Notes: generated from the letters alone by a model not told the origin. Shown: positions 1 through 64,000, counted from the first letter of the stretch. The stretch is 64,000 bases of DNA from Macrostomum lignano (GCA_002269645.1 NIVC01002792.1:1-64000), one strand, 5' to 3'. A program made the numbers and translations.

Positions 1-170
1 GCTGCAAGTGCCGAACATCAATTAATTATTCGTATAGCGAAGCTCTGCATTTGCTTGCCTTAGATCGAAATTCCATGGCACCGTAAATTTTACACGACCA
101 TACGAGTGAGTACACGCGGTCGGTTAAGGTCAGCTATTTTATTCACTTTTTACGCTTTGATGTTCACGGT

Positions 171-1399
171 GGTGTGTTCTACATCTCTGGTGTGTTCTAC
201 ACCCTCTGGTGTGTTCTACACCCTCTGGTGTGTTTAACACCCTCTGGTGTGTTTAACACCCTCTGGTGTGTTCTACACCCTCTGGTGTGTTCTACACCCT
301 CTGGTGTGTTCTACACCCTCTGGTGTGTTCTACATCCTCTGGTGTGTTCTACACCCTCTGGTGTGTTCTACACCCTCTGGTGTGTTTAACACCCTCTGGT
401 GTGTTTAAACCCTCTGGTGTGTTCTACACCCTCTGGTGTGTTCTACACCCTCTGGTGTGTTCTACACCCTCTGGTGTGTTCTACAATCCTCTGGTGTGTT
501 CTACACCCTCTGGTGTGTTCTACACCCTCTGGTGTGTTTAACACCCTCTGGTGTGTTTAACACCTCTGGTGTGTTCTACACCCTCTGGTGTGTTCTACAC
601 CCTCTGGTGTGTTTAACACCCTCTGGTGTGTTTAACACCCTCTGGTGTGTTCTACACCCTCTGGTGTGTTCTACACCCTCTGGTGTGTTTAACACCCTCT
701 GGTGTGTTTAACACCCTCTGGTGTGTTCTACACCTCTGGTGTGTTCTACACCCTCTGGTGTGTTCTACACCCTCTGGTGTGTTCTACATCCTCTGGTGTG
801 TTCTACACCTCTGGTGTGTTCTACACCCTCTGGTGTGTTTAACACCCTCTGGTGTGTTTAACCCTCTGGTGTGTTCTACACCCTCTGGTGTGTTTAACAC
901 CCTCTGGTGTGTTCTACACCCTCTGGTGTGTTCTACACCCTCTGGTGTGTTTAACACCCTCTGGTGTGTTTAACACCCTCTGGTGTGTTCTACACCCTCT
1001 GGTGTGTTCTACACCCTCTGGTGTGTTCTACACCCTCTGGTGTGTTCTACATCCTCTGGTGTGTTCTACACCCTCTGGTGTGTTCTACACCCTCTGGTGT
1101 GTTCTACACCCTCTGGTGTGTTTAACACCCTCTGGTGTGTTTAACACCCTCTGGTGTGTTCTACACCCTCTGGTGTGTTCTACACCCTCTGGTGTGTTTA
1201 ACACCCTCTGGTGTGTTTAACACCCTCTGGTGTGTTCTACACCCTCTGGTGTGTTCTACACCCTCTGGTGTGTTCTACACCCTCTGGTGTGTTCTACACC
1301 CTCTGGTGTGTTCTACACCCTCTGGTGTGTTCTACACCCTCTGGTGTGTTCTACACCCTCTGGTGTGTTCTACACCCTCTGGTGTGTTCTACACCCTCT
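171..1399. repeat. 19-20 bp minisatellite (CTCTGGTGTGTTCTACACC)n
   Basis: Period 19 read directly (20 for the TTTAA variant). The unit has an internal inverted pair GGTGT...ACACC. Confidence 0.97.
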
Positions 1400-1676
1400 T
1401 ATCTGCTGTCTCCTACACCAGTTAAACGCCTCGAACACTACAAACTTTGAAATGACGGGTACCTTCCGATAGACATGAGCATTTCAAAGACTGCAAAATA
1501 GTTGTTACCTGTAACTTTTTCCTTTTTTGCATGAGTCATTTTCAACTGCCGACTTTCAACAAATTGAATTCGTTAATGGATGCAGACCGATCAGCATGCT
1601 TGCTGGATTTATTTGCAAGTATCAAACATTCAAACAAAATCGAATTCAATTTTCAGATTGACAGCTCGATGGCCAA

Positions 1677-2354
1677 TCACTGCTGCCCGTGCGCGGAGCT
1701 GCAGCCGCGGCCCCGGCAGCCTGGCGAGCAGAATCGACAGCACGGCCTGTCGGTTGGCGCTGCTGCCGACATCCCCGCAGCTGCCGCCTGCTTCCTGCCC
1801 GCGGCCGGCGTTCTGGGCTCCCACAATGGCGAGGCGGCTTCTCTCCACCTCGCCGGTGCTGCCGCCGCCGGCACCTCCTCTTCCTCCTCATCGGCGGCGG
1901 CAGTGCCGAAGGCTCGCTTCTTTGCCGCGCCAGCATTCTCGCGGACCAGCCCGTTGGAGGCGGAGGCCGTTTCAACAACCGACTCCGTCGCTGTACCGGC
2001 CGCTCTCGATGACCTCTGACTTCGGGCCCGACGCCCGGACGCTACCAGCTCCGCCCGTTCTTCGCTGACTGCGCCAACGTCGAAGCTGCCGTCGTCGCCC
2101 TCGAATTCGCCGAACCAGACGGCGCGGAAGAACCGCTCGCCGCAGAGCACGGAGAGGGCCAGCAGCACGACGGACACCGTCCAGGAGGCCAGCTGGGCCG
2201 TGGTCATCAGGCTCAGGTAGCGCGGCCCCCGGAAGTACAGGTACCGTGCGCCCTCCAGCCGCAGCCTTTGGTGTCGCCTTCGCTAAGTGGGCCGCCGCCG
2301 CACCCGCTCAGCTGCCAGGGCATCGACTGGATGGCCGCGCAGGTCAGGCCGCCG
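1677..2354 (-). CDS. TMEM179: TMEM179-like membrane protein, exon 3 (one frameshift near 2267-2269)
   Basis: Acceptor TTCAG| at 2355-2356. Reads GGLTCAAIQSMPWQL..., then after +1 A in an AAA run RLRLEGARYLYFRGPRYLSLMTTAQLASWTVSVVLLALSVL. This resembles the TMEM179 C-terminal 'SCEELQ...QFGLWASW' TM4 region. Confidence 0.7.
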
Positions 2355-2391
2355 CTGAAGCCGGGGTGTGATTTGTTCTGTTTTCCTCCCA

Positions 2392-2640
2392 TGACCATCC
2401 TCCCTTGACCATCCTCCCCTGACCATCCTCCCCTGACCATCCTCCCCTGACCATCCTCCCCTGACCATCCTCCCCTGACCATCCTCCCCTGACCATCCTC
2501 CCCTGACCATCCTCCCCTGACCATCCTCCCCTGACCATCCTCTTCTGACCATCTTCTCCTGAACATCCTTCATCCTCCCCTGACAATCCTCCTCTGACCA
2601 TCTTCCTCTGATCATCCTCCCCTGACCAGCACCCTTCTAC
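2392..2640. repeat. 14-bp intronic minisatellite (GACCATCCTCCCCT)n
   Basis: Period 14 read directly. It fills TMEM179 intron 2 (2355-2680). Confidence 0.95.
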
Positions 2641-2680
2641 TGACACTCACAGGCCATTAGCACCCTCCCCTGACGCTCAC

Positions 2681-2848
2681 TGAACTTCGGCAGCCAGTTT
2701 ATTCGCAGTCTCGCTGTCATCCAGGTCGCGCAGCACCGCCTTGCACCAGTAGGTCTGTCCCAGGGTGAGCACGCAGCTGGAGATGATCTGGCTGGTGCAC
2801 AGCACGGAGTTGAACAGCAGCGAGGGGAAAATTAGCCGACGCAAGTGC
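2681..2848 (-). CDS. TMEM179: TMEM179-like, exon 2
   Basis: TTTAG| acceptor at 2849-2850 and |GTGAGC donor at 2680; phases match both flanking exons. Reads HLRRLIFPSLLFNSVLCTSQIISSCVLTLGQTYWCKAV (TM3 plus the conserved WC). Confidence 0.75.
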
Positions 2849-2974
2849 CTAAACGATTGGAAGGTTGCGTTTCTTAGAAATGCACTTATAAGATTTTTCG
2901 CAATGCCCTTAAATGGCGTCAGCTTTTTCACCCGCCAGTGAGTCATTCACTTTCACAAGCCCTTAAACTTTACA

Positions 2975-3655
2975 ACTTTAGAGTTTGTTGAGTTTAGGGT
3001 TTGTTGAGTTTTGGGTTTGTTGAGTTTTGGGTTTTTTGAGTTTTGGGTTTGTTGAGTTTTGGGTTTGTTGAGTTTTGGGTTTGTTGAGTTTTGGGTTTGT
3101 TGAGTTTTGGGTTTGTTGAGTTTTGGGTTTGTTGAGTTTTGGGTTTGTTGAGTTTTGGGTTTGTTGAGTTTTGGGTTTGTTGAGTTTTGGGTTTGTTGAG
3201 TTTTGGTTTGTTGAGTTTTGGGTTTGTTGAGTTTTGGGTTTGTTGAGTTTTGGGTTTGTTGAGTTTTGGGTTTGTTGAGTTTTGGGTTTGTTGAGTTTAG
3301 GGTTTGTTGAGTTTAGGGTTTGTTGAGTTTTGGGTTTGTTGAGTTTAGGGTTTGTTGAGTTTAGGGTTTGTTGAGTTTTGGGTTTGTTGAGTTTAGGGTT
3401 TGTTGAGTTTAGAGTTTGTTGAGTTTAGGGTTTGTTGAGTTTTGGGTTTGTTGAGTTTTGGGTTTGTTGAGTTTAGGGTTTGTTGAGTTTAGGGTTTGTT
3501 GAGTTTTGGGTTTGTTGAGTTTAGGGTTTGTTGAGTTTAGGGTTTGTTGAGTTTTGGGTTTGTTGAAATTTGGGTTTGTTGAGTTTTGGGTTTGTTGAAA
3601 TTTGGGTTTGTTGAGTTTTAGGTTTGTTGAGTTTTGGGTTTGTTGAGTTTTGTGT
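2975..3655. repeat. 16-bp minisatellite (GGGTTTGTTGAGTTTT)n
   Basis: Period 16 read directly; lies in TMEM179 intron 1. Confidence 0.95.
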
Positions 3656-4235
3656 TTCTGATGTTTGATATTTGTAAAGCCTAGCGTATCTAACCTTTAG
3701 GAATTGGAATTTGAAATTGGAATTGAAGTTTCGGAATTGTGAAGGAGTTAAATTTATTTTTTGGTAAGCCTGTCATTACATGCATGACTCAAGGACCACT
3801 AGGAACACTAGTAGTCCTTGACAGGACTTTACCGACAGTGCTACGGGCGCATGCAGCCTCTTGCCTATTTTCATCACAATCTGTACTTTCTGCACTTTCC
3901 AGTAAAACAAGAAGATGCAGATCTGCTTGACTTCTTCAGCCACCCTCAAGCGGGAGGCCGATCGGTTTTCTGTTGCCAAAGGCAAGCAGCCGATTTTTTA
4001 AAAGCATTCTGCGATTTCCAACCCGGCGGCAGGCAAACAGAAAAACTGGATCGTCTTTTCAGTTCAGTTGAAAGCCGCAGCGCCAGAATCAAGAAGAGAC
4101 TCCCGATGCTTTTCTGGACGAAAAATTTCAGCCCAAAAAATCTTAACAACCACCTGTTGCATCAGGTCTGACATAAGTACTACTAGCGATATGGCACAGA
4201 AACCGTTGCCGTACACTTTTTCTTTTGCTAACGTC

Positions 4236-5099
<864 letters not shown>

Positions 5100-5228
5100 T
5101 AATTTCAGCCAGCTGTCGCCGCTGGCTCAGCAGAAGAGAAGCCGCTTGTACAAGGTGTCTCAACAGGCGTGCCAATGCAACACGAAGCAAAGCCCTGTTG
5201 TTATTGATATGCTAATATAAACAATCAC

Positions 5229-5716
5229 CCGTTACGGCCTCCGGCCGCGGGCGCGCCTCCGCCGCTGCCTCTGCCATTGCTGACTAAAGCGAACAGCAGG
5301 CCCCACATCAGCGTGAAGCCGGCTGTGGCCCCGGCCAGGTACAGCGCATAGCGGCAGGTCTTCATCTCGCCTGTCCGAACCCCGCCGGACAGCCGGAGCG
5401 AGTGCAGCAGGCCGCCGTGGGCCGTCACTGCTGCCGCCGATCGGTTGTTTGCGTTTTTAGCAGCCGCTGGCTGGGAGGACTTCGGCTTCTGCTGCGGAGC
5501 CGGCGGCGGCAGCAGCTCCGCTTTAGCTGGCCAGGCGTAGAGCGGGCAGAGGCCGTCCAAGTCGGACATGGTCAGCTGCAGGGCGACGCAGACGGCCACG
5601 GAGAAGGCGCAGGCGGCCGAGTAGAGAGCCAGCTGCGCCCAGCGGATCCATTGGTGCTGGCAGCGCTGCCGCCTGTGCCGCCGCTGCTGCTCGTTACGGC
5701 GCCGGCTGCTCAGCAT
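5229..5716 (-). CDS. TMEM179: TMEM179-like, exon 1
   Basis: ATG at 5716. AQLALYSAACAFSVAVCVALQLTMSDLDGLCPLYA matches the TMEM179 TM1 plus 'F.G.C.L' motif, and TCRYALYLAGATAGFTLMWG matches TM2. Donor GG|GTGATT at 5228. Confidence 0.75.
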
Positions 5717-6257
5717 TGGAACGACAGATAGGTGGGGTCTGTTTTTTATCACTGAAGCTTAATTCACTTCAAGTAGAGTCTAAAATAGGTGTAATACACT
5801 GCTGTGGCTCAAGACGCCTGGAGAGTATTTTCTATTCGATAGAATTCTGCTAGCCAATGAATAACCAGCTGACATCCAAACTATATGCATGTAGATCACA
5901 GTCTAGTCTTCTAGCTTCTATAGCCACGCACTATTAAGCTTAAAACACACGCGTGAATCGTGCAAAGTTTTTGGGCGGCTGATTATTCAAAATAATTTTT
6001 TTCTTGGCTCCAGAGGAAATACAGTAGGAAATACAACTCTATAATACGTGTAGGGTAGAATATACGTAGATATGCACATGTGGGGCAGCGGAGCGAGCGT
6101 CCGCGTGTTGAGCGTCGGCGTGAGCGAAATCGGCGTGGTCGGCAATGTGGTGCCGCCCGTCCAGCTGCTGCCGCTCTGGCCCATACGGATCCTCTGGGTG
6201 GCGCCAGGGACTGAGAGGCTCATCTACATCGAGCCCCAGCCGTACCACAGGGCACGC

Positions 6258-7190
6258 TTTGGGTCGGGACGCTGCACTGCCGCACTCTCAAGGCGGACAT
6301 CGCACTGCAGGAGGTGTCTATAAAGACTGATCCAGGGCTTCACTGTGAGGATCTGGGCGCCGGATGGTCCTTCTACTACACATCGGCGGGCCAACGAGGC
6401 CGTGGAGGAGTTGGAGCGCTGGTCGGAGCAGTCGCTGCGTCTCTCTGTCCCATCGGCTGCTCCGGGTCGACGTTCGGCTTCGCGGCCGGAACGCTCGCCT
6501 GTTCTGCGCGTACGCGCCTCCTGCCACCCGACCTGGCGAGGCTCAAGAATTCTTTCAGCAGCTCTCGATACAGGTGGAGGCAACGGCGCAGCGTGACAAT
6601 CCTCGGAGACCTAGGAAAGCTAGCGCTTTCATTGCGCTCGGCGGCAAACGTGGAGGTGCCGAGTACGCGGTGTGCGCTGCAGTTCGAGCCGCCGCAAAGC
6701 AAGCAGTCCCGCTGATGCGACCGGCCCAGAAAGAGCAGCCGGTATGGCAAGACGACCCTGCGATTCGGCAAGCGAGGCCGGAAGAGCTGGAGAGACTTCG
6801 TTTGAGCAGGCGACCTACCCGCGAGGCAGAGGAGGTCTTGGCGGCTGTCTGTCTACAGCGCCAGCAGGCGGCTATTGATGACGCCATTCGAGCAGTCTCT
6901 GCTGCTGGGCCGATGGCAGAGGCCGCGTGGCCTGGTCGGCTATCAATGCTCTGACGGGGCGAAAGCGGCGCATTCCGCTAAACCTGCAGGCGACTCTGGG
7001 GACGAGCGCAGGAACGAGCTGCGTGAGTTCTTCGCCGCCGTTGTCAATCGCGCCGCCACCCCGCTGCCAGACAGTCTGACGCTGCCGCCGGAGATGCCGT
7101 TGCCGGCAGAGGAGAGCTTCAGCCTAGCACCAGTCAGCACAGCCGACGTTGTGAGGCTCGCCCAACAGTCACCAGGCCGGGTCCGGTTTC
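6258..7190 (+). mobile_element. Decayed RTE-like non-LTR retrotransposon fragment (APE endonuclease and linker)
   Basis: VGTLHCRTLKADIALQEV, RGRGGVGALVG, LLRVDVRLRGRNARLFCAYAP and TILGDL are AP-endonuclease motifs, spread over shifted frames. Confidence 0.8.
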
Positions 7191-9535
7191 AATCCCCACG
7201 CCACAGTGCCAGCAACGCACGTACATCTATTCAGGCTGTGAACATGGCAGCGCTCAGATGTACCGTACAATCGCTGCAAACGGACAGCCCGCTGACTGCA
7301 CACCTGAAACCCTAATTAATTGCTGTGGGTCACTGTCAGCGTATTTCTTTTGACGTTGATTAACGTGTATTAGTTTTTATTTTTTGTAAAACGTAGCTAG
7401 GATGACTTATGCTGTAATTTAAGTAGTCTTTGGTGCAGTGTTCGCGCGCTTTCTTTTTAATCTCTTCGAAAAACGGTAAAAATCTATTTCATGACTGATA
7501 AGTATGCCGAATTTTTTCGGTTTGTATATGCATCTTAAAAGTATTTAAAGCACGGAAGGTGTATTCGATCATTGGGATCAATTCTTTTGTTTATGAAGTA
7601 ACTACTTGCAAATTACAAAAGACCTTTCCAAAACTTTAGACAGTGTGAAGTGAAATATCGCAAAAGCAATTCGTTAGGCTCGGATTATTTGATCGAAAAA
7701 ATACGGTACTTATAACAAAATAGATGCAGCTGTTCCTGTTGTCTGTAAAAATAAAGCCAAAATTGGAATGAAATGCTTGTCTCTTGACAAGCTTATGTTT
7801 CAGAAAAAAGTAGTTTAAATCAGCGATGAATTAGATAAACCAGCTAGCGTATTTCTGCAATTAATTCTGCAATTTATTACCTATTTTTTATTAGAATAGT
7901 AGTAGACCTACCTAAGAAGGTTATTCCCAGAACTTAAGTATTTCACTAACGGACTGATGGACTACTATTGGACTACATAATACTTTTAATTTAGTTATTA
8001 CGCATATCCTTATAGTCTCATGACAATATTTATGCATTGTGATCTATTAAACTTATGACTGGCTTCTGCATGCCATAGCCTATGGCATAGGCATAGGCAT
8101 AGCAGATTCAGATTGAGATTGCTAGAATAGGCGATAGGCTTAGGCCTTGACTACCTAAGTTGACTACCTTTAATACTCTAATACTACTGTTTACTATTTA
8201 ATATTACTTTGTTTACCACCTTGACTATTTGACTTGTTGTTAAGCTTACACTAGACTATAAAATTGTATGATAAAATAATGCCAATTTTTTTTGTAACAT
8301 AAATGCAGCCTAAGTTTCCTGACCAACTAGTATAATTTCAAGCTTATTTGAAAAAGCACCATGCATTTTTAGATATCACCTTAGCTCATTTAGCAAAGCC
8401 AATGTGGTTTAGATTAATTTAGTTTTGTATATATCATATCTTATCTTTAGAAATTATAGTCTTAACAAAATGGTATCTATGTTTTTTGTATCCAGCATTT
8501 CTGTGCCCCAGTGCCAGTTTGCTTTTCAGTGCCTAAATTATGTTAGACTTAGACACAAAATATAAAGTAAGCCCTTATTTAACAATTAAATGTTTTGTAG
8601 TACTTTTTTACTTTAAATAACTGAGGTATTATTCATTTTTTTAAAAAGACTCTTGTTGGTTGTTGACTCAAGTTACATTTAAGTTTTTGTCTCAATTTCT
8701 CAAGAAATCAAATGAGCATGTGACTCAAAGAATATAATATTAAATTGGATTTGTCAAATTTTATAATTTTGATCAAAACTATATGACTGATAATATTAAG
8801 TCTGGAATAATAGTCACAAGAGTTCAATTATTGCTGCTACTGCTAGGCCTAGATACCAAATTGTAAGATATGGCCAAGGCATATGTAGCTAGGTAGAAAA
8901 CTGCTGATAACTGATAGAAAAATCTATCAAATATGCTGCATAGAAGCCTTGCTGCTATATGCAATAGTAAGTTGCCTCTCCATAGTGGAAGAGATAGCCT
9001 TGCAATTTAGAAAGAAGGAAAACAGAATGCAATGCTTACTACATAGCAGCCTTAAAGTCTAGGATACAGGCCTTGGGCACAACCTGGTTAGCAAGTAGCT
9101 CCTTTATCATGCTGAAAATGGCTTGGTAGTTGGGAATAGACTTGCAACTGTCCCTGATGGTACAGTTGTTAGTATGCAGCAACTGAAATGCTTATGCCAA
9201 AACAATAGCAACAATGCTGCTATGTCAATATTGAGAATTTGAATCAGTTTGTCATGTAAGATGACAAAGTGTCTAGAAACTGTTGGAAATATGAGCATAT
9301 CTAAAAATATCAATTTCTATTATTCACATGTCTTCTTGAACACTATTTTTTTCTTATATTTTTAGTAGTTAATCTGTCAATAATTCATTAAATAACTAAT
9401 GGATAAATAATAAATAATAAATCATCCAATTAAAGAAACATAGTCTAGAAATACAGTAAAGTATACTGTTTTTAAGATGGTTAAAATAAAAAAATTCTCT
9501 TATTGGATATTAAAATTAAAATATTGTGATAACCA

Positions 9536-9713
9536 TGCTTGGGCGCAACCTAGGGATTCACCCGGCCGTTTCTATTGGCAACACACACACACACACATGT
9601 AAGTCGCTATTGGACGGAATAATAGTCACGTGACTGATCTCAGCCAATAGCGACTTACATGTGCATGTTGCCATTAGAAACGGCCGGGTGATTCCCAAGG
9701 TTGCGCATGTATG
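9536..9713. mobile_element. Foldback/hairpin MITE-like element
   Basis: Arms GCGCAACCTAGGGATTCACCCGGCCGTTTCTATTGGCAACA...CACATGTAAGTCGCTATTGG are near-perfect reverse complements of the right half. A 10-bp direct repeat GTGATAACCA flanks it (9526-9535, 9714-9723). Confidence 0.75.
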
Positions 9714-10217
9714 GTGATAACCAAATTACACATACTAAATGACATCTCATTATGAAAAATAAGCTTCACAATATATGTCATTACATTTTATTTCCATTTT
9801 TTCAAAAAGTCTTTTCATCTGCCAGTAGACAAAAAGGCTATGCACATATATTATTTTTAAATATCACAATTACTAAAAATACTTAATTTGCCAAGAAAAA
9901 ATTATCTATGACCAAGGCCAACTACTACAGCTATATTGTACATAAGCTCATATAGCTACATAGAAACCATAACCACTTTGTGAGGTTTTTTATTTTTAGT
10001 ATTAAAGAAATCAATTTTGAAACAATGAGCAACCAAACTAGAAAGAATATAATTAAATAATAATAATCAACCTACTTACTATATCAGTAGTATAAAGTTA
10101 TCTCCTTCATTACACTTTGGTTGCCTGCATTTTCTAGGACCTTTTTTCTATAAGCAAGTTTGTAAAAAGTGAACTTAACTTTTCAGCCAACCGGTGCTTA
10201 CCAGCTAACATACTACT

Positions 10218-10622
10218 ATGAGTAACCGACCAGGTCAGTACACTTATGGCTCAGGTGCTGGCGGCGCCGCCGGCAATCCAGGCGGAGGAGGCGCGCCCGG
10301 CGCCAACCCCGGCGCCAACTCCAACATGACCAACGATCAGATGAACCGGCTGCAACGCGATGTCAATGACGTCACTGGAATCATGCGCGACAACATGAAC
10401 CGTGTCATCGAGCGAGACGCCAACCTGAACGATCTGATGGCCCGCTCGGACAATCTGCACGAGTCCGCCGTAGTGTTCCAGCGCACCAGTCAGCGCGTGT
10501 CGCGCAAATACTGGTGGCAGAACACCAAAATGAAGATCATTATTGCCGTTGTGGTAATCGTGCTAATTATCATCATTGTCATTTCTATTCTGGCTTCAAC
10601 CGGCGCCTTCGATAAGAAATAG
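10218..10622 (+). CDS. Synaptobrevin/VAMP family R-SNARE (intronless, 134 aa)
   Basis: SNARE coil RLQRDVNDVTGIMRDNMNRVIERDANLNDL with zero-layer Arg, then RKYWWQN and a C-terminal TM helix. Confidence 0.95.
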   Translation: MSNRPGQYTYGSGAGGAAGNPGGGGAPGANPGANSNMTNDQMNRLQRDVNDVTGIMRDNMNRVIERDANLNDLMARSDNLHESAVVFQRTSQRVSRKYWWQNTKMKIIIAVVVIVLIIIIVISILASTGAFDKK

Positions 10623-10769
10623 GCGTCACCTGCCGCCGGGCGTTCGCTTCAGTGATTATCCAGATTGTGTGAGCAGCCGGACTCTGGGATTGCTATTTGA
10701 TTTTTTCTCTGCTTGTCTGTCTTTAAATTTTGTGTACAATTTCACTGGCTAATGCTGCACTAGGCTGTC

Positions 10770-11205
10770 CTACTGAATGACCTGAAGGGGACAGCGGTGT
10801 CCTGCTGAATAACCTGAAGGGAACAGCGGTGTCCTACTGAATGACCTGAAGGGGGCAGCAGTGTCCTGCTGAAAAACCTGAAGGGGGCAGCAGTGTCCTG
10901 CTGAATAACCTGAAGGGGGCAGCAGTGTCCTACTGAATAACCTGAAGGGGGCAGCAGTGTCCTGCTGAATAACCTGAAGGGGGCAGCAGTGTCCTGCTGA
11001 ATAACCTGAAGGGGGCAGCAGTGTCCTGCTGAATAACCTGAAGGGGCAGCAGTGTCCTGCTGAATAACCTGAAGGGGGCAGCAGTGTCCTACTGATTAAC
11101 CTGAAGGGGGCAGCAGTGTCCTGCTGAAAAACCTGAAGGGGGCAGCAGTGTCCTGCTGAATAACCTGAAGGGGCAGCAGTGTCCTGAAGGGGGCAGCGGT
11201 GTCCC
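10770..11205. repeat. 31-32 bp minisatellite (GTGTCCTGCTGAATAACCTGAAGGGGGCAGCA)n
   Basis: Period read directly; starts ~150 bp after the VAMP stop codon. Confidence 0.95.
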
Positions 11206-12220
11206 GCTGAATGAGCAGAAATAGACGGGGTCCGCGTGTATCTATAGAACACTTTGAAGTCGTGTGGGCCGGATCGACTTCGCATGCTAGCAAATGCTTA
11301 ATTGCCATATCATTCATTCAATTGTGCTGTTGTATATCCGTGACGTACGAGTCACGGAACCGCTTTGATTGTGTTTTTATGCAGGCTCTAAGATTTTTTT
11401 AATTGCTTTTTTTTAATTTCCGCAGCGAATTGCGCAAACGCCCCAAGGTGACTGACTTTTGTCGCGCACTGGTTGATCTGTGCTACTAAATTTTGGCTGT
11501 TTATTAAAATATTAATTCTCGACCCATTCATTCATCTCGATTTGTGCGTGTGTCTAATTGCGCGTAAAGCCGGGCTATAAAATTTACAACCGCTTCCCAT
11601 CCTAATTTTTCTCGCTTTATCAAAATAACTGTCTTCCCGAAATTTAGTTTTTTTACTTAAATTAATCTAGCAAGTTAGTTTCTTCAAGCTGTATTACTAG
11701 CAGTAGTAGTGTCTGGTTGTGCTCCGTTAGTTTTTGCCTTCCAAGCGAACAAACGCAGTAGTTATGTAGAGGTCGTGCGGTCTGCCGTGCTTCAAATTCA
11801 AATGCCGCCATATGATAATATTACTAATAGTAACCACTGCTGCCATGATTTTGTGCAATCCTTTTACGCTCCCAACGTCTTTAATTATTTTTGTATTACT
11901 GCACATTTATGTATGCCTACAAAATAAAATAATTTTTTATTGGTGCGGAATCACGCCTCGGTACGCATGAAGCCACAAATGGGATTTTATAAAGCGCAGA
12001 TTTTATAAAGTCGCGCACTATACTTATTTTACTATTGTAATATTGTAATACAGTAAAGTTTGGGCGCATTATCGAAGCAGTCGGGGCAAACTATGGACCA
12101 ACGGATACTGAAGATGCGTAGAACAAATGCTGGAAATTTTATCGCTGGCTTAATTTACAAATCTTATTGATTATTTAATTCGCAGATCATATGGAAAATT
12201 TGGCCAATGCCGTGAGAGGC

Positions 12221-12719
12221 TCAAATGTGATTTAGCGGCTGCAAGTTCAATCTGAACGCGTGCACCTGCGACTTCACCTTCTCCCGGCGCTCCAACAGGT
12301 AGATGATCTGCATCTCAGGGCTGTACACTGAGCAGTAGGGACTGAAGCTCAGGCCGAGGCGAAGGGCCAGGCAGAACCGAGGCACCTTCTGGCCGTGCTG
12401 CAACCGTCTTCTGTACCCGCAGAAGCAGTACACGTCCAGACTCTTCTCCATCTCCTTGCTCAGCAGCACCGTCTTGTGCGTGTCCTCGGCCTGGATTGTG
12501 ACCTCGCCAATCATAGGAATATCCTCGGCAAAGGAAGTTAACCTGAAGCCGGTCTCCAGGTGGAACACAATCACTCGGCCATCATTCTGCACAGCAACCA
12601 GGAAGGTGCTCATGAGCACGCTGGCGCTCAGCGGTCTGTGCAGGAAGCCCCGGCCAATCAGCAGACTGGATTCCTCCGACATCGGCTTGCTCATGTCGAA
12701 CTGTATGATGACGTCATTT
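12221..12719 (-). CDS. Beta-propeller (NHL/WD-like) protein, last exon
   Basis: CCTAG| acceptor at 12720-12721 joins the upstream exon in frame (...FVTDR-RNDVIIQFDM...). Beta-strand-rich repeats such as FLVAVQNDGRVIVFHL. The family call is approximate. Confidence 0.65.
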
Positions 12720-12882
12720 CTAGGACGGGTTTTTTAATATTGGGCGTCAGGTATATCAGCAGTTTGCATTAACAGATTGAAGAACAGACTAAACAGTCGC
12801 CACACTTGTAAGGTAAAAATTATATTGTTCTCTTTGCCACTTTTTCAGCGATTAAAAATTATTGTTCATTGTAACAAAATCA

Positions 12883-13691
12883 TAGGCGCGTCGTCACCGG
12901 GGGGACAGGGGGGATGCATGCTTTGTCTCCCATCCCACCTTGTGACCCGTTGTGGTAATCAATAATTTTTCTTCAGTGCGCCAAAATGAATGCCTGCGGC
13001 GCCAAAATGAGTGCCTGCGGCGCCAAAATGAGTGCCTGTGGCGCCAAAATGAGTGCCTGCGGCGCCAAAAGGAATGCCTGTGGCGCTAAAATGAGTGCCT
13101 GCGGCGCCAAAATGAGTGCCTGCGGCGCCAAAATGAGTGCCTGTGGCGCTAAAATGAGTGCCTGCGGCGCCAAAATGAGTGCCTGCGGCGCCAAAATGAG
13201 TGCCTGCGGCGCTAAAATGAGTGCCTGCGGCGCCAAAATGAGTGCCTGCGGCGCCAAAATGAGTGCCTGCGGCGCCAAAATGAGTGCCTGTGGCGCCAAA
13301 AGGAATGCCTGTGGCGCTAAAATGAGTGCCTGCGGCGCCAAAATGAGTGCCTGCGGCGCCAAAAGGAATGCCTGTGGCGCTAAAATGAGTGCCTGCGGCG
13401 CCAAAATGAGTGCCTGCGGCGCCAAAATGAGTGCCTGCGGCGCCAAAATGAGTGCCTGCGGCGCTAAAATGAGTGCCTGCGGTGCCAAAATGAGTGCCTG
13501 CGGCGCCAAAAGGAATGCCTGTGGCGCTAAAATGAGTGTCTGCGGCGCCAAAATGAGTGCCTGCGGCGCCAAAATGAGTGCCTGCGGCGCCAAAATGAGT
13601 GCCTGCGGCGCCAAAATGAGGGCCCGCGGCCCCAAAAGGGATGCCTGCGGCGCCAAAAAAAGGTTTTTATCCTTGAAATTCAACGCCAGTG
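12883..13691. mobile_element. MITE-like element carrying an expanded 21-bp array (GCCTGCGGCGCCAAAATGAGT)n
   Basis: The left end (GCGTCGTCACCGGGGGGACAGGGGGG...ATGCTTTGTC...ACCTTGTGACCCGT) and the repeat unit are shared with 28832-29507. It fills the intron 12720-13730. Confidence 0.7.
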
Positions 13692-13730
13692 TACGTCGTA
13701 CATAAAAGTTGTGCATGCACATATACTCAC

Positions 13731-14182
13731 CGTCGGTCGGTCACAAATATATAGTTGCCGGTCAGCACCAAGCTGGTGAGGTACCTGTGCCAGATTTCGT
13801 ACTGATCAAGCACCTGGCCACGACGATTCGCCTTAACCAGCTTGCCGTAAGGATTCGTGAGAAACACGACGAACTCGTCGTTAACTGCCAGCGACGTGGC
13901 CGTGAGAAGCCAGGCCTGCACGCTGCGGTCCACCTTGAAGTTGTCGGCTCGGATCGCGAAGTTGCTGACAAATCCGTGATGCGGGTGCAACGCAAGCAGC
14001 CGATTCTTGGACCTGTCCAGTTCCAGCATCTCGACCGGCTCGGTGATGAATGATTCATGGAATTGAAGGTAAAGCGACTCGTCAGTGCTATCTCTGGATT
14101 GTGCGCTTGCCGAAACCACTGCATCGGTCATTATTTGGACAATACTCACTTCTCTTTGGTATAGCTGATTAGTAAAGTGCAA
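13731..14182 (-). CDS. Beta-propeller protein, upstream exon (true start uncertain)
   Basis: ORF with LELDRSKNRLLALHP, SLAVNDEFVVFLTNP and SLVLTGNYIFVTDR. Donor CG|GTGAGT at 13730. Confidence 0.6.
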
Positions 14183-14404
14183 TTTACTTTGATTAAGGTT
14201 TTATAAGTTCCTTAATATTTAGCCCGAGGTTTGCAAAAGCATTGCCCCTAGATCGGTTAGTCTATGTGCTGCGGCTTTCACGCAGTGCGATGGAACGTTG
14301 AAGACTTGCAGCATTACAAACTATATGATATATACTTATAGACGTCCAATGCATATCCGGAATGTAACAAACCGCTATGCTGTATATAAACTAACCTGCT
14401 AATC

Positions 14405-15575
14405 TCTGTCAGCTGGCAACAACACCCTCTGATCTCTCTAGCTAGCAACAAACACCCTCTGATCTCTCTAGCTAGCAACAACACCCTCTGATCTTCCTAG
14501 CTGGCAACAACACCATCTGATCTCTCTAGCTGGCAACAAACACCCTCTGATCTTCCTAGCTGGCAACAACATCCTCTGATCTTCCTAGCTGGCAACAACA
14601 CCCTCTGATCTCTCTAGCTGGCAACAACACCCTCTGATCTCTCTAGCTGGCAACAACACCCTCTGATCTCTCTAGCTGGCAACAAACACCCTCTGATCTC
14701 TCTAGCTGGTAACAAACACCCTCTGATCTCTGATCTCTCTAGCTGGCAACAAACACCCTCTGATCTTCCTAGCTGGCAACAACACCCTCTGATCTCTCTA
14801 GCTGGCAACAAACACCCTCTGATCTCTCTAGCTGGCAACAAACACCCTCTGATCTCTCTAGCTGGCAACAAACACCCTCTGATCTCTCTAGCTGGCAACA
14901 AACACCTGATCTCTCTAGCTGGTAACAAACACCCTCTGATCTCTGATCTCTCTAGCTGGCAACAACACCCTCTGATCTCTCTAGCTGGCAACAAACACCC
15001 TCTGATCTCTCTAGCTGGCAACAAACACCCTCTGATCTCTCTAGCTGGCAACAAACACCTGATCTCTCTAGCTGGTAACAAACACCCTCTGATCTCTGAT
15101 CTCTCTAGCTGGCAACAACACCCTCTGATCTCTCTAGCTGGCAACAAACACCCTCTGATCTCTGATCTCTCTAGCTGGCAACAACACCCTCTGATCTCTC
15201 TAGCTGGTAACAAACACCCTCTGATCTCTGATCTCTCTAGCTGGCAACAACACCCTCTGATCTCTCTAGCTGGCAACGAACACCCTCTGATCTCTCTAGC
15301 TGGCAACGAACACCCTCTGATCTCTCTAGCTGGCAACAACACCCTCTGATCTCTCTAGCTGGCAACAACACCCTCTGATCTCTCTAGCTGGCAACAACAC
15401 CCTCTGATCTCTCTAGCTGGCAACAACACCCTCTGATCTCTCTAGCTGGCAACAACACCCTCTGATCTCTCTAGCTGGCAACAACACCCTCTGATCTCTC
15501 TAGCTGGCAACAACACCCTCTGATCTCTCTAGCTGGCAACGAACACCCTCTGATCTCTCTAGCTGGCAACACACT
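14405..15575. repeat. 29-30 bp minisatellite (CTAGCTGGCAACAACACCCTCTGATCTCT)n
   Basis: Period read directly. Confidence 0.96.
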
Positions 15576-16276
15576 CCACTGTACCTGGCTGGTTAAGATT
15601 CGTCTATCTAGCCTAACAAAATTATGATGTAATATGGAAGCAAACGCTGTCATTTAAGGTTATTACAGACATACGGACGTACCGCGGCATTCAAAACACT
15701 TTGTAGGCAGCATTAGAAACATTAGGCAGCATTAGAAACATTAGTCTCTTTTTGTATAGTCTAATTTCAGAGCGGATTAGTCTCAACTTACAGCATGATG
15801 CCGCTCGGTTTTACGTAATAAATATTATATTTTGATGCATAATTTAAGTAAAAATCAAAACTGGAGGATCAGATCACGACAGAACAGGTGAGAGTAAAAA
15901 ATTAGACAGAGCAAAAATCTTCAACTTTGCTTTTCTGTTCGATTAAAGAGCGAGCAAACAAAGGCATTAGTATAGCTTTGTTCAACAGCAGGTTCAACGG
16001 CATGAAAGTAGCATTTGTGACGGGAAATGGCGATTTTTGAAGGATTTTCATCGGTCTTGCTTAGGACTTACGAGCCTCAATGACATCTCCATGGCCACTA
16101 GTTTTATGCTTGTATTCACTTGGTTCTGCAAACATCATTCTGTTTTTGTCTCACTGTCTGCTTGTGGGGAAAGTTGCGCATTAAAGCCAACAAAATATCA
16201 ACACCTTTTCGTTAAATAAAGTGATACAAAACCGCGTTCCGCTCTGTTTACACATCGCATCGTAGCGCGCATGAGT

Positions 16277-17383
16277 TTAAATCTCGATAGGCTTCGGCCG
16301 CGGCTTCCTGATGTGCCGCATGTTGGAGCCCGGCTCAGTCGGCTTGAACGGCGCGTGACCGCCGTAGGGCCTTGGGATTGGCAGCTCCACCTCGTCGTTG
16401 GGGATGTAGGCGTTGGGCCGCGGCTCGGCCGTCGTGACGCCGCCATGGCCGAGCACGAACTGCTCCTGCTGGGCCGCCTGCGCCTGCGCCTCCTGCCGCT
16501 CCGTCCGCCGTCTGTCATCCACCATGCGCGACTTCAGCCACTCGGCCTCGATGTCTTCGGAGGGCGGCTCGCCGCGTTCCATTCGCTGATAGCAGGACTG
16601 CAGGTACTGCTGCTTGTCGCGCACCTGCTGCTGCAGTTGCATAGCTGTGCTCATTAGCATCGTTAGCTCAGCGGTGCCGGCCTTCATGCGCTTAGTGACC
16701 GTGCCCATGCGGAACTTGTAGCCATTGACCTCCTTGGCTAGAGCCAGGGTGTCGTGCTGGCCAGCCTTGCTGCGCCGTTCCAGCTGCTCAGCCAGCCGGC
16801 TGACCGCCTCCAGCAGCAGCTGTCGCTCCAGCAGTTGTTCCTCCTTGGCGGCCAGCCGGATCTCCATGTCCTCACACTTGTTGTGCAGTTCGATGGGGCC
16901 CGGGTCGGCGCCCTCCAGGTAGCGCAGTCGGCCAGCGTGGGTCGGATCCTCCGTGCGCGACTCCATCTGCAGCAGACGATCCTGACAGATGCTCAGCTGG
17001 ATTTGCAGCACAGTCAGCTCGTCCTCGACTTGGCGCTTCTTCGGCACCTTCTTCTTGGCCAGCTGAACCTGGCGCTCCTCTTCTTTCAGCTGGAGGCGCA
17101 GGAAGTCGAGCTCCTCCTCGCGCTGGCGCAGCTCCAATTCGCCGCGCTGGATGACAGCCTCCTGGACGCGGACCTTCTCTTGCAGCACGTAGACTTCTTC
17201 GTTGCGCTCGATCAGCTGAACGGCGCGGTCGTTCAGCAGCTGGACGGCGCGATCCGATTGCTTTCGCAGCTGAACCATAGCCTCCTCGGAAGCGTTCACC
17301 AGCCCGTTGAGCTGGTTGATGTCCAGCTTGAGCTGCTCGCGCACCTCGTTCTGCTCGTCGTCGCTATGGCGCTGCTTACTTAC
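16277..17383 (-). CDS. CCDC146: Coiled-coil domain-containing protein 146 (motile cilia), exon 2
   Basis: Acceptor CCTAG| at 17384-17385, in frame with exon 1. The C-terminus TTAEPRPNAYIP..ELPIPRPYGGHAPFKPTEPGSNMRHIRKP is characteristic of CCDC146. Confidence 0.9.
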   Translation of the reverse strand, partial: VSKQRHSDDEQNEVREQLKLDINQLNGLVNASEEAMVQLRKQSDRAVQLLNDRAVQLIERNEEVYVLQEKVRVQEAVIQRGELELRQREEELDFLRLQLKEEERQVQLAKKKVPKKRQVEDELTVLQIQLSICQDRLLQMESRTEDPTHAGRLRYLEGADPGPIELHNKCEDMEIRLAAKEEQLLERQLLLEAVSRLAEQLERRSKAGQHDTLALAKEVNGYKFRMGTVTKRMKAGTAELTMLMSTAMQLQQQVRDKQQYLQSCYQRMERGEPPSEDIEAEWLKSRMVDDRRRTERQEAQAQAAQQEQFVLGHGGVTTAEPRPNAYIPNDEVELPIPRPYGGHAPFKPTEPGSNMRHIRKPRPKPIEI

Positions 17384-17538
17384 CTAGGGATGTAAGGACA
17401 CCGGGTGAAGCAGTTTTGTATGGCTTGCAACGGTTAAGCATCACTGTTACGCATACACCTCATCATATTATACTCTACATATACATGTAGACTGTCTTGA
17501 ATAGCAAATAAATTCCCCCCTTCCAGTCTAAAACGTAC

Positions 17539-19416
17539 ATCATTTCGCAGCTGGTCTCGCATCACTATCGAGTTGGCGTGCCGCAGACGCAGCTTCTGCA
17601 AATGCTTCTCCCGCGTGCCGATGTTCGTTCGCAGAATTTCAACCTCGTTCTCCAGGATGCGAATCTTCTCGCGCATCTCCGCCGCCTTCTGAGCGGCTAC
17701 TTGGACGAGGCTGACGCACTTGTTGCGCTCGTTTTTGATGACGTCGTACAGCTTAGCGAAGTCCTTTAGCTTCACTTCCAGCTCGCGGTGCTTCTTCTGG
17801 TGGTCCTGAATTTGCAGCTGTCGGCTCTTTAGGTCTTCGATCACCCGCTTGTGTCGCATCTCGGCTTTCATGAAGTCCCTCGCCTTCTGCTCCCGTTCGT
17901 CGGCTTTGATCGCGGCCAGGCGGGTAAGCTCAATCACCTCGATGCGCAGGTCCTGCAGCTTGTACTGAAGCCGCTCCTCGTCCTCGATGCTCTGCGTCAC
18001 CTTCACCTGCTCCGCCGATGTTAGCGTCGTCTCCTGGGCAACGTTTCGCCTGAAATCTTCGACTTCCTTGTCCAAGACCGTCTTCCGCTTCACCATGGAG
18101 CCATCATCGCGGGGCACGCTATCATAGTTCTGCTTGGTCTTCTCGTGCACTTGAGTGACCAGGGCAAGCGCGTCTTCGCTGGCCTTCTGCTGCAGCTGCG
18201 CTTTCTTTAGCGACTTGAGTTCCCGTTCCTTCTCGCGCGCTTTCCGGCTGTGCGTCTCCATCAGGTTGCGGCGCTCCAGATTCAAGTGGCGCAGGTTCAT
18301 GTCGATGGTGGCCCTGTCTGTCACTACGGTCATCTCTTTCTGACGCAGCTCCTCCAGGTCGCCGTTGATTTTGTCTAGCGTTTCCTGGCTCTTTGTGTTG
18401 CTGGCAACCTGCTGGGTGGCGTCGTGCTTCACGGTCTCCAGGTCTTTGGCCAGCCGTCGGGAGGCCTCCTCCAAGCTCTCCAGTTGCTTCTGCATGCCGT
18501 CGATCTCATTTTGACGCTCTCTAGTTTCCTTTTCGATGTCAGTTTTCTGCTTTCGTACTCGCTCTGTCTCCTTGTTTAGCTGATTGGGCAAGCCGCTAAC
18601 TTTGATTAGGTCGGACTTTTTCTGGTCCAAGTATTCCTTAACCTTTTCCAGCTCCTCGCGTAGCTCGGCGGTCTGCTGCTCCAGCTCGCGCTTAGCCTCA
18701 GTTGTTTTCTTCTGCTCTCGAATCCGCTTGCTGATATCGTCTTGCAGCTCCACCGTGTCCTGCTCAAGCTGCTTGCGCCGCTTCTCAATGTCGTCAGCTT
18801 TGGGAATTCTGTCATACTCGCGTTTGAGAATGTCCCGCTCCTCCTTGAGACACTGGATCTTGTACTCGAAGTCGTAGACCCTCTCTTCGGTCAGCAGCAG
18901 CTCATTGTTGTACTTAAGCAGAGTTTCGCGAAATTTCTCTGCCTCAGAAGAGACATTGTCCGGGAAATTGTCCTGCTTGCCCAGTTCAGCCCGTTGGTGC
19001 TCCAGCTCCAGGGTGTGCTGTTTGGCTTGCTGAAGCAGCTGAAACTCTGAGTCGCGCGATCGCTTCAAGAACTCGAACAGCTGCATGTACTTCGCCTTGA
19101 AGATGGCCACCTCAGTGCCAGTCAGTTTTCCCTGATTGAACATGTCGTCAAGGTTCTTGAATGCCGGGCTGTTGCTCACTGTCAGCTGGCCCTCAGACTC
19201 CAGCGTTGCCTTCGTTGGCGGCAGCGCGTACACTGGGGCCTCGTAGTCGTCGTCGACGTCCGGTAGGTCACCGCTGTCGGCCGGACTAGTCGGCTCCAGG
19301 CCGAAAGCGTCCTCGTCGTCCGCATCTTCGTCCTGCTGCAGATCTGCAGGCAGCTCCTCCTCTTCCTCGTCTGGGCCTCGCCTTGCGGGGTCGTCTTCGT
19401 CACCAAGCGATGCCAT
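17539..19416 (-). CDS. CCDC146: CCDC146, exon 1
   Basis: Acidic N-terminus, then SPAFKNLDDMFNQGKLTGTEVAIFKAKY...DNFPDNVSSEAEKFRETLLKYNNE and long coiled coils. Donor GAT|GTACGT at 17538 gives a 155-bp intron. Confidence 0.9.
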
Positions 19417-19610
19417 ATCGCCGTGACAGATGCAGTGTTACTCCTCGGCTAGCGTTTGTCGGCTAGAGAGCTTCGCTAAAAGAATTTAGGCTTTTAAAAA
19501 TACAAATCCTTCTTAGAAAGAAGCTTTGGAAGTTTTTTTACCTCAAGCCAGGTTTTCTAGCTATTTTCTTCTTTTGCTTGCAATGAAATATTGTGCATTC
19601 AAATTCGCGC

Positions 19611-19632
19611 CCTAGCAACCGGCCTTAGCGAC
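19611..19632 (-). promoter_or_regulatory. Putative RFX X-box half-sites upstream of CCDC146
   Basis: The minus strand reads GTCGCTAAGG-CCG-GTTGCTAGG, ~200 bp upstream of the ATG of a ciliary gene. Confidence 0.4.
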
Positions 19633-20181
19633 GGCGGCTTTCAGCGCGCATTTTCTTCTGGGTGAGCGGGCACGGGGCGGAGTGCTTGTCTAAAGTGTAC
19701 ACCTGAGCGCAGAGTGTACGGACTGTGGGTCTGGAGTATGAAAAGTGAACAAATACGCTCATACCCCCAGGTGAATTGGGCGAATGCTGGCAGATTCTGT
19801 CTCTCTCCTCTCCCCCCTCTCTTCACTCTCTTACCAGATGCATGTTCTCTCAGCCTTTAGTGTCAAGTGTAACACTGGCCCGCCCCTGCCGCTGGGCCCA
19901 ACCCGTCCCCTATGAGAGCAACTCTGAACGATCATAAAAATTGCAGATAGTAAAGCAAGACAAAATATACGATGCGCGAGCTAAATTGCCTACTGTTTAT
20001 TGAATTCTTAGTAGCAATTGTGGAGTTTCTTAATGTACATGCCACTTTTACCTGACACTTTTACCATGAAAGAAACCAAGAAAAGATGTGAAAAGCCGTC
20101 CACTGCATGGCAGAGAAAAAAATGAATTCTAAGTCTAAAACTTACATCATTTCGCAGCTGCTTCTTGAACGCCCCCCCCCT

Positions 20182-20270
20182 AAGCGGGCCGGATTACTGT
20201 TGTGAAGTTTCAAAGTACCGGAGGGCCAGATAGAGAGGCTCTTCGAGCCGCCCTTGGATTAGGCGAAAGC
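20182..20270. mobile_element. Fragment of the hAT-like MITE family seen at 44010-44715
   Basis: AGCGGGCCGGATTACTGTTGTGAAGTTTCAAAG...GATAGAGAGGCT aligns by eye with 44631-44700. Confidence 0.65.
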
Positions 20271-21359
20271 AGGAATAGGCCTCTGGATCTGATTCATGCT
20301 AGCCCGAGCATGTACTCACTTCGACTTGTCGACTTGTCGAACTGCTCTACACACGCGTATTCAAAACTTGTTCATTGAAGCTTTCAGTAAGCCTGGAGCG
20401 CAGATGGTCCTCTAACCATGTAGATCTATGTGTGTACCAACCATAATAGGCTACAGTCAGTAGAAGAACCTTATTGATTATGAAATTAAAGCTCGACAAA
20501 AGTTTCCAGTTTAGGTAGCCGACCATCGGCACCCATGACACGGTAAAGTCATGTATCGTCACATCGAGTGGAAGTCGGTGATGAAAAGTGATCGAAAAGC
20601 TCTTCAGCTCTATAAGGCTGATTATGATTCTGCAATTCTGTAGGTCTCTTTATAACTTGATGACCACTACGAATAATTGACAGTCAAACCTATAACCATA
20701 TCCAACAATTTAAGCCTTATACTCTTATCCTTATAAATTTATCATAAACATCTCGAATCCTAATTCTTTTGTATGATGAGGACGCACTTTTTCCCAAATC
20801 CCGCGCTAGCACATGGGCTCTGAACTTACTTGCCTACTAACAGTGGGCAGTGGGCATTTTTATCCTTTTTCTGCGAATTTTCATAAAATTTATACTAGAT
20901 ATAATGTCTGGTCATACTAGTAGTCATAATAACATAGGCGCAGCTTTTTGGGTCATAAATCATCGCTTTCGAAGCTGGTCTGACAGCCACCTGCGCCTCA
21001 CTCAGTGTTGAGGCGGGCGCCAGATGGTCTGAGAGGATGCGGGCGGTAGCTTTTTTTCTCATCATTTTGACAGGCCATCAAGATTTATGAGGTCAGAGCC
21101 TATTGTTCGGGTTCACTCAAGCGTGTGACAGCTTTGACAGCTATGCGTTTTACCCCTAAAAGTACTTTGGGATTAGCGATTAGCGATTTCTCTTCAGTAT
21201 CTTCACTTTCTATTTAATAAGAGCTTTCTAATGTATATTTTTTAATTAATTTCCGTCAATCCTACGCGAAAAGTCATAAATCATTTTGTTGCGATTTTGA
21301 GTGATTTATGGCCGCACCTGTCATCTTTTTACGACCCTGTGGGAACTGATAGGATCTCT

Positions 21360-21500
21360 CGGTCACGTGATTCCGGGTAGCAACAAGCTTAGCCAATCAG
21401 AAAATTCGGCGCTCATTTTAACAAAACGGCTCAGCCAATCAGAATCGACGTGTTCCATTATAACAAACTGCGGTCCAGTTGGCGGCTATTTAAACCGGTG
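21360..21500 (+). promoter_or_regulatory. Promoter/LTR-like motif cluster (E-box, two CCAAT boxes, TATA-like)
   Basis: GTCACGTGAT, AGCCAATCAG twice, then CTATTTAAA. No associated gene was identified. Confidence 0.3.
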
Positions 21501-22157
21501 TTTTTGGCCCGCTCGGACCTGGTCCTGTTCCGACTCTGGCCTGGTTCCTACTCCACCGGCCCGGAACTGACCGTCGTTTCTTGATCCCCGGATTGCGACT
21601 TCCCCCCATCATCATCAAGGACGAGTCCCCCGGTCATCAGCAGCGGACATAAAGTTAAGAGCATCACCTGCTAGCTAACAGCGAAGATTGTGACAGCATC
21701 ATCCCGAGTCTACAGCTGCAGAGCATCGAGCCGATTCGGTCACTGTGGATTACCTGGTCTCCGGCTGTTGAGTTTCTGATTGGTTGGGTGAGAGGCTACC
21801 TACACTTGCTTGATTGGGTGATCCCTTATCTGTCCCCTGTTTCAGTAGCTGAATTAGGTGCACACTTTTGCTCATTTTGTTCAGTAGTGCTGTTGCTGAG
21901 GCAGAAATCATTCAATAATACTGCTAGTAGTCTAAGACTCCAATTCAATCTGAAGTGTGAAGTGAACTAAGGAGAAGGTTAAATCTAACAGTTATTTTTA
22001 TCGGTTTTATTTCTTTGTTCGCCGATGGCTCAGATGAGTAGCTAAGCTAGTAGGCGCCGGTCTTGACTTTTGACTTAGCTGCAGGGCTGTCCCGGAGGGG
22101 ACACAGCGGGAAGGCGCGGGCGCCCATTCCGCTAGTCCCTGAACGGCCGACGCGTCG

Positions 22158-25100
22158 CTATGGACGGAGGGTTGGCGCCGCCCAGGGAGGTCCCCCAGTG
22201 TCGCCAGCAGCTATGGTGCTCTCTGGAAAGGAGAGTTCAGCCCTGCGGGTGGCCCGAAGGTAGCGCATGAGCTGATTAAAGTTTTCGGGTTTGCACGCTT
22301 CAGTAATAGATGTGTGTGGCCCGAGGTAAGTGAGTCTGGCCCGCGTGAAGGCGGGACAGATGCTGACGAAATGCTCAGCGGTTTCGTCACCTGAGTTGCA
22401 GAAACTACAGGTGGCGTTGGTGGCGTTGCCCTGCAGGTACTGGTGCCTGGAGAAGCAGCCGTGACCAGAGAGGGTCATGGTGGCAGCCCGGATGTCTCTG
22501 CGCGAGAGGCGCAAGAGGAGCTTCCGGAGCTGGTGAGAGGGCTGAGGGACAGCGCCTCTGGATTGCCTGCAGTTCGTGCGGTTCGCCCAAGTCGAGCGGT
22601 GCTGAGTCCTGATCCACGCTTTGATGCGCGAGTCGATGACACAGCCAGGAATCGGGACAAGAGGTTCGGGGCCGAGAGAGGAGCCGGAGGCACCAACTTT
22701 TGCAAGGGTGTCAGCCAACTCATTTCCTCGGATCCCCACATGCCCCGGAACCCACTTAAGGGTAATTTTGTTGGCGGAACCCAACATGTTGAGGAGTTTG
22801 ATACAGTCAAGGACTGTAGCAGAGTTGGTGCTGCAGCCACTGATGGCGTGCAAGGCAGCTTGGCTGTCCGAATGGAAAATGATGTTCTTACCAGTAACGC
22901 CAGTGGCGAGAAGCTCTGCAGTGCAGGAGCTGATGGCCAGAACTTCATTTTGGAAAACACTGGAGTTGACCCCAGTGTATTGAGCGTGGGTAGCGATGAC
23001 CCTCCCGTTCAGAAAGATTCCAACACCAAAGCCGGTGTTGGCTGACTGCTTAGAACCGTCGGTGTAGCAATGAAGCTCACCAGGGTTCCAATGGTCATTG
23101 ATGTTATCGCGCGAGTCGATAGCTACGGAGTAGCGCTGTCTCAGGTTGAGCGTTGAGGCAATGCCATCGGTGAAGACGCGATTGGCCTGACACTCGTTGA
23201 GAAAGTTGAGGCACAGATCGCTATGCGGGACAAGGTTCCGCTTAGCAGGTGCTCTCATGTAAATGAATTTGACGCCGGCATCAATTAGACGCCGCGTCGT
23301 TCTAGCCGCCTCACCCCTGATGAAGAGGTCAAGAGGCGGAAGATTAAGAAGGCCCCCATGCCAGCAAAGGGCGTGGACCTGGTGGCGTTGCAGATGAGCC
23401 TACACGCTCTGCCTTGGATCGTGTTGAGCAGGTCTGCATGGCTTTTGACCTGGGTAGCGCTAACCCAGACAACAGAGGCGTACGTAATGGCAGGTCTAAC
23501 TACGGAAGTATAGATCCACCAAAGCCGCTTTGGGGATAGACCCCAAGAAGTGCCAAGTGCTCGTCGGAGCTGGGCCAGGATGGCTGAGGCACGCTTAGCT
23601 TTTGCTTTCACGTGGAAGGACCAGTTGAGCCGGTGGTCAAGTGTGACCCCGAGACATCTGGTCTGGTGCGCGAAGGCAATATCTCTGCCGTAGAGCTGCA
23701 GAGGACGTATGTTCCAGCGTAGTCTGCTGGTAAACATAATGGCAACGGTTTTGGGCTCAGAGAGTTCCAAACCATTGTCATTGGCCCAGGATTCTGCTTT
23801 GCGGATAAAGCTCTGCATCAGATCCCTGAGCGTGCTGGGAGACGGTCCTGCCACAATGGCCGTGACGTCATCAGCATACCCGACTTTGAAGACGGGGTCA
23901 GGTCGGGAGTCACTCAGAAGAGCGTCCATGACCAGGTTCCAGAGCGTCGGGGTGAGGACTCCGCCTTGGGGTCCACCCTTACAGACTCTGGTGGAGGCAG
24001 TTTGCCCAAGAAGTTGGGCAGTGACCGTACGGTTGGAGATCATGTACATGATCCACCGTATGAGGGTAGCATGAGCTTTGCGATTTTGAAGGGCCCTCTG
24101 AAACGCTTCAAAGATAACGTTGTCGAAGGCGCCAACAATGTCAAGAAAGAGAGCCAGGGCGTAACCGTCACCCAGTACCGCCCGTTCAATCTTTTCGACA
24201 ATCGCATGCAGGGCGCTGTCAGTCGACCTCCCGGTACGGAAGGCGTGCTGATTATTGCTGAGGGGCATCGCTGTCAGCTCGCAGGAGAGCAGCCGCCAGA
24301 GAATAAGCCTCTCAGTGAGCTTAAGCATTGCTGACGTTAAGCTAATTGGCCGGAAGGCCTTGACGCTTTGGTAGTCACCCTTCCCAGGTTTGGGAATAAA
24401 GACTACTCGAGCTTCAGTCCAGCTTTTGGGAACGTATCCCAGCTGGATAGAGGCCCGCATAAGATTGCGGGTGAGTCTCAGGAACGAGGGTATCTTGGCT
24501 GCTTCACGAAGGAGAACAGGGTAGATACCATCAGGTCCAGGAGATTTGAAGGGTTTGAAGGTTCTGACCGCACGAGCGATTAGGTCTTCAGTGACAATGC
24601 CCGCCGCTAGGGTGGCTCCATCCATCGAATGGTTGGGCTCCGGTCTAGCAGTAGGTACCCTCGGGAAGAATGTGCTAAGCATATGCTGAAGCACTTCTTC
24701 AGGGTCTTTAGTAAGAGAGCCATCATCTTTTTTGATCATGGCTAATTTGGACATTTTGTCCATTGTAAGGGCCTTGACAAGCCTAGAAGTAGGTCTGTCT
24801 TGATCCAATTCATTGCAGAATTGGCGCCACTTACATTCCTTGGCCTTGCGCACTTCAGATTTGAAATTGCGGGAGGCTTGCCGGAAAAGCTCCATGTCCT
24901 CCGGGTTTCCGGTCTTCATGGCACGGCGATGAAGGCTTTTGGCCTTCCGCCTGAGTTTCCCCAGCTCCGGGTTCCACCACGGCGCCGAGGTCTTGCCTTT
25001 GTAGGCGCGAGCAGGACAAGCCGCTTCGTAGGCTTCAATAATGCAACCTGTCAGCGTCTCAGCCATATGATCCACATCCTCGCAGGTCTCAATCGGACGT

Positions 25101-25895
25101 AAGTCCGTGAGTTCCTGCAGGTGCAGATCAAGGGCAGCCTTGTAGGCCGCCCAATCAGTGTTGCGGATATTGCGTCTCCAAGTGATCGGAGACTGGGTTT
25201 TAGTGTCCGCGATGTTAAAGGCGATAAAGCAGTGGTCAGACAGGGAGGGCTCCTCAGACCAGACTCTCCACTCCTCAACTCTGTCAAAGAGTCTTGGGTA
25301 ACGAGTGTGGCGTCGAGGACCTCGGTCCATCTGCCATTATTAAAGGTAGGAGTGCTGCCGCGGTTGCAGAGCATGAGGTTTGTGTTAGAGATGAGGGCCA
25401 GAAGCTCCTCTCCTCTAGTGTTGGTATCTTTGCTGCCCCAGTGCTTGTGGTGCGCGTTGAGGTCGCCCCCTAAGCACAGCTCAGCGTTCTGGGACTCGCA
25501 GTACTGCGCGAGGCGCAGTAAACTCTCAGGAGCAGGGTCTCTGTCGCCTGGGATATAAACCGAGGCAACAAGACACGTACGCGGAGAGAAATGATTAGAT
25601 TGGATGACGCAAAGGTCTCCATCAGAGAGATCAGTCCTCAGCCAAGCCTGGAGATGGCTAGCAGCGAGGATAGCCGCTCTAGGGCGCTGTTCCCCGGGCC
25701 ACACACATAAAAATCAGAGTAGCCAGAGGGAATGTTGGGCAACTTACCGTTGCGCATCCAGGGTTCCTGGATCAGGATGAGGCCTGGCCTGTACAGCTCA
25801 GCAATCTTCATCAGATTTACTGACGCAGATACGCAATGCTGTAAATTAATTTGCAGACAGAATGTCGCTCCTTTGGCAGCGTGGAGCTTAGTCAT
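22158..25895 (-). CDS. Retrotransposon ORF2: APE endonuclease - reverse transcriptase - RNase H - CCHC finger (about three frameshifts)
   Basis: APE: LQINLQHC..LIQEPW and LGGDLNAHH. RT: FRPISLTS, QHAFRTGRST, LDIVGAFD, QGGVLTPTLW, GYADDV. RNase H: YTDGSK, EVLAI, SDSQAAL, WVPGHVGIRGNELAD. Zinc finger: CSFCNSGDETAEHFVSIC. Confidence 0.9.
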
Positions 25896-25934
25896 ACTGT
25901 ATTAAATGCAATTTCTGGCTAGAGCCCAGGGCCA

Positions 25935-27437
25935 TCAAGGAGACTTGGACAACAGATCGTCCTCGTCCCAGGCCGCTGGGGCTTGACTGGGAGATGGGAG
26001 TTGGTCGACGTCCATGGCCTCCTCACCCCCCCGGCCCCCCAGCAGAGTCCTCAGGCTCCGATGACAGGATGGAGGAAGCTTCCTCACCTGCATCTTTACC
26101 TTCAGACCCCACCAGGGTGGCCGAGGAGAGCTCGGATTCCGAAGACCCGGCCTCGTCCTCAACTCCTTCTCCGACTGGCAGGTTTGGTTCCCGGGGCTTG
26201 GCCGGAGCCGTTACCGCGGTCGCCGAACTGCTGCTAGCAGAGGGGCGAGACGCAGCTTTGGCTTTGGGATCGGCTTGCGCCTTTCCTTGGGCCTTAGACT
26301 GCGCCCCGCTCTTGCCGGAGATGCCGGGGTTGGCAGTAGCCTTCCCTTTGGCAGACTTTCCTCGGCGCATCTTGAGCTTGAGGGCACCCAGCTGGAAAGA
26401 GGATCCATTAGGGTACGACTCGCCCAAGTGCTGGAAAGGCCGAGGACAATTGAGTTGCCCGTCTCCCCCCTGCGGACTTTGCGGTGATACACCAGTCCAC
26501 TAGCAGGGAGGTCGGGGTTCAGACGCAGTAGGACCCGGCGAATAACGTCTGGTCCAGCTGCGGTGCTCTTAGCAGGGACGAAAACCACATAGGGTATCGT
26601 CTTTGGACGCTGGCCCTCGCGAAGAAAAAGAGCTCCGCCAAGGTCAGCATCCAAGGAGACCGTCGGTAGCCGCTGGAGCAGCTGCCGAGCGTCCTCCTCG
26701 CTGCTAGGAGCAATAAGAACGAATGTGCTTCGCAGCACCATCCGCTCAATGCCGATGGAGATTCCCTCCTCGACAGTCAGCTCAATCAGATAGGAGTCAA
26801 CAGCACTCCACACTTTTTGAAGCTGATCAGTGGTCCAGTCCTGGTCGCGACCTTGGATGATCACTCCCGGGATTTTGGCCTTGGCCTTCGCCGCAAAGGT
26901 AGCTCCCGAAGGAACCTCCTTGTTGGCAGTGGCCATTTGTTGCGCCGTGGTTTCGGCCTCAGCAGCCGCAGCAGCATCTCCAGGGAGCGCCGCCGCTGAA
27001 CTACTGGAGCTTCCACCGGCCGGCCCGCCTGGTTGCCTTGGGACTCCAGTCGCTTCAGCATCCATGGTGGACGCCGCCGCTTTGGCCCCCGCAGCTCCCT
27101 TCTTGGCCTGCCTTTTGGCGCGTTGTTTAGCGCGTTTGCGCTCAAGCCGAGCCCGCTGAGCTTCATCGGATCTGCCAGATTTGGCCGGTCCTTTAGGCTC
27201 AGAGCTCGCGGTTCCCTTAGATCCACCAGCGGAGCTGGCAGGTCTTAGGGTATTTTGAGTTTGGTAGCTCTGGTCGGATCTGCCAGCAGAGCCAGCCGGT
27301 CCTTCCTTTGCCACAGTTGAATCAGTCGGTTGGGATCTGCCAGCAGGGCCGGCCGGTCCTTCGGACTGAGGTTGGGGTTTAGAAGGGTCCCCGTCCCTAG
27401 AAATAGCTTGTTTATCCATAGTCGGCTCGAAGGCCAT
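25935..27437 (-). CDS. Retrotransposon ORF1 (basic N-terminus; DUF4780-like core; frameshifted)
   Basis: First ATG at 27437. Lys/Arg-rich ARLERKRAKQRAKRQAKK, then VVFVP..IRRVLLRLNPDLP..VLGL, a pattern typical of LOA-clade ORF1 (recalled by eye). No zinc knuckle. Confidence 0.7.
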
Positions 27438-27712
27438 GATAAAAGGTTGGTGGGCTACCCTCAAAGGGGCGCGGTACCCACCCGGCCGCTCCACCTGACC
27501 GGGCAGTAGGCCAATAACACCCTCAAGGCTGGCCCGACACCAGGAGGGGGACCGCTTGCGACCGGACTACTCCCCGGCCTTCCAGCCCATCGGCACGGTC
27601 AACACCTTAGGCATTAGAGAGTACGTTGAGCAGTACCACGGCCTGCAGGTTGGCGAGCCAGACCCGCATACCCAAATTCGGCCGAAGCCACTGGATAGGG
27701 TCGCCAGCGCCG

Positions 27713-27956
27713 GAGCCCAGTCTGTCCAGCAGCCCTAGGGACTGCCTTGAACACACGCGGGGACGAGTACCCTGGGTCGACTTGCGAGACAGCGTGGGGG
27801 GGGGGTCTGCGGCTGCCAGAGGCAAATAGAGGGTGCAGACCTCCCACCAGCCTTGACCTGCTGAAGATAGGGGCAGGCGTGAAGCATCGCAGACCTTAGC
27901 CCATGGGCCTAGTCTGTCTCATACTTCACTGGCATGCTGAATACGCCTTCGCGTGC
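27713..27956 (-). ncRNA. Putative HDV-like self-cleaving ribozyme forming the 5' end of the retrotransposon RNA
   Basis: P1 GCACGCG/CGCGUGU (G1-U wobble), P3 GGG/CCC, L3 UACUCGU, P1.1 AC/GU, P4 hairpin, J4/2 CAGA and P2 GACCCA(G)/CUGGGCUC appear in canonical order. G1 is the first base after the TSD. Confidence 0.75.
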
Positions 27957-28831
27957 TAGGCGCCGGTCACAGTGGACCAATGGCAAGGCAGTTCTCAGTC
28001 GACCAATCTATCAAATCAGTGAGCAAAACTGCCAGAAGTGCAGAATCGGCGCCAGAGATGTACTTTGTGCACTCTAGGGTAGCCAAGCGGCTCGGGTAAA
28101 TGAATCATGCGGTCCCTGAAGTTCGAGTTAGTCTATCATCAGCGCTATGAGAGGCTAGTTGGCGCGTTGAAGGCCAAAAGTACATATCTTCGTATTTAGC
28201 AATGTAATAGTACATGCAGCTACCCCATAGACTCGCCACCGCAAGAACCCCTGCACAAGTCCCCTCTGTACCTGCATGGCCAATGCGATCTAGTCCCAGC
28301 AGTGTCCCCTATCATCGGCTATGACTTCGAGATTGACAGCAAAAAGACACTAGTTGGCAGGTAAGTGCAAAGCCCCTTCTAGTCGGAAGCCCGATTTCGA
28401 GAGTCCCGGTGTGGTGAGCCAGGGCGCACGGGCTGGTGGCAGCAAGTTAGTTGATCTGCGGATTAGCTAATTTCTACTTTCAAAATTCTCCCTGCTCGTC
28501 TCTCGCTGTCCCTCTCTTAGCTATAGGACCTAGACTGCTCGCCACACGATCAAGCTACCATGGGGCTGACCATCTGACAGGAGTGGGGGCCAGGTCTCTA
28601 ATTGATTTATTTCTGAGCCTGAGGCCCGAAGGCTTCCCTAACAAGGAGCCCGAAGGTCGAAACCCATCATGTACCCTAACCTACATCCTTAACCCACCAA
28701 ACCTAATCGTTGGTATAGTCGGCTGGCAGTCAACTTGTCGGTAATAGCTTATTTCAGCAGTTCAGCACAATCTCTGGCGTACTGGCAGGGCGACACGTGG
28801 GCTCCCCTGCTCTTCATCATGGTCTTGTAGA

Positions 28832-29507
28832 CAGACGCGTCGCCACCAGGGGGGACAGGAGGGACAGGGGGGACATGTCCCCCAGTAAAAGCTAGGGCGG
28901 GGACATGCCAATGCTTTGTCCCCCACCTTACCTTGTGACCCGTATCAATAACCAATTATAATTTTAGCGCCAAATAAATGCCTGCGGCGCCAAAAGAAAT
29001 GCGCCTGCGATGCTAAAAGGAGTACGAGTGCCTGCGGCGCCAAAAGGAGTGCCTGCGGCGGCAAATGGAATGCCTGCGGCGCCAAAAGGCTGGCGGCGGC
29101 GGCAGCTACGCGGCTTCCGGAGCCACCACAGTACAGGGCTCGGCAGGGGGCAACAGCCAGGCTGCCGGGCGGGTCAGCATCCAAATGCCTGCAGCCCCAA
29201 AAAAATGCCTGCGGCGCCAAAAGAAATGCCTGCGGCGCCAAAAGGAGTGCCTGTGGCGCCAAAAGGAGTGCCTGCGGCGCCAAATGGAGTGCCTGCGGCA
29301 CCAGAGAAATGCCTGCGGCGCCAAAAGAAATGCCTTCGGCGCCAAATGAGAGTGCCTGCGGCGCCAAAATTAGGACCCGCGGCGCAAAAATGAGCGTGAC
29401 AACACAATTCTCAAAATAATTGAAATGTAGAAATTTAGTCATGTACATGTACATGTTGAATTCATGGCTTTGTCCCCCCCACCATAAAATCAATAGCGAC
29501 GCCCCTG
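28832..29507. mobile_element. hAT-like MITE with a diverged 21-bp internal array
   Basis: Imperfect TIRs CAGACGCGTCGC...GCGACGCCCCTG and internal GCCTGCGGCGCCAAAAG repeats; same family as 12883-13691. Confidence 0.7.
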
Positions 29508-29519
29508 GTCGTGGATTAT

Positions 29520-30190
29520 GGGCTGCGCCGCTCCCTTCAAGAGGATGACAGCTACAGTACATGCTGGTCCCATGCCGAAGCTCCCGACATATCGTGTTGT
29601 TCCACTGCACGACCCCAAAAAAAAGACAGTCGGAATAGAATCGGATTTCGATCGGATTTCTACGTGCGATGGGAATTACGCCTGCTCTCGCGTATGCCGA
29701 TGACATCGCGTTCCTTTGTCGGGACCCAGCTGCTTCCCAACACGCTCTTTCTCGGCTCTGTGATGAGGGCGCCCGCTTGTGGCTGGTTGGTCAACGCTCG
29801 CAAAACAAAAAGGTGAAGCGCCTTGGGCACTGACACCGCCCCGGCACTTGCGCTGCCCAACGGAGACGCCATGACCGAGTGCAAGGACTTCTGGTACCTC
29901 GGATCTTCAACAGGAGGAATCAGGCCTGGCTCAGGAACGTCTTCAACTCAGCTGCGAGGGACGGCCTGAAGGTGCGCCTCTTCTCCGTGGCCGTGGAGCC
30001 GATCCTCCTGTAGTGCCGATGACCGACACACGAGATTGAGCGCTGGATGCGCTTCAGGTCCCTGATGCGCTTCGCTCTAGGCGTGTACACTAAACCCCGA
30101 GAGGTTGCCGTCCTGCAGAGACCTAGCTGATGGCCCACGTCGGGCGTTCCAGACCTGAGCGTCGCCGCCAGAGTCCGCTGCTGGAATTTA
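29520..30190 (+). mobile_element. Decayed RTE-like reverse transcriptase fragment
   Basis: LAYADDIA and DGLKVRLFSVAVEPILLY motifs in broken frames. Confidence 0.7.
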
Positions 30191-30719
30191 GTGGGTTCGA
30201 AATCTGTGGGTTTCAACAGCTTGTATTCGTATGAAACAAAGTATCTCAATCGCATTAAATGATTGATAAAATTTCACTGCATATCAAGCGAGTTCTAATA
30301 GTCGTCTTAGTGCTCTTTTAAAATTTGTTAGAATTCGTTAAATATGTTAGTTTTTTAATATGAACATGAAAATCTCAATCCGAGGGTCAGAAAATTAAGA
30401 GGTCTAGAAAATTAATATACTGCGTAATGCAATGATCTACACTGTTACCAGCACGAATTGTTTCAAATGGAGAAATTATAGTTAAGACTTGAGGGACATG
30501 CACAATGGTCCTCTTTACACCCCAGGAGCTATAAACAGGCAATAGTAATTAATTGAGAGAGAGAGAGAGAGAGAGGTTGAAAGCCTCACAAGCTAATTAA
30601 AGCTGTCTTCAGGAGCAAATGCTTAATCTATACGTATTTGGCATCGAGTAACCGTAATCCAAAATTCTTTTTGTTTGGTCAAAGTCTGACCAGCAGGGGG
30701 CTCCCCAGGGAGCCATTGA

Positions 30720-30885
30720 TCTCATTCACTTCGTCAACTGACTAATCTGTAATAAGACCTCTAAACTAAACTTGGTCACTTCGTCAAAGCAAATACCGCT
30801 TTGACTATTAACCCCTGCCAAATAGAGATAGTCACTTCGTCAACGTCAACCATTCGACAAAACGCCAGTTGACGAAGTGAGCAGC
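30720..30885. repeat. Cluster of direct and inverted CACTTCGTCAA motifs (transposon subterminal-type repeats)
   Basis: CACTTCGTCAA occurs three times (~30726, ~30777, ~30834) and inverted (TTGACGAAGTG, ~30870). Confidence 0.5.
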
Positions 30886-32029
30886 ACCTGTGGGCGTGGC
30901 CATGGCCACTGCATATGTCATGTGCGAAAAAAATTTTTTTTGGCTATCTTGGGTGGGCTTATAGTATACTTCTATACATTTAGATTTAGGCCCCATATTG
31001 TATAACTTTATCATGTTTAGGCACTCTTTAAAAACACTGTAGCTAAATGTTATTTTTTATACTTACTATCATTAACCTACCCTGTTTTTGGATCTATGTC
31101 ATTTTTATTTCTAGGTTTTACTTTAAGCACTTAGCCTTCTATGGCATAGGCCTTTACCTAGCTAAGAAACAATATAGAAAACATATGCTAGAATAAAAAA
31201 CAACTGATCAAAATTATAAGCTCTTATAAATATGGCTAGTGATGACAAACCTAATATTATAATATTTAAAATATATTATATACCAAATATAATGTTTTGG
31301 CAAATTTATGCTATTTTTAAATTGCCAACCTAATTATAGTAATTTATATTAAAAAAATTGGCATAGGCATAGGCCTATCCTAGATAATCTTGATGAAACA
31401 TGGCCTGCCTTATATGTCATAGCATCATCTTGTTTTGTTAATAAAAAAAGCAATTTGGCTAGGCTACTTCAATCAATATGTCCAATGATTTTATAATATA
31501 AGTATTGGTCAATTTGGTTGGCCTAATAACATTTTGTAGGCCTATTAATAAAAAATATTCAAGATATTTAAATATGGCATAAAAAATCTTAGATATGGCA
31601 TTTAAAATTAAGGATTAAGGTCATTAATAAGTCTTTAGTTAAGCCTATAATATAATTTAATATATAATACTAGGTACTTATAGAGCTGTATACTGTATAT
31701 AATAAGCATATATCAAGGAATGTATTTATGTATTTATTCATTTTGTTTTTTTAAAACATTTATGCATGCGGGGAAGGAAAGTTCTAGAAAGACCAGGGAA
31801 AGAAACTTCGAACTATGTATAAACAAGTCCTGCTGTGGAAGTTTCTAGAAACCCTGTCCCCAAACTATCCCTACGCATTGCATGCCTTTGCAATACACAA
31901 CAGTAAGACTATAAGGTGTAAATTATATATTTGTTTTGCTATTGTTAAACAGATTTTGGTGAAAAGTAAAGCATATCATATTGACTAGCAGGTTCAATCT
32001 AATGCCAAACAACACTCCAGCCCGCCGCC

Positions 32030-32680
32030 ATGACATCCAACCCTCTTCTTCGCGCTGTGCTACTCTCTGCTAAGAATGGCGTCCGCCTGTCCGAGCTTCA
32101 GTCGCAGTACCGAGCTTTGGCTGGACACGAGCTGGACCTTCGCGGCCAGAGTCTGCAAAAGTTTATTCAGGATTGTGATGAAGCCTATCTGAGACTGGTC
32201 AATGGAGAGCTGGTTGCTTTCGGCCGGGAGACTGAACAGACTCAGCATATTTGCTCGCTAATTCGGCGACAGAAAACCACAGGCGGAGGCGGCGGCCGGG
32301 GCCACGGTGGACGCAGGCAGCAGCAGCAGCAGCAGGACCAGCAGCAACAGCAGCAGCGCTTTTCAGCTGGTCAGAGCCGTCGCTTCAATTGCGAACGCGA
32401 AGAGAATTTTCAACAAGATAATCATCACCGGGCCACTGGGATGCAGCTGCCGCATCGCCGCTACCAGCATCAGCGCCAACAGCAGGCTTTCGACTATCGC
32501 CGAACTACAGTTCTGTCCATTGTTGATGAGAATTCCACTGATGGCGCTGACCGACTGGTGCGACTCGACCACGCCAGCGGCGGTGGCGCCAGCCTGCGAG
32601 TGACCATCTCAAATAACAAAAACTCAGTTGGTCGCAGAGCTGCGTTTCGGCGATGGCCTCTTGCGGAGTGCGATCTGTGA
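32030..32680 (+). CDS. Single-exon eLOTUS (OST-HTH) domain protein with an RG/Q-rich tail and no Tudor domain
   Basis: LRAVLLSAKNGVRLSELQSQYRALAG...TEQTQHICSLIRRQK closely follows the TDRD7/TDRD5 N-terminal LOTUS pattern. AATAAA at 32783-32788. Confidence 0.85.
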   Translation: MTSNPLLRAVLLSAKNGVRLSELQSQYRALAGHELDLRGQSLQKFIQDCDEAYLRLVNGELVAFGRETEQTQHICSLIRRQKTTGGGGGRGHGGRRQQQQQQDQQQQQQRFSAGQSRRFNCEREENFQQDNHHRATGMQLPHRRYQHQRQQQAFDYRRTTVLSIVDENSTDGADRLVRLDHASGGGASLRVTISNNKNSVGRRAAFRRWPLAECDL

Positions 32681-32989
32681 CTGTGCCCTATGTGACCCTT
32701 GATGTTGACGTGGGGATGTCCGCATGTCTCTGGATTCATTGTCTGTTTCACTATTTACCACTAGCCATCATCTCGCTTTTCAAATAAATTTATACCCAAT
32801 AGAAGGTTAATACTCGTACGCTTTTAGTTAGCGACTTTTTAAGTTTTTAGAGATTTCCTGAATTAAACATTTTCAAGTCGATATTTTATTGTAATTTGAG
32901 TTGAAAACTATACAGACAGTAAATGGGGTGCAGGGCCCAAACGGTAATATTTAAGCCAAAAAACTGGGGGGGGGGCTTGAGTGCAAGAT

Positions 32990-33290
32990 AAGACAGGCGT
33001 GAAGTGCGCGACTGAGGAAAGAGGCGAAAATGGAGAGCCAATCAGAAGGCAGCGAGGGGGGAGAGAATAACAAGATTGAACTAGACAGAGAGGCGTGAAG
33101 TGCGCGACTTAGGAAAGAGGCGAAAATGGAGAGCCAATCAGAAGGCAGCGAGGGGGGAGAGAATAACAAGATTGAACTAGACAGAGAGGCGTGAAGTGCG
33201 CGACTTAGGAAAGAGGCGAAAATGGAGAGCCAATCAGAAAGCAGCGAGGGAGAGAGAATAACAAGATTGAACTAGACAGAGGGAGAGAAA
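32990..33290. repeat. 96-bp tandem triplication containing CCAAT boxes
   Basis: GAAGTGCGCG recurs at 33001, 33097 and 33193. Confidence 0.9.
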
Positions 33291-34556
33291 ACAGTGACCA
33301 GTGCAGATGAACTAAAAAAGTCGCGACAAATTTCGCCTTTAAGCGCTTTTTATTTTGCATTTTTACTTCTCCATTCAGTGCCAGACTTTCCATATTTTAA
33401 TCTTGCCTACTGAATTTTTTACTGGCATGCGAATCAATGATATTTGATAATTTGGTCAAAACAATAGCAATACATTTATTCAAATCGCTTTGTGTCGCTG
33501 TATCCGACTTGAATGTTGAGTTTGGTTCAATGATTTACTTTGCTTTTATTGCTTTTATTGTGTTTTTTTGTCTTTTTAATCAACACAGCAATCCATCACA
33601 CAACTATGACCAAATTAGTGACCCGAACTGACCCCAAGTCAACCAAGGGAGTGACCCGAACTGACCCCAGGTCAACCAAAAGATTTAATAATCGAAAGCC
33701 ATTGATATGCAGTCTGCTGATTTTTTCGTATTGCTACGAGGCCAAGGACAACTAAAGCAGCGTATATACTGGACGCGACACTCACGTTTCATGCAAAAAG
33801 TTTTGAAGGCCACAAGAAAAATACACTACGGAGATAGGAAGTTTTCATTTTTTCAGAACGAAAGCATTTGTTCAGAAAATTAGGATTCTATATGTTTATT
33901 TTTTTCTACGTACATCCTGTACCTAAAAATCATAAAATATGCATGGCACTGCTCCAAACTTTGGTTCTATGAATCTATTTTATCATCTCTGTTACACATA
34001 TTGTTACACAGTCAGCTAAGAATAACAAAATGGATTCATAAAACCAATGAGCTGAGCCGTGCCATTTTAATGATTTTTAGGCACAGGAGACATGCAAATG
34101 AACGTAGAATAAGAATTGAACATTGAATCCTAATTTTCTGAACAAATTCTTTATATTATATGAACATGTGCTGCTTCCAGTTTCCAGTAGTAAACAAAGA
34201 TTACATTATGACAATAAATCATAAATACTTACACATAGCTCGTACAACATTCCAAGCATGGCAAATGGGCATTTTATATTGCGTCGGCATAATGTGAAAG
34301 TACTCAAGTACATTAAAACACATGTACTCGTACCAGTGGTCCTTGGCCAAGATTATAGAAGTTTATTGCTAAGAGGAACTGAAAAGCACGATCCTGTTTA
34401 TCTGGCTAATTGCCATATCATTTGATGAGGTGCCATTTCATTTTGCTTCTGAGGTCTCGGTCGGTGATTAAGAACCTGATTATTGCAACGTACGCCGAAC
34501 CCAATATTTTCTACGATTACCAGCTGTAATTATTATAGCTTATATTCTACACATTC

Positions 34557-34980
34557 TTAGCAAGTACTATACGGTATGAGATGACTTTCTGTTTTGCTTG
34601 AGGTAGGCACAGACTGGGCCTCCGTGTCCGGACCCGGCCTGCAGCTCGTCGGTCTCACCAGCAGGCACTGCTCACATTGTTGGCTGTTGCTTAAGAGTTT
34701 TCGTTGCCCAAAGCAGCTCCCGGCCGCTGATGAAGCCCTCAAAGTCGCGCACAGTCTCCGGCAGCGGCTTGCCTTTGGTCTCGGGCAACAGCAGGGCGGT
34801 GAAGGCGCTGACAATGCTGAGCCCGTTAAATATGAGGCCGGGCAGGAATTGATTGGCGGCGCCAGGATGTTGGCCAGCCCGATGCCCAGGAATAGGCCGA
34901 ATTGTTGCGAATGGAAGTGGGGAACACCTCGGCGGACCAGACTTCCATGATGCAGTAGCTGGCGGTGAGGAGGCACTTGC
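34557..34980 (-). CDS. SLC22/OCT-like MFS transporter, last exon (frameshifted)
   Basis: Acceptor CCGCAG| at 34981-34982. Reads GKCLLTASYCIMEVWSAEVFPTSIRN ... LLLPETKGKPLPETV (SLC22 signature). The exact stop position is uncertain. Confidence 0.8.
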
Positions 34981-35314
34981 CTGCGGATGCGTGGGGTGGC
35001 AACACAAGGAAAGAAAATTTGCCTTGGGGCTCGCACAGTGATCTTGCCGATGAGGTATCCAACATCCAGGCACAGAGTGCGTACTTGTACATGTCCGATG
35101 ATTCTAAGAATTAGTCGGGGCCCCTGTACACCCTGAATGAGTGCGTGTGTGCGTTCAGCAGACTGGGCCAAAGCTGCTTGCCCCTCGCTGTACAAGCTAT
35201 GCTGGGTCGACTAGCCTGGCAGCGCCCACAGCCCCCTGCAAACTGCTAGAACTGCTAGATTTCTGATGCGTTTTTGCTCTCTTATCTGTCACAGCTAGAG
35301 CTTTGCCAACTCAC

Positions 35315-35674
35315 CCGACATGGCGACGACCGCCTTGGCGACGGCGAACCGCCTCTCCGGGATGTTCGGCACGGCGATCGCGCAGGCGCCGCTGATGGCC
35401 GTCAGCACCAGGGTGGTGTACTTGCGGCCGAACTTGTCGCTGACCAGCCAGGCCAGGAAGTAGCTGGGAATCTCGACTGCGCCGCTGATGAGCACGCGTT
35501 GACGACGATGCTTGAGCTGATGAAGGTGGTGAACGTAGCCAGGCCGAAGTAGCAGAAAGTGAACATGGTGAGGAAGTTGAATATGACCAGCGTCTTGATG
35601 CGCATGACCGGGTAGGTGACCATCTCCATCAGGTTGCCCGTGGGCTCGGGCTCGATCTCCACCTTGAGAAAAGC
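35315..35674 (-). CDS. SLC22/OCT-like MFS transporter, penultimate exon (TM7-TM10)
   Basis: Reads GNLMEMVTYPVMRIKTLVIFNF..CYFGL..NA(V)LISGAVEIPSYFLAWLVSDKFGRK, with donor G|GTGAGT at 35314. The 5' exons were not confidently found. Confidence 0.8.
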
Positions 35675-35911
35675 CTGAAGAACAGCTTTAAAAATTGGAT
35701 TTCAGTGCTTTGTACCTACATGTACACCTGCAGACAGCACTAACAAAAACTATTAGTTGGCAATATCCAGCAGAAGTTTAGACATTACTAGCATATGCAC
35801 ACCTGTACCGGCATTTCCTGGGGTGTCTTCTAAAGAAGAGACAAAAAAGCAACGTGTCTATAGTTTTCTAGTTTAGCTAGAAAAACCTAATATTGAGTAG
35901 CATTATAATGT

Positions 35912-36678
35912 TGGCGCCCCTGTCTCTCGGTTGGCGCTCCTGTCTCTCGGTGGGCGCATCTGTCTCTCGGTGGGCGCATCTGTCTCTCGGTGGGCGCCCC
36001 TGTCTCTCGGTGGGCGTCCCTGTCTCTCGGTGGGGGCTCCTGTCTCTCGGTTGGCGCTCCTGTCTCTCGTTTGGCGCTCCTGTCTCTCGGTTGGCGCATC
36101 TGTCTCTCGGTGGGCGCCCCTGTCTCTCGGTTGGCGCTCCTGTCTCCCGGTGGGCGCATCTGTCTCTCGGTTGGCGCTCCTGTCTCTCGGTTGGCGCTCC
36201 TGTCTCTCGGTTGGCGCTCCTGTCTCTCGGTGGGCGCATCTGTCTCTCGGTTGGCGCTCCTGTCTCTCGGTGGGCAGTCTGTCTCTCGGTTGGCGCTCCT
36301 GTCTCTCGGTTGGCGCCCCTGTCTCTCGGTGGGCGCCCCTGTCTCTCGGTGGGCGCCCCTGTCTCTCGGTGGGCGCATCTGTCTCTCGGTGGGCGCCCCT
36401 GTCTCTCGGTTGGCGCTCCTGTCTCTCGGTTGGCGCTCCTGTCTCTCGGTTGGCGCCCCTGTCTCTCGGTTGGCGCTCCTGTCTCTCGGTGGGCGCCCCT
36501 GTCTCTCGGTTGGCGCTCCTGTCTCTCGGTGGGCGCCCCTGTCTCTCGGTTGGCGCTCCTGTCTCCCGGTGGGCGCATCTGTCTCTCGGTTGGCGCTCCT
36601 GTCTCTCGGTGGGCGCATCTGTCTCTCGGTTGGCGTCCCTGTCTCTCGGTGGGCGCCCCTGTCTCTCAGTGGGCGCGA
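35912..36678. repeat. 20-bp minisatellite (TGTCTCTCGGTKGGCGCHYC)n
   Basis: Period 20 read directly. Confidence 0.96.
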
Positions 36679-37944
36679 TTTTGTCGGGTCGGGTGACTCC
36701 TCGCCTTTGATACAGGGTGTGACAACTTCGAACTTCCCAAACGTTCGCAAACTTCAAAGAGTCTTAACTCGCAACAAACCAGCGAGGTTGCTAAGCTCAT
36801 GGATCGTGATTCGCGTTGTAAAGTAAAGCTTGGAACTCGGTGAGCAGTCGGTGGCCTAACCCTAGTCTTGCTAGATCATAAAATTATATGCGTAACAGGT
36901 ATTTATACACTCTGCAGCATTATTGAATACCACCACCCCAGAGCATGGGCAGAACGATTGACTTCAGCTCACTACCTACACTGTAAATGACGCAAAGGAT
37001 TTCCAACTCTCTCTGGGGGGGGGGGTTATCACCCCTCTGGTAAATAGTTTTTCGTTTGCCCTTTTTGTAGTTATATTGCTTAAAAGTACGCGCAGATACA
37101 AATGCGTACAACAGGGGTTGGCAATCTCTTCTTTTCTCAGCTTATATCTCTTCTGAGCTCTCTTCTCTCTTCTCTCTCCTCCTCTCCTCTCACTCTCTCA
37201 TCTCACTCATACTGTGTATCAGCACTAGCAGTATTCATATTGCACCTACTACCGCCTGGGCATTCACGTTGTCACGACAACGAGTTCAAAATTTTTAAAT
37301 CAAATCTTAACGCAACTCAAGCAACATTAAAGACCTTATAAAGTGGGCAACGGAGAATGGATGTATGCATGTATGTTCCATATTTAAAATAACTGCCATA
37401 AAGACTTCATGTCTTGCCAATATATCAGACATTATAAAAACATTTAGCATTAACTTTCCGGATTAATGAATTCCGACCCTGGGAATCCTGAGATCCCGCG
37501 ATCCCAGAAAAAGCCCTAAATCCCGGGGCTGTGACCCCTGCTACTCTCTCCTCTCCTCTCCTGTCTCGTCTCTCCTCTTCTCTCTCCTCTCCTCTCCCTT
37601 CTCCTCTCCTTTTCTCTCCCCTCATCACCTCTCTTCTCATTTTCCCCTTGCTTCGCCTCCTCACTTTTCTTCAGGAACAGTGATGTATTTTTACTCACGC
37701 AACAACTTTTATCAGAAAAAATATACAGAACAAGCGTTTACTGTACAGTCCAAGGGCATATCAGGGGCAGAATGTTCAAAGAATGTTCAAATTGTGAGTA
37801 AAGTATGGAGATTGCGATTACATTGATCGGGTTTGTGCCTTCACTTAGAATACCTTGAGCAAATGGCCCGCACCACTGTGAGAAAGCTGAACATTCAGAT
37901 TTGGTTTCTGGTTCTTAATGTACATAGCTAGGGTTTTATGTGCA

Positions 37945-38355
37945 AAGGTTAGGGTTTAGGCTAGGGTTTAGGATGGGGTTTAGGTTAGGGTTTTGAATAG
38001 GGTTTAGGTTAGGGTTTTGGATAGGGTTTAGGTTAGGGTTTCGGATGGGGTTTAAGTTAGGGTTTTTGATAGGGTTTAGGTTAGGGTTTAGGATGGGGTT
38101 TAAGTTAGGGTTTAGGATGGGGTTTAGGTTAGGGTTTTGGATAGGGTTTAGGTTAGGGTTTAGGATGGGGTTTAGGTTAGGGTTTTAAATAGGGTTTAGG
38201 TTAGGGTTTTTGATAGGGTTTAGGTTAGGGTTTTGGATAGGGTTTAGGTTAGGGTTTAGGATAGGGTTTAGGTTAGGGTTTAGGATAGGGTTTAGGTTAG
38301 GGTTTAGGATGGGGTTTAGGTTAGGGTTTTGGATAGGGTTTAGGTTAGAGTTTTG
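37945..38355 (+). repeat. 24-bp telomere-like array (TAGGTTAGGGTTTTGGATAGGGTT)n
   Basis: Period 24; each unit contains TTAGGG and TAGGG variants. Confidence 0.92.
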
Positions 38356-39847
38356 AACAGACTTTGAACAGCTAGCTAAAAAGGTTTCACCTAAAATGCA
38401 TTCTGCGCGATAAATAAGTTTTGGACTCTTACTATTCTGTGTGCTGGACTTCTGTGCCCCTGCCGACGACCAATGCTCAACGATTGGTATGAGCTGTGCA
38501 TTTGTCCCGCTTTTGTGCCGCAACAAGTTGCAAGAATAATAGTGCATGTTTGTTTGCTTACTATTAGTAGAAAAAGTAGATAGTTGGTTGCTACATTCAA
38601 GTCACTCAGTTTTTCTTACACAAGTCCATATTAACAGAGGGAACTGCCAAAAATCAGCACTATCACCCGTTGAAGGTGCCGACGGCGACGGGATGATGAC
38701 GGAACGCTTGAAAGACTAGCTGAGGATGTCCAGCAGTTGCGGCTTGCCCAATGTCGAGGCTTGGTCAGCAAAACTAGAGAAATTCGCATCAGGGTGTCCC
38801 AAGTCACCTGATGCCACCTGTTGAAGGTCCAGAAGCTCCGCCTGGGTGAAGGCCAGTGATCAGCGAAGTCAAAGCTTGTGCAGACACATGTGGTCGCTGC
38901 GCTGCTGGTGAAATTTGGAGGCTTGGCAAGGCTGCACTGAGGCGCAGTGCTATTTGGCGCACAGGGGTGTACTGAATACATTGGCGCTTATGGGAAAAAT
39001 CCGACCTTCTGGCAGAATAGTCGAATATCTGGACGGTCCGGAGGGCTTGCGACTTGATTCTTGTTTGAGAAGGTGCGCAACAAGAATTTAGCTCGTGTTA
39101 TTGAATTTCGTGTGCCTGCGTTGCTCCGTTCCGGCGCTGCAAAAAATGTCAGGGGGGGGGGGAGAATCGGAGGCTTGGTGTTCTTGCTGTTAATCTTCTT
39201 TGTGCAACACATATAGGAGACGATTGCGATATCCAGAGCGAACGCGACTCGTAAAAACGAGACAATTTATTAGACTAGCTGCATTAACTATTTCGATAAG
39301 TCTAGCAAACAGAACATTCTTGTTGACTATTTCTTGAAACTGAGCTCATTTCGTGATGCAGATTGACTTGCTAGGCTGAGTGCAGAAATGACTCGTGACT
39401 TCTCTCACCTGTTGAATCTTTAACAGCTTCAATATCTGTGTCCTCATTAGCAGCTTCACTGAGTCGGAGCATGGACTCCTGACGCTAAGTATCTGGACTG
39501 CAGGGGAGCCACATGAAAATTTCAGTCGTTTTGCAGCTGTCTTAAAGCTTTCTCTGTCAAATCCGGATTCTTAGCTCCCGAAGTCCGCCCACGACAGCTG
39601 GATTGAGAGCTGGGATCAGGTGCCGCAATTGCTCTCCGCCGGTAGGAAAGGGGAAGTGAAAAGTTGGGACACTGCATGACGAGTCGCCTCCTAAACTGAA
39701 AGCCTCATTTCCGCAAAAGGGCCGGATGAGGCATTTAATAGGATGAAGCTGCCTGATCTCTGATTTCTAAGCTCGAAGGGAAATTGCTGCGGGGTACCAG
39801 GTTGCTAATGAGCTCTCAGTCTCATGCTGGACTGCGAGTGAGTGAGT

Positions 39848-41461
<1,614 letters not shown>

Positions 41462-42018
41462 GTCTCCAATTTCCATCTCGCCGGGCCGGGCGCAGCTGCG
41501 CTCGGTGCGACAGTAATGAAGGCTGCCTAATGCAATAAAACCAGCATTTCAGCCGCTCCCTGACAACCCCAGCTCGAGCCCGCTCCCCTCCCCGCCCCCG
41601 TCCCCCATCCGTCCGGGCCATTGGGACGGAGGTTCTGTGCTCGACACAGAAAATAATTAGAACTCCAAGATGAGTTGTGCAGAGGCAATAAGGCCTGGCC
41701 AAGAGCGGGCTGCATAGCGAAGGAGTGGGCGCGCATCGAATCTCCGCAAAGGTCGCGCAAAGACAGCAACCAAAAAGGGGATGGAAGAAATAATTCCTCA
41801 CATTTTATTTTATCTTTTTTTAAGAAAAGAATTTATTCCAAAGAGACGGTCGGGGATGAACTTCAAGTTGGCGACTTTCCGGGTAATCTCACAGGATTAT
41901 CTGCGGGTACTTGGTACTTTGAGATTCGTGAAATTGCCAAATTATCAGAACAGAGATTTAGTTAACTGTCTGGATAGTCTTCAATTTTGGTTCGCTAATT
42001 AAAGCCACGTAAAGAGAA

Positions 42019-42725
42019 CTCCCCTTAGTGTCCTTCAGTAGCCCTGCTACCCGAACCCGGAATTCCCCTTAGTGTCCTTCAGTAGCCCTGCTACCCGAAC
42101 CCGAAATTCCCCTTAGTGTCCTTCAGTAGCCCTGCTACCCGAACCCGAAATTCCCCTTAGTGTCCTTCAGTAGCCCTGCTACCCGAACCCGAAATTCCCC
42201 TTAGTGTCCTTCAGTAGCCCTGCTACCCGAACCCGAAATTCCCCTTAGTGTCCTTCAGTAGCCCTGCTACCCGAACCCGGAATTCCCCTTTAGTGTCCTT
42301 CAGTAGCCCTGCTACCCGAACCCGGAATTCCCCTTAGTGTCCTTCAGTAGCCCTGCTACCCGAACCCGGAATTCCCCTTAGTGTCCTTCAGTAGCCCTGC
42401 TACCCGAACCCGGAATTCCCCTTAGTGTCCTTCAGTAGCCCTGCTACCCGAACCCGAAATTCCCCTTTAGTGTCCTTCAGTAGCCCTGCTACCCGAACCC
42501 GGAATTCCCCTTAGTGTCCTTCAGTAGCCCTGCTACCCGAACCCGGAATTCCCCTTAGTGTCCTTCAGTAGCCCTGCTACCCGAACCCGGAATTCCCCTT
42601 AGTGTCCTTCAGTAGCCCTGCTACCCGAACCCGGAATTCCCCTTAGTGTCCTTCAGTAGCCCTGCTACCCGAACCCGGAATTCCCCTTAGTGTCCTTCAG
42701 TAGCCCTGCTACCCGAACCCGGAAG
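42019..42725. repeat. 44-bp minisatellite (CCCCTTAGTGTCCTTCAGTAGCCCTGCTACCCGAACCCGGAATT)n
   Basis: Period 44 read directly. Confidence 0.96.
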
Positions 42726-43014
42726 TCCCGCTCCCAAAGTCATTTAATGTTACCTCCAGGACGACTATTTATTTCTGAATATAAAATTTTAAATAACCTC
42801 AACAATGCTTAAATAAATACAAGTAATTCCATTTTACATCTGTTGCAATATATTTCAAGCAATATTCGAATTTTTAGATAGTTCTAAATCTTTAATCTAA
42901 ATCTAAATTTTTAGATAGTTCCCGCCTCTCACCGACGGGAGAAAAACGACTGTTGCTTAACAATGTTATATTGCATCCATGATATTACAGCATTATAGGG
43001 ATGTTATATCCCTG

Positions 43015-43515
43015 CACTGTGAGGCGCCTCTCACCCCCACCCCTCTTCTGTGAGGCGCCTCTCACCCCCACCCCTCTTCTGTGAGGCGCCTCTCACCCCC
43101 ACCCCTCTTCTGTGAGGCGCCTCTCACCCCCACCCCTCTTCTGTGAGGCGCCTCTCACCCCCACCCCTCTTCTGTGAGGCGCCTCTCACCCCCACCCCTC
43201 TTCTGTGAGGCGCCTCTCACCCCCACCCCTCTTCTGTGAGGCGCCTCTCACCCCCACCCCTCTTCTGTGAGGCGCCTCTCACCCCCACCCCTCTTCTGTG
43301 AGGCGCCTCTCACCCCACCCCTCTTCTGTGAGGCGCCTCTCACCCCCACCCCTGTTCTGTGAGGCGCCTCTCACCCCCACCTCTGTTCTGTGCGGCGCCT
43401 CTCACCCTCACCCCTATTCTGTGAGGCGCCTCTCACCCCCACCCATATTCTGTGAGGCGCCTCTCACCCCCACCTCTGTTCTGTGCGGCGCCTCTCACCC
43501 TCACCCCTGTTCTGT
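43015..43515. repeat. 31-bp minisatellite with palindromic core GAGGCGCCTC
   Basis: Period 31 read directly. Confidence 0.96.
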
Positions 43516-44009
43516 GATGCGCTTCTTACTAAAGACTGGGTCAAAAAACAGTTACAGGATAAGAAGAGTTTGCGAGACAATGCAGCACTATAGGGGCGCC
43601 TTCCATTTCTAGACTGCCATAAACAGACCTGGCTGCTGGGCCCTTGGGGAACGCATTAATAATTTAAGCGGTTGCTCCATTACGGGCAATGATAAAGTGC
43701 GCTAAGTTCAGCTTCCTTGATCCGACGATTCGCTGGATTAGACTTCCGGACAGCAGAAGCATTTCGCTGCAAAATGCATTAGCGAGATAGCAAATATTCC
43801 AGCTTGCTATTTCTATCGTTTTTGAATGCTGCTAAATTGGTTTTTGCCATGGACAAGCTCGGTCCAGAAAAAATACACAAAACTTTGCCCTGTTTTGCTG
43901 GCCTGTTTTAGCATTCTTTCATCTTTAATTTGAGAAACTCTGAGAATCTCCATTACTTGCTTCAGTGTACGAGGTGATTGCAAGTGATTCGTAAGTCCAT
44001 AAGATAAGA

Positions 44010-44715
44010 CAGGGGTCGGCAAACTGTTTATCTCAAGGGGGGTCAGGTAGAGGGTCTGGATAATTGCTGCTGGCGAGATGAGAGAGGAAGAGGGAAAACA
44101 AGAGAGAAGAGGAAAGAGGAGAGGAGAGAGATGAGAAGAGAGGAGAGAGATGAGAAGAGAGGAGAGAGATGAGAAGAGAGGAGAGAGGAGAGGAGAAAGA
44201 GGAAAGGAGAGATATTAGAAGAAAGAAGAGAGAGGGGAGAGGAGAAGAGAAATATGAGAGGAGAGGGGAGAGATGAGATGAGAGGAGATCGGAGAGAGAT
44301 GAGAAGAGAAAGATAAGAGGAGAGGAGAGATGAGAGGAGAGAGAGGAGAGGAGAGAGATGAGAGGAGAGAGACGAGAGGAGAGGAGAGAGGAGAGGAGAG
44401 GAGAAATATGAGAGAGAGAGAGATTAGAGGAAAGAGGAGGGAAGATGAGAGAGATGAGAGTAGATGAGAGAAATTAGAGGAAAGAGAAAAGAGGAGAGGA
44501 GAGAGATGAGAGTAGAGCAGGGAGATAGAGGAGATGAGAGAGGAGAGAGATTAGAGGAAAGAGGAGAGGTTAGAGGAGAGAGATGAGAGAAGAGAGGAGA
44601 GAAGAGGGCTGAAAAGAGACACAAATCCTGAGCGGGCCGGATTGCTATTGTGAAGTTTCAAAGGACCCGAAGGCCGGATAGAGAGGCTTCACGGGCCGGA
44701 GTTGGCCGACCCCTG
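44010..44715. mobile_element. hAT-like MITE containing a GA-rich microsatellite
   Basis: TIRs CAGGGGTCGGCAAAC / GTTGGCCGACCCCTG; degenerate 8-bp TSD AGATAAGA / AGGAAAGA (6/8 match). Confidence 0.8.
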
Positions 44716-44779
44716 AGGAAAGATATCATAAATTTCCTATGAGCGTCCTTCCGCTGTAGAAGCTGGTGGTTGTTCGCTG

Positions 44780-45292
44780 TCAGACCGCGGACTCGCCCTC
44801 CATCAGCGGTCGGGCGGCTCTCTCGGGCCCGCTGGCACCGGGTTGCAACCCGGACTGGCCCAGCTTTGAGTGCGGCTGCACGCAGCGCAGCTGCACCGCC
44901 GTGTCCGCGGCCGCCTCCGCCGCTGTCCCCATCAGCCGGGCGGCCCGGCGGCGTCGTTTTGCGGCTACGCCGGGCAGAAATATTCGGAGAAACGCGTCGC
45001 GAAACTGAGAGCTCATGCCGTAGAGCCAGAAGAAGTTGCTAGCGGAGCTGATCAGCACCAGCAGGTCCATGAGGTTGCCCAGCTGCCGGTAGACTGTCTC
45101 CAGGACGCAGATGTCCGCTGCGGCCGCCAGGTTGAGGCAGCCCTGAGGAAATTCCGTGACGGTGAAGGTGGCCACCACAGCAACCAGCAGGACGGTGGTG
45201 CGAGTGTGCTCACGGAACCGGTGCGCTTCTCGGCTGCTGACCGGCTGCTGCTGCTTATTGTTCGACTTCAGCCGTCTGCGGCGGTTCGCGAT
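44780..45292 (-). CDS. Myosuppressin/DMSR-like peptide GPCR, exon 2 (TM6-TM7, C-tail)
   Basis: Acceptor CAACAG| at 45293-45294 gives LRQ|IANRRRRLK. RTTVLLVAVVATFTVTEFPQG and GNLMDLLVLISSASNF..YGMSSQFR match the myosuppressin-receptor family pattern. Confidence 0.85.
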   Translation of the reverse strand: MANRRRRLKSNNKQQQPVSSREAHRFREHTRTTVLLVAVVATFTVTEFPQGCLNLAAAADICVLETVYRQLGNLMDLLVLISSASNFFWLYGMSSQFRDAFLRIFLPGVAAKRRRRAARLMGTAAEAAADTAVQLRCVQPHSKLGQSGLQPGASGPERAARPLMEGESAV

Positions 45293-45397
45293 CTGTTGGG
45301 GGTTGGGGTGGGATAGGCCGGGCATCAAGCCAGCATCCTGCATCGCCTGTGGATTCCCTCAGGTGTGAGAAAGCAGTCTCCCAGTCACCTTACACAA

Positions 45398-46072
45398 ATC
45401 CCACACTGAATCTCCCAGCTCCCTTCTACAGGATCCCACACTGAATCTCCCAGCTCCCTTCTACAGGATCCCACACCGAATCTCCCAGCTCCCTTCTACA
45501 GGATCCCACACCGAATCTCCCAGTTCCCTTCTACAGGATCCCACACCGAATCTCCCAGCTCCCTTCTACAGGATCCCACACTGAATCTCCCAGCTCCCTT
45601 CTACAGGATCCCACACTGAATCTCCCAGCTCCCTTCTACAGGATCCCACACCGAATCTCCCAGCTCCCTTCTACAGGATCCCACACCGAATCTCCCAGTT
45701 CCCTTCTACAGGATCCCACACCGAATCTCCCAGCTCCCTTCTACAGGATCCCACACCGAATCTCCCAGTTCCCTTCTACAGGATCCCACACCGAATCTCC
45801 CAGCTCCCTTCTACAGGATCCCACACCGAATCTCCCAGCTCCCTTCTACAGGATCCCACACCGAATCTCCCAGTTCCCTTCTACAGGATCCCACACCGAA
45901 TCTCCCAGCTCCCTTCTACAGGATCCCACACTGAATCTCCCAGCTCCCTTCTACAGGATCCCACACCGAATCTCCCAGCTCCCTTCTACAGGATCCCACA
46001 CTGAATCTCCCAGCTCCCTTCTACAGGATCCCACACTGAATCTCCCAGCTCCCTTCTACAGGATCCCACACT
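45398..46072. repeat. 35-bp intronic minisatellite
   Basis: GGATCCCACACYGAATCTCCCAGYTCCCTTCTACA, period 35. Confidence 0.96.
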
Positions 46073-46767
46073 TTAAGTTAACTTGCAGGATTGCCTCCCC
46101 GGCAGAAGTTAAACAAATTTTAAAAGTACTTTAGCCTGTAGTTTGATTTCTGTCGCGTTAAACTTAGCCAAAAGAAGGAATTCGCAGTCCCAGCTCTGCC
46201 CGGCAATAAAAAATTAGTTTGTCATTTTTCCACTGGCATTCCATTTTTTATGCTTCCAGTCGCAACCCCTCCCCCTCAGCCGGTTGCTTCGGATTCCCGA
46301 CAGTCCGCTTCAATCTGCGTCAGGCCGCACGGACAGCCGGGCCTCCTCCATCGATCCTGCTGCAGCCTCGCCAGTTCCTTTTCCCGTGTCGCTGGGCCGG
46401 GGAGCCCCAACCCCCCGCCTAAAAAACCCAGGAGCCTCAGTAAGCGATTGCAACCTGCTTAACTTGGTTGCGCACGGGTAGAGTGATGAAATTATCAAGT
46501 CAGTGCCTGCTGATAGCCAGCTGAATGCTTTGATCTCCCACACTTTTCCGGCGGAAACACGTTTGCTGCGCTAAGTTGCCGACACCTAAAACCTGCTTGC
46601 TAATCTTTCTAATTTTTTATCAATTTCTTCTTTTGCTTCTTTGTAATCCTTGATTACATCTTTTATATTTTTCCTATTCAATCTTTGTCAGCTAGTTCGC
46701 AAAGACCATTTACTGCCGAACCTTAACGCTAATCCCTAACCCTAAATTCAACATAGCCTAAACCTTA

Positions 46768-47100
46768 GGGGGAGCCCGTAGCCCAGTGGCCGAGCGCGGC
46801 GCTCTGGTGTACCAGCAACCCAGGCTCGATTCCAAGTGCAGTCGCATTAATTTGGGGCTGAATTGGAATCTCGGCTTGGCTCTGCTCTTGCAATTAACGG
46901 CCTTGAGAGCCAACCTCCCAAGGCACAGTGAAGTGTACATGCCTAACGATAAATAAAGTTAGGGCCGCTGTACACTCCTGTGTGAGTGTGTGCCTGCTCA
47001 GAGGAGTCGGCGGAATGGGCAGTAATGCCTCTCGCCGGTTGTGTGACAATGTCGCTTAAAGTGCGCCAGGGTGCACACAACCCCCCTGCCTCTAATCAAA
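46768..47100 (+). mobile_element. tRNA-derived SINE
   Basis: Pol III A box TAGCCCAGTGG (46779-46789) and B box GGCTCGATTCC (46823-46833) at tRNA-like spacing, followed by a ~250-bp body. The 3' end is approximate. Confidence 0.7.
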
Positions 47101-47610
47101 GAATAACTGAAACCCCAACCTAAACATATAACCTAAGCCATATCCTGGACCCTAATCCAAAATGAAAGTGGCTGCCCTCGCAAATTTCGGTTATCTCTCT
47201 GCTTTTAATAATTTATCCATTCCTGCGTGATCCTTTACTTGGCCCATTAAGCTAATAAAAGAGTCAGTGCCAACTCATATTTCCCGAACTTAAGCTGGAG
47301 GGGGTGTCGAGCCGGTCTTCCCAGCCCTTCTTTCAAAGCCAGTCTCAGCCTCTTTTGCACATTTCTGAGTCCTATAACTCCCACTCAAGCAAAAGTTTTT
47401 TTTGAGTCCGCATTTCGTGCGACTCCGACTTTTAGACTAGTTGGTCTGGCTGCTATTCTCATTCCAGCTCAGAGAGATGTCTTCAGTCTCCTCTCAACTG
47501 CTGCCGTGTGCATCCCCTAGGGGATCCAGTTTCAAAAGAATTGATTCAAGTATCACGATATGCCCTTCCCGTCTTCTAGTAGGCGTTCCAGTCGGGCTCG
47601 CTAAACTCAA

Positions 47611-48612
47611 GGCTGAGACACCTCTGCAATGTGCAGGAGGGGCTGAGACACCTCTGCAATGTGCGGGAGGGGCTGAGACACCTCTGCAATGTGCGGGAGG
47701 GGCTGAGACACCACTGCAATGTGCGGGAGGGGCTGAGACACCTCTGCAATGTGCGGGAGGGGCTGAGACACCTCTGCAATGTGCAGGAGGGGCTGAGACA
47801 CCTCTGCAATGTGCGGGAGGGGCTGAGACACCTCTGCAATGTGCGGGAGGGGCTGAGACACCACTGCAATGTGCGGGAGGGGCTGAGACACCTCTGCAAT
47901 GTGCGGGAGGGGCTGAGACACCTCTGCAATGTGCAGGAGGGGCTGAGACACCTCTGCAATGTGCGGGAGGGGCTGAGACACCACTGCAATGTGCGGGAGG
48001 GGCTGAGACACCTCTGCAATGTGCAGGAGGGGCTGAGACACCTCTGCAATCTGCGGGAGGGGCTGAGACACCTCTGCAATCTGCGGGAGGGGCTGAGACA
48101 CCACTGCAATGCTTGGGAGGGGCTGAGACACCTCTGCAATGTGCGGGAGGGGCTGAGACACCTCTGCAATGTGCGGGAGGGGCTGAGACACCTCTGCAAT
48201 GTGCGGGAGGGGCTGAGACACCTCTGCAATGTGCAGGAGGGGCTGAGACACCTCTGCAATCTGCGGGAGGGGCTGAGACACCACTGCAATGCTTGGGAGG
48301 GGCTGAGACACCTCTGCAATGTGCGGGAGGGGCTGAGACACCTCTGCAATGTGCGGGAGGGGCTGAGACACCACTGCAATGCTTGGGAGGGGCTGAGACA
48401 CCACTGCAATGCTTGGGAGGGGCTGAGACACCTCTGCAATGTGCGGGAGGGGCTGAGACACCTCTGCAATGTGCGGGAGGGGCTGAGACACCTCTGCAAT
48501 GTGCGGGAGGGGCTGAGACACCTCTGCAATGTGCGGGAGGGGCTGAGACACCTCTGCAATGTGCGGGAGGGGCTGAGACACCTCTGCAATGTGCGGGAGG
48601 GGCTGAGACACC
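47611..48612. repeat. 30-bp intronic minisatellite (GGCTGAGACACCTCTGCAATGTGCGGGAGG)n
   Basis: Period 30 read directly. Confidence 0.97.
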
Positions 48613-49339
48613 CAATGTCGGAAATCGCGCAGTTCAACTGTTAAATTGCGGTGGCCATTTTGCTCTGTCGGTCAGCGCTATCGGCGGGTACAGCAGCATT
48701 GAGCGCGAGGCTGAGTCCCTGTGTCCCGTCCTGCGCTTCCCTCGAGCCTCGAGCTCCAGTTTTCTCCCTGGGGAAATTGAGAATTCCTCTCTTCCTGTCA
48801 AGCCTCCGGACAGTCGAAAACTTATTTTCTGAGCTGCGGAATATTTTAAAATGGGCTCTCAACGTCGAATGCTCAACTGCCGACAGGGATTTGGGGATTC
48901 CCAGATTTGCTGCGGCTGCTGCTGTAGCCAGCTGCCTGGGCGGGGATGAGGATAGCGTGAGCGACCCCGCTTATCATATAGGGCATCAATAGGCGAGCCG
49001 ATGAAGTGCGCGCGCACCCCTTGCGGGGAGGCTGGGGGCAATCGGGGGGGGGGGTCAACGGCCAGGTGAGAGCGTCAGCTGGGACGATTGAATTCGTCGT
49101 CTCCTTGTTTTGGGGGCCGCCCAATTTGCTGTCAATCTTTTTTGAAACAGTCTGGCATGCCAGAGAGGATTAGCTAAATATGTGGATTAACGAATTGATG
49201 AAAAATATGCACAGGTGTGCACAGCGGGCCCGGCTGTCTGCACAACAAATTTATTTTGGGCCGGGGGGCAGCTGAAATCGAAAGGGCAAGGCTGAGGAAG
49301 AAAATTCAGATGAGAATGGATTGGTGAAAACCTGAAAAT

Positions 49340-50762
49340 GATAGATCAGAGAGAAGAAGACAGAGGGTACGAATAGATCAGGCAGAGGGGTGACAGGGTG
49401 AGAATAGATCAGAGAGAAGAAGACAGAGGGTACGAATAGATCAGGCAGAGGGGTGACGGGGTGAGAATAGATCAGAGAGAAGTAGACAGAGGGTACGAAT
49501 AGATCAGGCAGAGGGGTGACGGGGTGAGAATAGATCAGAGAGAAGAAGACAGAGGGTACGAATAGATCAGGCAGAGGGGTGACGGGGTGAGAATAGATCA
49601 GAGAGAAGAAGACAGAGGGTACGAATAGATCAGGCAGAGGGGTGACGGGGTGAGAATAGATCAGAGAGAAGTAGACAGAGGGTACGAATAGATCAGGCAG
49701 AGGGGTGACAGGGTGAGAATAGATCAGAGAGAAGTAGACAGAGGGTACGAATAGATCAGGAAGAGGGGTGACAGGGTGAGAATAGATCAGAGAGAAGTAG
49801 ACAGAGGGTACGAATAGATCAGGCAGAGGGGTGACGGGGTGAGAATAGATCAGAGAGAAGTAGACAGAGGGTACAAATAGATCAGGCAGAGGGGTGACAG
49901 GGTGAGAATAGATAAGAGAGAAGAAGACAGAGGGTACGAATAGATCAGGCAGAGGGGTGACGGGGTGAGAATAGATCAGAGAGAAGAAGACAGAGGGTAC
50001 GAATAGATAAGGCAGAGGGGTGACGGGGTGAGAATAGATCAGAGAGAAGTAGACAGAGGGTACGAATAGATCAGGCAGAGGGGTGACAGGGTGAGAATAG
50101 ATCAGAGAGAAGAAGACAGAGGGTACGAATAGATCAGGCAGAGGGGTGACGGGGTGAGAATAGATCAGAGAGAAGTAGACAGAGGGTACGAATAGATCAG
50201 GCAGAGGGGTGACGGGGTGAGAATAGATCAGAGAGAAGTAGACAGAGGGTACGAATAGATCAGGCAGAGGGGTGACAGGGTGAGAATAGATCAGAGAGAA
50301 GAAGACAGAGGGTACGAATAGATCAGGCAGAGGGGTGACGGGGTGAGAATAGATCAGAGAGAAGTAGACAGAGGGTACGAATAGATCAGGCAGAGGGGTG
50401 ACGGGGTGAGAATAGATCAGAGAGAAGTAGACAGAGGGTACGAATACATCAGGCAGAGGGGTGACGGGGTGAGAATAGATCAGAGAGAAGTAGACAGAGG
50501 GTACGAATAGATCAGGCAGAGGGGTGACGGGGTGAGAATAGATCAGAGAGAAGAAGACAGAGGGTACGAATAAATCAGGCAGAGGGGTGACAGGGTGAGA
50601 ATAGATCAGGCAAAGATGAACAGGGGTGAGAATAGATCAGACAGAGGGTGGGACAGGGTGAGAATAGATCATCAGACAGAGGTGGGGCAGGGGGAGAATA
50701 GATCAGACAGGTGGGACAGGGTGAGAATAGATCAGACAGAGGTGGGACAGGGTGAGAATAGA
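49340..50762. repeat. 63-bp purine-rich intronic minisatellite
   Basis: GAATAGATCAGG recurs at 49371, 49434 and onward; two internal GAATAGATCA subunits per unit. Confidence 0.95.
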
Positions 50763-50829
50763 TTAGGTGAGTTCTGAGTAGTGAGCAGTAGAGCAGTGAG
50801 TTCCAGAATAGCTCAGAACATTGTGGTAC

Positions 50830-51530
50830 CTGTCTCAGCGTGTAGAGCAGGATCCCACTGAAGATGCAGTTGAGCACTGAGCTGCAGATTTTGGCCAGAA
50901 TGCCGTAGATGTACATATTCAGCGTCTCCATGTGCGCCCGCATCACCCAGGGCTTCACCTCGAACCACCAGCTGTTAGTGCCGTTCTGGCCGAGATTGTG
51001 CAGCCGGAACATGAAGGAGTTCGGCAGCGTGGCCAGCAGGGAAATCGCTCCGACGACCAGCATGCAGTGCCGCACGCGCCGCATGCTGCACCAGGCGGGC
51101 CCGTCGGCTGGAAAGTACACCACCACGAAGCGGAAGAAGGCCAGCGCCACCGTCAGCAGAGTGCCGACCATGTGACTGGTGATTGACAGCACGTTGTGCA
51201 CCAGGATGAGCTGGATGCCCAGCCTGGAGTGCCCGGTGCCGGGCGCGGGCTTGGTGGCGATGTACAGATACATGGCGTAGTAGGTGTAGGTGGCCATCTT
51301 CAGCATGTCGCTGACGGCTATGCCGATGAGGATCAGGTTGAAGGGGTTGCGCATGCCCGGCCGGGTGAGGGTGGAGATCACGGCGCAGTTGAGCAGCAGG
51401 CCGACTATGCAGATGGCGGAGCTCAGGTAGCCGTGTACCTCGGTCAGGGCCGACTCGAACCGAAGCAGCAGAGTCGAGTTGTAGCCGCTGCAGTCCTGCC
51501 AAATCTGACCAAAGGAAACATCGCTGCTGC

Positions 51531-51564
<34 letters not shown>

Positions 51565-51651
51565 TGACAGCATTGCCAGCCTGTGAATCTCCTGCGAATG
51601 GCTGTAGAAGTGACTCTGTCCAGTGCATCCAGCAGGCTGTCTGTCTGCCAT
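50830..51651 (-). CDS. Myosuppressin/DMSR-like peptide GPCR, exon 1 (N-terminus, TM1-TM5)
   Basis: Reads VHGYLSSAICIVGLLLNCAVISTLTRPGMRNPFNLILIGIAVSDML and TLLTVALAFFRFVVV. Donor CAG|GTACCA at 50829. Confidence 0.88.
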
Positions 51652-51799
51652 GTGCTGGGTGTGTTTGCTTTATCTAAGCCCGGCTGTTCGGCCCTCCCAG
51701 CAACCATTGGCTCCCACTAACGGACCCCTCGCACCGCTCTCACCTTGACTTTGGGAGGAGGGTGGGAATCTAGGATTGATGGCGGAGTGACCCTCGTGC

Positions 51800-52065
51800 C
51801 GTGAGCAGACAGACGGCGGAGTGACCCCATGAGCAGACAGACGGCAGAGTGACCCCGTGAGCAGACAGACGGCAGAGTGACCCCGTGAGCAGACAGACGG
51901 CAGAGTGACCCCGTGAGCAGACAGATGGCAGAGTGACCCCGTGAGCAGACAGACGGCAGAGTGACCCAGTGAGCAGACAGACGGCAGAGTGACCCCGTGA
52001 GAAGACAGACGGCAGAGTGACCCCGTGAGCAGACAGATGGCGGAGTGACCCCGTGAGCGGACAGA
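51800..52065. repeat. 28-bp minisatellite (GAGCAGACAGACGGCAGAGTGACCCCGT)n
   Basis: Direct reading. Confidence 0.93.
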
Positions 52066-52226
52066 TAGCAGAGGTTTGGGAAATTCAGTTCAAATAAGGG
52101 ATCTAATTCCTTCCTTTGCCCACGCACACGTGGCTGATCCATGGACAGTTAACAATTAGTGATCCTTGGCCAGGCAGCGAGCTTAAGTCGGATGTCTTGT
52201 TCATCAAGGAAGTGACATGGCATCGA

Positions 52227-53400
52227 GATCATCCAGGTCGAGATCGTCCTGCTGTACAACGCCGAGACTTAAACGTCAATTGTTTTTTGTTGTCGCACCG
52301 TTTTCGTTTTTATTATTATTGTTGTTGTTTTCTAAGAAGCCGGGCACCACAAGGCTGGAGGAGCATCGAGGCATCTGCTGCTGGATCCGTGCCTGCGTCC
52401 TGAGCAGAACGGCTTCCGGCCCCATCGCGGCACAGTGACGCAGATTCTGGCTCTTCGGCGAGTCATCGATCATCGAGTCACCTGATTATCATCTTCATTG
52501 ATTTCAAGAAGGCATTCGACTCGGTCGTCAGGTCTGTACTTCTAAAGGTGCTCTGTGCGTACAATGTGCAATGAGCAGTTTGTCTCTGCCATCATGGCGA
52601 TGTACCGCAATACAAAAGCTGCTCTTTCAACACAGGACGGCCTATCGGAATTCTTTGAGACATCCTCCGGGGTGCTTCAGGGAGATACTCTTGCGCCGTT
52701 CCTGTTCGTTCTGGTGCTTGACTGGGTGCTGCGGACTGCTCTCCCTTCTGACAACGACGGCTTCCTGCTGCAACGACGCGTGGGTCGACGCCAACCGGAG
52801 AGGCGACTCAGCGTGCTCGGCTACGCTGATGATCTCGCCCTGCTGTCCTCGACCGTCGAGGGCGCCCAGCGCCAGCTGGACCGGCTGATGAGCGTTGCGG
52901 CGAGTGTCGGCCTGGGGGTCAACACACAGAAGACCGTCGTGCTCTGCGTGCCGGACGACATCGAGGCTGCGATTTTCTGCCGAGGCGCTGACGGACAGGT
53001 GACGAGGCTTTCGCGCTGTCAGCAGTTCGTCTACCTCGGCACTGAGGGCGGCGCTGTTCCAGGCGGTGATCGAGACCATCCTGTTGTACAACGCCGAGAC
53101 CTGGACGTTGACAGATTCGCTCGAACAGCAGGTCTGCTGCGCGCCGCCTTCAAGATCGGCTACGAGCGAGTGACGAACGCGGCACTCTATCGCCGCAACG
53201 GCCTGTCCCGTCTCAGCAAACTGTTGCGCCATCGGCAACTCCAGCTGGCAGGCCACATCATCTGAGCCGAGTCGTACTGCCCGCAGCCGGTGCAGGAGGT
53301 GCTGCTGCTGACGCTGCAGGCACCCTACCGGCGGGGGCAGGCGCGCACTCGGCGTTTCGTCGACTGCCTGCTGGCTGATGCCGGCGCCCCGGACACTGCC
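52227..53400 (+). mobile_element. Decayed, internally rearranged RTE-like reverse transcriptase fragment
   Basis: FIDFKKAFDS, GVLQGDTLAPFLF, LGYADDLALL and VIETILLYNAETW motifs. The LLYNAET segment also occurs out of order at ~52240-52270. Confidence 0.85.
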
Positions 53401-53504
53401 GGCGTGTCCAAACGTTCCAAACGTTTGTGCCCCGGCCCTTAATTAAATGCGCCCTGTGACATTTTCCCACGCTTGATTGACTGAAAGCGTATTCTGTTGT
53501 TTGT

Positions 53505-53805
53505 AGTCACTTTTCTATTTTGTTGTTTTTGTTGTTGCGTTGTTGTTATTGTTGTTGTTTTTAGTGTTGTTTTGTTGTTATTGTTGTTGTCTTTGTTGTT
53601 GCGTTGTTGTTATTGTTGTTGTTTTTGTTGTTGTGTTGTTGTTGTTGTTGTTGTTTTGAGTGTTGTGTTGTTGTTGTTGTTGTTGTTTTTAGTGTTGCGT
53701 TGTTGTTATTGTTGTTGTTGTTTTTAGTGTTGCGTTGTTGTTATTGTTGTTGTTTTTAGTGTTGCGTTGTTGTTATTGTTGTTGTTTTTAGTGTTGCGTT
53801 GTTCT
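53505..53805. repeat. (TTG)n-rich microsatellite
   Basis: Direct reading. Confidence 0.92.
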
Positions 53806-54227
53806 TATCAACGTTTAATGAGCTTCTGAACAATAATAGATCGCATACGGGTGAGTATTATTCTATTTTGTGCAAAACAGTTTGCTCGCAAATGGTTAAA
53901 AATAATAATTTTGAACTTGTGTCCGTCCATGAGTAAATCCGACAAACCTAAATTATTTGTTTACTTTTTCCATACTGTATAGCACTTTCGTATTTTAATT
54001 TGTTTTGCTTTAACTTTCGTAACACAATGATACGAGTTAGTGATAAAAAGTTTAACGCCAACGCAGCACGGTTTCAAAGTGGACTACTTTCAGTAGCATA
54101 GTGCGTGATCGAAGAATATAGAAATCAGAAAGGCGACCAGCATTTAGAAGTAAATTTACAATAGAGATGAGCCACGAAGTGGGACTGCCCGAAACTGCTT
54201 TTAAATAGGCTTTTCCTATTAGTCGAC

Positions 54228-56186
54228 CCGCTAAAATCCTGAAGCTTACCCGCTAAAATCCTAAAGCTTACCCACTAAAATCCTGAAGCTGACCCACTAT
54301 AATCCTAAAGCTTACCCACTATAATCCTAAAGCTGACCCACTAAACTCCTGAAGCTGACCCACTAAAATCCTGAAGCTGACCCACTAAACTCCTGAAGCT
54401 GACCCACTAAACTCCTGAAGCTGACCCACTAAAATCCTGAAGCTGACCCACTAAAATCCTGAAGCTGACCCACTAAACTCCTGAAGCTGACCCACTAAAA
54501 TCCTGAAGCTGACCCACTAAAATCCTGAAGCTGACCCACTAAAATCCTGAAGCTTACCCACTAAAATCCTGAAGCTTACCCACTAAAATCCTGAAGCTGA
54601 CCCACTAAAATCCTGAAGCTTACCCGCTAAAATCCTGAAGCTGACCCACTATAATCCTATAGCTGACCCACTATAATCCTAAAGCTGACCCACTATAATC
54701 CTATAGCTGACCCACTATAATCCTATAGCTGACCCACTATAGTCCTAAAGCTGACCCACTATAATCCTATGGCTGACCCACTATAATCCTATAGCTGACC
54801 CACTATAATCCTAAAGCTGACCCACTATAATCCTATAGCTGACCCACTATAATCCTACAGCTGACCCACTATAATCCTATAGCTGACCCACTATAATCCT
54901 GAAGCTGACCCACTACAATTCTGAAGCTGACCCATTATAATCCTGCAGCTGACCTACTATAATCCTATAGCTGACCCACTATAATCATATAGCTGACCCA
55001 CTATAATCCTATAGCTGACCCACTATAATCCTGCAGCTGATCCACTATAATCCTATAGCTGACCCACTATAATCCTGCAGCTGATCCACTATAATCCTAT
55101 AGCTGACCCACTATAATCCTACCATAGCTGTCGCTGATCCACTATAATCCTGCAGCTGACCCACTATAATCCTATAGCTGACCCACTATAATCATACAGC
55201 TGACCCACTATAATCCTATAGCTGACCCACTATAATCCTGAAGCTGACCCACTACAATTCTGAAGCTGACCCATTAAAATCCTTCAGCTGACCCATTATA
55301 ATCATATAGATGACCCACTATAATCATATAGCTGACCCACTATAATCATATAGCTGACCCACTATATTCATATAGCTGACCCACTACAATCCTATAACTG
55401 ACCCACTATAATCATATAGCTGACCCACTATAATCCTATAGCTGACCCATTATAATCATATAGCTGACCCACTATAATCATATAGCTGACCCACTATAAT
55501 CCTATAGCTGACCCACTATAATCCTATAGCTGACCCACTATAATCCTATAGCTGACCCACTATAATCATATAGCTGACCCACTATAATCCTATAGCTGAT
55601 CCACTATAATCATATAGCTGACCCACTATAATCCTATAGTTGACCCACTATAATCATATAGCTGACCCACTATAATCCTATAGCTGACCCACTATAATCC
55701 TATAGCTGACCCACTACAATTCTGAAGCTGACCCATTATAATCCTGCAGCTGACCCATTATAATCCTGCAGCTGACCCATTATAATCCTATAGCTGACCC
55801 ACTATAATCCTATAGTTGACCCACTATAATCATATAGCTGACCCACTATAATCCTATAGCTGACCCACTACAATTCTGAAGCTGACCCATTATAATCCTG
55901 CAGCTGACCCATTATAATCCTGCAGCTGACCCATTATAATCCTATAGCTGACCCACTATAATCCTGCAGCTGACCCATTATAATCCTACTATAGCTGACC
56001 CACGATAATCCTGCAGCTGACCCATTATAATCCTACTATAGCTGACCCACTAAAAATCCTGCAGCTGACCCATTATAATCCTGCAGCTGACCCATTTTAA
56101 TCCTGCAGCTGACCCATTTTAATCCTGCAGCTGACCCATTTTAATCCTGCAGCTGACCCATTTTAATCCTATAGCTGACCCACTAT
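54228..56186. repeat. 22-bp minisatellite (CCTATAGCTGACCCACTATAAT)n with a variant gradient
   Basis: Period 22 read directly. Confidence 0.96.
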
Positions 56187-56222
56187 ACTAATACTAAATT
56201 CGAGCACTCGAAGGCAGGTGAA

Positions 56223-56736
56223 TCACCGCCGGTCAGTCTGTTGTGGCTGATTCCGAAAATAACTGACAGCCAGGTAGAGAAACTCGAGAATCTCCACTAG
56301 ACAGGCCATGGTGAGGCCCAGGTACAGTGAGCACAGGCCCCCGATGCGGCTGACCAGAGCCTCGAAGGTCACCGTCAGCTTCTCCTCCCGTCGCACCGTG
56401 TTAAAGCTCTTCCGCCTCACAACCACGTAGGCGAAGTTCTTGGCTACGTTGTGCCCGGAGCCGCGCGGAATATCGCTCAGGTTTTCCAGGCTTAAGTAGG
56501 CCATGATGGAGCGGAGGCTGGACTGTCTGAAGCTGGCATTTTGGCTGCCGTCTTTGAAATTGATCCAGCTGTGCGACTGGTTCAGCATCCAGTGCAGCTG
56601 GAAGTCCGAGGCTCGCCAGCGGGTGATTGACAGCTCCTTCTCGAAGTAGAACTTTTTGCAGCGCTTCAGACACGGCCCGCCTTCCAGCCGGCTGCGCTCC
56701 ACCTTCCAGTCAATTTTGCTCAGGCAGAACAGGTGT
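56223..56736 (-). CDS. DEG/ENaC/ASIC-family channel, last exon (thumb Cys, palm, TM2)
   Basis: Reads CLKRCKKFYFEKELSITRW ... EEKLTVTFEALVSRIGGLCSLYLGLTMACLVEILEFLY. Acceptor CCCAG| at 56737-56738, in phase with the upstream exon. Confidence 0.88.
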
Positions 56737-56782
56737 CTGGGATGCGGGCGGGGAACTGTTTCTCTGCTCAAATATGGACTCA

Positions 56783-57150
56783 GAGATCCCAATCAGACAA
56801 TCATTAATCCCAATCAGATACTCATTGATCCCAACTAGATAATCATTGATTCCAATCAGATACTCATTGATCCCAATCAGATACTCACTGATCCCAATCA
56901 GATACTCACTGATACCAATCAGATACTCACTGATCCCAATCAGATACTCACTGATCCCAATCAGATACTCACTGATTCCAATCAGATACTCATTGATCCC
57001 AATCAGATACTCACTGATACCAATCAGATACTTATTGATTCCAATCAGATACTTATTGATCCCAATTCGACAATCACAGATCCCAACTGGATAATCATTG
57101 ATCCCAATCAGATACTCACTGATCCCATTCGAATACCCACTGATCCCAAA
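56783..57150. repeat. 21-bp intronic minisatellite (TGATCCCAATCAGATACTCAC)n
   Basis: Period 21 read directly. Confidence 0.93.
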
Positions 57151-57679
57151 GCTACTGCTATGAGTAGATGATCGCTATGAGCGATTTGCTATCGTTTTGT
57201 ACTTCTCTACACTTTCGCACTTTCCATGTATAGTATATAAGACTGGTTTGTGTTTGAGAGCAGCTGAAAGGGGGAAAGGAAGGGAGGGAGGGTGTCAAGT
57301 CATCCCTCACTACCTATGTCGATAAAAACAGACTGAGTCAGCTCAAAATGCAGTAGTCACAAATCTTTATTGGCAGCTGGATGTGGATGTGGGCCATCAG
57401 TGGTCAGTGATGAGCGCCGCATAGTAAAAAAATTGTTTGCTTAATTAGAAAAGCGGATGTCACTCGAGCAGAATTTTTTATTGCCTAGCTAGAACAAAAC
57501 GATTATTCCCATTGGGGCTCGGGATCTATCAGCTACCAGCGCGCTGATTACCCAAGAGAGATCCTCACGAAATGGCTGATCAACTCGTGCCTGCAATCGT
57601 ACTGCTTCTGTGCTGCAGCTGCTCTCGAAATTGTAAGCTAAAAAGACAATTCTAATGTGGGTGGCTTTAATGTTAATTA

Positions 57680-59655
57680 GTCTCAGATTGGCATCAATCA
57701 GTTATCAGATTGGGATTAATCATTTATCAGATTGTGATCAATCAGTTATCAGATTGGGATCAATCAGTTATCAGATTGGGATCAATCAGTTATCAGATTG
57801 GGATCAATCAGTTATCAGATTGGGATTAATCAGTTATCAGATTGGGATCAATCAGTTATCAGATTGGGATCAATCAGTTATCAGATTGGGATCAATCAGT
57901 TATCAGATTGGGATCAATCAGTTATCAGATTCGGATTAATCATTTATCAGATTGGGATCAATCAGTTATCAGATTGGGATCAATCAGTTATCAGATTGTG
58001 ATCAATCAGTTATCAGATTGGGATCAATCAGTTATCAGATTGGGATCAATCAGTTATCAGATTGGGATTAATCAGTTATCAGATTGGGATCAATCAGTTA
58101 TCAGATTGGGATTAATCAGTTATCAGATTGGGATCAATCAGTTATCAGATTGGGATTAATCAGTTATCAGATTGGGATCAATCAGTTATCAGATTGGGAT
58201 CCATCAGTTATCAGATTGGGATCAATCAGTTATCAGATTGGGATTAATCATTTATCAGATTGTGATCAATCAGTTATCAGATTGGGATCAATCAGTTATC
58301 AGATTGGGATCCATCAGTTATCAGATTGTGATCAATCAGTTATCAGATTGGGATCAATCAGTTATCAGATTGGGATCCATCAGTTATCAGATTGGGATCA
58401 ATCAGTTATCAGATTGGGATCAATCAGTTATCAGATTGGGATCAATAAATTATCAGATTGTGATCAATCAGTTATCAGATTCGGATTAATCATTTATCAG
58501 ATTGGGATCAATCAGTTATCAGATTGGGATTAATCATTTATCAGATTGTGATCAATCAGTTATCAGATTGAGATCAATCAGTTATCAGATTGGGATTAAT
58601 CAGTTATCAGATTGGGATCAATCAGTTATCAGATTGGGATTAATCAGTTATCAGATTGGGATCAATCAGTTATCAGATTGGGATCCATCAGTTATCAGAT
58701 TGGGATCAATCAGTTATCAGATTGGGATTAATCATTTATCAGATTGTGATCAATCAGTTATCAGATTGGGATCAATCAGTTATCAGATTGGGATCCATCA
58801 GTTATCAGATTGTGATCAATCAGTTATCAGATTGGGATCAATCAGTTATCAGATTGGGATCAATCAGTTATCAGATTGTGATCAATCAGTTATCAGATTG
58901 GGATCAATCAGTTATCAGATTGGGATCAATCAGTTATCAGATTAGGATCCATCAGTTATCAGATTGGGATTAATCATTTATCAGATTGTGATCAATCAGT
59001 TATCAGATTGTGATCAATCAGTTATCAGATTGTGATCAATCAGTTATCAGATTGGGATCAATCAGTTATCAGATTGGGATCAATCAGTTATCAGATTGGG
59101 ATCAATCATTTATCAGATTGGGATTAATCAGTTATCAGATTGGGATCCATCAGTTATCAGATTGGGATTAATCATTTATCAGATTGTGATCAATCAGTTA
59201 TCAGATTGGGATTAATCATTTATCAGATTGTGATCAATCAGTTATCAGATTGGGATCAATCAGTTATCAGATTGGGATCAATCAGTTATCAGATTGGGAT
59301 TAATCATTTATCAGATTGTGATCAATCAGTTATCAGATTGGGATCAATCAGTTATCAGATTGGGATCAATCAGTTATCAGATTGGGATCAATCAGTTATC
59401 AGATTGGGATCAATCAGTTATCAGATTGGGATCAATCCGTTATCGGATTGGGATCAATCAGTTATCAGATTGGGATCAATCAGTTATCAGATTGTGATCA
59501 ATCAGTTATCAGATTGGGATCAATCAGTTATCAGATTGGGATCAATCAGTTATCAGATTGGGATCAATAAATTATCAGATTGGGATCAATCAGTCTCAGA
59601 TTGGGATCAATCAGTCTCAGATTGGGATCAATCAGTCTCAGACTGGGATCAATCA
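57680..59655. repeat. 22-bp intronic minisatellite (GGGATCAATCAGTTATCAGATT)n
   Basis: Period 22 read directly. Confidence 0.97.
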
Positions 59656-59694
59656 GCTTCATTTTAAAACCGCAGCCTAATCGCAATGTCTCAC

Positions 59695-59970
59695 TTTAGG
59701 AAGTGGGTGGGATCCTTCTGGTCAAGCGTGCCGCAGTAGGGCACGCCGCCGCTGAGCAGGCCTCGCGGCCTGGGGTACCTGGAGATGATGCAGCCGCACC
59801 GGTGCAGGGCCAGCGCGTTCATCTCCTGACGCACGCAGGCCTCGAAGAATAGGAGTACGTGCTGTTCAGGTCGGCGATGCTCGGGCTGTCCGCGTTGTGG
59901 CACGGGTCCTTGGGACAGTCCTCCGCCTCCTGCCACAGAACCGTGTCGAAGGAAACCTCCACCATCTTGC
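59695..59970 (-). CDS. DEG/ENaC channel, internal exon (Cys-rich thumb; one frameshift near 59845)
   Basis: Acceptor CCGCAG| at 59971-59972. Reads KDPCHNADSPSIADLNSTYSYS(F)EACVRQEMNALALHRCGCIISRYP..PYC. Donor AA|GTGAGA at 59694. Confidence 0.8.
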
Positions 59971-59994
59971 CTGCGGACAAGATCGGATAACGAT

Positions 59995-60114
59995 CTGGAT
60001 AATTCTAGTCTGGAGATCGGGATAATTCTAGTCTGGGGATCGGGATAATTCTAGTCTGGAGATCGGGATAATTCTAGTCTGGGGATTGGGATAATTCTAG
60101 TCTGGGGATTGGGA
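59995..60114. repeat. 23-bp minisatellite running into the gap
   Basis: AATTCTAGTCTGGRGATYGGGAT repeats. Confidence 0.9.
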
Positions 60115-60589
60115 NNNNNNNNNNNNNNNNNNNNNNNNNNNNNNNNNNNNNNNNNNNNNNNNNNNNNNNNNNNNNNNNNNNNNNNNNNNNNNNNNNNNNN
60201 NNNNNNNNNNNNNNNNNNNNNNNNNNNNNNNNNNNNNNNNNNNNNNNNNNNNNNNNNNNNNNNNNNNNNNNNNNNNNNNNNNNNNNNNNNNNNNNNNNNN
60301 NNNNNNNNNNNNNNNNNNNNNNNNNNNNNNNNNNNNNNNNNNNNNNNNNNNNNNNNNNNNNNNNNNNNNNNNNNNNNNNNNNNNNNNNNNNNNNNNNNNN
60401 NNNNNNNNNNNNNNNNNNNNNNNNNNNNNNNNNNNNNNNNNNNNNNNNNNNNNNNNNNNNNNNNNNNNNNNNNNNNNNNNNNNNNNNNNNNNNNNNNNNN
60501 NNNNNNNNNNNNNNNNNNNNNNNNNNNNNNNNNNNNNNNNNNNNNNNNNNNNNNNNNNNNNNNNNNNNNNNNNNNNNNNNNNNNNNNNN
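60115..60589. other. Assembly gap (N run)
   Basis: Ns in the sequence. Confidence 1.
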
Positions 60590-60634
60590 CAAATCGATGA
60601 GGGATATTGGGCCTGCAGCTGCTGCCTGTTCGCA

Positions 60635-61525
60635 ATTGGATTGCTAATCTAGCCAACCATGGATTTGCTAATACAATGGATTGCTAATCTAGCCAATCAT
60701 GGATTAGCTAATACAATGGATTGCTAATCTAGCCAATCATGGATTAGCTAATACATTGGATTGCTAATCTAGCCAACCATGGATATATAATACAATGGAT
60801 TGCTAATCTAGCCAATCATGGATTTGCTAATACAATGGATTGCTAATCTAGCCAATCATGGATTAGCTAATACAATGGATTGCTAATCTAGCCAATCATG
60901 GATTTGCTAATACAATGGATTGCTAATCTAGCCAATCATGGATTTGCTAATACAATGGATTGCTAATCTAGCCAATCATGGATTAGCTAATACAATGGAT
61001 TGCTAATCTAGCCAATCATGGATTTGCTAATACAATGGATTGCTAATCTAGCCAATCATGGATTTGCTAATACAATGGATTGCTAATCTAGCCAATCATG
61101 GATTTGCTAATACAATGGATTGCTAATCTAGCCAATCATGGATTAGCTAATACATTGGATTGCTAATCTAGCCAATCATCGATTAGCTAATACAATGGAT
61201 TGCTAATCTAGCCAATCATGGATTTTGCTAATACAATGGATTGCTAATCTAGCCAATCATGGATTTGCTAATACAATGGATTGCTAATCTAGCCAATCAT
61301 GGATTTGCTAATACAATGGATTGCTAATCTAGCCAATCATGGATTTGCTAATACAATGGATTGCTAATCTAGCCAATCATGGATTAGCTAATACAATGGA
61401 TTGCTAATCTAGCCAATCATGGATTAGCTAATACAATGGATTGCTAATCTAGCCAACCAATGGATTAGCTAATACAATAGATCGCTAAATCTAGCCAATC
61501 ATGGATTAGCTAATACAATGGATTT
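60635..61525. repeat. 40-bp minisatellite (two GGATT-GCTAAT subunits)
   Basis: Period 40 read directly. Confidence 0.95.
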
Positions 61526-61814
61526 CAGCTCAAGCAACAGCAGCGGTAAGAAATCACTCACGACTTTTTCTTCCGCTTCGTATTCACGGAGCCGATTTCG
61601 CTCTGCAGGATGGCCAAGTCAATGTTGTCTTCTGCAGCTGCTTGATGAACTTTTTGTTGTTCATCCAGCCGAACTGGTAGGAGTACCTGCGGGCCGGTGA
61701 CAGCTTGACATTCAAATGTACCTTCTTTGCTTCAGAATGCGAATCGTTGAAATTTTGATTCTTTATGTCCTGCTTTCGGCTTGGATTTGGTTTGCTTGTG
61801 TTATGAATCATGCT

Positions 61815-62150
61815 GATAACCAGCACTGTACATTGCGTCTATAGATAACCAGCACTGTACATTGCGTCTATAGATAACCAGCACTGTACATTGCGTCTAT
61901 AGATAACCAGCACTGTACATTGTGTCCATAGATGACTAGCACTGTACATTGCGTCTATAGATAACCAGCACATTGTGTCCATAGATGACTAGCACTGTAC
62001 ATTGCGTCTATAGATAACCAGCACTGTACATTGTGTCCATAGATGACTAGCACTGTACATTGCGTCTATAGATAACCAGCACATTGTGTCCATAGATGAC
62101 TAGCACTGTACATTGTGTCTATTATGTCTATAGATAAGCAGCACTTTACA
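61815..62150. repeat. ~29-bp minisatellite (GATAACCAGCACTGTACATTGCGTCTATA)n
   Basis: Direct reading. Confidence 0.9.
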
Positions 62151-62611
62151 ATGTGTCTAAAGATAAGCAGTAATTTTAATCACAAGTCAGTTTTCAGTCA
62201 TATTCACAGTTAAAGTTCAGTTTTATAAAGTTAAGGCTGGAAATTCAGTCATCAAGTGCACATTGCCCCACACACTGCTGAGTTCTTCGCTGGCCTCTGA
62301 GACTTTGGCAGACGCTTAGAATTCGACTGCAGCCTCCTCAGCTCCCGCAGCCCCAGGCAACCTCAGCTGACCCCGAAAAAGAAAAACATCAGCCGGAGGG
62401 GGCAAACAAACGGCCGAAGAAGCGATGCCGTGATTGAGTGGGGCTTGGGGCGATCGCGGAGCTTCAAGCTCCGCTGGGAAGAACGGGGACAGCAATTATG
62501 CGTTACCCCGGATCCCGGCGGCATCCCCGACCGTCGGGGACTCGGCTGTTTGCGGATTCCGCTAGGAGCTTCTGAGTGGCGATCAAAGATTATAGCACAG
62601 GCCTTCACAAA

Positions 62612-62781
<170 letters not shown>

Positions 62782-63611
62782 TGCAAAAGTGTGCTCACCC
62801 TTATTTAGTCCCCAGCACTTTAACACCCAGAATGAGCAGCAGCTAAGAGAGGAAAGGCCTTAACAGGGGCTACAATAGACTGGGCAATGCTGTGAGTTTC
62901 ATGTATCTTTCGCTTCAACGATCTTCACACGGCTTCCGCTCCGTGCCATTCTAGGTTAAAACTGCCCGGGTTTTCAATAAAACTTGCTTAAAGTTTAACG
63001 AAAAGAAGAGAAATGTGAGCGCAAATCGGGAGTGTTTCGCGTCTGGATCAGCGAGCCGAAGCGTCTGGACTTCAAGCTGAGTTGGCAGGCCTTGCGATTC
63101 CCCAAACAACCCAAAGAGTGCGCGCGGCGCCTCGAACTTTCAAATAAACAGCGTCGTAAAGCCGCAGCAGCAGCAGCAGCAGCAACTGCGTGCTGCAGAG
63201 AAAGCAGAAGAAAGCCATTTTAGTATCCACCCAGAGTTCCAGAGCGCGCAACGGTGGAAATGTGTCCCCCCAAAATATTTTTTGCTTGCTGCATCCTCTG
63301 CGCCCGGTGCAGCTGCGCAGAAAGCTGCTGGCACAGCGGATCCCCAGGCCTGCCCGCCCCCGCCCTGGGTGTCCAGCTGGTGCTGATAGCCGCTGGTCTG
63401 AAAATGATGCGCTGTCGCTCCAGCCCCGGCTGCCAGGGGGGGGGAGAGCTCTCGGGTCGGAGGAGAAACCCGAATTGTGGAAAAATATTTACTTAGAAGG
63501 AAAAAATTCTACAGGTGCTCCGGGACGGCAGAGAATCGTAATTAAGATGAAGTGGAAGCTGCTTCGCTGTGTGGTAAAGTAAATGAGACAGGTTTGACTT
63601 CATGGAAAAGT

Positions 63612-64000
63612 CACTCAGCCACAGTCATTCAGACACAGTCACTCAGCCACAGTCACTCAGACAGTCACTCAGCCACAGTCACTCAGACACAGTCACTCAG
63701 ACACAGTCACTCAGCCACAGTCACTCAGACAGTCACTCAGACAGTCACTCAGACACAGTCACTCAGCCAGTCACTCAGACAGTCACTCAGCCACAGTCAC
63801 TCAGACAGTCACTCAGCCGCAGTCACTCAAACACAGTCACTCAGACAGTCACTCAGCCGCAGTCACTCAGACACAGTCACTCACAGACAGTCACTCAGAT
63901 AGTCACTCAGACATAGTCACTCAGCCACAGTCACTCAGACAGTCACTCAGACAGTCACTCAGACACAGTCATTCAGACACAGTCACTCAGCCGCAGTCAC
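63612..64000. repeat. 12-14 bp minisatellite (CAGTCACTCAGACA/GCCA)n, runs off the window
   Basis: Direct reading. Confidence 0.93.

What the first reader, a model, noticed from the sequence alone, without database searches (positions are those of the whole stretch)
27713..27956. HDV-like ribozyme whose cleavage site coincides exactly with the 5' end of a full-length LOA-like retrotransposon
Seen on the minus strand. P1a GCACGCG (27956-27950) is the first 7 nt after the TSD and pairs with P1b CGCGUGU (27759-27753), including the hallmark G1-U wobble. In canonical HDV order follow P2a GACCCA (27778-27773), P3a GGG (27772-27770), L3 UACUCGU (27769-27763), P3b CCC (27762-27760), P1b and J1/4 GU (27752-27751). 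That GU pairs Watson-Crick with L3 A-C, a covariant P1.1 where HDV has CC/GG. Then come a P4 hairpin UCAAGGCAGUCC-CUA-GGGCUGCUGGA (27750-27725), J4/2 C-A-G-A (catalytic C candidate at 27724, fitting C-N-R-A) and P2b CUGGGCUC (27720-27713). J1/2 is long (171 nt) and holds its own hairpin (GUGAAGUAU..CAGAC/GUCUG..AUGCUUCAC, 27929-27879). Established knowledge: HDV-like ribozymes define the 5' ends of R2 and several other non-LTR elements, and R2 ribozymes tolerate long structured J1/2 segments. Inference: this flatworm-type, apparently non-site-specific, RNase H-bearing element may excise its own RNA from read-through transcripts rather than use an internal promoter. Caveat: P2 and P3 compete for one G, and a fourth G (a homopolymer error, as seen elsewhere in this window) would make both helices fully canonical. 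An alternative register uses CGAAU(U)-UGGGU at ~27681-27670 with a longer P4.
Basis: partly seen in the sequence, partly recalled or inferred. Interest (0 to 1): 0.86.

Follow-up and report, generated by a model that had tools for sequence, protein, structure and literature searches.

The report
Probable HDV-like ribozyme heading a LINE
The first 244 bases of a flatworm jumping gene can fold into the knotted shape of a known class of self-cutting RNAs, placed so that the cut would fall exactly on the element's first base; this is an already known trick of such elements, seen here in a new host and a divergent form, and not yet proven by experiment or by sister copies.

Summary
A 5,894-nt non-LTR element (minus strand, 27956 to 22063; ORF1, then APE endonuclease, RT and RNase H) is bounded by a perfect 12-nt target-site duplication. 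Its first 7 nt pair with 27759-27753 in a complete HDV-like double-pseudoknot arrangement. A descriptor validated on a published active ribozyme matches a fixed anchor by chance about 5 times in 10,000. Adding the conserved L3 U/G positions lowers that to about 4 in 100,000. The candidate is the only window hit that also has the G1-U wobble. Five related metagenomic LINEs (36-40% RT identity overall, about 42% in the RT core) carry clear, covarying 5' HDV-like ribozymes at the same place, four of them with J1/2 of about 100-185 nt. Against this: Rfam finds nothing. Covariance models built from those relatives score the candidate at about 0 bits. The two closest relatives with 5' UTRs (52-54% in the RT core) show no such ribozyme. 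P2 is weak (4 bp, a bulge, then 2 bp) and J4/2 is 5 nt. No sister copy was reachable for covariation. Verdict: probably a real, sequence-divergent HDV-like ribozyme (about 0.65), a new member of a known kind. The 'LOA-like' label and 'no internal promoter' remain untested.

The parts
27957..27968 (-). 5' copy of the target-site duplication GACCGGCGCCTA
   Evidence: The exact 12-mer occurs only twice in the window and abuts G27956.
22051..22062 (-). 3' copy of the target-site duplication
   Evidence: Exact 12-mer that abuts the element's last base, 22063.
22063..27956 (-). Non-LTR retrotransposon, 5,894 nt, single copy in the window
   Evidence: TSD bounds and self-BLAST; Pfam Exo_endo_phos_2, RVT_1 and RNase_H in order.
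27950..27956 (-). P1 5' strand GCACGCG; predicted cleavage is immediately 5' of G27956
   Evidence: Pairs with 27759-27753 (7 bp, G1-U wobble). It is the only perfect partner of P1b within 400 nt upstream.
27779..27949 (-). J1/2 peripheral domain, 171 nt (173 nt if P2 starts at 27776); contains a C10 run at 27805-27796
   Evidence: Folded alone, its ends are brought together by GCG/CGC and CAGC/GCUG (z = -2.06). The length lies within the range of relatives (about 100-185 nt) and near active R2 ribozymes.
27879..27929 (-). Stable hairpin inside J1/2 (GUGAAGUAU.../...AUGCUUCAC)
   Evidence: Present in the MFE and centroid structures.
27773..27778 (-). P2 5' strand GACCCA
   Evidence: CCCA pairs with UGGG (27719-27716). 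GA pairs with UC (27714-27713) across the bulged C27715. Duplex energy is -5.2 to -7.8 kcal/mol.
27770..27772 (-). P3 5' strand GGG
   Evidence: Three G-C pairs with 27762-27760.
27763..27769 (-). L3 UACUCGU
   Evidence: U27769 and G27764 occupy the positions of the conserved L3 U-G reverse wobble (PMC13635239). A27768 and C27767 form P1.1. Five of 7 positions are identical to the L3 of active drz-Agam-2-1.
27760..27762 (-). P3 3' strand CCC
27753..27759 (-). P1 3' strand CGCGUGU
27751..27752 (-). J1/4 GU, the 3' strand of P1.1
   Evidence: G27752 pairs with C27767 and U27751 with A27768.
27725..27750 (-). P4 hairpin (10 bp, CUA loop), flush with J1/4 and J4/2
   Evidence: Recovered by unbiased folding.
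27720..27724 (-). J4/2 CAGAC; C27724 is the candidate catalytic cytosine and A27721 the candidate P3-contacting adenine
   Evidence: Fits C-N-R-A with one extra nucleotide. The C...A spacing matches that in solved structures.
27713..27719 (-). P2 3' strand UGGG(C)UC
26211..27494 (-). ORF1 (first ATG at 27437); no Pfam match
   Evidence: It is 88-100% identical to pieces of Macrostomum lignano UniRef gene models.
22242..25856 (-). ORF2 (APE, RT, RNase H) in four frame segments: 25856-25677, 25653-25276, 25279-23357 and 23351-22242
   Evidence: tblastn against the uninterrupted ORF2 of L009, covering residues 31-1228 of 1229; Pfam.
22063..22076 (-). 3' terminal short tandem repeat AAGTCAAAAGTCAA
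   Evidence: Read directly. Relatives end in (GGTAA)n or (AAGAG)n.

Best explanation
The first 244 nt of this Macrostomum non-LTR retrotransposon RNA form an HDV-like (double-pseudoknot) self-cleaving ribozyme. When the element is transcribed, from its own promoter or as part of a longer host transcript, the RNA folds into two coaxial stacks. One is P1 (27956-27950 with 27759-27753), P1.1 and P4; the other is P2 on P3. A 171-nt structured J1/2 domain holds the outer ends of P1 and P2 together. C27724 in J4/2 acts as general acid, and a metal ion sits near the G1-U wobble and the L3 U27769/G27764 pair. The chain is cut immediately 5' of G27956. This leaves an element RNA with a 5'-OH that begins at its own first base and keeps the folded ribozyme as its 5' UTR. 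Target-primed reverse transcription to the end of that RNA then yields copies that start precisely at G1 next to the target-site duplication, as this copy does. What the sequence shows: the pairing pattern, the canonical positions and the exact TSD boundary. What is inferred: folding in vivo, catalysis, co-transcription, and any role of the retained fold in ORF1 translation.
For: (1) All helices and junctions are present in canonical order, and the TSD places the cleavage site at the exact 5' boundary. (2) The descriptor was validated on the active drz-Agam-2-1 ribozyme (sequence from PMC4908430 Table S1). At a fixed anchor, 11 of 20,000 composition-matched shuffles pass, and 0 of 20,000 pass with L3 U1/G6. 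(3) In real sequence the background is 7.9e-4 per anchor in the window and about 4e-5 with L3 U/G, both in the window and in 538 kb of related loci. The candidate is the only window hit that also has G1-U. (4) Five independent related LINEs (L008, L009, L016, L026, L028) carry clear HDV-like ribozymes on the sense strand 2.26-2.55 kb upstream of the RT match, and four have J1/2 of about 100-185 nt. Ten of 13 modelled pairs are compensatory and 0 of 500 shuffles reach the observed values. Each also has its own long-range P1 complement, which the model never saw. (5) They fall in at least two RT clades, so the trait is widespread in this LINE group. (6) J4/2 of 4-6 nt and a bulged P2 occur among those relatives. 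A-U-containing P1.1 helices occur in fast cellular ribozymes (PMC13635239), and J1/2 of 216-498 nt occurs in active R2 ribozymes (PMC3774820). (7) The nested part of the fold costs -92.7 kcal/mol. With P2 (-5 to -8) and P1.1 added, it comes within a few kcal/mol of the MFE of -103.9. (8) J1/2 starts with AA and the J1/4-P4 linker is U(C)AA, as in all six reference ribozymes; this is soft, post hoc evidence.
Against: No Rfam family matches at the gathering threshold, at E<=10, or in 5'-truncated mode on the core. Covariance models built without the candidate, from relatives plus drz-Agam-2-1 (R1) and from five relatives (R2), do not find it in the window and score it -0.1 bits locally. So there is no sequence-level kinship with the relatives' cores (ACC/UCYACGU/GGU ... 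GGCUAA). In the RT tree the window's element groups with L005/L006/L007, not with the ribozyme-bearing clades. L005 and L006 show no HDV-like fold at homologous positions, even with a relaxed descriptor. P2 is the weakest of all examples compared (4 contiguous bp against 6-12), and either J4/2 is 5 nt or P3 loses a pair. The unbiased MFE does not form P1 or P3, P1a sits in a local ACGC/GCGU hairpin, and the overall z-score is only -1.2. My descriptor was loosened after seeing the candidate, and its sensitivity is only about 2 of 6 on the reference set. There is no second copy, no covariation and no transcript or cleavage data.
Confidence: 0.65

Rival explanations
1. Chance resemblance. The 5' UTR is an ordinary GC-rich, hairpin-rich LINE leader, serving as an internal promoter and/or a translation or ORF1p-binding structure. 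The 5' end is set by transcription initiation, and the HDV-like pairing scheme is a coincidence found by a motivated reader.
For: No covariance model recognises it. The closest relatives have a different conserved, hairpin-rich 5' block and no ribozyme. P2 is marginal and J4/2 is off by one. The MFE does not use P1 or P3, and the z-score is unremarkable. A partner for P1b somewhere within 200-400 nt upstream is not rare in itself, since several one-mismatch partners exist.
Against: The anchor was fixed independently by the TSD. The chance rate at a fixed anchor is about 5e-4, and about 4e-5 with the L3 U/G positions. G1-U, an all-G-C P3, a Watson-Crick P1.1, a flush P4 and C-N-R-A all co-occur. 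Related LINEs demonstrably use this device at the same place, with similarly long J1/2.
Confidence: 0.22
2. A real HDV-like fold by descent, but catalytically weak or dead in this copy or family. The weak, bulged P2 and the 5-nt J4/2 reflect decay, or an assembly indel in the GGG run. The exact 5' end would then be a legacy of an active progenitor.
For: P2 is the weakest among all examples compared. Constructs of drz-Agam-2-1 without an extended P2 are far slower (Table S1 of PMC4908430). ORF2 of this copy is in four frame pieces, so the copy, or the assembly, carries indels. Homopolymer runs (C10, G7) are present in the element.
Against: The TSD is a perfect 12/12, which suggests a young insertion that should closely resemble its source RNA. 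Every catalytic-core position is canonical. J4/2 of 4-6 nt and a bulged P2 occur in relatives whose helices covary.
Confidence: 0.12

Closest known systems
drz-Agam-2 family (HDV-like ribozymes of Anopheles gambiae, associated with non-LTR elements)
   Same: Double pseudoknot with a 7-bp P1, a 3-bp P3, a 7-nt L3 with U1, C3, C5, G6 and U7 (5 of 7 identical to the candidate), a 2-bp P1.1, C-N-R-A in J4/2, an A-rich start of J1/2 and a structured J1/2 domain (PMC4908430).
   Different: In Agam-2-1, J1/2 is 44 nt, P2 is 7 bp, J4/2 is 4 nt, P1.1 is two G-C pairs and the cleavage-site pair is G-C. The Rfam models for this family do not match the candidate.
R2 element ribozymes (insects, planaria and others)
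   Same: An HDV-like ribozyme in the 5' UTR that defines or processes the element's 5' end. Very long J1/2 loops (216-498 nt in silkmoths) are compatible with activity (PMC3774820).
   Different: R2 is site-specific in 28S rDNA, has a restriction-like endonuclease and a single ORF, and is co-transcribed by Pol I. In most species cleavage is upstream, within the 28S sequence. The window's element has an APE endonuclease, two ORFs and RNase H, and lies in a non-rDNA site.
baggins, RTE, R4/Dong and L1Tc 5' HDV-like ribozymes
   Same: Cleavage at the exact 5' end of elements that are not rDNA-specific. The proposed function is release from co-transcripts and support of translation (PMC3774820; PMC6765202; PMC3185411 and PMC3383444).
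   Different: Different hosts (insects, nematodes, trypanosomes). L1Tc combines the ribozyme with an internal promoter in the same 77 nt. That baggins belongs to the LOA clade is my own knowledge and was not checked here. The primary paper (Ruminski et al. 2011) could not be read.
5' HDV-like ribozymes of the related metagenomic LINEs found here (L008, L009/L038, L016, L026, L028)
   Same: Same element architecture (ORF1 and an APE-RT-RNase H ORF2). The ribozyme has the same position and orientation upstream of ORF1, J1/2 is about 100-185 nt in four of five, G1-U occurs in two, and the 3' ends are short tandem repeats.
   Different: Their cores are mutually alignable (ACC or GCC / [U/G]C[C/U][A/U]CGU / GGU or GGC, J1/4 GG or AG, GGCUAA-type J4/2), and a model of them scores the candidate at about 0 bits. 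They sit in other RT clades.
Twister-variant ribozymes at the 5' end of Schistosoma mansoni Perere-3
   Same: A flatworm, APE-type, non-site-specific LINE with a 5' self-cleaving ribozyme whose cleavage site abuts the TSD (PMC8501958).
   Different: A different ribozyme class (twister) and a different LINE clade (RTE). There the TSD itself supplies the 5' strand of P1, whereas here P1 lies wholly inside the element.

Membership tests
HDV-like (double-pseudoknot) self-cleaving ribozymes | Strand order P1-J1/2-P2-P3-L3-P3'-P1'-J1/4-P4-J4/2-P2', giving a nested double pseudoknot | tested here: met
   All segments are present in this order. The candidate passes a descriptor that correctly parses the active drz-Agam-2-1.
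HDV-like (double-pseudoknot) self-cleaving ribozymes | Cleavage at the first nucleotide of a P1 of about 7 bp, often with a G-U wobble at the cleavage site | tested here: met
   P1 is 7 bp with G27956-U27753. The wobble is not universal: it is G-C in drz-Agam-2-1, L008 and L009.
HDV-like (double-pseudoknot) self-cleaving ribozymes | Two-base-pair P1.1 between L3 and J1/4 | tested here: met
   A27768-U27751 and C27767-G27752. A-U-containing P1.1 helices are seen in fast cellular ribozymes.
HDV-like (double-pseudoknot) self-cleaving ribozymes | Catalytic cytosine in J4/2, with an adenine three positions later that contacts P3 | tested here: met
   At sequence level only: C27724 and A27721 (C-A-G-A). 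Catalysis itself is not testable here.
HDV-like (double-pseudoknot) self-cleaving ribozymes | L3 of about 7-8 nt with the U and G of the metal-binding reverse wobble | tested here: met
   L3 is UACUCGU, with U27769 and G27764 at positions 1 and 6.
HDV-like (double-pseudoknot) self-cleaving ribozymes | A stable P2 stacked directly on a 3-bp P3 | tested here: inconclusive
   There are only 4 contiguous bp, then a bulge and 2 bp. G27772 is claimed by both P2 and P3, and J4/2 becomes 5 nt. The reference ribozymes have 6-12 bp.
HDV-like (double-pseudoknot) self-cleaving ribozymes | Match to a curated covariance model of an HDV-like family (Rfam) | tested here: not met
   No match at the gathering threshold, at E<=10, or on the truncated core. 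These models are lineage-specific and do not score pseudoknots.
HDV-like (double-pseudoknot) self-cleaving ribozymes | Compensatory base changes across homologous copies | not testable with these tools
   No second copy exists in the window.
HDV-like (double-pseudoknot) self-cleaving ribozymes | Mg2+-dependent self-scission giving a 5'-OH product | not testable with these tools
   This needs an experiment.
Ribozyme lineage of the related LINEs (L008, L009, L016, L026, L028) | Significant score against a covariance model of their P2a-to-P2b core | tested here: not met
   Models R1 and R2 find each other's members (E from 3e-16 to 4e-3). They do not find the candidate, which scores -0.1 bits.
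LOA clade of non-LTR retrotransposons | APE endonuclease, RT and C-terminal RNase H in ORF2, plus a separate ORF1 | tested here: met
   Pfam domains are in order, and ORF2 is collinear with a relative's 1,229-aa ORF2. This domain set is shared with the I, Tad1 and other clades, so it is not diagnostic.
LOA clade of non-LTR retrotransposons | Phylogenetic placement of the RT with reference LOA elements (Loa, baggins, bilbo, Lian) | not tested
The RT tree contains only unnamed metagenomic relatives.

The most novel reading that the evidence does not exclude
The window's LINE clade carries its own sequence-divergent lineage of HDV-like ribozyme: an A-U/C-G P1.1, a GGG/CCC P3, a minimal bulged P2 and a 5-nt J4/2. 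It is unrecognisable to every existing covariance model, including models of the ribozymes in sister LINE clades. Either 5' HDV-like ribozymes are ancestral to this whole RNase H-bearing LINE group and have diverged beyond sequence recognition, or the fold arose again independently. Either way, model-based surveys would be missing a substantial share of retrotransposon ribozymes.
Probability: 0.3. Interest if true: 0.55.

Novelty: new member of a known kind. Interest (0 to 1): 0.42.

Why it matters
If it cleaves, this would be the first HDV-like ribozyme described for a macrostomid flatworm, and for this lineage of two-ORF, RNase H-bearing LINEs. It would also show that such elements can be missed entirely by Rfam-type models when J1/2 is long and the core has drifted. 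In practice it gives an exact, testable prediction for the 5' end of an abundant Macrostomum lignano repeat: a 5'-OH at G27956. The five ribozymes found in metagenomic relatives give a small comparative set for studying how long J1/2 'pinch' domains evolve. It does not change the general picture, because 5' HDV-like ribozymes in non-LTR elements have been known since 2010-2011.

Tried and rejected
(1) Rfam over the whole window, over 1 kb at E<=10, and over the core alone to permit a 5'-truncated match found nothing relevant.

(2) Exact-protein look-ups intended to reach the source genome or sister copies returned nothing on record. The ORF1 homologues are only three M. lignano UniRef gene models without DNA, and none of them extends into the 5' UTR.

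(3) A DNA pattern for the candidate core gave 0 hits in the metagenome collection. The RT protein found no relative in the prokaryotic genome collection.

(4) My first descriptor required P4 to close flush at both ends. It missed the published positive control, so the survey made with it was discarded and redone.

(5) MAFFT misaligned the variable P4 of the ribozyme cores, so I replaced that alignment with an equal-length alignment of consensus columns.

(6) The alternative register (J4/2 CGAA at 27680, P2b UGGGU) was rejected because its 70-nt 'P4' folds into two separate hairpins with no closing helix, and its constrained energy is worse (-107.5 against -113.8 kcal/mol).

(7) I attempted an HDV-like reading of the conserved 5' block of L005/L006. 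Hand parses required a 15-16-nt L3 or left no room for P2. The relaxed scan gave no hit at homologous positions. The weak model match in L006 (E = 0.33) has U in place of the catalytic C in L005.

(8) TSDs abutting the cleavage sites in relatives could not be read, because the contigs end in or near the 3' repeats.

(9) The upstream flank was searched for a gene or promoter that could drive co-transcription. No Pfam domain was found. The promoter scan uses a bacterial consensus and is not applicable to this organism.

(10) The other window anchors with the L3 U/G signature (32801+, 10640-, 57034-, 57055-) have AU-rich or wobble-laden helices and are not next to any retroelement, so I treat them as background.

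Full report
**The observation**

The 12-mer GACCGGCGCCTA occurs only twice in 64 kb, at 27968-27957 and 22062-22051. The two copies bracket a 5,894-nt insertion that begins GCACGCG at 27956 and ends AAGTCAAAAGTCAA at 22063. The bases outside the repeat differ on both sides, so the boundary is unambiguous. The insertion is single-copy in the window.

It encodes ORF1 (26211-27494, first ATG at 27437, no Pfam match). It then encodes an APE-type endonuclease, a reverse transcriptase and RNase H, in that order. ORF2 is collinear with residues 31-1228 of a relative's uninterrupted 1,229-aa ORF2. It is split into four frame segments, with shifts near 25677-25653, about 25279 and about 23354. The element is therefore full-length in extent but not intact as assembled. 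ORF1 and parts of ORF2 are 88-100% identical to pieces of chimeric Macrostomum lignano gene models in UniRef. So the window comes from that flatworm or a very close relative.

**The fold**

- P1 is GCACGCG/CGCGUGU, 7 bp, with G27956-U27753 at the cleavage site.
- P3 is GGG/CCC.
- L3 is UACUCGU.
- P1.1 is A27768-U27751 plus C27767-G27752.
- P4 is a 10-bp hairpin that abuts both J1/4 and J4/2.
- J4/2 begins C27724-A-G-A27721.

If P3 keeps three pairs, contiguous P2 is only CCCA/UGGG, followed by a bulged C and then GA/UC, and J4/2 is 5 nt.

**Is it more than chance?**

I wrote an explicit descriptor: P1 of 7 bp, P3 of 3 bp, L3 of 6-9 nt, a 2-bp P1.1, a P4 helix, C-N-R-A(N), P2 of at least 4 bp, and J1/2 up to 300 nt. 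My first version missed a published, fast-cleaving ribozyme, drz-Agam-2-1 (sequence from Table S1 of PMC4908430), because it forced P4 to close flush. After I allowed 0-3 unpaired nucleotides at each end of P4, it parsed that control exactly as published. All nulls were then recomputed.

| Null | Descriptor alone | Plus L3 U1/G6 | Plus G1-U wobble |
|---|---|---|---|
| 20,000 dinucleotide shuffles of the 5' UTR, P1a fixed at the first base | 11 | 0 | 0 |
| Window, 127,200 anchors on both strands | 100 | 5 | 1 (27956) |
| 538 kb of related LINE loci | about 6e-4 per anchor | about 4e-5 per anchor, after removing the real L009/L038 ribozyme | 1 (L013, antisense control region) |

Because the TSD fixed the anchor independently, the coincidence has a probability of roughly 5e-4 to 4e-5. 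Two caveats apply. The descriptor was loosened after I had seen the candidate. Its sensitivity on the six reference ribozymes is only about one in three.

**Thermodynamics is neutral**

Unbiased folding recovers P4 and the J1/2 hairpin, but not P1 or P3. P1a is taken into a 4-bp local hairpin, and the z-score is -1.2. With P1 and P3 enforced and the pseudoknot strands held open, the energy is -92.7 kcal/mol. Adding P2 (-5 to -8) and P1.1 brings it within a few kcal/mol of the MFE of -103.9. Folded alone, J1/2 closes on itself so that its two ends lie together (z = -2.1). That is the arrangement shown to accelerate large HDV-like ribozymes (PMC4908430).

**Comparative evidence**

No sister copy could be reached, so the decisive covariation test is missing. 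A profile search with the RT region returned 80 metagenomic relatives at 30-44% identity. Seven further loci came from protein look-ups.

Five independent elements carry clear HDV-like ribozymes on the sense strand, 2.26-2.55 kb upstream of the RT match and just upstream of ORF1. They are L009 (L038 is the same locus assembled twice), L028, L016, L008 and L026.
- **L009:** P1 GGGGGGG/CCCCCCC, J1/2 129 nt, a 12-bp P2, and the core ACC/UCUACGU/GGU.
- **L028:** G1-U wobble, J1/2 160 nt.
- **L016:** G1-U wobble, a 9-bp P2 with a bulged A, and a 6-nt J4/2.
- **L008:** P3 GCC/GGC, J1/2 about 185 nt.
- **L026:** L3 GCCUCGU.

In an alignment of the five, 10 of 13 modelled pairs show compensatory changes, 94% of cells are paired, and 0 of 500 shuffles reach those values. 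That alignment was fitted to the model. Each of the five also has a long-range P1 complement that the model never saw. They fall in at least two clades of an RT tree. So 5' HDV-like ribozymes with long J1/2 domains are a recurrent feature of this LINE group. The features that made the candidate look odd, a J4/2 longer than 4 nt and a bulged P2, also occur among them.

**Evidence that cuts the other way**

- Rfam finds nothing at any threshold, even when only the core is submitted so that a 5'-truncated match is possible.
- Two covariance models built without the candidate do not find it in the window and score it -0.1 bits locally. R1 was built from three relatives plus drz-Agam-2-1, and R2 from the five relatives. 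The candidate shares their fold and catalytic positions but not their sequence.
- In the RT tree the window's element belongs to a separate deep lineage with L005, L006 and L007, at 52-54% identity in the RT core.
- L005 and L006 have a 5' block that is more conserved (78.5%) than their ORFs (66-68%) and contains hairpins with compensatory changes. It could not be read as an HDV-like pseudoknot by descriptor, model or hand.

The candidate's own clade therefore gives no support.

**Comparison with the literature**

HDV-like ribozymes that cleave at, or just upstream of, the 5' end of non-LTR elements are established for several families. These are R2, R4/Dong, RTE, baggins and L1Tc (PMC3774820; PMC6765202; PMC3185411 and PMC3383444). 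J1/2 loops of 216-498 nt are compatible with activity in silkmoth R2. P1.1 helices containing U:A and even non-Watson-Crick pairs occur in very fast cellular ribozymes. The same structural work defines the catalytic C, the adenine three positions later and the L3 U-G reverse wobble (PMC13635239). In flatworms, planarian R2 has an HDV-like ribozyme, and Schistosoma Perere-3 uses a twister variant whose cleavage site abuts the TSD (PMC8501958). I found no paper linking Macrostomum with ribozymes of this kind. The primary paper on baggins and RTE ribozymes was not available to read.

**Verdict**

The most likely reading is a genuine HDV-like self-cleaving ribozyme that defines the element's 5' end (about 0.65). 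It is sequence-divergent from those of related LINEs and has a marginal P2. The rivals are a coincidental fold in an ordinary structured leader (about 0.22) and a real but crippled ribozyme (about 0.12).

The upstream flank shows no recognisable gene.

This is a new member of a known kind and of moderate interest. An alignment of genomic copies and a simple in vitro cleavage assay would settle it.

Noticed in passing
L009 2666-2880 (L038 135-350 is the same locus); L028 45-292; L016 848-975; L008 157-436; L026 575-760: Five metagenomic LINEs related to the window's element carry clear, mutually covarying 5' HDV-like ribozymes. Four have J1/2 domains of about 100-185 nt. None is matched by an Rfam HDV-family model in the loci I scanned.
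   Followed up: partly
L005 87-247 and L006 79-235: In the window's closest relatives, a 5'-UTR block is more conserved (78.5%) than the ORFs (66-68%). It contains hairpins with compensatory changes (CUGCACG/CGUGUAG against CUGCAUG/CAUGCAG). It is not an HDV-like fold by any test tried, and its function is unknown (promoter or another structured RNA).
   Followed up: partly
window 39700-41450 and 62611-62792: A large microsatellite-like array with 8- and 12-nt spacing has an inverted, 90-94% complementary copy about 22 kb away.
   Followed up: no
window 10856-11209 (-): A run of near-identical 16-nt hairpin matches, mostly 32 nt apart, was picked up by the P4 part of my covariance model. It is a tandem repeat of small hairpins.
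   Followed up: no
window 27796-27805 and 26026-26032 (-): A C10 run inside J1/2 and a G7 run in the ORF1-ORF2 region are likely hot spots for assembly indels. ORF2 changes frame three times (about 25677-25653, 25279 and 23354).
   Followed up: partly
window 52369-52944 (+): A weak RT-like fragment (24% identity to P0017 over 203 aa) marks another, degraded retroelement.
   Followed up: no
window 26113-27364 and 22332-25838 (-); proteins P0001, P0002, P0006, P0116: UniRef Macrostomum lignano gene models named as a GPCR, UBC9 and others contain exons that are pieces of this LINE's ORF1 and ORF2 (88-100% identity). Those models are chimeric with transposon sequence.
   Followed up: partly
window 32030-32680 (+): A 216-aa ORF has a sub-threshold OST-HTH/LOTUS match (20.2 bits, below the 23.8-bit cut-off).
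   Followed up: no
L008, L009, L016 and L026, downstream of ORF2: The relatives share a conserved 3' UTR motif (GGGGATGCGCATTGGGCC...CCTCAGCGC...CCCCGAAG), followed by short tandem repeats (GGTAA or AAGAG). This is probably the RT recognition element for target-primed reverse transcription.
   Followed up: no
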